Assembly: GCA_951406725.2 (NCBI GenBank)
Contig: OX597824.1
Location: forward strand, 76,942,001-77,006,000
DNA from: Octopus vulgaris
Lineage: Eukaryota
Reading direction: 5' to 3'
Length of the DNA stretch: 64,000 bases
A program made the translations under genes and the position numbers. The notes beneath the pieces were generated by a model. The model did no database searches. It saw only the letters and a program-made list of their open reading frames with translations, and had not been told where the DNA came from. The first letter of the stretch is position 1. Each line of letters starts with the position of its first letter. Below, piece after piece: positions 1 through 64,000 of this stretch.

Positions 1-153
1 ATTACCTTGCTTGAAAACAGGTGAAGGTTGGCAACAAGAAGGGTTTCCTGCCATAGAAAATCTGCTTCATAAACTTCATCCAATCCTATGCAAGAATGGA
101 GAACTGGAAGTTAAAACGATGATGATGATGACAATGATGATCAAGGGAATATA

Positions 154-559
154 GGCATAGGAGTGGGTGTGTGGTAAGTAGCTTGCTTACGAACCACATG
201 GTTCCGGGTTCAGTCCCACTGTATGGCACCTTCGGCGAGTGTCTTCTACTATAATCTTGCGCCAACCTAAGCCTTGTGAGAGGATTTGGTATACAGAAAC
301 TGAAAGAAGCCTGGCGTATATATGTGTGTGTGTGTGTGTTTGTGTGTCTGTGTTTGTCACCACCCCCCCAACATCGCTTGACAGCCGATGCTGGCGTGTT
401 TACGTCCCTGTAACTTAGCGGTTCGGCAAAAGAGACCGATAGAATAAGTACTAGGCTTACAAAGAATAAGTCCCAGGGTCGATTTGATTTGGTTGACTAA
501 AGTCGGTGCTCCAGCATAACCACAGTCAAATGACCGAAACAAGTAAAAGAGTAAAAGAG
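154..559 (+). mobile_element. tRNA-derived SINE, family A, full length
   Basis: A-box-like tgtgtggt, B-box-like ggttcagtccc, CORE-like gcaccttgggcaagtgtc region, internal (TA)/(TG) microsatellite, gtaaaaga tail; more than ten homologues in the window. Confidence 0.85.
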
Positions 560-900
560 CAAAGAGTGTCCCCAAGCGTATGTGTAGGTGTATATATGCA
601 TGTGGACACATTTTCCAGACTAAAGTGGACAACTTATGAATGTATTTAGTATCACAAATTACTATAACAGCCACCAATAACTGAAAAAAGATTCTGTTGC
701 TATGGACCAGTGTTAAGTGAGAATATATTTCCTGGTGTACGTATGCACAATATATGAATGAGCCCTATTCTCTTGATTATTATAGCCAACAATACCTAAA
801 AGAAGTTGTGTTGCTATGCAAATATCTTTGTGAATGTATTATAATTTATATTGCTTTCATTTTGTTTTATCTTATTTTATTTCTTATTTGTTGTATTTTA

Positions 901-931
<31 letters not shown>

Positions 932-1461
932 TTTTTCTTTTTGTATATTTCATCCAATTGATTTTGGTATTTGTATAAACCATACCATAGTCCTGCCAAC
1001 ATATGCCACATTGAATATAACTGGGTTGTATGCTTAATAATGAAATGACGATCTAAAAGTGCAAATATGGGAAGGAAAAAGGAGAAGAGCAATTTTTTTT
1101 TTAGATTTTTTTTTTTGTGTTTTTGTTTTCATTTTTTTTTTTGTTTTGGTTGTTCACATTTTGCTGAGACAAGTTATGATATATACCAGAAAAGAAGAGA
1201 GAGAGAGAAAATGACAAGTAGAGAAAAAGAAAGGGAAACATTTTGATTTCATTCATCGTTACAGCAATAATAGCCAAGTGGATATTTGGATTCTTAACAA
1301 AAAAAAAACAAAAAAAAACTATTAAACAGTGACACTGAGATTTTTTATGTTTGGTGCAGATCTGGTCGTGTGGTTAAGCAGTTCCGTTCACAGCCATATA
1401 GTTTCAAGTTCAATCCTTCTGCACAGTATCTTACACCTGTGTCTCATGCTTTGGCTCCAAA

Positions 1462-2100
1462 CTGTGTCAGACTGTGAATCTCGCTGAGAACTACATTAAA
1501 GATACCTGTGTCTGTGGAGCTCTCAGCCACTTATACGTTAACTTCACAAGCAGGCTGTTTCCTGCTTTGGCTCCAAACTGGTCATTACCATGTGACTGAA
1601 CTTGATAGACAGACACTGTAAGAAGCTGATATGCTCCCAGCAAGAATGGTCAAGAGAGGTCTTACAATGCTATGCATTCTCTGTGTAATGGCATGGGGTC
1701 TAGTGGCTAGGCGTATTTGGTTCATGATCATAAGGTTGTGAGTTCAATTCCTGGAGACAACTTGTGTCCTTGAGCAAGACATTTTATTTCACATTGCTCC
1801 AGTCCACTCAGCTGGCAGAAATGAGAAAATACCTGTAATTCAAAGGGCCAGCCTTGTCACATTCTGTGTCACACTGTGAATCTCGCTGAGAACTACATAA
1901 AAGATACCTGTGTCTGTGGAGCTCTCAGCCACTTATACGTTAACTTCACAAGCAGGCTGTTTCATGCTTTGGCTCCAAACTGGTCATTAACTTGTGACTG
2001 AACTTGATAGACAGACACTGTAAGATGTTGATATGCTCCTAGCATGTGTCTGTGGAGCTCTCAGCCACTTATATGTTAACTTCACAAGCAGGCTGTTCCA
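1462..2100 (+). repeat. Local duplication of a ~180-bp SINE-body segment (two full copies and one partial)
   Basis: 1462-1641 matches 1864-2043, and tgtgtctgtggagctctcagccac recurs a third time at 2045. Confidence 0.8.
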
Positions 2101-2139
2101 TTGATCAGATCAACTGAGACATTTCGACTTATTTTTTTT

Positions 2140-2452
2140 AAGCCTTGTACTTATTCTATTGGTCTCTTTTGCTGAACACACCAACATCAGTTGTCAAGTG
2201 GTGGTGGTGGTGGTGGTGGTGGTGGACGAACAAACACAGACACACAAAGACACACACACACACACACACACACACATATTTATATACATATGATGATCTT
2301 CTCTCAGTTTCCATCTATTAAATCCACTCACATGGCTTTGGTCAGCCTGAGGCATTAGTAGAAGACACTTGCCCTTGCCCATGGTGCTACACAGTGGAAA
2401 TGAACCCGGAACCATGTGGTTGGGAAGCAAGCTTCTTACTACACAGCCACAC
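2140..2452 (-). mobile_element. SINE family A, decayed
   Basis: Homologous to 154-559 with CpG sites mostly converted. Confidence 0.75.
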
Positions 2453-3257
2453 CAGCACCTACACACACACACACACACACACAGACATACACAAGTGGAT
2501 GTTGTGTTAGAAGGTAGAATCCTACAACAGTTACCATGGGACAGTTTCATATGTGGTGGATATGAACATGCCACCAGGACCACCAAATCATATGATTTCA
2601 ACCTTTGCTGTCCTTATCTTATTTATGTTTATAAATGTGTGTGTGTATGTGTGTGTGTCAGGGACATGTTTTTTTTGGGGCAACCATTATTTGCAACCAT
2701 TATATACCACCAAATATATTATACGTTTATATGTTTGTATACATATTTGTGTGTGTGTTTTGATAATTACAGCTACTCAACCAGACGAGACGTGCATAGT
2801 CCAGGAAATAAAATACATGATTTGATATTTGTGTCTGTAGTTATATAGGACATACTTGGGTCTACACAAATACTAATGCAAACACAAGTGGATTACAAAG
2901 GCAACATAGAAACAAATTGGCACTGTCATATTTATAGTGTGCTTTGAGTTCAATTACAGCCTTCTTAGCTTTCTTCTTTCTGGGGTTGATAAGAAAAAAA
3001 TGTGCCAAGCTGGAGCAGTGGTTTTGTAGAAATGTAACTACATTAGATCAGATGCTTTGTGGTATTCATGCATGCATATATATACATATATATATCACCA
3101 TGATCACCGTGACCGACCAGGCTATCAGATGTTGCTACACATCGCTGGTCACAATGCGCTTCGTATTGTTTTAGCCTTCAAATAATGCCACCCCACTGGC
3201 TAAGCGAGCAGGCCAACATATATATATATGTGTGTGTGTGTGTGTATATATAATATA

Positions 3258-3293
<36 letters not shown>

Positions 3294-4169
3294 AAGATTT
3301 ATATAAATTGATTCTTAAAATTAGGCGTAACATTTAAATTAAGTTTCTAAATTTAAGTTTATATATATATCATCACCACCATCATCATCATCATCATCAT
3401 CATTATTATCATCATCATCATCATCTATCATTGCTTAATGTCCGCTTTCCATGCTGCATGGGTTGGACGGTTTGACTGAGGATTGGCAAGCCAGCGGCTG
3501 GCACCATGCTCCAATCTGATCTGGCAAGGTTTCTACAGCTGGATGCCCTTCCTAGCATCAACCACTGACTCTAGAAGGGTGAAAGACAGTTATCTTTGGT
3601 AGGATTTGGATAATGGTTTTCGATATGGGCAAAAGGCCAGTAGTTTTGAGAGGGCAGGATTAGTCGATACCTTTAACCCCAGTAGAACAACATCAAAAAC
3701 AACAAAAGCAGTTAACCTGAAGATAAACTAAAAGATAATAAAATCAATAAAATTTCAAATGTTTAATTATTATTTATGTATATATTTTTAACTCCGTTAA
3801 TCACTCTGGTTAGTTATTTATTTCACAGCTGGCCATGTCTTGAAATTGGGGTTGCGTAAGTCCAACGACCAAAAGTAGGAAAAGAAAAGAAGAAAAAGAG
3901 AAGAAAAAACACCTGTGGCTTTTTCATTTATCCTTAGTGTCCAGTATAAAGTCTCTTAAGCAAAGGCACTTGACTCTCCACAGCACCAGTTTACTAGGCC
4001 TGTAAATAACATAATAATGTCAACCGAAAAGTCATTAGGGTGCAAGAAATAAATTTGACTGGAGTGCATTGGTGTAATTTATAATCCTTAAGAGATGGGT
4101 TCAGTTGATATATATATATATATATATATGTATGAATATATGTATGTATGTATGTCTATGTATACATAT

Positions 4170-4255
<86 letters not shown>

Positions 4256-4491
4256 ATATATATGTATATATAGACCATAAAAAATCAGGGTGTGAGAGAT
4301 GAATATATTTATTTAAACACTTGATATCCATAGGATTATGGTCGTTACGCAGCCTTCATCATTTAATGATAATTTTAGTGTGTAATAAATTATAACTCCT
4401 TGAGTGGATGGGTCCACTAGAGGGAGCTTTCTGTGATTGCCATAGGATTCTATGAATCCATATATTGCACTACAAATTTATGTGTGTATGT

Positions 4492-4526
<35 letters not shown>

Positions 4527-4757
4527 TGAGTGGACAAATAAAAGAAAGAGAGACTCCAACACATTAAGTAGGAGTTATATATGTTATTTTTAAAATCAAT
4601 TTGATTCAGCTCCATAAGGTTTCATAGGGTCCTTACAGAAACCTAGCTTGTTTAGGGATCAAATAACTGACTTGGTTTGCTGAGCTTAAATAAGCTAGAT
4701 TTCTTTAAGAAGCCTATAAGACTTTAAGTTGTAAGGGACCAAGTCAAACTGTTTTAA

Positions 4758-4800
<43 letters not shown>

Positions 4801-4813
4801 TATGCACATACAG

Positions 4814-4844
<31 letters not shown>

Positions 4845-4958
4845 CACACACATATATACATACATCCATACATGTATACATACATACATACATATGCATA
4901 CATACATGCATATATATCTATATACATATATATATACATACATATATATATGAATCTA

Positions 4959-4975
4959 GAATCTAGAACTGTAAA

Positions 4976-5011
<36 letters not shown>

Positions 5012-5028
5012 TTTACAGTTCTAGATTC
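4959..5028. repeat. 70-bp palindrome centred on (TA)n
   Basis: gaatctagaactgtaaattaat-(TA)n-attaatttacagttctagattc. Confidence 0.85.
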
Positions 5029-5492
5029 ATGATCCACCTGCTGGAAAAACCAAAACGAAAATAAAAAAATTGTGACGGATTGGTGAGTTATCTATTTGTT
5101 AGGGTAAGATATTTATTAAATGGTTAATTAATATCTACCATGGAAATTAATTAATCGTTATGAAATCATCTAAAGAAAATAGTTATGTGGTATATAAAAT
5201 ACGCTATCAATCCAGCTGTGTATCATAATTATGAAATGTTGTAAAATTAATTAATTAATCTAATATGAAGAACAAATTAATCTTAAAATCATTGTGAAAT
5301 AAATAAAGTTTTTTTTTTTTTAATTTTTGAATAGTAGTGGAAAGAAAACTGAAAATATTACCAGTTTTATTTGTGTTGCATCATCTGATTCACATCAGGG
5401 TGGAAAAATAGAGGGAAAAAGTGCTGGGTTCTTTTTTTATTTTTGTTTTTTTTTTTGCTGAGAAAAATTCATTTTGTAGATAGAAAACAACA

Positions 5493-6955
5493 TTCTTCGG
5501 TACAGGGACCACTTGTTCAAGGTTTTAAACTACAGAACAACCAACCACAATCCAGCATAGATTAGTTGCTAATCAGTGGGAAAATAATAAGATTTTTAGG
5601 AACCAGTCTGTATGCCAAGAGGATCCATTTTTCTTCGGTGCAGGGACCACTAATTCAAAGTTTTAAACTACAGGATGACCAACGTAATCCAGTATGGATG
5701 ACTTGGTGATCACAGGGGAAAATAACAGGATTTTTAGGAACCATTCAGCATTCCAATAAAATCCATCTTTCTTCGGTATAGGGACCACTCACAGTTTTAA
5801 ACTACAGGATGACCAATGCAACCCAGTACAGATTAGTTGGCGGTCACAGGGGAAAATAACAGGATTCTCAGAAACCAGTTTAATGCCAATAAAATCCATC
5901 TTTCTTCGGTATAGGGACCATTTGTTCAAAGTTTTAAACTACAGAAAAATCAAACCAACCCACTGTAGAAAAGTTGGTGGTTACAGAGAAAATAGACAAA
6001 GGAATTTTAGAAACCAGTCTTCAGGCCATTAAATTCTTGTCTTTGGCACTGGACCACTAATTCAAAGTTTTAACCCTTTTGATATCAACCTGCCACCTTC
6101 TATGATACAATCAGCTTTAAAATATTCTAGATTCAAATCAGCGATCAAAAATTTCATGTTAATTTCTGTTTCAAATTCCAGCTTAACTAAAATCAAATTT
6201 AATTTATTAAATTCTTCATTATTTTCAAACTTAATTAAAACAAAGGGATGTATTGCAACAGAAACATGATAGCAAAAGGGTTAAACTACAGGACAGCTAG
6301 CATAAAATAAAAATTAGTTTCAGGAGAAATAACAAATCCAAGGAATATGTTGTCATACCAAAATAATTTCAGTATCTCTTGCACAGGGACCATTTGCTCA
6401 AAGTTAGAACTACAAGAAAACCAGTGGATCCACAAAGATAGATAGTGGACCATAGTGTAATCAATAGGATTTCACTGAACTCAACATTATGCCGACAAGC
6501 TACGACTGTCTTAAGTATAGAAATTACATGTTCCAAATTTTCAATGAAAGAAAAAACAGTTCCAGCCCAACAGAAATAAATGGTGTCTGCGAATATAACA
6601 GGATTCCAAAGAATCCATTCTCATTCCAGTGGAATACATCTAATTTTGGCCAGAAACCAGTCATTTAAAGTTTTATTCCACAGGAAAACCAATCCAGCCA
6701 AGCTGATATGAGCTGACTGTAGGGTAAACTACTAGAATCATTAAAAAACCTGTTGCCATGCCAACAGAAGACTTCTAGCTAACCTTGGTACAGGGATCTT
6801 TTGTTTAAAGTTTAAAATAACATAAAAACCAATACAATGCTGCTAAGATGAGTTGGTGGTGACAGAGAAACTATAAAAGATTTGTAAGATTTATCACCAT
6901 GTCATCAAAAAGCGGCTAACAGGGACCACTTGTTCAGAGTTCCAAAACTATGAAA
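5493..6955 (+). repeat. Diverged tandem array of about ten ~135-bp units
   Basis: The anchor cagggacc..ttcaaagttttaaactacag recurs near 5503, 5641, 5779, 5912, 6049, 6384, 6518, 6650, 6791 and 6920. Confidence 0.8.
6074..6280. mobile_element. piggyBac-type MITE (207 bp)
   Basis: TTAA on both sides (6070-73, 6281-84); TIRs CCCTTTTGATATCA and TGATAGCAAAAGGG match at 13 of 14 positions; it interrupts a tandem unit that otherwise reads gttttaaactacagg. Confidence 0.85.
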
Positions 6956-7516
6956 TGAAAAGGTCAGACACAGTAGAGAATATTAAAGTTTGTTTTGTGT
7001 TTAAATCTATTGCTATTTTATTTCATGCTTACCCTGCTAACATACTGTGCATCAGTTTCTTTCTTACTTCTGCTTATGAGTTTACTAATATATGTTCAAT
7101 CAAATATAGAATTTGGGCTTCAGTGATTCGAATGTTCCCAAGATCTTTTCGAGGGTTACTGTGATTCGTAGGAGGACAGCAGGAAGTTAACTTTGGACAG
7201 GAGATCAAGTCGGAAGGTCTGTAACGGAAGTGACAGTTGCAGACGAATGTCACCACCTTACAAGCAGTGTTATTTCTTACTAATGTTCTGTGGAAACATG
7301 TCTGGACATAAGGACAATTTACCTTTCTTTGAAACAGGTGAGGATTGATGACAAAAATAAATACATCTAGGCATAGAAAATGTACCTCAATGAATTCCAC
7401 TTGATCCATACAAATACTGAAAAGTGAGCATTTTAACAAATAGAAAACATGTTTACATATAGTCATATATATAAACACACACACACATATATACATACAT
7501 ATGCATATATATATGC

Positions 7517-7562
<46 letters not shown>

Positions 7563-7678
7563 GTATATGCATATATACATATATATATATATGCATGTAT
7601 ATGCATACATACATATATATATATACACACACATATGTATATATGCATATATATATATACACACATATACATGCATAT

Positions 7679-7735
<57 letters not shown>

Positions 7736-7813
7736 TATATATATATGCATACATATTTGTTTGTATGAATGTCTGTGTGTGCAAATGCAAGTTTGCATGT
7801 GTGTGTGTGCGTT

Positions 7814-7858
<45 letters not shown>

Positions 7859-8005
7859 TGTGTATATATGTGTGTATGTATAGATATATATATATTTACA
7901 TATATATATACTGTGTATATATATGTATATATAGATATATATATATTTACATATATATATACTGTGTATATATATGTATATATATATATATGTGTATATA
8001 TACAT

Positions 8006-8050
<45 letters not shown>

Positions 8051-9151
8051 GTCTTCTTGTCAGTCTTTACACATCACCATTTAAAATTTGGCACTTTTTG
8101 TTTATGTCCTGTAAATCAGCAGTTCAACAAACAGAGCATGATAAAATAAGAACCCAATTTAACAACTACTTGTAATCAATATGATTGATTAAATGCTACA
8201 AAGCAGTGTTCCAGCATGGCCACAGTCCAATGACTGAAAAAAAATAAAAGAATATAGTCCAGATACAGTCAGACTAAAAAGAAACAAAACAAAACAAAGC
8301 AAAACAAAGCAAAACAATAGAGATGGTTATGGTTGGAATGTTTGTGATTATATATCCGGATTATAGAGGCTGACCCTGTAGATAAACCTGGCTCATTGGA
8401 GCTAACCAGCAACAACCACAGCAAGAAGAACAGCAGTGAGAGATGCTCTAATAAATATTGATTTCTCAATGAACCGAACAAAAAAAAAAAAGAAAGAAAA
8501 AAACGAAATAAAAGAAAATAAGTACAATTGAAAATATACAATACAGTAATGCGAAAGAATTAAAATAAACGACCTTCATACATATCTGAATTATATTTCC
8601 TAATTAATCGTACATCTGAATTTCTAGAATGAATTATTGTTGCTAAAAACAATTCAAAATTACCAGGCTATTGGAGAAGCGGCGCCAAAATCTAGCAAGA
8701 TAAAATCATTTTCGGAACTTAACAAGAACACTTTTTGATGAGTTGTCTGTGCTTCTGACATGAGTTATTGCCATGACAACAAAGAATTCTTGTTTTTCTT
8801 TTTCTGTTATTTTTTTCCTTTTTTTTTTTTCTTTTTTATCAATCTCATTTTTCAAATATTTGTCTGCTACATTACATTTGAATCAATTTAATCTCAGAAA
8901 TGTTTTCTTGAAATGCTGTCTATTTATTTATTTATTTATATGTTATGTATCTCTAGGCAGGATTTGAACTGAAAATGTCTTATTTCTAATTTTGCAAGTG
9001 TGAGATAGGAAGGAGTTAGAGTGGCAGTGGGAGGAGGTGATCATCACTCTTAACTGCTAATCCATTATAAAAGTTGCTTAACCATCTTGAAGACTTACAC
9101 CTGAAAGAGCTTGTACATTGGCTGCTGCCACTGCCCATCATCATTCATCAC

Positions 9152-9189
<38 letters not shown>

Positions 9190-9265
9190 CTTCCATGAGT
9201 CGGAGAGTTTTGGCAGAATTTGACAACCTGGAGGTCTGTGATGTGCAAGCGGGAAGTGTAACCTC

Positions 9266-9572
9266 TTGAAAGAGCTGTTCTTCACTCCTGCTCCGGAGCG
9301 TCGGCTGCGGGGTCATTCCGAAAAGCTCTACCTGCGACGATTTCATCTCAATCGAAGGAGAGGAGCTTTCTCCATCCGGGTTGCGGATCCGTGGAACAAG
9401 CTGCCAGACGAGATGGTGAAGATGCCGACGACCGCTTTGTTCAAAGCCTCCCTGGACCTCAAGTGGCCTGAACTCTTTACATGAACACCACCCTGTACTT
9501 AACTCCATGTCCCCCTACATGGCCTTGCTATTTGCTTTTGAGCCAAATTAACTAACTAACTAGCTAATTAAC
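9266..9572 (+). mobile_element. 5'-truncated CR1/L2-group LINE 3' end
   Basis: LRGHSEKL...RRGAFSIRVADPWNKLP...FKASLD* is the typical ORF2 C-terminus, followed by a short 3' UTR and a (TAAC)n tail. Confidence 0.85.
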
Positions 9573-9769
9573 CAATGTCTTCATTGGTACAGTTTCTACG
9601 ATTGAATTTATAAGGAATTCAAACTAAATTTTATATCTTATGTCACCTGTTTTTTTACAGGAACACCTTGATGCGTTGGTGAACAGTGAATGGCATTGGG
9701 GAGCATAAAGATTTATGCTTTAGTTGAGAAAAAATTAGCTGGCATGCAGGATTGGAAGCCATCTGAGTA

Positions 9770-10352
9770 CTGGCAAAGAGTGAAGGTAATGTCATGTCAG
9801 CCCACACTTTTGAACAGGGCTTTAGGCTCAATTCATATGGCAATGTGAAGCTACTGGAGACTGTAGACAAATTCTGGTTGGAAAGGGTTGCTGTTGGATG
9901 GCCATATGAATGGCAGCAGTATTTGGCTTTTTGCTGTACCTGCAGAAAGGGCCACAAGTGGTTGTTAGAGAACTTCTATGACTTCACTGGCCCCAGTTTC
10001 AGCCTTCCCAATTTCCCTGATTGTAATACAATGGATTACTATATGTAGGGCCCAGTTGAGAGACACCAACTGCTCTGCTTGCAACACCAAGGCCGAGCTG
10101 GCAGCCAAGATCCAGGAGGTATTTGAAAATCTTCTCAGGGATGCAGTGAAGAATGTATGTGCTAGATTCTGGACTTGTCTTGTGGTCGAGGTGGAACCTG
10201 AGGGTGGCTACTTTGAGAAAACTGTTATATCCTAACCCTAATCTAGTAGATATTTCTTGATTCTTTTAAAAATATTAAAAATGTTTGGATGGGGGTATTG
10301 TTTGCACCTGCTTCCTTTGATGCAAACTGTCAAATTTATCCCGAACACCCTG
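9770..10352 (+). pseudogene. Decayed Tc1/mariner (maT/DD37D-like) transposase 3' half with probable right TIR
   Basis: Overlapping frames give ...PYEWQQYLAFCCT...LPNFPDCNTMDYY and ...NVCARFWTCL..VEPEGGYFE, matching the QQDxAPxH, WPPNSPDxNPxDY and GGxFE motifs; it ends in CACCCTG. Confidence 0.75.
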
Positions 10353-10745
10353 AAAACTAACCACTTTACAGTGTGTACTGGATTATCTTTTTTTGTGTGG
10401 CACCAGCATAAGTAAAGTTCACTTCATTACTTGTAAGGCTAAGCTCCATCCTAAAATGGCTCTTATATCTGAAGAACAAAAGAGAGAGGGCAATAATTCT
10501 AGGCAGAGGAATAAAGGATGGTAAGAGGATGGCAGGGAATGGGGAACTGGAAGTTATTACTGAAAGGGTTAAGAAAAAGGGTAGGACAGAGTTGAAAAGG
10601 TAACAGGATGAGTGGTGCAAGGAGTAGGGTCTAGGGCTCAATTAGCTAAAATCTTCCTGAGATCATACCTTACATTTTTTTGATTAATCTATTTATTTTA
10701 GCATGGTTATCATAAGAGTGGCTGTGTGGTACATAGCTTGCTTAC

Positions 10746-11148
10746 TCTTTTATTTGTTTCAGTCATGTGACTGTGGCCATGCTGGAGCACTGCCTTTGGT
10801 TGAGCAAATCGACCCCAGGACTTATTCTTTGTAAGCCTAGTACTTATTCTATTGGTCTCTTTTGCTGAACTGCTAAGTTACGGGGATGTAAACACACCAG
10901 CATTGGTTGTCAAGCGATGTTGGAAGGACAAGCACAGACATACAAACATATGCACACACACACATATATACATACAGATATGTGACGGGCTTTTTTTTTA
11001 GTTTTCGTCTACCAAATCCACTCACAAGGCTTTGGTCGGCCCGAGGCTATAGTAGAAGACACCTGCCCAAGGTGCCACGCAGTGGGACTTAACCTAGAAC
11101 CATGTGGTTCATAAGCAAGCTACTTATTACACTGCCATTCCCACGCCT
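10746..11148 (-). mobile_element. SINE family A
   Basis: Full-length reverse homologue. Confidence 0.85.
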
Positions 11149-11349
11149 GTATGTTGTAATAGACAACTAAACGAATTGGTGATAATAAGAGGACCTGACA
11201 AAAAACAATGCCATAAACAACCTCTTCTGACCCATGCTGGTATGTAAAAGCAGACACAAAACAAACATATTGCAGAGTAGACGAGGCATTTTCATAAATT
11301 AAAAATAAAACATAAAACCTGTTATATTCACTTTTCACTTTTATTTCAT

Positions 11350-11640
11350 TTGATATTTTAATTTGAACTTCTGTAAGTTGATTCTCATTGGGAAAGTATT
11401 GGTGGGGGGAGTACGTTCAAGAGTGTTGTCGTTCTGGGAAGGAAAGTGTTTGGTGTGGAAGTTTGAAGGGATTAAACATAGCGGGGATAATTAAGGGAAC
11501 AGAGACAGATAGATGGTTCAGGTACTACACAGCCTTCTTGTTTCAATGAGGAGTGGTTATTGCAGCATGGATATCAGAGATAAAGGAGTGTTTGTAAAAT
11601 GGAAATATGAAGTGAAAATGTCTTATGAAAGAATAATCAA
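11350..11640 (-). mobile_element. Old LINE ORF2 C-terminal relic (L2/Jockey-group like)
   Basis: Minus strand gives NTFLPRTTTLLNVLP and then, frameshifted, FPMRINLQKFK, resembling the FFPRTxxxWNxLP...FP..NL..FK motif. Confidence 0.45.
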
Positions 11641-12535
11641 ATTTTATGCGTCACGATGTGTTACCGCTACTGTTTATAACTCGCTCTGAGATTTATCATT
11701 GTTTGATTTCACTTTTTCAATATCAGTGTCAATCAACACTGGAAAAAGTATATGTATTTGTGAAGGGAGCTGACTTCTCGTCGACAACCATGATTGTCAC
11801 ACGCTGAAGATAGGTAAACACCTTGAAACTCGAGTTCTTGTGTATCATAAGTTGAAAACGGGGAGGATGACTTCCCTTCACAAATACTGAGAGGACACAG
11901 ATTGTGTGTCTATAGCCAGCTGGAGGAGATATCTTCCTGGGGCTACAAACTACAGTAGCATCCACCTTTAGGGGTAAGCCATATTCAAATGGCAAATATG
12001 CATCACGATGTGTTACCGCTACTGTTTATAACTCGCTCTCAAATTTTATAATTTCACATCTAAATATCTCTGATACTAGCTAATGAATGATAATAATAAC
12101 AATAATCCTTTCTAATATAGGCACAAGGCCTGAAATTTTGGGAAAGGTGATAGCTGATTACATTAACCCCAGTACTCAACTAGTCCTTATTTTATCAACT
12201 CCAAAACGATTAAGGGCAAAGTTCACCTTGGCGGAATGTGAACTCAGAACATAAAGACAGATGAAATACCTAGTTACACAGAGAGGGGACAAACGAGGAC
12301 AGACAAACGGATTAAGTCAATTATATCGCTTCCAGTGCATAACTGGCACTTATTTAATCGACCCCGAAGAATTTCGCCAGGCGCACTAACGTTGTTACCA
12401 GCTGGCTGCCTTGAATTTTATACTGCATTCAATTTTATTGGTCATGTGTAAAATCCATATATATATATATATATATACACACATACATATGCATGTATGT
12501 ATGTATGTATGTATACATATATATATATATATATA

Positions 12536-12934
12536 CTCTCTTTTATTTGTTTCAGTCATTTGACTGCGGCCATGCTGGAGTACCGCCTTTAATCGAGCAA
12601 CTCGACCCCGGGACTCATCTTTGTAAGCCCAATACTTATTCTATCAGTCTCTTTTGTCGAACCGCTAAGTGACGGTGACATACACACACCAGCATCGGTT
12701 GTCAAGGAATGCTAGTGGGACAAACACAGACAGACAAACATACACGCACACAAATATATATATGCATATATACGACAGGCTTCTTTCAGTTTCCGTCTAC
12801 CAAATCCACTCACAAGGCTTTGGTCGGCCCGAGGCTATACTAGAAGACACTTGCCCAAGGTGTCATGTAGTGGAACTGACCCGGAACCATGTGGTTGGTA
12901 AGCAAGCTACTTACCACCCAGCCACTCCTACGCC
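12536..12934 (-). mobile_element. SINE family A
   Basis: Full-length reverse homologue. Confidence 0.85.
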
Positions 12935-13965
12935 TATATACATATCTATATACATATATATATATACATATATATACATATATATATACATATATATATA
13001 TATTTATACACACATACATACATATGAAATACCACTAAGTGTTTTGCCTGGCATACTAATGATTCTGCCAGCTTGCCGGCTTCATGGTGATAGTAATTAT
13101 ATTAATTTCTTCCTAATTTTGCCAGAATGCCAGCAATTTTGAGGGACAAGGAGGTTGGTTATATTGACCTCAGTACTTGAGTGTTTGTGTGTATGTGTGG
13201 TGTGCGTGTTTGTGTATGTGTGTGTGGTGTTGTGAGCTTGTATTACTGTCTCTTTCTCATAACATTCCATCATAGCTGTAAATGGGTGTCACCATCATTG
13301 CAAGTAGCGCCCTCTCTTCAGCAAACTTCTGTAAAAACATGTCCGGACCTGAGGAAACATTATTACCTTGCTTGGAAACAGCTATGGGTTGGCAACAGGA
13401 AGAGCATCCAGCCGTGGAAAATCCACCTCAACAAATTCCGTCTGACCCATGTGAGCATGGAAAAGTAAATATTAAAACAATGATGATGATTATGATGAGC
13501 ACCAATTAAAAACTGAATGAGGAACCCAGCCCTGTTTGTGTGACCCCTGTCCCCACCTCTCTAGGATGCATTTGTATTTTGTATTTCTATTTCTCTCATT
13601 GATGTCCATAATATCTTAGATTAATTCAAATTAAAATCACAGCAGTTAATTAATTAGTATTTGATTAACATCATTTCCCTTAAATACTTTCCATTCTACA
13701 TGCCATTTTTAATAGTAGCAAGATTCAGTAAAAAGTGAGAGAAAAAAAAAGTAGTTTTAAAAAAATATTTTGAAAAATTAGTTTAAAATCTGGCTGTGTG
13801 TAACCAATTTCTTATGTTCAGTCCTAGAGCACAGTGTCTTAAACAAATGCCTTCTACAACAGACCCAGGTTGTTCAAAGTCTTGTAACTGAAATTTGGTA
13901 GGTAGAAAACTGCATCGAATTTTATTGGTCATACGTAATACCCATATATACATGCATATATATAC

Positions 13966-14008
<43 letters not shown>

Positions 14009-14090
14009 TACATACATTCAAATATATGTGTGTGTATGTATATATGTGTATATAGATGTATATACATATATGTAAGTATTTATGTATGTA

Positions 14091-14160
<70 letters not shown>

Positions 14161-15320
14161 TATATATATGTTATATAAATGTATACATATATGTATATAT
14201 ATATGTATATATGTGTATATATATGTATATATATATATATATATATGCATACATAAATGTATATATATATGCATATATATATGTGTGTATAATATATATG
14301 TGTGTATGTTTGTGAGTGTGTGCATATATATATGTATGTATACATATAAGCACTTGTAGCTGATTTTACGTACACACCACTAACAGGATTCAACAAAGTT
14401 GAAATACACCTGGTGTTTTTTCCACCTGCTCCTGGAGCGAATTTTTCATCTCTTGCCAATATGTATATATTGTATTTTGAAATACAACATTTTCAGAAAT
14501 GATGTTATCTCTGGGCAAATGCCACAACAAATCTGTCTTTGGTGTTGTATTTACATTAAGTATGTTACATAGATAGCTATTTTAATTTAATACTGCTACC
14601 ATTGTATATATATATATATATATACGTATATATATATATATATATATACATACATACATACATACATACATAAATACTTACATATATGTATATACATCTA
14701 TATACACATATATAAACATAACTATTCATATATACACATTATAAACAAATAAACATATATATGTAAATATATGTACATACATAAATAATTCTGTATACAC
14801 ATACATATATATACACCCATACATAATCTAAAATAGGTTAAATATGCTCACTTTACAGAAAATATATATTTGTGTATGTGCCTGTGTGTATGTACATATT
14901 TGACACACAGACATGTACACACTCTTACACACATACATGTAGAACCTTTTTACACACTTAGAAACGTCAATTTATATATGTGTGTGTGTGTGTGTTTGTG
15001 TGTGTGTGTTTGTGTGTGAATTTTTGAAGTTCTTTGGAAAACCAATTTGTTACAGTTTTTGATTGAATTAACAATGAACACAAGAAAGAGAAAGTTGCAT
15101 GAAAAATGTTGCTACAAAAAACCCTTCAGAATTTATAAACGATTTTAATCAGACCAGGTCTGGCATTTTACAATCAGTTTCAGCTCCACTGGTACCCTTG
15201 TGAACAGGATTCGAAAATACATTTGCAATCTTTTTCTGCACCAGCCTGCCCAAAACAACCCGTATTGAACTGTTCATTTCCAAATTAATAATAATAATAA
15301 TGATCACAATAATAATAATG

Positions 15321-15369
<49 letters not shown>

Positions 15370-15389
15370 TGATGATGATGATGATAATA

Positions 15390-15609
15390 CCAATCCTTTC
15401 TACTGGAGGCACAATGCCTCAAATTTGTGGGGAGGGGACTAGTCGTTTACATTGACCCCCAGTGTTTCACTGGTACTTAATTTATCGACCCCGAAAGGTT
15501 GAAAGGCAAAGTTGACCTCAGTGGAATTTGAACTCAGAATGTAGTGATGTGCAAAATACCACTAAGCATTTTGTCCGGCATGCCAATGATTCTGTCAGCT
15601 CATTGTCTC

Positions 15610-15651
<42 letters not shown>

Positions 15652-15669
15652 TACTACTACTACTACTAC

Positions 15670-15730
<61 letters not shown>

Positions 15731-15731
15731 G

Positions 15732-15776
<45 letters not shown>

Positions 15777-15980
15777 GTTTCAAATTTTTGCACAGGGCCT
15801 GCAACTTTAAGGTGTAGGGTGAGCCATTTACATTGGACCCCAGTACATATTTTACCAACCCCAAAAGGATGAAAGGCAAAGTCTACCTCGGCATCATTTA
15901 AAATCAGAGCGTAAAACCAGAAGAAAATGCTGTTAAGCACTTTGTCTGGTGTAGTAACATTTCTGCCACCTCACTGCCTT
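15390..15980. mobile_element. Two SINE family B variants (alternative tail) separated by (AAT)n
   Basis: Same head and body as family B with a different tail (aggcacaaggcctgaaatt on the plus strand). Further copies lie near 12105, 20690, 22495, 27145, 47180, 57058, 62050 and 62265. Confidence 0.7.
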
Positions 15981-16000
15981 TATGATGATAATGAAAATAC

Positions 16001-16034
<34 letters not shown>

Positions 16035-17440
16035 GGATTAAAATGTTATGACATCAATAAATAACTCAAGATTTTTTTTTTAGTAAACATTTGTATTTTG
16101 ATAATTAGCTTACCAAACACCAGTTTGATATCACAAATAATAAATATAAAAATAATAATAATAATAATAATAAATAATAATAAGTTAAAATAGTTTACAG
16201 AGAATTTTCACTAAGCCAACGGTATTGTTTAAGAGTTGATATTTAAATTAATAAGTATACTGAAATTTTAATTAGACTACGTTGCTTACTACAGTAATGT
16301 TGTAATAATAAAAATGTATTTTTTTAGTCATAAACATCCATTGTAAAACAGTTTTTTGTTAAATCATATACCAAACACTAATTTTAGATACCAATATATG
16401 AGTATGTCTACTGTAAGTATATAACAAAATGTTTAGTCAAAACTTGGATCATTCTTTTTCCTTCATGTTCCACTTTTAGCTTAATTGTGTTTCAACAACA
16501 ATTTGATTTTATGTATATATACATACATACACACATACATACATACATACATATATATATATACACACAAACACATACATACAAATATATATACACACAT
16601 ATATATACAAATATATACACACACATATATATAAATATGTATATGCATATAGCACACATGTATGTATATATATATAATATATATATATATATGTGTGTGT
16701 GTATGTATGCATATATATATATATACATATGTATATATGTATGTGTATATGTATATCGATGTGTGTATGTATATATATATATATATGTATGTATATATAT
16801 ATGCATATATATATACATATGTATATATGTATGTGTATATGTATGTATATATATATATAGATACACACACATGAACATATATATATAATAACTATAAGCC
16901 ATTTGTATACAGTGCTGGGGTGCATATGTATATAATATATATATATGTAATAAACATATATGTATATGATATATATGTGTATATATATACATATATATAT
17001 ATATAATAAACATATATGTATATGATATATATGTATATATATATATACATATATATATATGTATATACACTTAATGTTATAAATATAATAGAAGTTTTAT
17101 CTTCTCTTCACAAAACTTCCGTCATAGCTCTTATATTACAGCTTTTGTTAAATAGTGTACCAAACACTTTTTAATTACCAATAAATAAATATATATTAAA
17201 AATTTGTTAGTTGTTTTACTAAACCCTTCCAAAATTCTTGATTATTTTTGCAAATTTAACTGAAACACATGAGCAAAAGATTCCTGTAAGAAATACAGCC
17301 ATAAAATGGTTAAACAATTGCAATAACTGATACCATACTATTCAAAATCTTAGATCTTCAAACAGTCAAGCAGGAGGTTTAATTTACAATAGTTCTGTTA
17401 GTGTTAACATATGTACTGTATTTAGCAAGCAAGGGACACA

Positions 17441-17485
17441 ATTCTGGACATGTTTTGGTCTTATTTCACCTCATCAACAAAGAAT
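17441..17485 (-). ncRNA. Degenerate hammerhead ribozyme relic
   Basis: Minus strand reads AUUCUUUG UUGAUGA GGU-GAAAUAAG-ACC AAAA CAUG UC CAGAAU. Two core changes (C3 to U, G12 to A at a CpG); palindromic stem III ACAUGU is retained. Confidence 0.5.
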
Positions 17486-18070
17486 AGCCTTCACTGTACT
17501 TGCTGAAGTAGTGTGGGAGAAACAATCATTCATTAAATATACAAATATGTACATTGGATAGCGTAGAAAAATAGAACTGTTTAGAGATTAAATAACCAAG
17601 AGACACCATCTAGAAAACGAAACAATTGTTAAGTTAGTGTTTACATATTTGATGTATGCAGCATTTAAAAAAAAAAATCTAACAAGTTAATAATTGTGTA
17701 GCAAAGAGTGAAACATTATTAGTTACCAACTAATAGTGTTTCAATTTTTTTCAGCAAGTATGGGAGATAACTCTGTTCATGTTTCAGTGTTACTATGATA
17801 TCATTAGTGAAGCAAGAACTCCACTGAACTTGCTGAATTCTAAGGGGATTTCTTTTGTGTTGGACGAATTGGATAGATAGATGAAGAAACAAAAGCATGA
17901 GGAAACTGCAGGAGTAGAGTGGATATAGATATGTATGTGTGTGTGTGTATGTGTGTTTCATTTACATATACATTAGTTAATATATAAATGCATATATGTA
18001 TATGCATAAATATTTATTATCTATACATCTACTTGTATGTATATATGTATATGTGTGCAAACACACACAC

Positions 18071-18238
<168 letters not shown>

Positions 18239-18264
18239 TATATATATACATATATATATACACA

Positions 18265-18309
<45 letters not shown>

Positions 18310-19131
18310 ATTTATATATATATATACATACATAATATATATATATATATATAAATTTTTTTATATATATATATATATATATATTGTATGTATGTATATA
18401 TGTGTGTGTCTGTATAAATATACACATACATACGCATACACACATACATTTATGCTTATATGTGTGCTTATGTGTGTGTGTATTTACGTGTGTTAATGTG
18501 TGTTTGAATTTAGTCGTGTTAAGTAAAATTGCAAGTTTGAATAACACTTGGATCACAATTTCTGTTTTTCCCTCTTTCCTTTAATTCTCTGTTTACATGT
18601 AAAGTATTCAAACACATACCCGCACACTTCTAAATGTAACACCCACATAACACCCTTTCAATATACATGCTGATGTGTTCATATTTTCATACACTCTGAT
18701 ACTTATGTACATATATAAATATACATACACACACACACACACATATATATATATACATATATATATATACATATATATATATATACATATATATATATAT
18801 TTTTTTGTGTGTGTGAGTGTGTATATGAATGTATATATATATATATATTCATGTCTGTGTGTGTATATAAATAAATGCATAGTACACAATACTTATCTCA
18901 GCATTTTTTTGTGAATTATTAATAGACAGTTTTATAATTCTTGATCAGAAAATTCTAGTTTATACGTACACATATCTGAGTGTATATGTGTGTGTGTCTG
19001 TATATATATATATATATATGTATCTATACACACACACACACACACATGGGTATGTGTATTTGTGTGTGTGCTCGTCTATGCATATAAATATTTGAATATA
19101 CATGTATTAATTTTATATACATACATACATT

Positions 19132-19179
<48 letters not shown>

Positions 19180-19249
19180 TATGTATTTTCATCATCATCG
19201 TTTAACATCCACCTGCCATGCTAGCATGGGTGTGTATATACACTTGTAT

Positions 19250-19284
<35 letters not shown>

Positions 19285-20080
19285 AATATATATACACACA
19301 CACAGAGTTGTTGTCGATTAACAAGGAAATCGAAAGCTTCATGTGGATAAGATTTTCACAAATATTCAAGTGACTGATTGGGAATATTGGTACCTATTTC
19401 CATTTTTTGATGAGACTACCAAAATGGAAACAATTACCAAAGTTTTCAAGAGGATCACTTGAATGATCATGGAGCCTTTTGTTTTTTTGATATCTGCATG
19501 AAACCATTAGTTGCTTTGTTACTCCACAATTAAAGAATATTTATCTACCAATGCAGTTTTGAGCACTCATTCTCAGTATTTGACACTAGTACATAATTTA
19601 TATGCCTGTATACATGCATATAAATTTATGAAAAAATAAAAAAATATATATGCATATATCATATATACACACATGCACATGGTATATACTTTTGTACATA
19701 TATACCTGAGTATATGTATGGAGTGTGTCTGTTTATTTGCATGATATGTATGCGCATGTGTGTACCTACATGTATATATTTGCACATGTATACTATATAT
19801 GTATATGCATACATAAGCATGTGTGTGTTTATATAATAACAATTATTTTGAACATAGTTAAAATACTTGAAATTTGGGGTAGAAGGTAGCCGGGTGAATT
19901 TAGACTAGTATATGACTGCTATGCTGGCTTTGGTCTATTTAAGCCAGAGAGGAATTTGAAAAGCATAAATGATCTTAGTATGGTCTAAATTTCGGATGTA
20001 CAGAACCACAGCAAATACCACGAAAGTGCACTAATGATTCTGATAATTTATCATAGTACTAACAATAACAACAACATAAC

Positions 20081-20142
<62 letters not shown>

Positions 20143-20619
20143 TGATGATGATGATGATGATGGGCTACAGCAAATATTCTGCTCAATACCACAGATTTGC
20201 TTGTCAGTTGTTTGACCGTAACCAGTTGAACATGTCCCTTAGTGGTTGACGATATGTGCATCTCTGACCATGAGCAAAAGTAGTGGGGAAGCATCATAGC
20301 CATGTGTTGAAAGGAATTCTTAGAGGTTTGGATAATTCAGCTCTGGAAACATGGGTAGTTCATTCAACATCCTTAAACAATCCTTATTCAGGGACCTTTT
20401 GAATGGGATGGGCTACTCAACCAGAAGAAAATTCTAACTGGGCCTCACCTGCAAGGTCATGTGCTGTTTATCTTGATATGAGATCACCATGTCGTACACA
20501 TATGGCTGTGATGCATGTGCCTGGTGTACCCTTATCAGATGGGTAGTCATGATGGGTATACCGGACTTTGTATATTTTACCCCAGTGTCACTTTGATGGC
20601 ATGCACTGCTCTCTCACTC

Positions 20620-20653
<34 letters not shown>

Positions 20654-21363
20654 GCAATGGTAATAATAATAACAATTGTGATTTCAAATTTTGGCACAAG
20701 GCCAGTAATTTTGGGGAAGAAGATAAGTCAATTACTTTGTCTCCTGTGTTCGAATGATACTTTTTTTTATTGATCCCAGAAGAATGAAATGCAAAAATGA
20801 CATTGGTGGAATTTGAACTTGGTATGTAAAAATGGATGAAATACAGCAAAGCAATTTGCCCAGTATGCTAATGATTCTTGCCAGCTCGCTTGCCTTAAAG
20901 GGAAGGTCTATCTCAGTGGAATTTGAACTCAGAACATAAACGGAGAAAAAATGCTATTATGAATTTCGCCTCAGAACAAACGATTCTACCAGTTTGCCAC
21001 CAAATTATAATAATGATAATAATAATAATAATGATGACGATAATATGGCAGAATTTGAACTCAGAACATAGTGATGGGTGATATACTGCTAAGCATTTCA
21101 TCCAGTATGCTAACGATTCTGTCAGCTTGCCAACCTAATAGTAATGATAATAATAATAATAATAATAATAATAATTATAATAATAACAACAACAACAAGA
21201 AAAATAACAATAATAAGAATAGTGCATAACTACTGTACTTTTCTTATTTGTTTTTGCTTCTCTATGAATATGGGAAAAATAAGAAATTTTTCATTTTATC
21301 TGTAGCCTTAATGTGGTATGCTGCGTAATTATTTCTATTTTTTTTTTAATTAATGACTGTACA

Positions 21364-21400
<37 letters not shown>

Positions 21401-21855
21401 GTATATATGGTCCTGACTGAAGAGGCACCTGTTTTAGCTTGACATTAAATATAGTAATTTGCAATTTTTATTTAAATATAAATATACACATGTATTTTCA
21501 GGTTTTAGACAAAACTCTCATCTTTAAAATTAAATATCTGATTAATCTTAACGAGTGTTACTTATAGTGTGTTTTCTTTATGAGTGTATGTACACACACA
21601 AGCACGCATATACATACATGCACACATACACACACATGCGCACATACATGCACGCACACATATATATACATATATGCACTTGTGGGTGTATGCATGTGGT
21701 CAATGTAAAAAGTATAAAATTATTTGCATAAAATCTCCTGTATTGAATATAACATATTCTTATAATAGATATACATTTATAAAGAATATATCTGTATAAT
21801 TGTCCATTGATGTGAGCATATATACATACATATATATATACATACATACATATAC

Positions 21856-22017
<162 letters not shown>

Positions 22018-22379
22018 CATACACATACATATGTATACACACACACACACAAACAGATTTGTATATGTTTAAGCACATATATAAACATAAGCACATATAT
22101 ACAAACATACACACAAACATAATTTTGTATAATGCTTCATGTATATATATATATATACATATATATGTATGGATGTATTTGTGTATGTATGTGTATATAT
22201 ATATATATATATATACGCATGCACCCACACACAAATACAAGCTCATATTCATACACACATATATTCACATATTTGTGTTTAAAATTATATATCAACAAAG
22301 AACAACAACAAATAAAAACAAAATAAATAAATGATAAACAATCATCATCATAGTAACCATAACAATTGTGAATTCTTGC

Positions 22380-22431
<52 letters not shown>

Positions 22432-23199
22432 TTAATAATAATGATAATAATAACAACAACAATAATAATGATAATAAACATTCATGATATTTTTAACGTA
22501 GGCCCAAGGCCACAAATTTGAGGGTGATGGGGGTTAGTCGATTAAATCGAACCCCAGTACTCGACTGGTACTTTATTTTATCGCCAACTCACAAGGACGA
22601 AAGGTAAAGTGGGCCTCTACAGGATTTGAACACAGAACACGAAAGAGCTATAACTAAATGCCACGCAGCATTTTGTTCGACACTCTAACAATTCTGCCAA
22701 GAAGAAGAAGAAGAAGAAGAAGAAGAAGAAACAATTTTTAGAGATATAAATAAATAAAGGAGACATGTAAAAAAATAAAAATAAAAACAGCCATATACAT
22801 ATATTATCATTCTTGAACATGCATAATTTTGCATGCATTTAACTTCTTAGACAAGTCTTTTTTTTTATTATTATTATTATTGTACAATAAATAGCTTAAA
22901 AAAATAACGGAAAAAAAAAACAGAAAAAAACCCCATTCATGAAATTTGTAATAAAGTTTTTATGTGATGTGTGTGAAAGACATCTTTACCACATTCTCTC
23001 TCGCAGTCTCTCTATTTCTCTCTCTCTCTCTCTCTCTCTCTTCCTCCCCCTCCTTTCTCTCTCTCCCTTTCGTTCTTTAATTTCGCGATACCTCTTGTTT
23101 TGAGATTATTTTTTTTTGTTTTGTAATCATCATCGTGATTGTCCATCATCATCATCATCATCATCATTTTTGTCATCATGATCACCATCATCATAATTC

Positions 23200-25038
23200 T
23201 CATATGGTACCGTCTGTCTTTTGGTATCTTAAACATAGAGAAGTAAGTTGTCTAGGTTTGAAATTGTAACGTAATTTTTTACCCGAATGGTGACGCTCTT
23301 GATGTTGGTGGTGCTGGTGTTGATGGCGGTGATGGTGATGGGGATGGGGGTGATGTTGTTGTTGTTGTTGCTGCTGCTGCTGCTGTTGTTGGTGGTGGTG
23401 GTGATGATGCTGGTGATGTTGTTGGTGGGGATGCTGTTGTTGATGTTGCTGATGAGAGCCCTGTGTGTTACTACTGTCACCACCGCCACCACTGTCACCG
23501 CCACCACCACCATCACCACCACCACCACCACCTTCCCTACAATTGTCACTGCTGCAGCCAACTCCACCGTCACCTCCGTCGACATCATCATCATCAACAT
23601 ACATACCAATGCTTCCAGCACTTATGATACTCCCTCCACCGCTGCCCCCACTGTACTCCATATCACCATCCATGATCCCTATACCTATATCCGTGGCATG
23701 TTGTTGCTTGTTCTTGGGTAAAAGCTTCTGTTTCAGACTGGTCCATAAGTTCGACCTGTCTGTGTTGTACTTGCTAAGCAAAACTGTCCGAGTCTTGTGC
23801 TGGTCAAGAACTAGCGCCGTGCCATTGGTGCCATCTCTCTGTTGGGCGCTAGCACCACTATCTTTTTGTGACCGTTGCCCATCATGCGTTGGAAGCCCAT
23901 TCAGTTCTATGGCACGGACAATGGTGCTAGCATTGCTAAATCTTCTATCGAACGAGAGGCTCATACTCCTTGCAAGGCGTCGGACATTTTCCTTACCTAT
24001 AAAACAGAAACAAAAGCTTCTCCAGAACTCGTTCCGGAATCGTTGTCCAAAAAAATAGTATGGAATGATATTAGTTGCAGAGTTTAATATAACTAAGAAA
24101 TTTCCGATTTCATTTAACAAGCGGTACCGCGTTGACGTCACTGTGGTTGGCAGTGACCACATCATTCGAGAAATCAAAGCAGGGGTTTGACAAATGAAAA
24201 ATATTATAATAACTCCTATAAGCATAACTGTTGTGTCATTGCGGCGTTTTTCTTTAGCATTGATTGCCTTGCCCCTTTTCCTTGACTGGTGAACTGCATG
24301 GATTAAGAATGCATTTAAAATGGCCATAGTGAAAAATGGAATTAAACAAACAAAAATAAAATAAAGCCACAAGTGCACAGTTGTTTTGAAGACTTCATTC
24401 TGGCCAAGTTCTGTAAATTTGATGAAAACCCTTGTGATATTATTTGGTAGTTCTACAGTGTTTGTCTCATATTCTAAGAACCGTGGAATATTGAAAATAA
24501 CTCCTCCAAGGTACAGTGCCAGAACCACCCGGCGTGCTCTTGAAATATCACACATGCGCTCTGCTTTGAAAGGATGGCATATCATAATATAACGATCTAC
24601 AGTAAATGCTAATGTCAACCATACTGACGTGATTTGGAAGGTAACCGCCAGTGGATGGACAATAGGAAACATTTCTGAGTAGTAGTTATCTGTCCAATAG
24701 ATTACCCCTCGTTCAGGGTATTTGATATCTTTATGGAACATAAGTACGGATGTGATCAACACCAGCAAATCACAAATGGCAAGGCCAGATAGATATGTAT
24801 ACGTCGAAGACTTCATCGTTTTTCGTGTCAACACAATGAAAGAGAGTATATTCCCGATGATACCAAGGCAGCAGATTGTCATGCCACCAACACCCATAAG
24901 ATAAAAGGTGACCAAGTTATAAGTGTGAGATGAATCCTGTTGCTGGGAGGGGCTTGAACTCAATGTAGTGGTCAAGTTTAAATCATAAGCACTTTCATTT
25001 TTAATAAAATCAAGATTGATTTGGTTCATGTTTGCCAT
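23200..25038 (-). CDS. Class A (rhodopsin-like) GPCR, FMRFamide/sex-peptide-receptor-like neuropeptide receptor group, 612 aa, uninterrupted ORF
   Basis: Seven hydrophobic segments with GN (TM1), LAICD (TM2), TVDRY..ICHP (TM3/ICL2), NIPRF (TM4), IPF (TM5), FFICQTP (TM6), NSATNIIPY (TM7), helix 8 GQRFRNEF followed by CFC. N-glycosylation sequons NES and NLT lie in the N-terminus. NIPRF, CQxP and the absent TM3-ECL2 cysteines fit the FMRFamide-receptor-like group. The ligand cannot be assigned from sequence. Confidence 0.93.
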   Translation of the reverse strand: MANMNQINLDFIKNESAYDLNLTTTLSSSPSQQQDSSHTYNLVTFYLMGVGGMTICCLGIIGNILSFIVLTRKTMKSSTYTYLSGLAICDLLVLITSVLMFHKDIKYPERGVIYWTDNYYSEMFPIVHPLAVTFQITSVWLTLAFTVDRYIMICHPFKAERMCDISRARRVVLALYLGGVIFNIPRFLEYETNTVELPNNITRVFIKFTELGQNEVFKTTVHLWLYFIFVCLIPFFTMAILNAFLIHAVHQSRKRGKAINAKEKRRNDTTVMLIGVIIIFFICQTPALISRMMWSLPTTVTSTRYRLLNEIGNFLVILNSATNIIPYYFFGQRFRNEFWRSFCFCFIGKENVRRLARSMSLSFDRRFSNASTIVRAIELNGLPTHDGQRSQKDSGASAQQRDGTNGTALVLDQHKTRTVLLSKYNTDRSNLWTSLKQKLLPKNKQQHATDIGIGIMDGDMEYSGGSGGGSIISAGSIGMYVDDDDVDGGDGGVGCSSDNCREGGGGGGDGGGGGDSGGGGDSSNTQGSHQQHQQQHPHQQHHQHHHHHHQQQQQQQQQQQQHHPHPHHHHRHQHQHHQHQERHHSGKKLRYNFKPRQLTSLCLRYQKTDGTI

Positions 25039-26375
25039 ATCACTGTTGCTTGGAAAACGGTTTTTTTTTTTTTAAAGACAACTGAAGAATTTATGAATGA
25101 AAGACAAGAGACTCGAACTTTAAACAAAAAAGGGTAGGGTCGGGCACCAGAATGTTCAACAGTTTCCAATGGTTCAATCCCTGACAAAGGAAACTGGATT
25201 GTGATTATTCTTTTTACTTTTTCTTGCGTTTTCCTTTTTCTCTGTTTTTGTTTTGCTTTTGATCTGCTTTGAATAATATCATACAGTTTGATAATTTGTT
25301 CATTTTACAGATTATCTGAATTAATCAGTGAAAGAATATGCATATATGCATGTGTGTTTGTGGGTGGCTGCGTGCAGATATCCTTGTATATTTTCTTTTA
25401 ATATATCACCAAATAAATGTCAACATGTATGTGTGTATATAAATATATATATATATATATTATAATATGTATATAACTGTAGTATAAATATGTGTTTATA
25501 TGTGTTTATAACCACAGTTCGCAATTGGTTTTTAAAGTATTTGAGTGTAGTTACAACAACTGCAACACACTTTCGCTTGATTTCAATTACTTCTTTAAAA
25601 ATTTATGCTTCTTTTTTTACCTCTTTTATTTTTCTACAACTTGTAAATTTTTTTTTCTCCTTTTCAATGTTAAAAATTTCCTTTTATAATTTAATATTTC
25701 TTGTATTTTTTGGGAAATTTCCTATTTCTCTCTCTCTTTTTCGTTTCACTTGTTTATTATTTTTTTGTTGTGTGATTACTATTATTATTAGTAGTATTGT
25801 TATATTTGTTGTTATTCAAAGACACTAGTATTCAAAACTACAAGAATAAATAATGGTTAGATGATGGTGTTAAGGAAATCAAAAAAAAATTGGATGGAAA
25901 GAAAACAAGTGAATATATGAAAATAATAATGTTAAAGAGAGAGAGAAAAAAAGTTGAATAGAGTGAGAGATATAAGGTGTAAAGATAATTGATTGCAATA
26001 AGAACAGGTGAGAGAAAGAAACTGTAGCTTCTAAGAACTGGTCTTCATATAGACCATAAAGTTCCAAGATATTTAAACGTAGGGCTTGGCTCCATTTGTA
26101 GCTGAGCTAATTATGTTCCTGAATAGAGTTGTATTTTCCGAAGGTTTTGATCGGTAGCATATGGTTCTTTGTAAGTGTTGAGAATGTCTCTCATACTTGG
26201 CAGCATGGCATTTAAATAAAAGTAGCACATAGATCATAGATTTGGTTGTATTGATTACAGCTTTGTGCAGCTGATAGCATTAATATCAGAGCTGTCAGTG
26301 GCAGACACAGCAGGAGCCTGGATTGGTTTTATGAAAATCACAAATTCTGAAGTGGCCACCACAACTTGCTGTCGT

Positions 26376-26400
26376 CTGAAAAATATAAAAAAGAGAAAAC
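26376..26400 (-). promoter_or_regulatory. Probable splice acceptor opening the GPCR exon (implies about 1.3 kb of 5' UTR, 26375 to 25039)
   Basis: Minus strand reads GTTTTCTCTTTTTTATATTTTTCAG|ACGAC: a long pyrimidine tract plus CAG, at the boundary between repeat-rich DNA and SINE-free sequence running to the ATG. Confidence 0.6.
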
Positions 26401-26606
26401 AAATTAAATTATAAATGAAATAAATTAAAATATAGAAATAAAGTAGGACGATTATTATTATTATTATGGAATATGGACATTAAATTATTATTATTATTAT
26501 TTCTTTTTATCTCAGGATTCGTTGGAACTCTTGGAGTCTTGCATGCATAGCAGGCTTGCTGCTTGCAGCCTATGGCACTGTGCTATCTGTTCTTTTCAAC
26601 TATCTA

Positions 26607-26835
26607 ATACCTATTTCTTTATTACCCACAAGGGGCTAAACATAGAGGGGACAAACAAGGACAGACATAGGTATTAAGTATATTATATCGACCCCAGTGC
26701 GTAACTGGTACTTAATTTATCGACCCCGAAAGGATGAAAGGCAAAGTCGACCTCGGCGTAATTTGAACTCAGAACGTAATGGCAGACGAAATACCGCTTA
26801 GCATTTCGCCCGACGTGCTAACATTTCTGCCAGCT
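26607..26835 (-). mobile_element. SINE family B
   Basis: Reverse homologue of the 39526 copy. Confidence 0.85.
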
Positions 26836-28058
26836 GATTATTCAGGCCATGCCAAGGAGACAAACCTTTTGTAACAGTTCTACAGGGCACTCTATTCCAT
26901 TTTGCTTTCATGCATTGTCAGAATCTCTTTCTACTGGGTTCACTTCTGATCCAGCATTCAATTACAGTTTGGTTTACCTCCTTACACCACCTACTTCTCT
27001 ATCTCTTGTCTTTGCGTATAAGCAGTTTCTGGATGATGATAGGGCCTGTGCTGCTCAACCACAGGACACCTGCTGGGCGAAAGGCTTTCACCTTTGGTTC
27101 CAACCTCATTAACACCCTTATTTGATACATTTGTATTGGACATTTCAAATTCAGCCAAAGTCAATTTTGCCTTTCATCTTTTTGGGGGATCAATAAAATA
27201 AGTACCAGTTGAACACTGGGGTTGCTGTGATTGACTTAACCCCTTTCCCCCGAAATTGTTGGCCTTGTGCCAAAACTTGAAACCCTTATTATTATTGTTA
27301 CTTTTAAAGCAGTGAGCCAGGCAAAAATACTTAGTGGAATTTTATCCATCTTTACGTTCTGAGTTCAAATTCTGCTGTGGTGGGTCCTTGAAAAGAGTAC
27401 CAGGTGTGCACTGGGGTTGACGAAATTGACTATCCACCCTCCCTTGAGATTTCAGACCTTGAGTCTGCAATCATTATTATTATTATTATCAATATTATTA
27501 ATTCTTTTTCCATTATCTTGTCAGCTTCCATGAGTTTATATATAAACAGCTCACAATTATTTTTCAGTTTGGAATTTCAAAAAAAAAAAAGAAAGAAAAA
27601 AAAAAGTAAAACTCTAACGCGAAAAACAGAAATTAAACTGCTTTAAAATACCTTGCTAGCAAAAATAAAAAAATATAAAACAACAGAGAAATTGCATTCT
27701 TTCTCTCTATTTCATGAAAATGAAATGAACGTAATAATATTAAATTGATTATGACTTAATTCACCATTCCTGTTAAGAAATATATTCACAGGAGAAACAA
27801 TGGAGTTTTCAAAAAAAATGGATGTAATTATTCTCCACACAAAACACTTTCTTTGCCTTTTCTTGTCTCTTTTTCTCTCAGTCTCTTTGTGTGTCTCTCT
27901 CTCTCTTTGTCTCCCGCTCTATCTCTCTCTCTCTCTCTCTTGCTTTCTGTATCTCTTTTCTTTCAATTTCTTTCTGCATATTTGTCACGCCGTTCCTCTC
28001 TCTTCATTCTACATCTCACTCCATCTTCTGTGTGTGTGTGTGTGTGTATAAGTGTATG

Positions 28059-28135
<77 letters not shown>

Positions 28136-28140
28136 TATGA

Positions 28141-28190
<50 letters not shown>

Positions 28191-28211
28191 TTATATATAT
28201 ATTTATATATA

Positions 28212-28260
<49 letters not shown>

Positions 28261-28708
28261 CACATTATATATACATATATATATTACACACACATATACA
28301 TAGAGAGACACATACACAAACACACACACATACACACACACATATATATATATATATACATGTATTCATGTGTGTGTATGTCTGCTTGTGTGTGTATATA
28401 TGTGTGTGTGTGTGTGTGTATGTGTGTCTATATATATTATGCCTTAAAGCTATAATAATGGAATTAACATGCGCAGGTTTTACTTGTCTAGATAAATTTA
28501 TTAAAACACACATGCCCGCACATCACATGCACACACACACACGCCCACAAACACATACAATATGGATTCTTTTTTTTTTCCAGCTTTATAAAACTGACAA
28601 TATAATTTTAGAGTAAAAGCTAGAAAAAAAAAACAAAAAAGGAAAAAATTTCTCTTTTTTTAATAAGAGTTTTAAATAGCAATAACAAAAAAAATAGGAA
28701 AGCAAAGA

Positions 28709-28897
<189 letters not shown>

Positions 28898-29244
28898 AAA
28901 AACTTGTTCCATTGTCAGCCAGATAAACTGTAACTGAAATGGTGCATTAAACTGCATTAAGAAAATATCAAAAAGAAAAAAAAGAAAAAAACAATGATAA
29001 TAATAACAATAACACATGCACCAAAAAAAGTGAAACTTAGCCAAAATTTGTTGTAAGTGGGATTTATTGAAGATAGAAGAAAATGACAGGGAAGAAACAG
29101 GTAGGTGACACCTATCCATCTATCCATATATATATATATATGTAGCTTAGGTTCAGTCCCACTGCAAGTATCTTCTACTATAGCCTAGGACCAACCAAAG
29201 CCTTGTGAGTAGATTTGGTAGACAGAAATTGAAAGAAGCCTGTT

Positions 29245-29280
<36 letters not shown>

Positions 29281-29343
29281 GTATAATTTTGATTGCCATG
29301 TCTTTCTATAGGATGTAACTCGTAAAATCATTATATATAATCC

Positions 29344-29448
29344 AGACCTGAAGATTGGCAGTATAGTTGGATTGACATGGTATTGAATTTCGAGACCTTC
29401 TATTTCATCAATACCGATAGATATACTGTCATGAAACACGCATAGTCT
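29344..29448 (+). ncRNA. Type I hammerhead ribozyme with long stem II and decayed stem III
   Basis: AGAC CUGAAGA UUGGCAGUAUA...(inner GGUAUUGA/UCAAUACC)...UAUACUGUCAU GAAA CACGCA UA GUCU. Stem III ACACGCAU equals the palindrome ACGCGCGU after two CpG to CpA changes. Confidence 0.65.
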
Positions 29449-29754
29449 ATATAATTTAATATATGATTCAGAATAGTAATTGTAGATATTAATTTTGATT
29501 AAATTTAATCTTGTATATCTCTAGCATAGATAATGTCATTCAATGTGGAATGAGTTGCTTGAAGGTGGTTCTGTCTCTTAAACTTATCTATATATATATG
29601 TATATAATACAGCGAGAAATTCATTTTAGTACCGCTAAATTGAATTTTTCTCCCCTGAGGACTTGGAAATAACTTCCCTAATATTAATAATATATACATA
29701 TATATATGTATATATTTAAAAAAGGAGATGTGGAACACGAGTTGTGATATATAA

Positions 29755-29936
29755 AAAAGGAAATGAAGAAAATGCTGACAAAATAATTTAAGTAATTTAA
29801 GTAATTTAATTAGGTGAAAGTTCTTTTTACCGGTTGCGCATTTGTTATGTTTAAATGCGCAACCGGTAAAAAGAACTTTCACCTAATTAAATTACTTAAA
29901 TTACTTAAATTATTTTGTCAGCATTTTCTTCATTTC

Positions 29937-29941
<5 letters not shown>
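29755..29941. repeat. Perfect DNA foldback with 89-bp arms and 9-nt spacer
   Basis: 29755-29843 is the reverse complement of 29853-29941; the spacer is gttatgttt; it abuts (TA)n. Confidence 0.95.
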
Positions 29942-29983
<42 letters not shown>

Positions 29984-30055
29984 GAGTAAACACATAAATG
30001 TGAAACAAGGTGGTAAAAAAGAGTACTCAAATACCAGTGGTAAAGTAATATGCTC

Positions 30056-30172
30056 TATTTAAAGCAGCAGAAAATTCTACAAAACCTGTTACTCTGAGTT
30101 TCGTGTTGCCATTCATCGGCAACGCGAAACTCAGAGTAACAGGTTTTGTAGAAGTTTCTGCTGCTTTAAATA
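30056..30172. repeat. Near-perfect DNA foldback with 55-bp arms and 7-nt spacer
   Basis: 30056-30110 versus 30118-30172 with two mismatches; the spacer is attcatc; it lies between TA tracts. Confidence 0.9.
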
Positions 30173-30781
30173 AAGTATATATATATATTTAAAGCAATCT
30201 TTATATCCAACTGAATGTCAATGCTTTGTTGGGGTGTGTTGAATACTACAGCATTCCCCTTGAGAGGACCTCTCATATGGATACATGATGCATAAAAACA
30301 TACATAATACATATATCAATGACAGGCAAGAATCCTCTCCTATGGATGCCAGAACCGCCACACACACATACACACACACATTCTTTTATTTTTTAATTTG
30401 TTTCAGTCATTTGACTGCAGCCATACTAGACCACAACCTTAAGGGGGTTTACCTGAACAAATCGCACCCCACCCAAGATTTATTCTTTGTAAGCCTAGTA
30501 CTTATTCTATCAGTCTCTTTTGCTGAACCATTAAGTTACAGGGATGTAAAAACACCAATATCAGTCGAAGTCTAATGCAAGAAATGACAAAACCTATGAG
30601 GACAGTATAGCAGACTGATTTTGATAGAGGCCGAGATACTCTTATCCGCTTTCACTTTTTCCTCATCACAACAAGCCATCCTACTTCTCTTTCATTCGTC
30701 CTATTCCCATAGCCTTTCCATGATTCTCATGCATTGCACATGTGTTTTGTTTTATTCCTTCCAAGACCACAACTGCTGAAA

Positions 30782-31120
30782 CCCCCTTCGGTCATGACTG
30801 ACCATGGGATTGCGCCTAGAAAGTTACCCTCCCAGCCACAAATCCGGGCAAGGTTGTTTATGGAAGACCAGCAGTCGCCCATGCATACCGGCCTCCCCTC
30901 TCCATGCCACCAGTGTTATCCAAGGGAAAGGCAAGGGGGCCAATACACCTTGGCACCTGTGACATCGCAACTCATTTCTACAGCTGAGTGAACTGGAGCA
31001 ACGTGAAATAAAGTGTCTTACTCAAGAACACAACACGCAGCCTGGTCCAGGATTCGAACTCACAACCTCACGATCGATCGTAAGCTTGATGCTCTAACCA
31101 CTGAGTCATGTGCCTTCACA
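30782..31120 (-). mobile_element. tRNA-derived SINE, family C
   Basis: The minus-strand head has tcagtggttagagca (A box) and gagttcgaatcc (B box), then tgtgttcttgagtaagacact. A forward homologue lies at about 33020-33325, with related heads near 1694, 37300-37397 and 49915-50017. Confidence 0.75.
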
Positions 31121-33570
31121 ATACCACAACTAGACTTTTACAAAACAAGACTAATATATAGGCCATGAAACTGAAGTACATTTGAAAAAGTACATTTGCC
31201 TTATTGTTAAGATGTCATCTAGTTCATTATTATTATTATCATTAGCACAATCATTGTTGTTGTTGCTGTTTTCGCAACCAATTTCAAAGAGATATATCAG
31301 CTGCTGCAATTGTTTCAATTCTTTGATGTAAATGAAGCAGTCATTGGTACAACATATGTAACTCTTTGGCAGATTTCAGTTCTGTCTGTATCTTAGAGGA
31401 CACACACACACACACACACGCATGCGCACACACAGACCCACAGATACACACACACACACAAAATATTTTTCATTTATTTTGTTCCTGTACTAACAAACAT
31501 CAGACAGCCTATACATTATTCCCAATACAGGCATTTTCATTTGATAAATGGATTGCAATTAATTATATCTGACACTCAAATCATTAGTATTTTAATTTGT
31601 TGCCATTATATTAAACATAATGTTTTAATGAATATGTAGTCTTTTATGTAAAGAGAGTAAAATGTGATTTCGAGGGAGATTTGGGTGCTATTTCTAATAG
31701 GGTGAGGGATAGTACAGGAGCCCCTCCCACACTGAAAGATAACTGAACAATATTATAGTAGAACAATATCACAGCAGCCTCAATACTTTTGTTAGTGCCA
31801 GCATTGGTGGAATTACCATATTCATACACATGCATACACACACAGTCACACACGCACATATACGCATACATGATATACATAAGCGTGTACATATATGCGC
31901 ACGTGCATGTATCATTCATCATCATCATCATCATCATCACTGTTTTTAGGGTCTGCTTTTCTATACAATTACGTTGGTCAGACAGAATTCATTGAGGAAG
32001 ATTTTTTTTTTTTGCAGCTGGATACTTTTCCTGTCTCTAACCCTCACACATTTCTATGGTGGCACGTAAAAGCACCCACTACACTCTCGGAGTGGTTGGC
32101 ATTAGGAAGGGCATCCAGCTGTAAAAACTCTACCAGAGTAAGATTGGAGCCTGGTGCAGCCATCTGGTTCACCAGTCCTCAGTCAAATTGCCCAACCCAT
32201 GCTAGCATGGAAAGCAGACATTAAGCAATGATGATGATATATATATACGTATACATACATACATATATACACACACACACACACATATATATATTATATA
32301 GATATGCTGCCTGAGGATTCTTTATTACTGTTTAATGCAAGGTTAGTAGAGATTGTGTGGTGATGCAGGGTGGATCTCTATCAGGTGTTCTATCGAATGA
32401 TTTCATCTGCTGTTAGTGGTTGAGTATTCCATAGATCCATAATGTAAACATCATCCAGTCAGAATCAGCATGACAATGAATGGTGAAGCTCTACCTTTTG
32501 CATTACAGATTCAATCCGCTTAATGAAACAGTTTCCAATTTCACCCAAAAGATATGGGCCAACCCCAGGCTTATAGAAAATGACATTTACCCAAGATGCC
32601 ACAAGACAGTATCGAACCCAGGAACTTGGGGTTGTGAAATGAACTTCTTGAACATTTGGCCATTTTGTGCTTACAGGTTGTGGAGATAGATAGATAGATA
32701 GATCTGCGATTTAACATATAGCAACCCTGATCATTTTATCCTTCATTACAGGCAAAATGTATCCTAACCACTTCTTTTCACATTGCTCTCGTTAACTCAG
32801 CTGCAAAAGGGTATCATTGTGATAAATTGGCTTTCAAAGGTGAGACGATGACTCATTAAAAAAAATCACCTAAGCAGAAGTCTTTTGAGCTATGTTTTAT
32901 ATTCAGCGATCAAAAGCTGAATAGTATTTCTCACAATGCAAATCTCTACTGGGATTAGTTGTTCAACCACATTGAACAATGAATGAATCAATGTATCTAG
33001 GACTATAAAAATGTGTCCCGAATGGCTCAGTGGTTATAGCATCAGGCGTACAATTATGAGGTCGTGAGTTCATTTCTTGACCTAGCTGTGTGTTATGTTC
33101 TTGAGCAAGACACTTTATTTAACATTGCTCCAGTTCATTCAACTGTAGAAATGAGTTGTGATGTCACTGATGTCAAACTGTATCGGCCTTTGCCTTTCTC
33201 TTGGATAATATCGGTGGTGTGGAGACGGAAGACTGGTATGCATGGGCAACTGTTGGGCTTCCATAAGCAACCTTGCCTGGACGTGAACTTTCACATCATC
33301 ATTCATGATAGAAAGAGATCTTTGCCCTTTACATATTTTAAGACATTAAGGTATGACTGTGGCACAGCTAGAGTGCGTACTGCATGGAACAGCCCCTGAG
33401 TTTACCCCCCCCCCCCCGCCATACCAAACTTTTTTGCCCCAAGCTTATACAGGTCTACACAGCAGACCTAGAAACATTGGACCCCAGAATAGCAGTCAAC
33501 TAGGGTGACACACTCCTACTTCATCTATGCTAATAGGGTGTGATTTCAGGGAGATTTAGTTGCTTTGTCT

Positions 33571-34238
33571 AGTTTGTAGTTGTTGGTGTTCTCCGTGGCA
33601 GTGATATTAATGCTTTCATTACCAACCCGGCTGAAACTGGGTCTGGCTCTGAGTACAGCTGTCTTGTTTCCATAAGTTTTAAATTAAAATCTTCCACCAA
33701 ACTTTAGTTGCAATTTATGTTCCTAGCACTAGCTAAGTTATTTTGCTAAATTCTTAAAGAAACACACAGCATCTCAAAATAAATACAGTAACAAAAGGGT
33801 TACCGATGGTGCTGAAGAAGATAGGGAGGTAGCAGAGGTGTAGATTGTGGAGTGGTGATGGGGCAGGTAGGGGAGGAAACGGAGACATGGATAGATTTTT
33901 AGTTCTTGTTGTTCTCTGTGGTAGTGATATTCACCCCTTTGTTACCAACCTGGTTGAAACTGGCTCTGGCTCTGAGTACAAATGTCTTGTTTTCATAAGT
34001 TTTGAATTAAAATCTTCCACCAAACTTTAGTCGCAATTTGTGTTCGTAACACTAGCTAAGTTATTTTGCTAAATTCTTTGTTATATTTAAAGTAATTGAA
34101 AGAAACACAGAACATCTCAAAATAAATACAGTAACGAAAAGGTTAACGATGATGCTGAAGAAGGTAGGGTGGGAGTAGAGGTGTAGACTGTGGAGTGGTG
34201 ATGGGGCAGGTAGAGGTGGAAACGGAGGCATGGATAGA
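33571..34238 (+). repeat. Local tandem duplication (~330 bp twice) containing a decayed piggyBac-like MITE
   Basis: About 33571-33896 versus 33897-34238; the MITE ends read ccctttgttac...gtaac.aaagggtta. Confidence 0.75.
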
Positions 34239-35148
34239 TGTGGTAGACATGTGGACAGTATTAGTGGTAGTGTTGGAGGTGATGGTCTTGGAGGAGTTGA
34301 TAGTGGTAGCATTGGTGTTGGATGTGTGGACAGTGATGGTGAGGGGGTGTGAATAGAAGCAGTGGGGGTGGCAGCATGGACAGTGGAGTGAGTGGGGGTG
34401 GGATATGGTTAGTAGTGGTGGTGGTGGTGGTGGTTGTGGTGCCAGACTGAAGCTAGTGGTGCTGTGTTGAGCAGTGGGGATGTAATGGTTGCGGGGAGGG
34501 GGGGACAATGGTTATTGTATGACTACTAATGGTGTTAAGGTGTAAGAAGTGAGTGTTGTTATTACTAATTTGTTTATTGTAGCATTTCATTCCTTTTGTG
34601 CGTGTGGCTGTGTACATACATGCATACATATATATGTATACACACGCACACAAACACCCACAAATATACACAAACACACAGACAGACACATTTATATATA
34701 TATATATATGCATATATATACATATATACATATATACATATATATATATATACATATATATACATATATATATACACATATATATGTACACATATATATA
34801 TATACATATACATATATACATATACATATATATATATACATATATATACATATATATATATACATATATATATATATGTCTTTATTTATTTTTCTTGTTA
34901 CAATTTATCCCTGGGGCAGCCTTGTAAATACACACAAACAAAACTTTCATTCAAACTTATATACTTTGGCAAATTGCCATGACAAATTATACATGAATAT
35001 GTTTGTCTTTTGTTAACTATTATACTCTTGTTTGTGTGCATGTATGTATGTATGTATGTATATACACATACATAAATATATATATATAGACACACACACA
35101 GATATATGCACATACCTATACACACATATGCACACACATATATACGTG

Positions 35149-35184
<36 letters not shown>

Positions 35185-35286
35185 ATATCAACATCATGTA
35201 TATGTATATGTGAGTGTAGAATGTTGTTTTCGTTGTTGAGTTTCTTTGTGCTATCAATTATTTGTACATACATTCACACACACACA

Positions 35287-35326
<40 letters not shown>

Positions 35327-35517
35327 CATGCACAAAGAGAAACCTCATATGTGTATAAAGCACACATGGAAACCCAACAGAAACACATTAGTATATACAA
35401 CATCCACACCTCCACACACATCATACAAACAAACATACACACACAATTCTGTGTAGGCAAAATCTTCCATTCTCTCACACAACAAACATTACCGTAAAGG
35501 TATATTGATGGAATACA

Positions 35518-35646
35518 TTTTAGTTTTCAGACAATACATTTACATATGTGAACAGGAAAAGATATATATATATATATATATACGTTTACATATGTGAACA
35601 GGCAAATATATATATATAAATATGTACGTTTACATATGTGAACAGG

Positions 35647-35682
<36 letters not shown>

Positions 35683-35730
35683 CATATAACAGGCAAATAT
35701 ATATATATATATATAACAGGTAAATATATA
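35518..35730 (+). repeat. Minisatellite of tttacatat(gtg)aacaggcaaa alternating with variable (TA)n
   Basis: About five copies. Confidence 0.75.
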
Positions 35731-35989
35731 TATATATATATATATATACTTGTGCGTGTATACTTAAGCAGAGTTTCCAGTCCATATATAGCTTTAACAA
35801 CAAACTATACTTGATTTTCACAGAAGTGCATTATTTAATCTCTACACACCCCAAACACTTGAGGATACTTAAATATTTCTTAATCATAGGTGTCAGGCAT
35901 GGCTGCATGGTAAGAAGTTTGCTTCCCAACGGCATGGTTCTGGGTTCAGTCCCACTGCACAGTTTGGCACCTTGTGCTGACACACATCA

Positions 35990-36330
35990 TCATCATCGTT
36001 TAACGTCTGCTTTCCATGGACAATTTGATTGAGGACTGGTGAATCAGATAGCTGCACCAGGCTCCAATCTGATCTGGCAGAGTTTCTACAGCTGGATGCC
36101 CTTACTAATGCCAACCACTACAATAGTGTAGTAGGAGCTTTTACATGCCACTGGCACGAGGGCCAGTCAAGCAACACTGGTAATGATCACGTATGAGTGG
36201 TGCTTTTTACGTGCCACCCACTCAGAATCCAGTTTGCTGCTCTGGCAACGATCACGCTCGGATGGTGCTCTTAGCACTCCACAAGCACGGCTGCCAGTCA
36301 TTGAATTTGATTTCGATTTTGATTTCATTT
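35990..36330 (-). mobile_element. Interspersed repeat with AAGGGCATCCAGCTGT motif and (GAT)n tail, probably an RTE-dependent SINE
   Basis: Homologues at about 1-140, 3425-3570, 7230-7380, 13270-13495, 32050-32238 and 37820-37950. Confidence 0.65.
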
Positions 36331-36484
36331 GCCTCAACAGGTCTTCGCAATGAAGGAAAGGTATGCATAAGTGGGCTGGTTACACCCCTGGCATAGGCCA
36401 CGAGGTTAGGATCTCACTTGGCTTGCCGGGTCTTCTCAAGCTCGAAAGATAAATAGACAGACAACAGACAATGTACTTTGTAAA

Positions 36485-37055
36485 AGCCTTGTGAGTAGAT
36501 TTGGTAGATGGAAACTGAAGGAAGCCAGTCATATAAACATGTGTGTGTGTGTATTTGTGTGCCTTTGTGTCTGTGTTTGTACCCCACCAATGCTTGACAG
36601 TCAGTATTGGCAAGTTTATGTACATCCCTCTTACATAGTGGTTCGGCAAAAGAGACCAATAGAATAAGTATTGGGTTTAAAAAGAAACGATTATTGGGGT
36701 CAATTCATTCATTAGACTGTGGCCATTCTGGGGCACTGCCTTAAAAGACTTTAGTTGATTAAATTGACCCCAGTTGCTCTCTTTTGCCAAACTGCTAAGT
36801 TACAAGGATGTAAACACACTAACATTGGTTGACGAGTGATTGTGAGGCACAAACAGAGGCATAAAGACACAAACAGGCACAAACATGCACATATATACAA
36901 CAGGTTCTTTTACTTTCCATCTACCAAATCCACCCACAAGGCTTTGGTTGACCCAAGCTTTTAGTAAAAGACACTTACTCAAGGCGCTACGCAGTGGGAC
37001 TGAACCCAGAACCATGTGGTTGGGTAAGCAAACTGATTATCACATAGCCATGCCA
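36485..37055. mobile_element. Two decayed SINE family A copies in opposite orientation
   Basis: A plus copy at about 36485-36710 is followed by a minus copy at about 36715-37055. Confidence 0.7.
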
Positions 37056-37424
37056 TATATATTATATATTATATATAATGGACTCTCTTGTCATCAGACG
37101 ACGTATGAAGGTTTGACAATTTCTTACCGAAAAAACCACCCAGATGATTTCTTTATAGTAATCAAATGTTTTTGCAGACACAAGCTCACTCTTTCCATTG
37201 CTCATACTTGCCATGAAATTGACATTACCTGTACAGGTGTAATGGGTGCCACATGTCAGATGTCGAAATGATCGTAGAGCAACATAAAACACAGAGCTTT
37301 GCTCAAGGACACAACGCAATGCCTGGTCTGGGAATTGAACCCATGATCTCACAATTGTGAGTGAAACACCCTAACCATTAAGCCATGTGGCTTCACAATA
37401 TATTTATATATATATATTATATAT

Positions 37425-37665
37425 TTCAATAGGTGAATGAATTATCCTATGTTTACCATTAACATGGAAAATTATATTTTTTATCATGTAGGCAGTCATC
37501 GTAATTATTATAATGTCTTGTTGTTGAGAGAGGCTCTCTTTCTTTCCTGATGAGAAGATTGCATTTTACACCATTTATTCCTTTGGAATAAAACCATGTT
37601 GTCTTCGAAACATATGTCGAAAGTAAAAGAATTTTATTAACATCTTCGTTCAACTCCATTTATTT
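37425..37665 (+). mobile_element. Short non-autonomous hammerhead-carrying element in a (TA)n tract, Penelope-like/retrozyme-like
   Basis: About 240 bp of complex sequence between TA-rich tracts, containing the hammerhead. Its two ends (aataggtg.atgaattatcctatgttta and tcttcgttcaactccatt) recur joined together at about 49095-49148. Confidence 0.6.
37542..37623 (+). ncRNA. Type I hammerhead ribozyme with canonical core
   Basis: Stem I CUUUC (37542-46)/GAAAG (37619-23); CUGAUGA 37547-53; stem II GAAGAU/GUCUUC with inner hairpin UUUAUUCC-UUU-GGAAUAAA; GAAA 37607-10; palindromic stem III ACAUAUGU; GUC triplet 37616-18. Confidence 0.85.
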
Positions 37666-37951
37666 ATTTATTCATATATATATATTATATATATTTTATG
37701 TATACATTTATATACATATATATCATATACGTTATGTATATATATATATATATATACATTATATATATTATATATATATTTATTATATATATTATATATA
37801 ACATCATCATCATCATCATTGTTTAATGTTCGTTTTCCATGCTACCATGGGTTAGATGGTTCGACTGGAGTCTGGGAAGCCAGGAGGTTGCACCTGGCAC
37901 CAGTATGATCTGGCAGTATTTCTACAGCTGGATGCCCTTCCGTGAGTGTAG

Positions 37952-37991
<40 letters not shown>

Positions 37992-37992
37992 T

Positions 37993-38062
<70 letters not shown>

Positions 38063-38073
38063 ATATCTATCTA

Positions 38074-38111
<38 letters not shown>

Positions 38112-38235
38112 CAGAGAGAGAGAGAGAAAGAGAAGGAGAGAGAGAGAGAGAAAGGGAAGTGAATGAGTATAAATCATTGGCACGACAGTTTGCAATGTTT
38201 TTGTAAATCCAATTTTACAGAAACTGAGGTGTTTC

Positions 38236-38311
<76 letters not shown>

Positions 38312-38452
38312 TCTTCATTCATATAAGCTATCAGTATTAGAAGCAGTAAACACATAGCCTAAAACTCTCAGGAAAATCTTTCAAATATATTTTTTTTTCC
38401 ATATTTACAAATAACACTAGTAAATATATGCACAGTTCTTATATTTACATAC

Positions 38453-38514
<62 letters not shown>

Positions 38515-38938
38515 AGACAAATGTGTGTGTGTGTGTGTGTACATGCATGAATTTGTGTCTGTACAGACACACACATACACACAAGAGCACTGTTTAAGTA
38601 AACATGTTTCCTGGGAACACTAATTGAAGCTGGGCTGCTCTCTTATCAAAATGATTGTTAAAAAAATAGTCCGAAAAATATTGGCAGATGAATTTGTTTA
38701 TATTTAACTATGAATATTTTGTTTGTGGCTTTATGTGCTGTACACATATATATACACACATTCAACATGCATACCAAGACACAGGAATACTTATTATTAT
38801 ATACAAATATATATACATACACATACAAAAACAGGTATAAATACTACATACATATACAAGGACATTGTATGAAAGTGTGTAAAACTTTTCACATACATAC
38901 ATACACAAATATATCTATATATCTATCAATCTATCTAT

Positions 38939-39016
<78 letters not shown>

Positions 39017-39195
39017 CTTTCTCTCTATATATATATTTATATATATATATATATCCATATAACTATAAATATTTATATACATATATCCATATATCTATAT
39101 CTATATATATCTATCTATATATATATATCTTTCTCTCTCTCTCTCTCACTCTATATATATATATATATATCTATCTATCTATATATATATATCTT

Positions 39196-39268
<73 letters not shown>

Positions 39269-39525
39269 TTATACAGTTGTTTCGAAAAAATATTGAGGTA
39301 GGTTATCTGGAGATTATTAAATGTGTGTGCGTGCACAAACCTTCACAGATACATATTTACTGTTGTAGCTGAACATGAAGAGCATCAGGTAGTGGAAAAA
39401 ATGTCTTAAAGAATTCCTCCTGATCCATGCAAGCATGCAAAAGTGGACGTTACAATGATGGTGATAATGATGATGGTATATATACATATATACATAATGA
39501 TGGTATATATATATATATACATACA

Positions 39526-39760
39526 GGCGGTGAGCTGGCAGAAACGTTAGCACGCCGGACGAAATGCTTAGCGGTGTTTCGTCTGCCGTTACGTTGTGAG
39601 TTCAAATTCCGCCAAGGTCGACTTTGCCTTTCATCCTTTCGGGATCGATAAATTAAGTACCAGTTACGCACTGGGGTTGATGTAATCGACTTAATACCTA
39701 TGTCTGTCCTTGTTTGTCCCCTCTGTGTTTAGCCCCTTGTGGTTAATAAAGAAATAGGTA
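39526..39760 (+). mobile_element. tRNA-derived SINE, family B
   Basis: gagctggcagaaacgttagca (A box) ... gagttcaaattcc (B box) ... aaagaaatagg tail. Confidence 0.85.
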
Positions 39761-39850
39761 TATATATATATACATACAATTTAGTATATGCATACACATA
39801 TTCAGTTATATATATGCCAGCATATATGTATATATGTACATATATACAAG

Positions 39851-39882
<32 letters not shown>

Positions 39883-40124
39883 TATATACATATGTGTATA
39901 TATATATGTGTATATGGCCTGCTCGCTTAGCCAGTGGGGTGGCGTCATTTGAAGGCTAAAAACAATGCAAAGCACATTGTGACCAGTGATGTGTAGCACC
40001 ATCTGATAGCCTGGTCGGTCACGGTGATCACGGTAGTATGTGTATATACACATATGTATATACATATATGTATATATATACACATAAACACACACACACA
40101 TGTATATATATATATGCATATATG

Positions 40125-40179
<55 letters not shown>

Positions 40180-40687
40180 GACACACACACAGACACACAC
40201 ACATATATACACGTGCGTGTATATTTTTATACATATATGCTTGTATATATATATATATATGTATGTATGTATATGCATATCATCATCATCATCATCATCA
40301 TCGTTTAACGTCCGTTCTCCATGCTAGCATGGGTTATATATATGCATATACATATACATATATATATATGCATGTACATATGCAAATATACATATATGCA
40401 TATATAAATATATATATGTATATATGCATATATATATATGCATGTGTATATATACATATGCATGCATATTTATATATATTTATATATGCATGTATATATG
40501 TATACATATATACATGTATATATGTATATGCATATATAAATATATATATATGCGATATGTCAGCGGTTCTTCAAACTTTATATATATGCATTTGTATGCA
40601 TATATACACATACACACTCATACACACACACACACGCACGTGTGTGTGTCTGTGTGTGAGGGTATGTACGTTTATATATATATATAT

Positions 40688-40754
<67 letters not shown>

Positions 40755-41326
40755 AAGACGTACACATACATCACACATGCATCGACATACAGACGTAGCA
40801 TCCTTGCTCACTCAACAAGAAAATGGAGAGAATGGATATAAAAAAAAAGATAACGTTGTTTAAACATACAGACATAGAGAATTTGTGCATAAGAGAGAAT
40901 GTAAGGAGGAGAGAAAGAAGGAAAGAAAGAAAGAAAAGACAGAGCAACGCGATGTACGTCACTGACGCAAACTCTTTATGCCATAATGGATTTCAAGAGC
41001 ATTGGCCATTTTCTCTTTTAAACGCATTACTATTATTGTTACACGTACGTACAACGTACACACATGCACGTACGTACACACGTCTTAGGGTTCGTATGAT
41101 TGTGTACAGGTAAAATATTCTCTTTTATTCTCTTTTACTTGTTTCAGTCATTCGACTGCGGCCATGCTGGAGAACCACCTTTTAGTCGAGCAAATCAACC
41201 CCAGGACTTACTTATCCTATCGGTCCCTTATGCCGAACCGCTAAGTAACGGGGGATGTAAACACACTAGCATCGGTTGTCAAGCGATGTTGGGGAGACAA
41301 ACTCAGACACACACACACACATATAT

Positions 41327-41392
<66 letters not shown>

Positions 41393-41395
<3 letters not shown>

Positions 41396-41764
41396 GGTCC
41401 CGGTTAATTCGGGGTTAACCACAGTAAGTAAGGTACTCAATACATAGCAGAGTAAAATTAATTTATTATATAGAAGGAGCTTCTACAGGACTAGTACTGT
41501 TTCATTCAAGAGAAATCTTCAGGAAGCTATTTAACAAGAATTGTATTAGCATTTATACATTTAGGCAGGTTTAAAGGAGTGGTGGTGGGGGACTTTTTGG
41601 GGGTAGGCATAGCGCAAAATATCATACTTGGGGAGTGGTCAAGGAGTCAGTGGTAAGTTAGATGAAAGAATAGATAAATAAAAAATTAAAAAATAAAAAA
41701 ATAAAAAATATATATAAAAAAAAATATATATATAAAAAAATATATATATATATATATATATTTG

Positions 41765-41809
<45 letters not shown>

Positions 41810-41910
41810 GTATAAATGATATGATATATATGTAAAAAATGTAATATATAAATAAATATCTGTAAATATAAACCATCCGATCTTCTGATTACCTCATTTC
41901 TTCTAAGATA

Positions 41911-41912
<2 letters not shown>
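41393..41912 (-). mobile_element. Hammerhead-carrying element inserted into the internal (TA)n of a SINE
   Basis: It splits one SINE copy into 41119-41320 and 41969-42132, is flanked by (TA)n on both sides and carries the hammerhead at 41478-41528. Confidence 0.6.
41478..41528 (-). ncRNA. Type I hammerhead ribozyme, near canonical
   Basis: Minus strand reads AGCUUC CUGAAGA UUUC-UCUU-GAAU GAA ACAG-UACUAGUC-CUGU A GAAGCU: 6-bp stem I, intact core, GUA triplet, U.U at 10.1/11.1. Confidence 0.75.
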
Positions 41913-41970
<58 letters not shown>

Positions 41971-42493
41971 GACGGGCTTCTTTCAGTTTCCGTCTACCAA
42001 ATCCACTCACAAGGCTTTGGTTGGCCCGAGGCTATAGTAGAAGACACTTGCCCAAGGTGCCACGCAGTGGGACTGAACCCGGAACCATGTGGTTGGTAAG
42101 CAAGCTACTTACCACACATCCACTCCTGCGCCTATGTAAGTCAATGAAATTCAAACTAGTCTGATATACATACACACATACGCACACAGATGCATAGATG
42201 CTGATGCATCATCGAAAGTGCAACAACTCGTTCGCAATGAAGTATGGGAAATAGCAACAGCTTGCCTCTCTCTGTGTCTATGTATGTATGTATGTTTGTA
42301 TGTATGTATGTATGTATGTATGTATGTATGTATGTATGTATGTATGTATGTATGTATGTATGCATGCATGTACGTGTATGTATGTATGTATGCATGTATG
42401 TTTGCATGTATGTATGTATGTATATATATATATATATATTTATATGTACGGATATAAGTATAGATATATGTATGTATGCATGCGTGTATGTAT

Positions 42494-42752
42494 CGGTACT
42501 ACTTAAGAAGAGTGGTCCCGGTGCGCGCACTCGCGTACTCGCGCATCCGCGCTAGCTAGTCGTGACTAGTCGATCCTTACTTTGTGTTTTTGTGTTATTT
42601 ACTTTGTTTTAAAAAAATTATTTACTTTGTATTTTTGTTTTTTATTTTCTTTGCAAGGCAGTCGTTTTTGGATCGACTACTCACGACTAGCTTGCGCGGG
42701 TGCGCGAGTACGCGAGTGCGCGCACCGGGACCACTCTTTTTAAGTAGTACTG
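42494..42752. mobile_element. GC/CpG-rich MITE with ~83-bp terminal inverted repeats
   Basis: cggtactacttaagaagagtggtcccgg...tagtcgatcc versus ggatcgacta...ccgggaccactctttttaagtagtactg; T-rich spacer; inserted in (TATG)n. Superfamily uncertain. Confidence 0.8.
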
Positions 42753-42963
42753 TATGTACCTATGTGTGTTAGTCTGTGCGGTTGTGTGTTCATTCGCTTC
42801 CTCATACACATGTTCTTAACTATATTTATAAACAAAGGCATATGTTTAAAATCATATGAATGTTTGAATGAACATGTATGATATAAACATACCCACTTCG
42901 TAGCTTAGAGTAGGCTCGATTTAGAGATTACTCTTTGTGTCTAATGGCGCGAGTCCTGATTTG

Positions 42964-43218
42964 GAAGAAGAAGAAGAAGAAGAAGAAGAAGAAGAAGAAG
43001 AAGAAGAAGAAGAAGAAGAAGAAGAAGAAGACGAAGAAGACGAAGAAGACGAAGACGAAGAAGAAGAAGAAGAAGAAGAAGAAGAAGGAGAAGAAGAAGA
43101 AGAAGAAGAAGAAGAAGAAGAAGAAGAAGAAGAAGAAGAAGAAGAAGAAGAAGAAGAAGAAGAAGAAGAAGAAGAAGAAGAAGAAGAAGAAGAAGAAGAA
43201 GAAGAAGAAGAAGAAGAC
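42964..43218 (+). repeat. (GAA)n microsatellite, about 255 bp
   Basis: Read directly; a few GAC/GGA interruptions. Confidence 0.95.
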
Positions 43219-43761
43219 AGCACAAAGGCATCGCTTGCGATGGAGCCTATATTAAGTACATTTGTATAAAAAATTATTTTACAAACTTATGTAATTTCAG
43301 AGACCTATGGCATTTAATAAACAAGTGACATTTATAACCGCTTTTGTATTTACTTTCTGTAAAGACCTCCTTATATGAAGTATTTCCTTGTGAGTAAATA
43401 GTTTTAGTTTGAATATGTTCAACATTTTTGTCTCTTGAGACGAACTGTTTTTTCTTTCCTATTTTGTTATTTTGTAATTCATTTAATGCCAATCACGAAA
43501 GACTGAGTATTTATACAAGGCACATGTCTAATAAGTAAATAAACACACACACACACTGCGTTCAACAGTGCAAAATTATGTTTTCTCTGTTGTAATACAT
43601 GCAATATTATAAATACGATTTTATTTTTTGAATTTATAACAGAACGAAATTTAATAATGATTTATACACACAATATTCTCTGTCGATGCCTATCTACCGC
43701 TGTCCTTCGTCCGTTTACCTATCTATCTATCTATCTATCTATCTGTCTATCTATCTTGTCT

Positions 43762-43972
43762 ACTCTTTAATCTTTTACTTGTTTCAGTCATTTGACTGCG
43801 GCTATGCTGGAGCACCGCCTTTAGTCGAGCAAATCGACCCCGGGACTTATTCTTTGTAAGCCTAGTACTTATTCTATCGGTCTCTTTTGCCGAACCGCTA
43901 AGTTACGGGGACGTAAACACACCAGCATCGATTGTCAAGCAATGTTAGAGAGACAAACACAGACAAACATAT

Positions 43973-44038
<66 letters not shown>

Positions 44039-44200
44039 GACAGGCTTCTTTCAGTTTCCCTCTACCAAATCCACTCACAAGGCTTTGGTCGGCCCGAGGC
44101 TATAGCAGAAGACACTTGGCCAAGATGCCACGCAGTGGGACTGAACCCGGAACCATGTGGTTGGTTAGCAAGCTACTTACTACACAGTCACTCCTGCGCC
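43762..44200 (-). mobile_element. SINE family A, well preserved
   Basis: Full-length copy with CpGs largely intact. Confidence 0.9.
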
Positions 44201-44479
44201 TATCTAGTTCAAATTTATAGAAAAACATACACGAAGACAGGTATGGGAATAACAAGCAAGTGTATTATTTGACGTTCGGGAAAAATGGAAAAGTCTTTTA
44301 CATTTCGAGCCAACGCTCTTCGGCAGAAAAGATTAAGAGGAAATAAATAGAGAGAATGAAAAAACAAAACAAAAAAGTGTTGAGTTCACTGATCCAACAT
44401 GGCGACCTACTTATCTATCTGTCTGTCTGTGTACATTTGTGTTTATGTGTCTACGTGTATGTGTGTGCATGTATGTGTG

Positions 44480-44644
44480 CAGGGCCGGTCCTAGGGTTAC
44501 TGGCGCCCCGGCAAGCAGAACTTCGGCGTGTACAAGCTGGCGGTCGTGGGAATTTCTTTGTCTCTGTCACACCCTCCTTGGCGTCACCTAGTACATGGCG
44601 GCCCGAGCGACTGACTGAGTTTCCGGTACTTTGAGCCGGCCCTG
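44480..44644. mobile_element. hAT-type MITE, same family as the 61541 element
   Basis: CAGGGCCGG...CCGGCCCTG with shared interior (ctagggtt..ggcgcccc..gcaagc.gaacttcggcg); flanks tatgtgtg and cacgtgtg match at 6 of 8. Confidence 0.75.
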
Positions 44645-44902
44645 CACGTGTGTGTATGTGCGTAAGTAGATGGGTAGGCATGTTATATCTTGTTTTCACT
44701 TAGTTACTTGAGCCGTTATTTTCGAACACACCCATATGTGTGTTTATTTAAAAGAATGTAGTCTGCTGCTTATTCCGCAATGTTACGGGGATGTAAACAC
44801 ATCATCACCGGTTGTTGTCAGGTGTAGGGTGGATGAGACACACACATACAATGAGCTTCTCAACAGTTTCTACCAGATTCACTCACGAGACATATCCTGT
44901 CT

Positions 44903-45086
44903 GGTAAAAAGCTTGCTTCCCAACCACATGGTTCCGGGTTCAGTCCCACTGCGTGGCACCTTGAGCAAATGTCTTTTACTATAGCCACAAGCTGACAAAA
45001 GCTTTGTGAGTGGATTTGGTAGACGGAAACTAAAAGAAGCCCGTCGTATATATGTATGTGTGTGTGTGTGTATATATGTATGTATG

Positions 45087-45126
<40 letters not shown>

Positions 45127-45360
45127 TATGTATGTATTTTTTATTTGTATCTGTGTTTGTCCTTCCACCATCGCTTGACAATCAATGTTGGTGTGTTTAC
45201 GTCCCCATCAACTAGCGGTTCAGCAAAAAGAGAGCGATAGAATAAGTACTAGGCTTGCAAAGACTAAGTCCTGGGTTCGATTTGTTCGACTGAATGTGGT
45301 GCTCCAGCATGGCCACAGTCAAACGACCGAAACAAATAAGAGAATAAACGAATAAAAGAA
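44903..45360 (+). mobile_element. SINE family A
   Basis: Forward homologue. Confidence 0.8.
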
Positions 45361-45394
45361 TACAAAATATACATTACACACACGCACACATGCC

Positions 45395-45897
<503 letters not shown>

Positions 45898-46366
45898 CAA
45901 ACCATGCTAGCATGGAAACGTGGGAGCCGAATAATGATGATGACGATTATGATGATGCACTTGCTCCCACGTAAGAAATATTTGCTTGTTTGAAGTCGTA
46001 TTCATTAGATGCCGTCACAGACCATCCCTGCCTAGTCTTCTGCGAATTCTCTCTTTCTGACAGATTTACTGGAAACGTGGGAGCCGAATTTAGCCCCTTG
46101 TGGGTAGTAAAGAAATAGAATGTATTTGATGATTACATATTTTGGTTTATTTATATATTTGTTAAGATGATACGATAATGAAGTTGCTGTTGCCGCTACT
46201 GATAATGTCGATGATAATGGCAAATACACGCGCACACGTATAAGTGCGTACTCACTATGGAGCGAGCAAACGGCCTGAAGGAGAAGCCTTCAGAAGTAAG
46301 ACACCCACCGAGTAAAGCATATCGGCCTGTTTGTTCCTGACGCTCAAAGACAGAGGTTGTCAACTA

Positions 46367-46596
46367 GCGGCGAACTGGCAGAAACGTTAGCACGCCGGGC
46401 GAAATGCGTAGCCGTATTTCGCCTGCCGTTACGTTCTGGGTTCAAATACCGCCGAGGTCGACTTTGCCTTTCATCCTTTCGGGGTCGATAAATTAAGTAC
46501 CAGTTACGCACTGGAGTCGATGTAATCGACTTAATCCGTCTGTCTGTCCCTGTTTGTCCACTCTGTGTTTAGCCCCTTGTGGGTAGTAAAGAAATA
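46367..46596 (+). mobile_element. SINE family B
   Basis: Homologue of the 39526 copy. Confidence 0.85.
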
Positions 46597-46889
46597 TATA
46601 ATTTTTTTTTAATCTATAAACCCCTTTAATTTTAATGTTTTATTCTGCTGGCCTCCAGCCCCACGGGCGCCCATAGCTATTCGATGTTTAAGAATTAGTT
46701 TTATAGAAACTTCTTTTTAAAATTAACTTGTGTAGGCTTAACTATGTAAAATGTTACAGAAAGAAATCTTGCTCTTTCTTGCAATACAGACCAATACATA
46801 TATCAGAAGCAAACTAACAACAACAACAAAAATAATAACAAATAATAATAATAATTATAGTAGTAGTTGTAGTAGTAGTAGTAGTAGTT

Positions 46890-46941
<52 letters not shown>

Positions 46942-47142
46942 ACACACAACATGTCGAAATATCGTTCACTAGATAACAATGGCACTCTTTTAATTTTGGC
47001 TCTATATATCTTCTGGAGAAGATACTTCAATCCTTTATATATTAACCAAAATGAAGTAGATTGACAAAATTATTTTTTGAACCTGTTGAAGACACACAAG
47101 ATGTCGAAATATCGTTCAGTAGATGACAATGGCACTCTTCTT

Positions 47143-47180
<38 letters not shown>

Positions 47181-47437
47181 CTTTTCTAATATAGGCAGAG
47201 GGCCTGAAATTTTGGGGGAAGGCAAGTCGATTACATCAATCCCAGTAATCGAATGGTGTTTCTTTTATCGATACCGAAAGGATGAAAGGCAAAGTCGACC
47301 TCGGGCGGAATTTGAACTCAGAACATAAAGACAGCCGAAATAGCGCTAAGCATTTCGCCCGGCGTGCTTACGATTTCTGCCGGCTCGCCGCTTAAATAAT
47401 AATAATAATAATATTAATAATAATAATAATAATAATA

Positions 47438-47488
<51 letters not shown>

Positions 47489-47502
47489 GTTATTATTATT
47501 AA

Positions 47503-47563
<61 letters not shown>

Positions 47564-47782
47564 GTTGGTCATTCGAAATAGGTACGCAAAATGTCCGATC
47601 AAAGTTCTGTCCGATCAAACATGGAGTATTTCAGATATATTCGTATCCAGGATAACAATTTACAAAACCTTGTGCAATTGTTATTTCTCAGTTTACAGAT
47701 TATATGCAAAAGAGAGAAGTCATGTAAATCAATAGGGGAAAAAAAAAATCAAGCGATGCATGTACGTGTGTGTGTGTGTGCG

Positions 47783-47853
<71 letters not shown>

Positions 47854-48466
47854 GTGTATCACATGTGAGGTGCACTCCAAAGTGCATGATAAGGAGTATT
47901 GAATTTGACGCTGGAGTATCCTGCACTCTGTGAGCTGGAATGTACCAGACAGTAGTTCTGATAAGACTCATTGCCATCACTGTAGCGTTACTTTTGTATA
48001 TATATATGTTTGCTATTTTTTCTATGGAAGCATATAAGCATGAACAACTACACACGCTTTTGTGCGTGTGTATGTATTTTGACAGAAATAAAAACAAAAA
48101 AAACTCACCTCCAATTTACTCGTGGCAGTGAAAGTGGCAAAATAAATAATTAAATATATAAATAAGCATGTTTACTCTACCCGAACATCAAACTTTCTCT
48201 TTGTTTTTGTTTCTTCTTACTACAGATAATTCCTTTTGCAGGTCATTCTCATGTCCCTGACCTAACTCGAAAACTCTTACACAATTTTCAACGTGACATG
48301 GCCTAGACGTGATCGGCAAATGAATAAAATACACGACAAAGAAAAGTAGTTTAATAGCTTTTCTGTCGTATATTTAGCTATATATATTTATTTATATATA
48401 TATTACAAGGTCGTTAGAAATACCTACTATGCTATACATACATATATGCATACATACAATATATAA

Positions 48467-48666
<200 letters not shown>

Positions 48667-48690
48667 TATTTATTTATTTATATGTATAAT

Positions 48691-49020
48691 CGTAGGAGTG
48701 GCTGTGTGGTAAGTAGGTTGCTTACCAACCACATGGTTCCGGGTTCAGTCCCACAGCATGGCAAGTGTCTTCTACTATAGCCTCGGGCCGACCAAAGCCT
48801 TGTGAGTGGATTTGGTAGACGGAAGCTGAAAGAAGTTCGTTGTATATATGTATGTGTGTGTGTGTGTGTATGTATGTTTCTGTGTTTGTGTTTGGACCCC
48901 CAACATCGCTTGATAACCGATGCTGGTGTGTTTACGTCCCCGTAAATTAGCGGTTAGGCAAAAGAGACCGATAGAATAAGTACTAGTCGATTTGCTCGAC
49001 TAAAGGTGGTGCTCCAAATG
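48691..49020 (+). mobile_element. SINE family A with internal deletions
   Basis: Forward homologue. Confidence 0.8.
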
Positions 49021-49049
49021 AGCACCACCTTTATCTATCTATCTATCTA

Positions 49050-49095
<46 letters not shown>

Positions 49096-49275
49096 AATAG
49101 GTGGATGAATTATCCTATGTTTATCCTATGTCTTCGTTCAACTCCATTCTTTCATTTATATATAAAGTTAATCCAAACAAGAAAACACAGAAAAAAAGAG
49201 AAAAAAAGGGAAAAAACACAGCAACGCAGGACGTGGAACAATTAAAGTATTATTGACGCTCAGGAAAGAAGGGAA

Positions 49276-49355
<80 letters not shown>

Positions 49356-49358
<3 letters not shown>

Positions 49359-49822
49359 AATATATAAGAGCTAAAGTGCTCTAAATCTGTAGTCAAAGCA
49401 CATAATTGAATACATACATATTCGCAGCGACTACAATCGTCCGAAAACCCTGACCGAGAATTCCTTATAATGATGTCAGTTTCGGCAATTTCTTTTGCCT
49501 CATCAGTAAAGAATGTCTCGACTTCGGCAGATTCCGCACTTAATTCTCTATCAGTATGTGTGTTTTCACAATAGTTTAGGGAATCGCTAATGTGTATATA
49601 AAAAATTAATGTGTATACATAAAATTAATATAGGTATGCAATGTTTACCAAAGAAAAAAAAACGAAAACCATAATTGTTACTAAATATGACACGGGTATT
49701 AGAAACATTGCTAGAAATAAGAGCTAAAGTGCTCTAATTCATACTTGAATACATATATACTGGTAGGGACTACTACAATCGTCTGATAACACTGACCGAG
49801 AATGCCTTAAACTGACGTAGTG
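49356..49822 (-). mobile_element. Penelope-like remnant with partial tandem (pseudo-LTR-like) repeat and hammerhead
   Basis: About 100-bp direct repeat (taagagctaaagtgctctaa...ctgaccgagaat) at about 49365 and 49718, starting next to (TA)n. A related fragment in opposite orientation lies at about 55070-55149. Confidence 0.55.
49455..49520 (-). ncRNA. Type I hammerhead ribozyme with a substituted stem III
   Basis: Minus strand reads CGAGACAUUCUUUA CUGAUGA GGCAA-AAGAAA-UUGCC GAAA CUGACAUCA UUA UAAGGAAUUCUCG: 13-bp stem I with one bulge, 5-bp stem II, C15.2 opposite U instead of G. Confidence 0.75.
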
Positions 49823-50644
49823 ACAATTGTGGTTTTCCTTTTTTGTCATAGAATGTGACAAAGCTGGCCCTTTGAATTACAAGTAAAATTGTCTGAGTAG
49901 ATTGGAATGAGGCGAAATAAAGTGATTTGCTCAAGGACACAACATGCGGTCGGGTGTCGAACTCACGACCCTACAATCATGAGCTGAATACCCTAACCAC
50001 TAGGCCAGGTGCCTTCACACACATATTGTACACACTCACGCACACGTATATACATGTAGATATATATATATATAAACATGTACGTGTATATATAGTATAT
50101 TATATGTATATATACATATGTAGTGTATATTATAATACATACATGTATTATACGATCTGAAATATATGACACGAAAACAAGGTACAGAGATAGTATTAGG
50201 TTTACGCTCCGGAAATGGAGTGGAGAAGAAGGAGAAGTCTTTTATGTTTCGAGTATACGCTCTTCTTCGGAAAGGAAGGATTATACAAGGAACGAAGGAA
50301 AGAGAAAGAAAATGGAACAAGGAACGTACGTGTATACAACCGTCACAGCATACGCGCGAACGTATATACATACACACTAGAAGCAGCTTTTAAACAGGAG
50401 AGATTTCCTCAACCGGTTATTGTTATCAAAGAGATTTCATTAAAACGTGGTCACCACCGGTGGCTTATAGTGTAACCCTGACCACAGTCGAGAGAACTAT
50501 AGAGAGTAAGTGCAGAGGATTAAAACAGATAAATGTTTTATCGAGCCCGGATGACTGAAAGACGTCAGCGGGATTTGAACTGAAAGCCAGAAGATTTACC
50601 AAAAGGCGATTAAATCCAACACTTTAACAGACTTTACACTTTCA

Positions 50645-50727
<83 letters not shown>

Positions 50728-50773
50728 TGTATACGGACAGGCACAATATAATACACTTGTGTGTGTGAATGTA

Positions 50774-50820
<47 letters not shown>

Positions 50821-50844
50821 CATATTCATACACACTCACACACA

Positions 50845-50932
<88 letters not shown>

Positions 50933-50934
<2 letters not shown>

Positions 50935-51139
50935 TGAATGAGAAAAAAATGAAAATAGAGAAATTGATGTAGACATCAGTTTACTCAGAGATATCAAAAT
51001 CAATATAATATGATATTCTTATCCCTACGGCCGTTTCCATTGCCAATTAATTTAATTAGAAAAATTAAATTAATTTCATTTTTGAATAAAATGAAATTTA
51101 TATGTCAATTTCTCTACTTTCTTCTTTTTCTCCTTCATA
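50933..51139. mobile_element. (TA)n-adjacent element with imperfect inverted ends and a hammerhead 3' half
   Basis: tatgaatgagaaaaaaatgaaaatagagaaattga versus tcaatttctctactttcttctttttctccttcata. The minus strand carries GAAA CGGCCG UA at 51037-51026. Confidence 0.5.
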
Positions 51140-51274
51140 AATAATGTAAATACCAATATCAATCAATGCAAAACTAACGTATTTAGCTTTTCACTGAACA
51201 CTGATATAAACCGAAGAACTAGGATGCAAACGTCCCTTAAAGGATTATAGGTCCTTGGCATAATTAAATTTATA

Positions 51275-51573
51275 TTTTTATATATAAAAGTGAAGTTGTG
51301 TGTCTGTCTCCTACGATTTAGATTCCTAACTACTCCCACATTTTGCGGTGCAGTGTAACCAAACGCGGGTATCTTATAGTCGTGATTCATATCAAGCCCT
51401 TCTGGGTATTAGCGCGCGTCTACGATGAGTCTACGATTTAAAAAAAAATTTACCATAATCTTTTCCCATTTTTAATGCAATTTTTTGCTATTATATAAGG
51501 GAAGTATCTCTCTAAAAATGCTTATATAGTTTTTTCCCTTACAAACCCGAGCAACGCCGGGCGATACTGCTAG
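51275..51573 (+). mobile_element. Non-autonomous Helitron (one internal subrepeat)
   Basis: 3' CTAG preceded by hairpin CCCGAGCAACGCCGGG, inserted between A and T; the 5' TC has changed to TT; homologous to the copies at 54549 and 57285. Confidence 0.85.
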
Positions 51574-51871
51574 TATATATATAAATACAAAATGGGACAA
51601 GAACGTAAAACATCCGGACAACTAGGTGATACATAAAGGGACAACAAAACATCAAGATAGACGATACAAAAAAAAAAAAACCAGGACGAGTCATTCGAAG
51701 CTTTTCATCCTCAGTCAAGAACCAGATCATCCTCGCAATTTTTGCTAATTAATCTTGAGATTGCTCCAATCTGGCCAGCCCCAAGGAAAACTAAGCTAAG
51801 AGCATTAGATTCCTTGGAAAAAAGCATCGAATGTATACGAAAACAAGGACGTAATATATATATATATTTAT

Positions 51872-52175
51872 ATCACCGTGACCGAGCAGACTATCAGATG
51901 TGGCTATACATCGCTGGTCACAATGCGCTTCGCATTGTTTTAGCCTTCAAATGACGCCACCTCGATGGCTAAAAGAGCAGGCCGACAGAAGAAAAAGTGA
52001 GGGAAAGTTGTGGCGAAAGAGTACAGCAGGGATCGCCACAACACCCTGCTGGAGCCTCGTAGAGCTTTAGGTGCTTTCGCTCAATAAACACTCACAACGC
52101 TCGGACTGGGAATCGAAACTGCGATCCTACGACCGGCAGTCCGCTGCCCTAACCACTAGGCCATTGCGCCTCCAC
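51872..52175 (-). mobile_element. tRNA-derived SINE, family D
   Basis: Minus head tggcctagtggttagg...gtttcgattccc; its 3' part recurs at 3093-3218 and 39916-40035. Confidence 0.7.
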
Positions 52176-52393
52176 ATATATTTTTATATATGTGTATGTG
52201 TGTGAGCGAGAAAGAGACAGAGAGAGAGAGAGAATGAGAGAGAGAGAGAGAGAGAGTATGAAGAAAGTCAGGAGCCTTCACAGATTTGGTTTACTGGATT
52301 TCAACCATATAGAGGCCCTTCGTTACACTCCTACGTATTTGCTTAGTATGTGGTTTGTAGCCTGTCCACAAAAGGAGCATTTTTGTAATTACC

Positions 52394-53356
52394 TATTTCT
52401 TTATTACCCACAAGGGGCTAAACACAGAGAGGACAAACAAAGACAGACAGATGGATTAAGTCGATTACATCGACCCCAGTGCGTAACTGGTACTTAATTT
52501 ATCGACCCCGAAAGGATGAAAGGCAAAGTCGATTCGGCGGAATTTGAACTCACAACGTAACACAGACGAAATACCTATTTCTTTATTACCCACAAGGGGC
52601 TAAACATAGAGGGGACAAACAAGGACAGACATAGGTTTTAAGTCGATTACATCGACCCCAGTGCGCAACTGGTACTTAATTTATCGACCCCGAAAGGATG
52701 AAAGGCAAAGTCGACCTCGGTGGAATTTGAACTCACAACGTAACACAGACGAAATACCTATTTCTTTATTACCCACAAGGGGCTAAACACAGAGGGGACA
52801 AACAAGGACAGACATAGGTATTAATTCGATTACATCGACCCCAGTGCGTAACTGGTACTTAATTTATCGACCCCGAAAGGATGAAAGGCAAAGTCGACCT
52901 CGGCGGAATTTGAACTCACAACGTAACACAGACGAAATACCTATTTCTTTATTACCCACAAGGGGCTAAACATAGAGGGGACAAACAAGGACAGACATAG
53001 GTATTAAGTCGATTACATCGACCCCAGTGCGGAACTGGTACTTAATTTATCGACCCCGAAAGGATGAAAGGCAAAGTCGACCTCGGCGGAATTTGAACTC
53101 ACAACGTAGCGGCAGACGAAATACCTATTTCTTTATTACCCACAAGGGGCTAAACACAGAGGAGACAAACAAGGACAGACATAGGTATTAAGTCGATTAC
53201 ATCGACCCCAGTGCGTAACTGGTACTTAATTTATCGACCCCGAAAGGATGAAAGGCAAAGTCGACCTCGGCGGAATTTGAACTCACAACGTAGCGATAGA
53301 CGAAATACCGCTAAGCATTTCACCCGGCGTGCTAACGTTTCTACCAGCTCGCCGCC
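52394..53356 (-). mobile_element. Five-unit head-to-tail concatemer of a tRNA-derived SINE (family B)
   Basis: Units start at 52394, 52576, 52759, 52942 and 53126 (period 182-184 bp). Only the rightmost unit has the full 5' head. The flanking direct repeat TTTTTGTAATTACC lies at 52380-93 and 53357-70. Confidence 0.92.
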
Positions 53357-53798
53357 TTTTTGTAATTACCACCGGACTGGATAAATGCAGAAATGGTTTC
53401 ATTCGATGGTCAACGGCCACACGCCTACATAGAAATTCACCACCGATTTTTTTCCTGCAACTCATGGACTAGTAATCTTCATTCATTATCCAAACACAGT
53501 TGTAAGTGGACAGTTAATATTCCCGTTACCCGTCAGGCGAGTTTTGTCGAGACAAGTTTTTACAGTTTCTGCGTGGGTTGGATTTAGAATTCAAAATTTG
53601 CGCCTTTTATTTATCTATTTTAGTCGTCGGGGTAGGAAGTGTGTTTACAATTTGATAGTATGTTTCTAATGAATTTTGTCGTTTTATCGTTTCGCCTAAA
53701 AGATAAACGCTTGCGGGTCCGGAACCAAGGGTGACGTTTTTTTCTTGTTTTTACAAAGACTCTGTACCGATGTGTGTTGACGGGGAGTATAACTGTAC

Positions 53799-53872
<74 letters not shown>

Positions 53873-53935
53873 TTATCTATCTGTCTGTCTATCTTTCTAT
53901 CTATCTATCTATCTACCTGTCTATCTGTCTACCTG

Positions 53936-53995
<60 letters not shown>

Positions 53996-54015
53996 CCTGT
54001 CTATCTGTCTACCTG

Positions 54016-54111
<96 letters not shown>

Positions 54112-54120
54112 CCTATCTAC

Positions 54121-54168
<48 letters not shown>
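53799..54168 (+). repeat. (TCTA)n microsatellite, about 370 bp
   Basis: Read directly. Confidence 0.95.
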
Positions 54169-54222
54169 ATAAATTTAAAAATAGGATAAAATCTTAATAA
54201 GACATTATCAGGTAGTTAGCGT

Positions 54223-54259
<37 letters not shown>

Positions 54260-54548
54260 ATCTATGTGCGTATGTGATTACGAGTTCCGATGCATGAAAG
54301 CCTCAGCCGTTGAGTCACTCTGTAACTTGCACCGATTATCAACACACACACACACACACACACACACATTTATATTTTACAAACAAGGAAGTAAAAACAA
54401 CCCAAACGCAGTATAACTAGGAAAAAAAGCAAGAAAGATTGGGTACTTACCCGTATACGAATATAAATATATGCAGACGGTGTACCATGAACTTACAGGT
54501 ACAGTAGCTTTCTTTTCATGTGTAAATACACACACGCGCGCGCACATA

Positions 54549-54946
54549 TCTTTATATATAAAAGTGAAGTTGTGTGTCTGTCTCCTACGATTTAGATTCC
54601 TAACTACTCCCACATTTTGCGGTGCAGTTTAACCAAAACCGGGTATCTTATAGTCGTGATGCATATAGAGCCCTTCTGGGTATTAACACGCGTCTACGAT
54701 GAGTCTACGATTTTAAAAATAATTTACCATAATTTTCCCCCATTTTAATGCATTTTTTCGCTATTATATAAGGGAAGTAACTCTCTAAAAATGTCTACGA
54801 TTAGTCAACGATTTAAAAAAAAAATTACCATAATTTTTTTTCCATCTTTAATGCATTTTTTTGCTATTTTTTGGCTATAACTCTCTAAAAATGCTTATAT
54901 AGTTATTTCCCTTACAAACCCGAGCAACGCCGGGCGATACTGCTAG
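54549..54946 (+). mobile_element. Non-autonomous Helitron (two internal subrepeats)
   Basis: A|TCTTTATATATAAAAG...CCCGAGCAACGCCGGGCGATACTGCTAG|T: 5' TC, 3' CTAG, subterminal hairpin, no TSD. Confidence 0.9.
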
Positions 54947-55372
54947 TAGGAATATATATATATATGTATATGTGCATGTGTGTGTGTGTGTGTCTGTGTG
55001 CTTTGGTAAACATTGCATACTGCTGTCTATATTAATTCTATGTATACACATTAGCGATTAGCAAAATCATGCGTGAATTCTTATGGTGAAAACATACACA
55101 CTGATAGAGAATTAAGTGCGGAATCTGCCGAAGTCGAGCCAGTCCTTATATTATATATATATATATATATATATACCTCTGGATATCCTTGTCGCTTATT
55201 TTGATTGCAATCACCCAATTTTGAATTATATGGATAATACCATACTAAATTCTGGTGCCTTTAACTTAAGTACCATATTCAACTGAATCTAAATTTTACT
55301 GAACTTATATATATATATATCCTTTAAAAAATCCTTTAAAATGTTTCAGCCCGAAGGTTGTGGCCATGGTGG

Positions 55373-55482
<110 letters not shown>

Positions 55483-56067
55483 CTTATTCAGAGGAAGGCC
55501 TAGCGAAAGCACCATTCAATCCAGGATTGCTCGATGCTCACCTGCTGATGCTAAACATCAGCAGCAAACAAAGACGAATGCTCGTAGATATTTCATCAAT
55601 ATCAGAAATATAAACGGAAGCGTTATCCACAAGTGCGGACTTATTGATTCTTGTCTGAGCGAACTTTGGAGGAACGGTCAATAAATATATTTTTAATAAG
55701 GAAATTAGGAAAGCCGCTAGCTTATGACATGGCTATAGCAACGCTGTCTTTCATCCTTTTCGAAGAAGGGTCCATGAAATATGTTGACTTCAGTTCTGTC
55801 TTTAATGCCTGTCTCTGGTTTGTGCTTGCCATTCTAAGATCGGGCTTTGTCACTTTGCGTTTACATTGATTTCTCATGCGAATTTACATTAGGACAACAC
55901 ATGCCTTCAGAATAATCATGAACTCAATAAGTTCTTAATAGTACAATACACATATGTATATGTGTGTGTGTGTGTGTGTATGTATGTGTGTATGTGTGAG
56001 AGAGAGAGTATGTATGTATGTATGTATGTATGTATGTATGTATGTATGTATGTATGAATGTATGTGA

Positions 56068-56237
56068 CGTGGCTGTGTGGTTCAAAGTTTGCTTCCCGAT
56101 GGTTCCGGGTTCAGTCGAATGGTTCCGGGTTCAGTCACACTGCATGGCACCTTGGGCAAATGTCTTCTACTACAGCTTCGGCCCGACCACAGCCTTATCA
56201 GTAGATATGGTTGGTGGAAACTGAAAGAAGCCTGTTT

Positions 56238-56317
<80 letters not shown>

Positions 56318-56648
56318 ACCCCTTCCCCTGAACAAATCGACCCTAGTAATTATGTTTTACGCCTGTTACCTATGTTGATGGTCCGCTAAGTCACCGGGAT
56401 GGACCGCTAAGTAACAGAGACGTAAACAAACCAACATTGGTTGTCAAGCGGTAGTGGGGAAGATACAAACACAAAGACACATATACATATACGACGGGCT
56501 TCCACACAGTTTCCGTCTACCAAATTCACTCACAATGCATTGGTCATTCTGGAGCTATAGTAGAAGGCCGAAGGTACTGCGCAGTGAGACAACCCAAAAC
56601 TACGTGGTCGCAGAGCGAACATCTTAACCATCAGTTATGCTTGCGCCT
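56068..56648. mobile_element. Two SINE family A copies in opposite orientation
   Basis: A plus 5' half at 56068-56240 (with duplicated atggttccgggttcagtc) and a minus copy at 56330-56648. Confidence 0.7.
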
Positions 56649-56984
56649 ATGAAATTGGATCGGTGCAACTAGCGTTCGAACTCGGTTTACTATAAACACG
56701 ATGTGGGTGGTCCTAACCTTTAGATAAATCACAGTAAACTATGTATGAAATAAAACAAAAAAAAAAGGAAATGAAATTTAAAAAAACGTCATGTAAGCAT
56801 TATTTTATGCTAAAAGAATGTAATTTTTGGCACAAGGTCAGTAATTTTGAGAAGAAAAGGAAGTAGAGTACATGGATTCCAATGTGCCACTGGTACTTTA
56901 TTTTATCGACCTTGAAAAGATGAAAGGCGAAGCTGACATCGGTGACATTTGAACAGAGAATGTTAAGCTGACTAAAAAAAACTT

Positions 56985-57037
<53 letters not shown>

Positions 57038-57284
57038 CAACAACAATAATAATAAATCCTTTCTACTCTAGGCACAAGGCCCGAAATTTTGGGGGAGGGA
57101 AACAGTCAATTAGATCGACCCCAGTACACAACTGGCACATAATTTATCGACCCAGAAAGGATGAAAGGCAAAGTATACCTCGGTGGAATTTGAACTCAGA
57201 ACGTAAAGACAGACGAAATACCTCTAAGCATTTCGCCCTGTGTGCTAATGTTTCTGCCGGAATAATAATGTCAATAATCAAATA

Positions 57285-57681
57285 TCTTTATATATAAAAG
57301 TAAAGTTGTGTGTCTGTCTCCTACGATTTAGATTCCTAACTACTCCCACATTTTGCGGTGCAATTTAACCAAAACCGGGTATCTTATAGTCGTGATTCAT
57401 ATCGAACCCTTCTGGGTATTAGCGCGCGTCTACGATGAGTCTACGATTTTAAAAATAATTTACCATCATTTTTTTCCATTTTAATGCATTTTTTCGCTAT
57501 TATATAAGGGAAGTAACTCTCTAAAAATGTCTACGATGAGTCAACGATTTAAAAATAAATTTACCATCATTTTTTTTCCATTTTTAATGCATTTTTTTGC
57601 TATTTTTTGGCTATAACTCTCTAAAAATGCTTTATAGTTATTTCCCTTACAAACCCGAGCAACGCCGGGCGATACTGCTAG
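57285..57681 (+). mobile_element. Non-autonomous Helitron (two internal subrepeats)
   Basis: Same termini and interior as the 54549 copy. Confidence 0.9.
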
Positions 57682-58342
57682 TAGGAATATAAAAACTGTT
57701 CCGAGATCACATTTTCTACTTCTTTCCTAGCCTTCGAAATAATACCTAAAATACCTTTAAGGGTTTTGTTGATCACACAAACACCCATTTCGACAGATCT
57801 CTGTCAACACCAGCTGGTTTGTAGAGAACGCGTAAGAGCTTTTTCTGGGTTTTTTTTTTCCTTCTTCTGTTTTTTAATTACCAGAATATTACAAGGAACT
57901 AAAACATTCGGACAGTGAGCAGAGCGAGCGAGCAATAGAGAGGTAAAGTGGTTAGCGCAATGCTGGAAATGAAGTAAGATATCTTGGGGCGACAACTAAA
58001 TAATTTTCCAGCTGACGTTGTGGTCACATAGGTATTTGAAATCGAATTCGTCATCCGGTTTTAATAATAGCCACCTTGGTACTTCGAAGCGTTTCGAGAA
58101 ACTCAGCGTTGTTCTGCAAGCATTCGAACCAAGTGTCATCTCTTCCATGCCACCCCCAACAATGTACATGAGTTTGTCCATACATACATACATATATACA
58201 TACATACATACATACATACATACATACATACATACATACATACATACATACATACATGCTGATATATATAAATATACATACACATATATATACACACACA
58301 CATAAACATAATATAGATATACACACATATACATGCATGTAA

Positions 58343-58377
<35 letters not shown>

Positions 58378-58623
58378 ACTTATTTATATATATAACTTAT
58401 TTGTGGGTATTCTTAGCACTAGCAATCTCAAAATAAAACTGTATTTTATGTATATTTAAATATACATACATATCTATATATATATATATATATATAGATA
58501 TACACACATACATACACATTACATATATACTAACATGCATACATATATCGATTTACTGAGTAAATATATAAATACATCTACATATATACATAAATATTAA
58601 TACATATACACACACGCACATAC

Positions 58624-58668
<45 letters not shown>

Positions 58669-60257
58669 AAATCTTAATATTTTTTAACATATAGTAATCC
58701 GTAAAAAAACAAATTTTTTTAAAGGCAGAGTTTCTAAATAAACTTCCTCATTGTAAACAATTAATTTTTCTCTCTTATTTTCAAGCGCGACTATAATTAT
58801 TTTAAACACATATTTACAAATATATTATCTATGAAAGAAAGAAAAAAATAATTAAATAGCGGTTTCTGAAATACACAATCAACTGAAAAGACAGGCTTTA
58901 AATACAATTAAATAAAAATATATATATATATACCGGTATATTGGTAATTAGTTTTTTTCTTGACTGAAAGGTTATACGTCTTAGAGATAGTCGCACTTAA
59001 CCCTTCAGACAACCGTTGGCTTTCCACTACTACATTTGAACGAACTATAAACAATATTACGTAACATATATATATAAAAAAACACTTACTATATTTAATT
59101 TATCTTTCACTTTCCTTTTCGTAATTGCACGTTATGCATGCGTTGCATGTGCGTGTGTGTCTATATATATCTATATATATCTATATATATAGATATATAT
59201 ATATATAGCTTAGATGGGTTAAAAGTGAAATGCGGTAACGCACGTTATATTAAAAAAAGTGTGGGAAATATTTAACTGATTTGATTACGAATTTTGTGTG
59301 TATATATATATATATATACACACGGAGAGGGAGAGAGAGAGAGAGAGAGAGTGAGTGAGAGAGAGAATCAGTCCCAAAACTTGTATAACAACCAATAATA
59401 ATAATAATAATAACAGTAATAATAATAATGACAACAACAACAACAACACCGATGACTTGACTTTGACAATCGATATTATTAAAATGGTGCAATAACAATA
59501 GCACGTGACAAAAGCAGGATATTCCACACACATGAAAAAAAAAAAACAAAAAACAAAAAACAAAAGCAAAAGCAAAGAGGAAATCGGACGAATTTAAATA
59601 GTTTGTGTGAGAGTGAAATCAAATCTATATATTACGCAATGTGTATTTATAACTTAGTGGGAAAAAGTAAACGAAAATATATATCATAGTTACTAGCGTT
59701 TTTTTTTTTGTTGTATTTTGTTATTTTTAAATTAAGTAAGCAATTAAAAATATCTCATTATAACGATATTAATAATTCTTTGTTGATATGTCGATGCATT
59801 GGCAGGCACGGTAAACGCGTTAAACAAAAATGACTAACAGTATTTTATCAGTTAATTAGCTGCGATAATTAATTACGGCTATTTTATGTTATGAATTTTA
59901 AATCTTGCTCATATCGACTTCGTCGTTCAGTTCGTTTTGAATCGATAGCAAAAATATATAAAAGTACCAATCAATTATTGGAGTTCGATTTTATAACCGA
60001 ACAATACTCTCTCTTCATTTCCTTAAGTGTGACGACTTGAGCAAGTGTTAGAAATCATTACATAACAATAATTCAGCTTAGAACATCGCTTTCACTTTTG
60101 TCGTGACGATAAAATAAAAATGTTAAAATGATGTTTTGAACCAGTGGTCCTCAAAGTGGGCTGTTTTAAACTCTGGGATCAACAACTTCAGGGTGATTCA
60201 AAAGTCACCATACAGAGGAACAATTTATCTTTTTATAGGAAACAGTTTTTTAGAATA

Positions 60258-60636
60258 CTAGCAGTATTGCCCGGCGTTGCTCGGGTTTGTTTCGACCCTT
60301 TAGAATTGGAATTTTTGACAAGTAAAAATTTTGCATTATGTAGCTTGTTATTCTCTTTAAGTGAACCTTTTCCTGGTTGAAATACACCGAAAAATGACGA
60401 CACAGCAGTCAAAAAATCGTAAAAAAATAGGGATTTTCATAGAAAAAAAGCATCTTTTTGCTGTAAATAATTTTTGGTCTTAACATGGTCCGATTTGAAT
60501 TTTATCTTCTACGGAATGAAGAGCAATCTTCTATCAATTTTGGTCAACTTGCGCCGCAGGGTCTCGGAGGAGATAGTGTTAGTTGAAGGCTACCAAACCT
60601 GCCACACACAGACAACTTCAGCTTTATATAAATAGA
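60258..60636 (-). mobile_element. Non-autonomous Helitron of a sister family
   Basis: Minus strand reads A|TCTATTTATATAAAGCTGAAGTTG...ACAAACCCGAGCAACGCCGGGCAATACTGCTAG|T; ends match the other three copies but the interior differs. Confidence 0.85.
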
Positions 60637-60657
60637 TTTCGTGTGTTGAACCATATT

Positions 60658-60881
60658 CTGTTGTGTCTAGGGAGAGTCATTTTCTTTTTTGTGCCTTATA
60701 ATTTAAAACACTCACCGGTAAAATTTCCACTTATTTCTTATAGTCTTGGCTCTATTGAAAAGGTTGCAAGACGCAACAAAAATTTTAGGAAAATAAAAAT
60801 AAGAAATAAGTGGAAATTTTACCGGTGAGTGTGTTACATTATACGGCACAAAAAGAAAATGTCTCTCCCCAGACTCAACAG
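60658..60881. mobile_element. Foldback MITE with ~80-bp arms
   Basis: ctgttgtgtctagggagag...aaatttccacttatttctta versus taagaaataagtggaaattt...ctctccccagactcaacag. Confidence 0.75.
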
Positions 60882-61284
60882 TTTATAAGAATAGTATTTT
60901 TTTTTATTTAATAGGCTCTATAATGGGCAGTTGTTTTGAATGGGCATTGTTTTGAATGGGCAGTTGTTTTGAATGGGCAGTTGTTTTATAATGGGCATTG
61001 TTTTGAATACACATTGCAATACGTTTACCCCACTCATTGTGAATTCGTAATAACACACCTGGTGATACGTGTGCAAATGAGTTGGTGATGTGTTCCTTCA
61101 TATGATTTATGTCTTTTATCTTTCCGCGATACACTATGCCTTTCAAATGCCCCCAAAGATAGAAATCAAGAGGGGGTCAGATCAGGGGATCTAAGGGATC
61201 TTATAAATAGTTTCTTACAAAAAAAAACAAAAAAACTCCTATGTATGGAGACTTTTGCATCACCCTATATTTGTCAAATAACTA

Positions 61285-61619
61285 AATTGTTTCTATCTTT
61301 AACACAAAACAAGAATTTTTGTTTTCTTAAGAGGGAGTTAGGTGATAATATTGGATTATCTTGACCCCAGTGCAGGGACGGCCCTAGGGTTGCAGGCGCC
61401 CCGGGCAAGCTGAACTTCGGCGTCCTTACAAGTAAAATCTTTTAAAACTTTAATTGTTTCTATCTTTAACACAAAACAAAGAATTTTTGTTTTCTTAAGA
61501 GGGAGTTAGGTGATTATATTGGATTATCTTGACCCCAGTGCAGGGACGGCCCTAGGGTTGCAGGCGCCCCGGGCAAGCTGAACTTCGGCGCCCTTACAAG
61601 TAAAATCTTTTAAAACTTT
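61285..61619 (+). repeat. Recent ~168-bp tandem duplication that copies the left end of the hAT MITE
   Basis: Two near-identical copies starting at about 61285 and 61452. Confidence 0.85.
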
Positions 61620-61707
61620 CACAAGGAGAAAAACTGAAGATGTAGACTAAAAAGCACATGGCGCCCTGGGCAACTGCCCAAGTTACCGGTACGTTGAGCT
61701 GGCCCTG
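61541..61707. mobile_element. hAT-type MITE (167 bp) inserted in a SINE
   Basis: TIRs CAGGGACGGC and GCTGGCCCTG; perfect 8-bp TSD CCCCAGTG at 61533-40 and 61708-15. Confidence 0.85.
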
Positions 61708-62190
61708 CCCCAGTGGATAACTATCACTGCATTTTATCAACTACGAAAGGATGAAAGACGAAGTTGACGTCAGCAGGAATTGAACTCAACTCAGTTAAGA
61801 ACCGGAATAAATAACGTAAACCATTTTGCCCAGCGCTCTATCGATTCTGCCAGCTTGCTGCTGTGTTTTACGGTTTCTGAGTTAGGCTCGAGGCCAGTAA
61901 TTTTGAGGGGACGGGGTTAATTAATACCCTCGATTCTAGTATTTGGCTGTTATTTCCTTTTAACAACAACAACAACAACATCCACGACAACGACGACGAC
62001 CACCACCACCACTATAACAACAACAACAACAACAATAATAATAATAACACTTTCTACTATAGGCACAAGGCCTGAAATTTGGTGAGGTGGAGAATGGCCG
62101 ATTACATCGATTCCAGTACATGACTGGTACGCCTTTTATCGATCCCAGAAGGATGAATGGCAAAACGAACTCAGCCGAATGATGATGATG

Positions 62191-62248
<58 letters not shown>

Positions 62249-62439
62249 TGATGATAAATAATACTTTCTACTATTGGGACAAGGCCTGAAATTCTGGGGC
62301 AGGGGACTAGCCGACTATATCAATCTCCGTATCCAACTGTTATTTATTTTTTCGACCCCGAAAGGATGAAAAGCAAAGATGACTTAGGCGGAATAATAAA
62401 TAATACATGTGTGTGCGTGTGTGTGTGTGTGTGTGTGTA

Positions 62440-62671
62440 CAGAGTTGGCCAAAAGTCACCTGACAGTAAATCAAACCCATTTAATTCCAAGATTTATTTA
62501 CGTTTAACAACTGAATGAATTTAATAAAATCATCTAAATATGAAACATCACGAAAATTGTTCAGACTTAGGTCCTTCTTGAGCGACAGATTTTCCCATTC
62601 GAGTCAATACAGAAATACAGATTGTATTTATGGAATTTTGATTTACTGTCGGGTGACTTTTGACCAACCCT
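62440..62671. mobile_element. Tc1/mariner-type MITE
   Basis: TA|CAGAGTTGGCCAAAAGTCACCTGACAGTAAATCAAA versus TTTGATTTACTGTCGGGTGACTTTTGACCAACCCT|TA. Confidence 0.8.
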
Positions 62672-63027
62672 TATCGTTGCTATTATGCAAAAGTGTCGTA
62701 AGTCCAAAACGTTGCTTTTTAAGAAAACGAAAAAAAAATATTATCACCACATCACCATTCATAGCAAAACTGTAATACTACACTTTGACAATTTTTTTTT
62801 TATATCTGGGCCTCTGAACCAGTAGGAGATACAATAGTTTGACCAAAAGAACCGGTAAGCAAAAATAAATATTGAAAAAAAAAAAAACAAAAAAAAACGC
62901 ATTTGGCCAAATTTGGACATACGACAGTTTAACATAATAGCAACGATATAAATATAAATACACGCTATAAAGGAATGGATACGTAGGTTATTTAATAACT
63001 ATCTTGCCTTAAGAAACGTTAGGCTAT

Positions 63028-63247
63028 TGGCAGAAACGTTAGCACGCCGGGCGAAATGCGTAGCCGTATTTCGTCTGCCGTTACGTTCTGAGTTCAAATT
63101 CCGCCGGGGTCGACTTTGCCTTGCATCCTTTCGGGGTCGATAAATTAAGTACGAGTTACGCACTGGGGTCGATGTAATCGACTTAATCCGTTTGTCTATC
63201 CTTGTTTGTCCCCTCTGTGTTTAGCCCCTTGTGGGTAGTAAAGAAAT
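63028..63247 (+). mobile_element. SINE family B
   Basis: Homologue of the 39526 copy. Confidence 0.85.
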
Positions 63248-64000
63248 ATATCTACCGGTAAATGAAAAGAAATGCTCGACAATTTACTACATTCTGAGTA
63301 GCTGAGAGCAAAATAATGATAAAGATGCTACAGTCTGTTGGCAGACTGCACCCAGACAAAATATCAGAGCTAAAAATACTAGTCTCACATCCCGTCAATA
63401 ATTCTCTTGATTAATATATAAAGAAATGACACAGTTTCTCAGATCAGAAATAGAGTTGGGTTTACCGTATTCCCTGAACATTTATTTTTAATTTACCGCA
63501 TAATTCCTATAAACTTCGCAGTCATAGCTTAAAGGCAAAGAAAACAATGATGTTAATATATAATTCAAGCTCTGTGTTTTAAGTCAACGTAAAAAGCGAC
63601 AGCGGTATGTGTAGTACTTTGGTCCGTCGGCTTATGATGAAATGGTAAGTCCTCGGTGGAAACAATATCAGCTAAAAGCTATACTACATGTTACAAACAC
63701 TGTCTCCGTGAAGGAATTGTCAGGTGGCCATAAATAGAAGACTTGGATCTTTTCGGTTTGAACGGCAGTTTTTTCTAGCGGTGTCATATGAAATTGTCAC
63801 CCATAATTATGACTCTAGTATCGATCTATTGCATTTCAATGTGTTTTAGGGTTAGGGTTAGGGGTGGGGGAAGGATATCTTTTTTCTTCACAAATGTAAA
63901 TAAACTCAATCTGTTTCTTAAACGAGAGACATATTCATACGGCACAGAATGCTTTTTAACTCAATAGACGTCACTGATTGGTTGAAATTGCAGAAATTGA

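Follow-up and report, generated by a model that had tools for sequence, protein, structure and literature searches.

Adjacent hammerhead-bearing foldbacks in Octopus vulgaris as probable paired insertions of Penelope-like elements into one (TA)n tract

The window, meaning the whole 64,000-nt stretch of DNA that was analysed (C11:76,942,001-77,006,000), is (TA)n-rich animal DNA; coordinates given here are positions within it, and genome-wide counts refer to the 2.8-Gb genome. Two adjacent foldbacks, pointed out in an earlier sequence-only reading, were both recovered by an inverted-repeat search of the window, with arms at 29747-29843 and 29853-29949 (99% identity, 9-nt spacer) and at 30048-30110 and 30118-30180 (94% identity, 7-nt spacer). 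Stripped of its TA flank, the first consists of perfect 89-bp arms (29755-29843 and 29853-29941). The palindromic symmetry described for the pair does not extend to the whole elements, since each has an extra tail on one arm (29715-29754 and 29981-30052). Element 1 (29715-29941) is a head-to-head pair of pLTR fragments, by its motifs from a Neptune-type Penelope-like element (PLE) whose long copies lead to a frame with reverse transcriptase (RT) and GIY-YIG domains. Its tailed arm (29715-29849, minus strand) runs from 12 nt 5' of G12 to the end of the tail, which is ~40 nt long (29715-29754, minus strand) and confined to this arm. The short arm (29853-29941, plus strand) runs from the stem II loop to a fixed short 3' site, so that the two arm ends lie at -12 and -6 from G12. 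Between the arms are three T residues (29850-29852), which a comparison with family copies leaves as either untemplated or a continuation of the arm with one substitution. The 3' part of a minimal hammerhead relic of the U3-A8 type (29828-29849, minus strand) comprises stem II, GCAA in place of GAAA, the palindromic CCGG and UA; the first core box is cut off by the junction. The pairing GCATTT/AAATGC, taken for stem II in the sequence-only reading, is complementarity between the arms, and the natural stem II of the family is GCAT/ATGC with a 5-nt loop.

A (TA)n target tract of 38 nt (29942-29979), common to both insertions, separates the two elements; no target-site duplication is readable in it. 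Element 2 (29981-30175) is a further head-to-head pair of pLTR fragments, assigned by motifs to a Hydra-clade PLE. The tailed arm (29981-30119, minus strand) extends from C3 of the hammerhead to the end of a tail of ~70 nt (29981-30052, minus strand), again on one arm only. The short arm (30117-30175, plus strand) starts within stem II and overlaps the tailed arm by 3 nt (CGG). The arm ends are at -17 (C3) and -9, a geometry found again on other haplotypes. A type I minimal hammerhead (30085-30119, minus strand) shows a U4C core, a weak stem II, GAAA, a near-palindromic stem III, GUA and, of stem I, the 3' strand but not the 5' strand. The hammerhead motifs quoted earlier are present as written, and the observation that both centres fall on or beside stem II is correct for these two copies. 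Both are trimmed further than most members of their families. The units here measure 190-230 nt and have no ORF. An Rfam search of the window was dominated by microsatellite hits, with no hammerhead among the best 150 of 405, and gave sub-threshold microRNA matches for both hairpins. Elsewhere in the window, a third head-to-head foldback (60667-60872; arms at ~60686-60741 and ~60799-60854) contains in its loop a U3-A8-type hammerhead remnant with AAAA for GAAA and probably represents another PLE family. A perfect palindrome with 35-bp arms, a TA-tract centre and non-repetitive outer arms is located at 4959-5028.

Both elements belong to families far larger than chance would produce, with 1,879 exact 17-mer matches genome-wide for family 1 (2 for the reversed control) and 9,328 for family 2 (0 for the reversed control). 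The long copy of family 1 matches Pfam RVT_1 above the cut-off (E 2.9e-7) and GIY-YIG 0.6 bit below it (E 2e-4; 22.0 bits against 22.6). Its motifs are GLKF, DKG and YLDD; the linker is CX4CxxC, and the nuclease contains cysteines. The traits expected of Neptune are found, namely the CX2-5CxxC linker (CNRPNCGIC) and CCHH-type cysteines inside GIY-YIG (VYVLTCSGCNEHYIG). Nematis also carries a linker; by motifs, with Neptune and Nematis not separated by a tree, family 1 is a Neptune-type PLE. Among the 150 nuclease matches listed, sixty are identical to the query, several of them within 784-codon frames, which indicates a young family, and the matches listed by the nuclease-domain search were all 90-100% identical copies, with no more distant relatives. 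All three family 1 copies with a 5' pLTR (L320, 1436-5136; L323; L325) contain two overlapping frames of 472 and 784 codons, hinting at a frameshift or an intron.

The full frames of family 2 are 727 codons long, with RWK, DKT, a CxCX5C linker and a C-terminal nuclease without CCHH. In one of them (L342), CxxC and CxH are located near the C-terminus; the second cysteine of the linker is Phe in some copies. These features are those described for the Hydra clade in the accessible text of PMC8557442, and by motifs, without tree placement, family 2 is a Hydra-clade PLE. Naiad was considered and rejected because its nuclease is N-terminal. Pfam gave no match for a 507-aa piece of family 2, and BLASTP between the proteins of the two families gave a weak match (20% identity, E 2e-4). 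In two full-length Hydra frames, L342 (~1250-1330) and L344 (~1270-1300), the 5' end coincides with the short site or lies within the tail, and an inverted stretch of coding region adjoins it. Both families show the partial-tandem pLTRs, inverted 5'-truncated copy and optional tail of EN+ PLEs, and in full copies of both, the two 3' ends lie internal to the element, 5' of the first ATG, at TA-like sites. The earlier view of the foldbacks as inverted pieces of hammerhead-bearing retroelements therefore holds, the pieces being PLE pLTR fragments with minimal hammerhead motifs. They do not fit the definition of a MITE, as the ends are asymmetric and the long relatives encode RT rather than transposase. 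Nor are they non-LTR retrozymes, which the available text of 10.64898/2026.07.22.740005 describes as tandem non-coding units with a hammerhead in each; here, the copies are inverted pLTR fragments of coding elements.

Intact copies of family 2 carry a type I minimal hammerhead with a stem I of 4 bp, C(C/T)GA(T/C)GA, a GNAA-capped stem II, GAAA, a near-palindromic stem III and GUA, and have the core boxes, A15.1-U16.1, an NUH triplet and stems I-III. The T haplotypes have a stem II of 3 bp. The commonest haplotypes, and the window copy with them, have lost the closing pair 10.1-11.1 of stem II (A-A, A-G or A-C), and the window copy lacks the 5' strand of stem I. Across the two families, stem II is only 2-4 bp. 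The family 1 motif consists of TTGATAA, a GCAT/ATGC stem II with a 5-nt loop, GCAA, CCGG and TA. It has U3-A8 as a Watson-Crick 3-8 pair and a stem II; A13 of GAAA and a stable stem I are absent, stem I being 2 bp. A degenerate motif search gave 5,349 matches with the same layout, family 1 included, against 1 in the control. Sister motifs share this layout and GAAA and have stems II that differ in sequence yet pair (covary), so the family 1 motif is derived from a hammerhead. The sequence-only reading had named the lack of CUGANGA upstream of the central hairpin as evidence against itself; family 1 does literally lack it (TTGATAA), and this does not tell against a hammerhead, since a U3-A8 core is published for PLEs (PMC4209133). 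In the partial text of PMC3088659, U3-A8 is described as a natural covariation that is active. Other motif types with U3-A8 cores, GAAA, CCGG and different stems II number at least five (L289-L318), and many of them form pairs on opposite strands, spaced 57 nt to 3.7 kb.

The C13 of GCAA is fixed in family 1. Genome-wide, 18 copies have another base (16 T, 2 G), and none of these has A. The change is the family state, which settles the choice left earlier between a change older than the foldback and homogenisation between the arms in favour of the former. Changes at A13 are reported, in the part of PMC4075628 available, to cost 10-100-fold in activity. Given this cost and a stem I of 2 bp, the family 1 hammerhead, judged from its letters, is likely a weak or dead ribozyme. 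A literature search (few subscription journals, supplements excluded) found no account of A13C in PLE hammerheads.

The arrangement of the arms was examined in the first 100 matches listed for each 17-mer, on contig C1 (all of them for family 2, 97 for family 1), with ends mapped relative to G12 and copies retrieved by a query containing the foldback excluded from the breakpoint counts. The 100 arms of family 2 comprise 47 foldback units and 28 unpaired arms, two units of the same geometry at L112 being counted once. Exactly one arm is tailed in 45/47 units of family 2 and 31/32 of family 1 (together 76/79 against an expected 0.5, p = 1e-19), and locus L124 is also one-tailed. Among unpaired arms, 13/28 and 17/43 are tailed. 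The tail-less arm extends further 5' in 43 of the 76 one-tail units, so that each arm has sequence absent from the other, and the arms do not overlap at all in 4/47 units of family 2. Neither arm is then a plain copy of the other, and the simple snap-back copying proposed earlier is hard to fit to these 43 units. Similarity between arms is higher within units than across units in both families (0/10,000 permutations). Arm haplotypes are identical in 21/23 and 20/20 pairs (41/43), against 24% and 34% expected. The shared haplotypes fit a single template; they also fit fold-back copying or later conversion between the arms. The family 2 arms of L055 and L118 differ at two or more diagnostic sites, which makes these units possible two-parent insertions.

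At family 2 junctions without inserts, microhomology of at least 2 nt is present in 23/36, compared with 17-18% under the null. Inserts occur at 7/43 junctions of this family. One of the family 1 references is a foldback, which inflates the overlaps counted for that family (14/18). Inserts at L159, L293 and L205 repeat the arm's own end in short copies, which suggests that the telomerase-related RT re-primed several times.

Arm ends of family 1 were scored in a pool made of the 17-mer set and 25 further loci. Of its 123 distinct arms, 21 extend past the TATA box by over 60 nt, leaving 102. Ends at TATA+27..33, a window picked after inspection of the data, account for 57/102, with 8 in the 86 nt upstream of it and 3/102 in stem II (one of which is L167). 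Deletions in the spacer place the TATA box 54, 69, 87-91 or 104-109 nt before G12, and the peak of ends moves with it, to about -80, -63, -41 or -25 from G12 according to the spacer variant. The distance to the TATA box is thus constant, although deletions among the variants move the ribozyme by 55 nt. The peak also coincides with the word CAGAT in three variant classes. The haplotype with TATA at -54 lacks CAGAT and has ends at -27..-22 in 9/22 arms, compared with 1/80 of the others (Fisher p = 2e-6); these nine ends come from six loci, the spacer of trimmed arms is assigned without certainty, and, as each unit contributes two dependent arms, the p-values for the end peak, like those for microhomology, are overstated. 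RNA polymerase II starts ~30 nt after a TATA box. The limit 30 nt past the box matches this position, which points to run-off at the 5' end of the RNA, with a presumed start there, followed by trimming. A splice acceptor as the origin of the limit was rejected, as the ends include CAG and a deletion of CAG leaves the peak in place. Against a start set by TATA counts the TATA-less internal promoter of D. virilis Penelope (PMC2377424). A family 1 haplotype at L155, L185, L237, L239 and L243 is represented only by copies that begin at the usual 5' limit or downstream of it, and no TATA-bearing copy of it was found among the loci examined.

In family 2, the farther arm end falls at -35..-28 in 24/47 units, and the centre is in stem II in 5/47. 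Ends of the nearer arm show a mild excess in stem II (8/47 within its 10 nt against 2 in the 7-nt core), which may be compatible with some pausing there. Genome-wide, 1,406 foldbacks have a GAAA-GAAA gap of 40-70 nt and 269 a gap of 0-30 nt, the count covering these two ranges; the former centre just upstream, the latter on the core or stem II, no more than 15 nt from GAAA. Many of the stem II junctions in the family 2 listing sit on CG or GC dinucleotide palindromes. The upstream limit is an A at -34 in CCATTCT, 34 nt 5' of GAAA. CCATTCT is an initiator-like word. No conserved TATA box is present ~30 nt before the limit in family 2, and TATAGA is found 27 nt upstream in one haplotype only. 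The boundary also looks like a splice acceptor, a weaker reading of it. A short foldback of this family must centre within ~35 nt of GAAA, and the coincidence with stem II seen in the window follows from the place of the ribozyme just past the likely start.

We propose, with a probability of about 0.7, that the window contains two separate short PLE insertions in one (TA)n tract, each primed from both target ends at two internal sites of the RNA, copied towards the RNA 5' start and joined head to head. The target would be cut, and both (TA)n ends would prime reverse transcription on element RNA, usually from one source. Because the start sites resemble TATA, pairing with a (TA)n end is possible. 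Priming would occur at two fixed internal sites, one giving the tailed arm and the other the short arm, and both would yield target-primed cDNAs that run off at the 5' start of the RNA, which the upstream limit presumably marks. Variable trimming would precede end-joining of the two cDNAs. The hammerhead would then be at or near the foldback centre only because it is located just downstream of the likely start (34 nt in family 2, 25-80 nt in family 1).

The turn-around could instead have been made by the nucleic acid itself. The end of a cDNA or antisense template would fold back and be copied into a hairpin, and this would be integrated once GIY-YIG had cut it at two staggered positions, the tail site and the short site. 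Such self-priming with nuclease resolution explains the shared variants equally well, since the arms share haplotypes and rare variants, including GTAA in both arms of four foldbacks and several private changes common to both arms of L256. Junction microhomology also suits it, palindromes at inverted junctions were so read by Arkhipova et al. 2013 (PMC3846280), and the tail is taken as a resolution product in PMC8557442, as far as the accessible parts of both papers go. At the short site, the nuclease would however have to cut one strand or the other, even within a single-stranded loop in the four non-overlapping units, and there are apparent two-parent pairs (L055 and L118). In vitro, moreover, the tail has been mapped to two start sites of the RT, with extension of both target strands (partial text of PMC11167929). 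We consider self-priming unlikely, at roughly one chance in five. The idea that these elements become MITE-like palindromes through snap-back or template switching at the stem II hairpin of the hammerhead drew on the two window junctions, and the 269 family 2 foldbacks and the mild near-arm excess agree with it. Breakpoints cluster upstream, at a TATA-fixed site in family 1 and an initiator-like site in family 2; the 1,406 upstream foldbacks outnumber the 269, few family 1 ends reach stem II (3/102), the family 1 peak tracks the TATA box and not the ribozyme, and the stem is very short, with many of its junctions sitting on CG or GC palindromes. As the main route, it is largely refuted, and we regard it as very improbable.

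Multiplication of the foldbacks as whole non-autonomous units, either true MITEs or retro-copied palindromes, would account for the recurrence of identical junctions (a CTAG-centred type and the -17/-9 type of element 2) and for the TA target. One junction is carried by differing haplotypes (L112, L194, L032 and the window), as repeated formation would predict, junctions are otherwise very diverse, and the long copies lead to PLE frames; the probability of such units is slight indeed. An artefact of assembly or amplification might be suspected from the perfection of the 89-bp arms of element 1, the junction of which is not bridged by independent short-read contigs (four runs). It is contradicted by arms that end at two family-specific sites, by the 6% difference between the arms of element 2, by inverted family 2 joints in contigs of four runs from four studies (one of which may be the assembled sample) and by the right flank junction of element 2 in the same four runs. 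We give it next to no weight.

Twin priming of LINE-1 (Ostertag and Kazazian 2001) reportedly yields an inverted 5' segment primed from the second target end and joined by microhomology, with non-overlapping segments. Second-end priming and microhomology are alike; the arms here usually duplicate the same stretch. LINE-1 reportedly starts at poly(A), and the arms here start at two fixed internal sites. Closer parallels come from PLEs. Inverted 5'-truncated pLTR copies of EN+ PLEs share head-to-head pLTRs, junction palindromes, a tail at one end, (TA)n targets and TATA and initiator-like motifs in the pLTR; the accessible text describes tails of 30-40 nt, compared with ~40 and ~70 nt here, where the units are 190-230 nt without ORF and arm ends were counted and follow TATA+30 (PMC3846280; Craig et al. 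2021, PMC8557442). By motifs, we found no difference between family 2 and the Hydra clade in the available part of Craig et al. 2021 (PMC8557442), as motifs, hammerhead and (TA)n targets are the same. The minimal hammerheads of metazoan PLEs (Cervera and de la Pena 2014, PMC4209133, in part) are likewise type I in the pLTR, with palindromic stem III, U3-A8 and opposite-strand motif pairs ~100-700 bp apart; the fixed C13 and 2-bp stem I of family 1 and the missing 10.1-11.1 pair of the commonest family 2 haplotypes differ from them. The Poseidon element of Anolis carolinensis, studied in vitro (Frangieh et al. 2024, PMC11167929), also has two internal RT starts that define the tail. With the purified system, both target strands were cut and extended and ribozyme cleavage was not needed. 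In Poseidon, reverse transcription starts within the ORF, at sites without homology to the target, whereas the start sites here are before the first ATG and TATA-like; inverted products are not dealt with in the Poseidon study (PMC11167929, accessible part).

Neither twin priming in PLEs nor a 5' limit tied to a TATA box turned up in the literature search (few subscription journals, supplements excluded). Already in print are inverted pLTRs, tails on one side, palindromes at junctions, hammerhead pairs on opposite strands and U3-A8, and these families or motif variants may be listed in the supplements of PMC8557442 and PMC4209133; the boundary at TATA+30 is a modest new mechanistic clue. Overall, the sequence-only interpretation is partly supported. 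The locus at 29715-30175 itself is ordinary. A bolder view, which we hold at little better than even odds, is that PLEs routinely make a strong-stop-like cDNA: both target ends would prime at two fixed sites on a single RNA begun in the pLTR, the two copies would run off at its capped 5' end, 30 nt past TATA, and their joining would give MITE-like hairpins by the thousand, with centres that map the promoter. Separately, and at the same odds, a young open-frame family at ~1,900 matches would have spread with a crippled A13C hammerhead, as in vivo evidence that the ribozyme is dispensable. The mechanism of inverted and tailed PLE insertions is still called undefined in the text available of PMC8557442. 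Thousands of young foldbacks, with fixed 3' ends, one tail per unit, one arm source and a 5' limit that follows TATA, are a countable footprint of it. This footprint makes twin priming and fold-back copying directly testable against each other and allows transcription starts to be predicted with a precision of a few bases. Such hairpins will be mis-annotated as MITEs or microRNA precursors.
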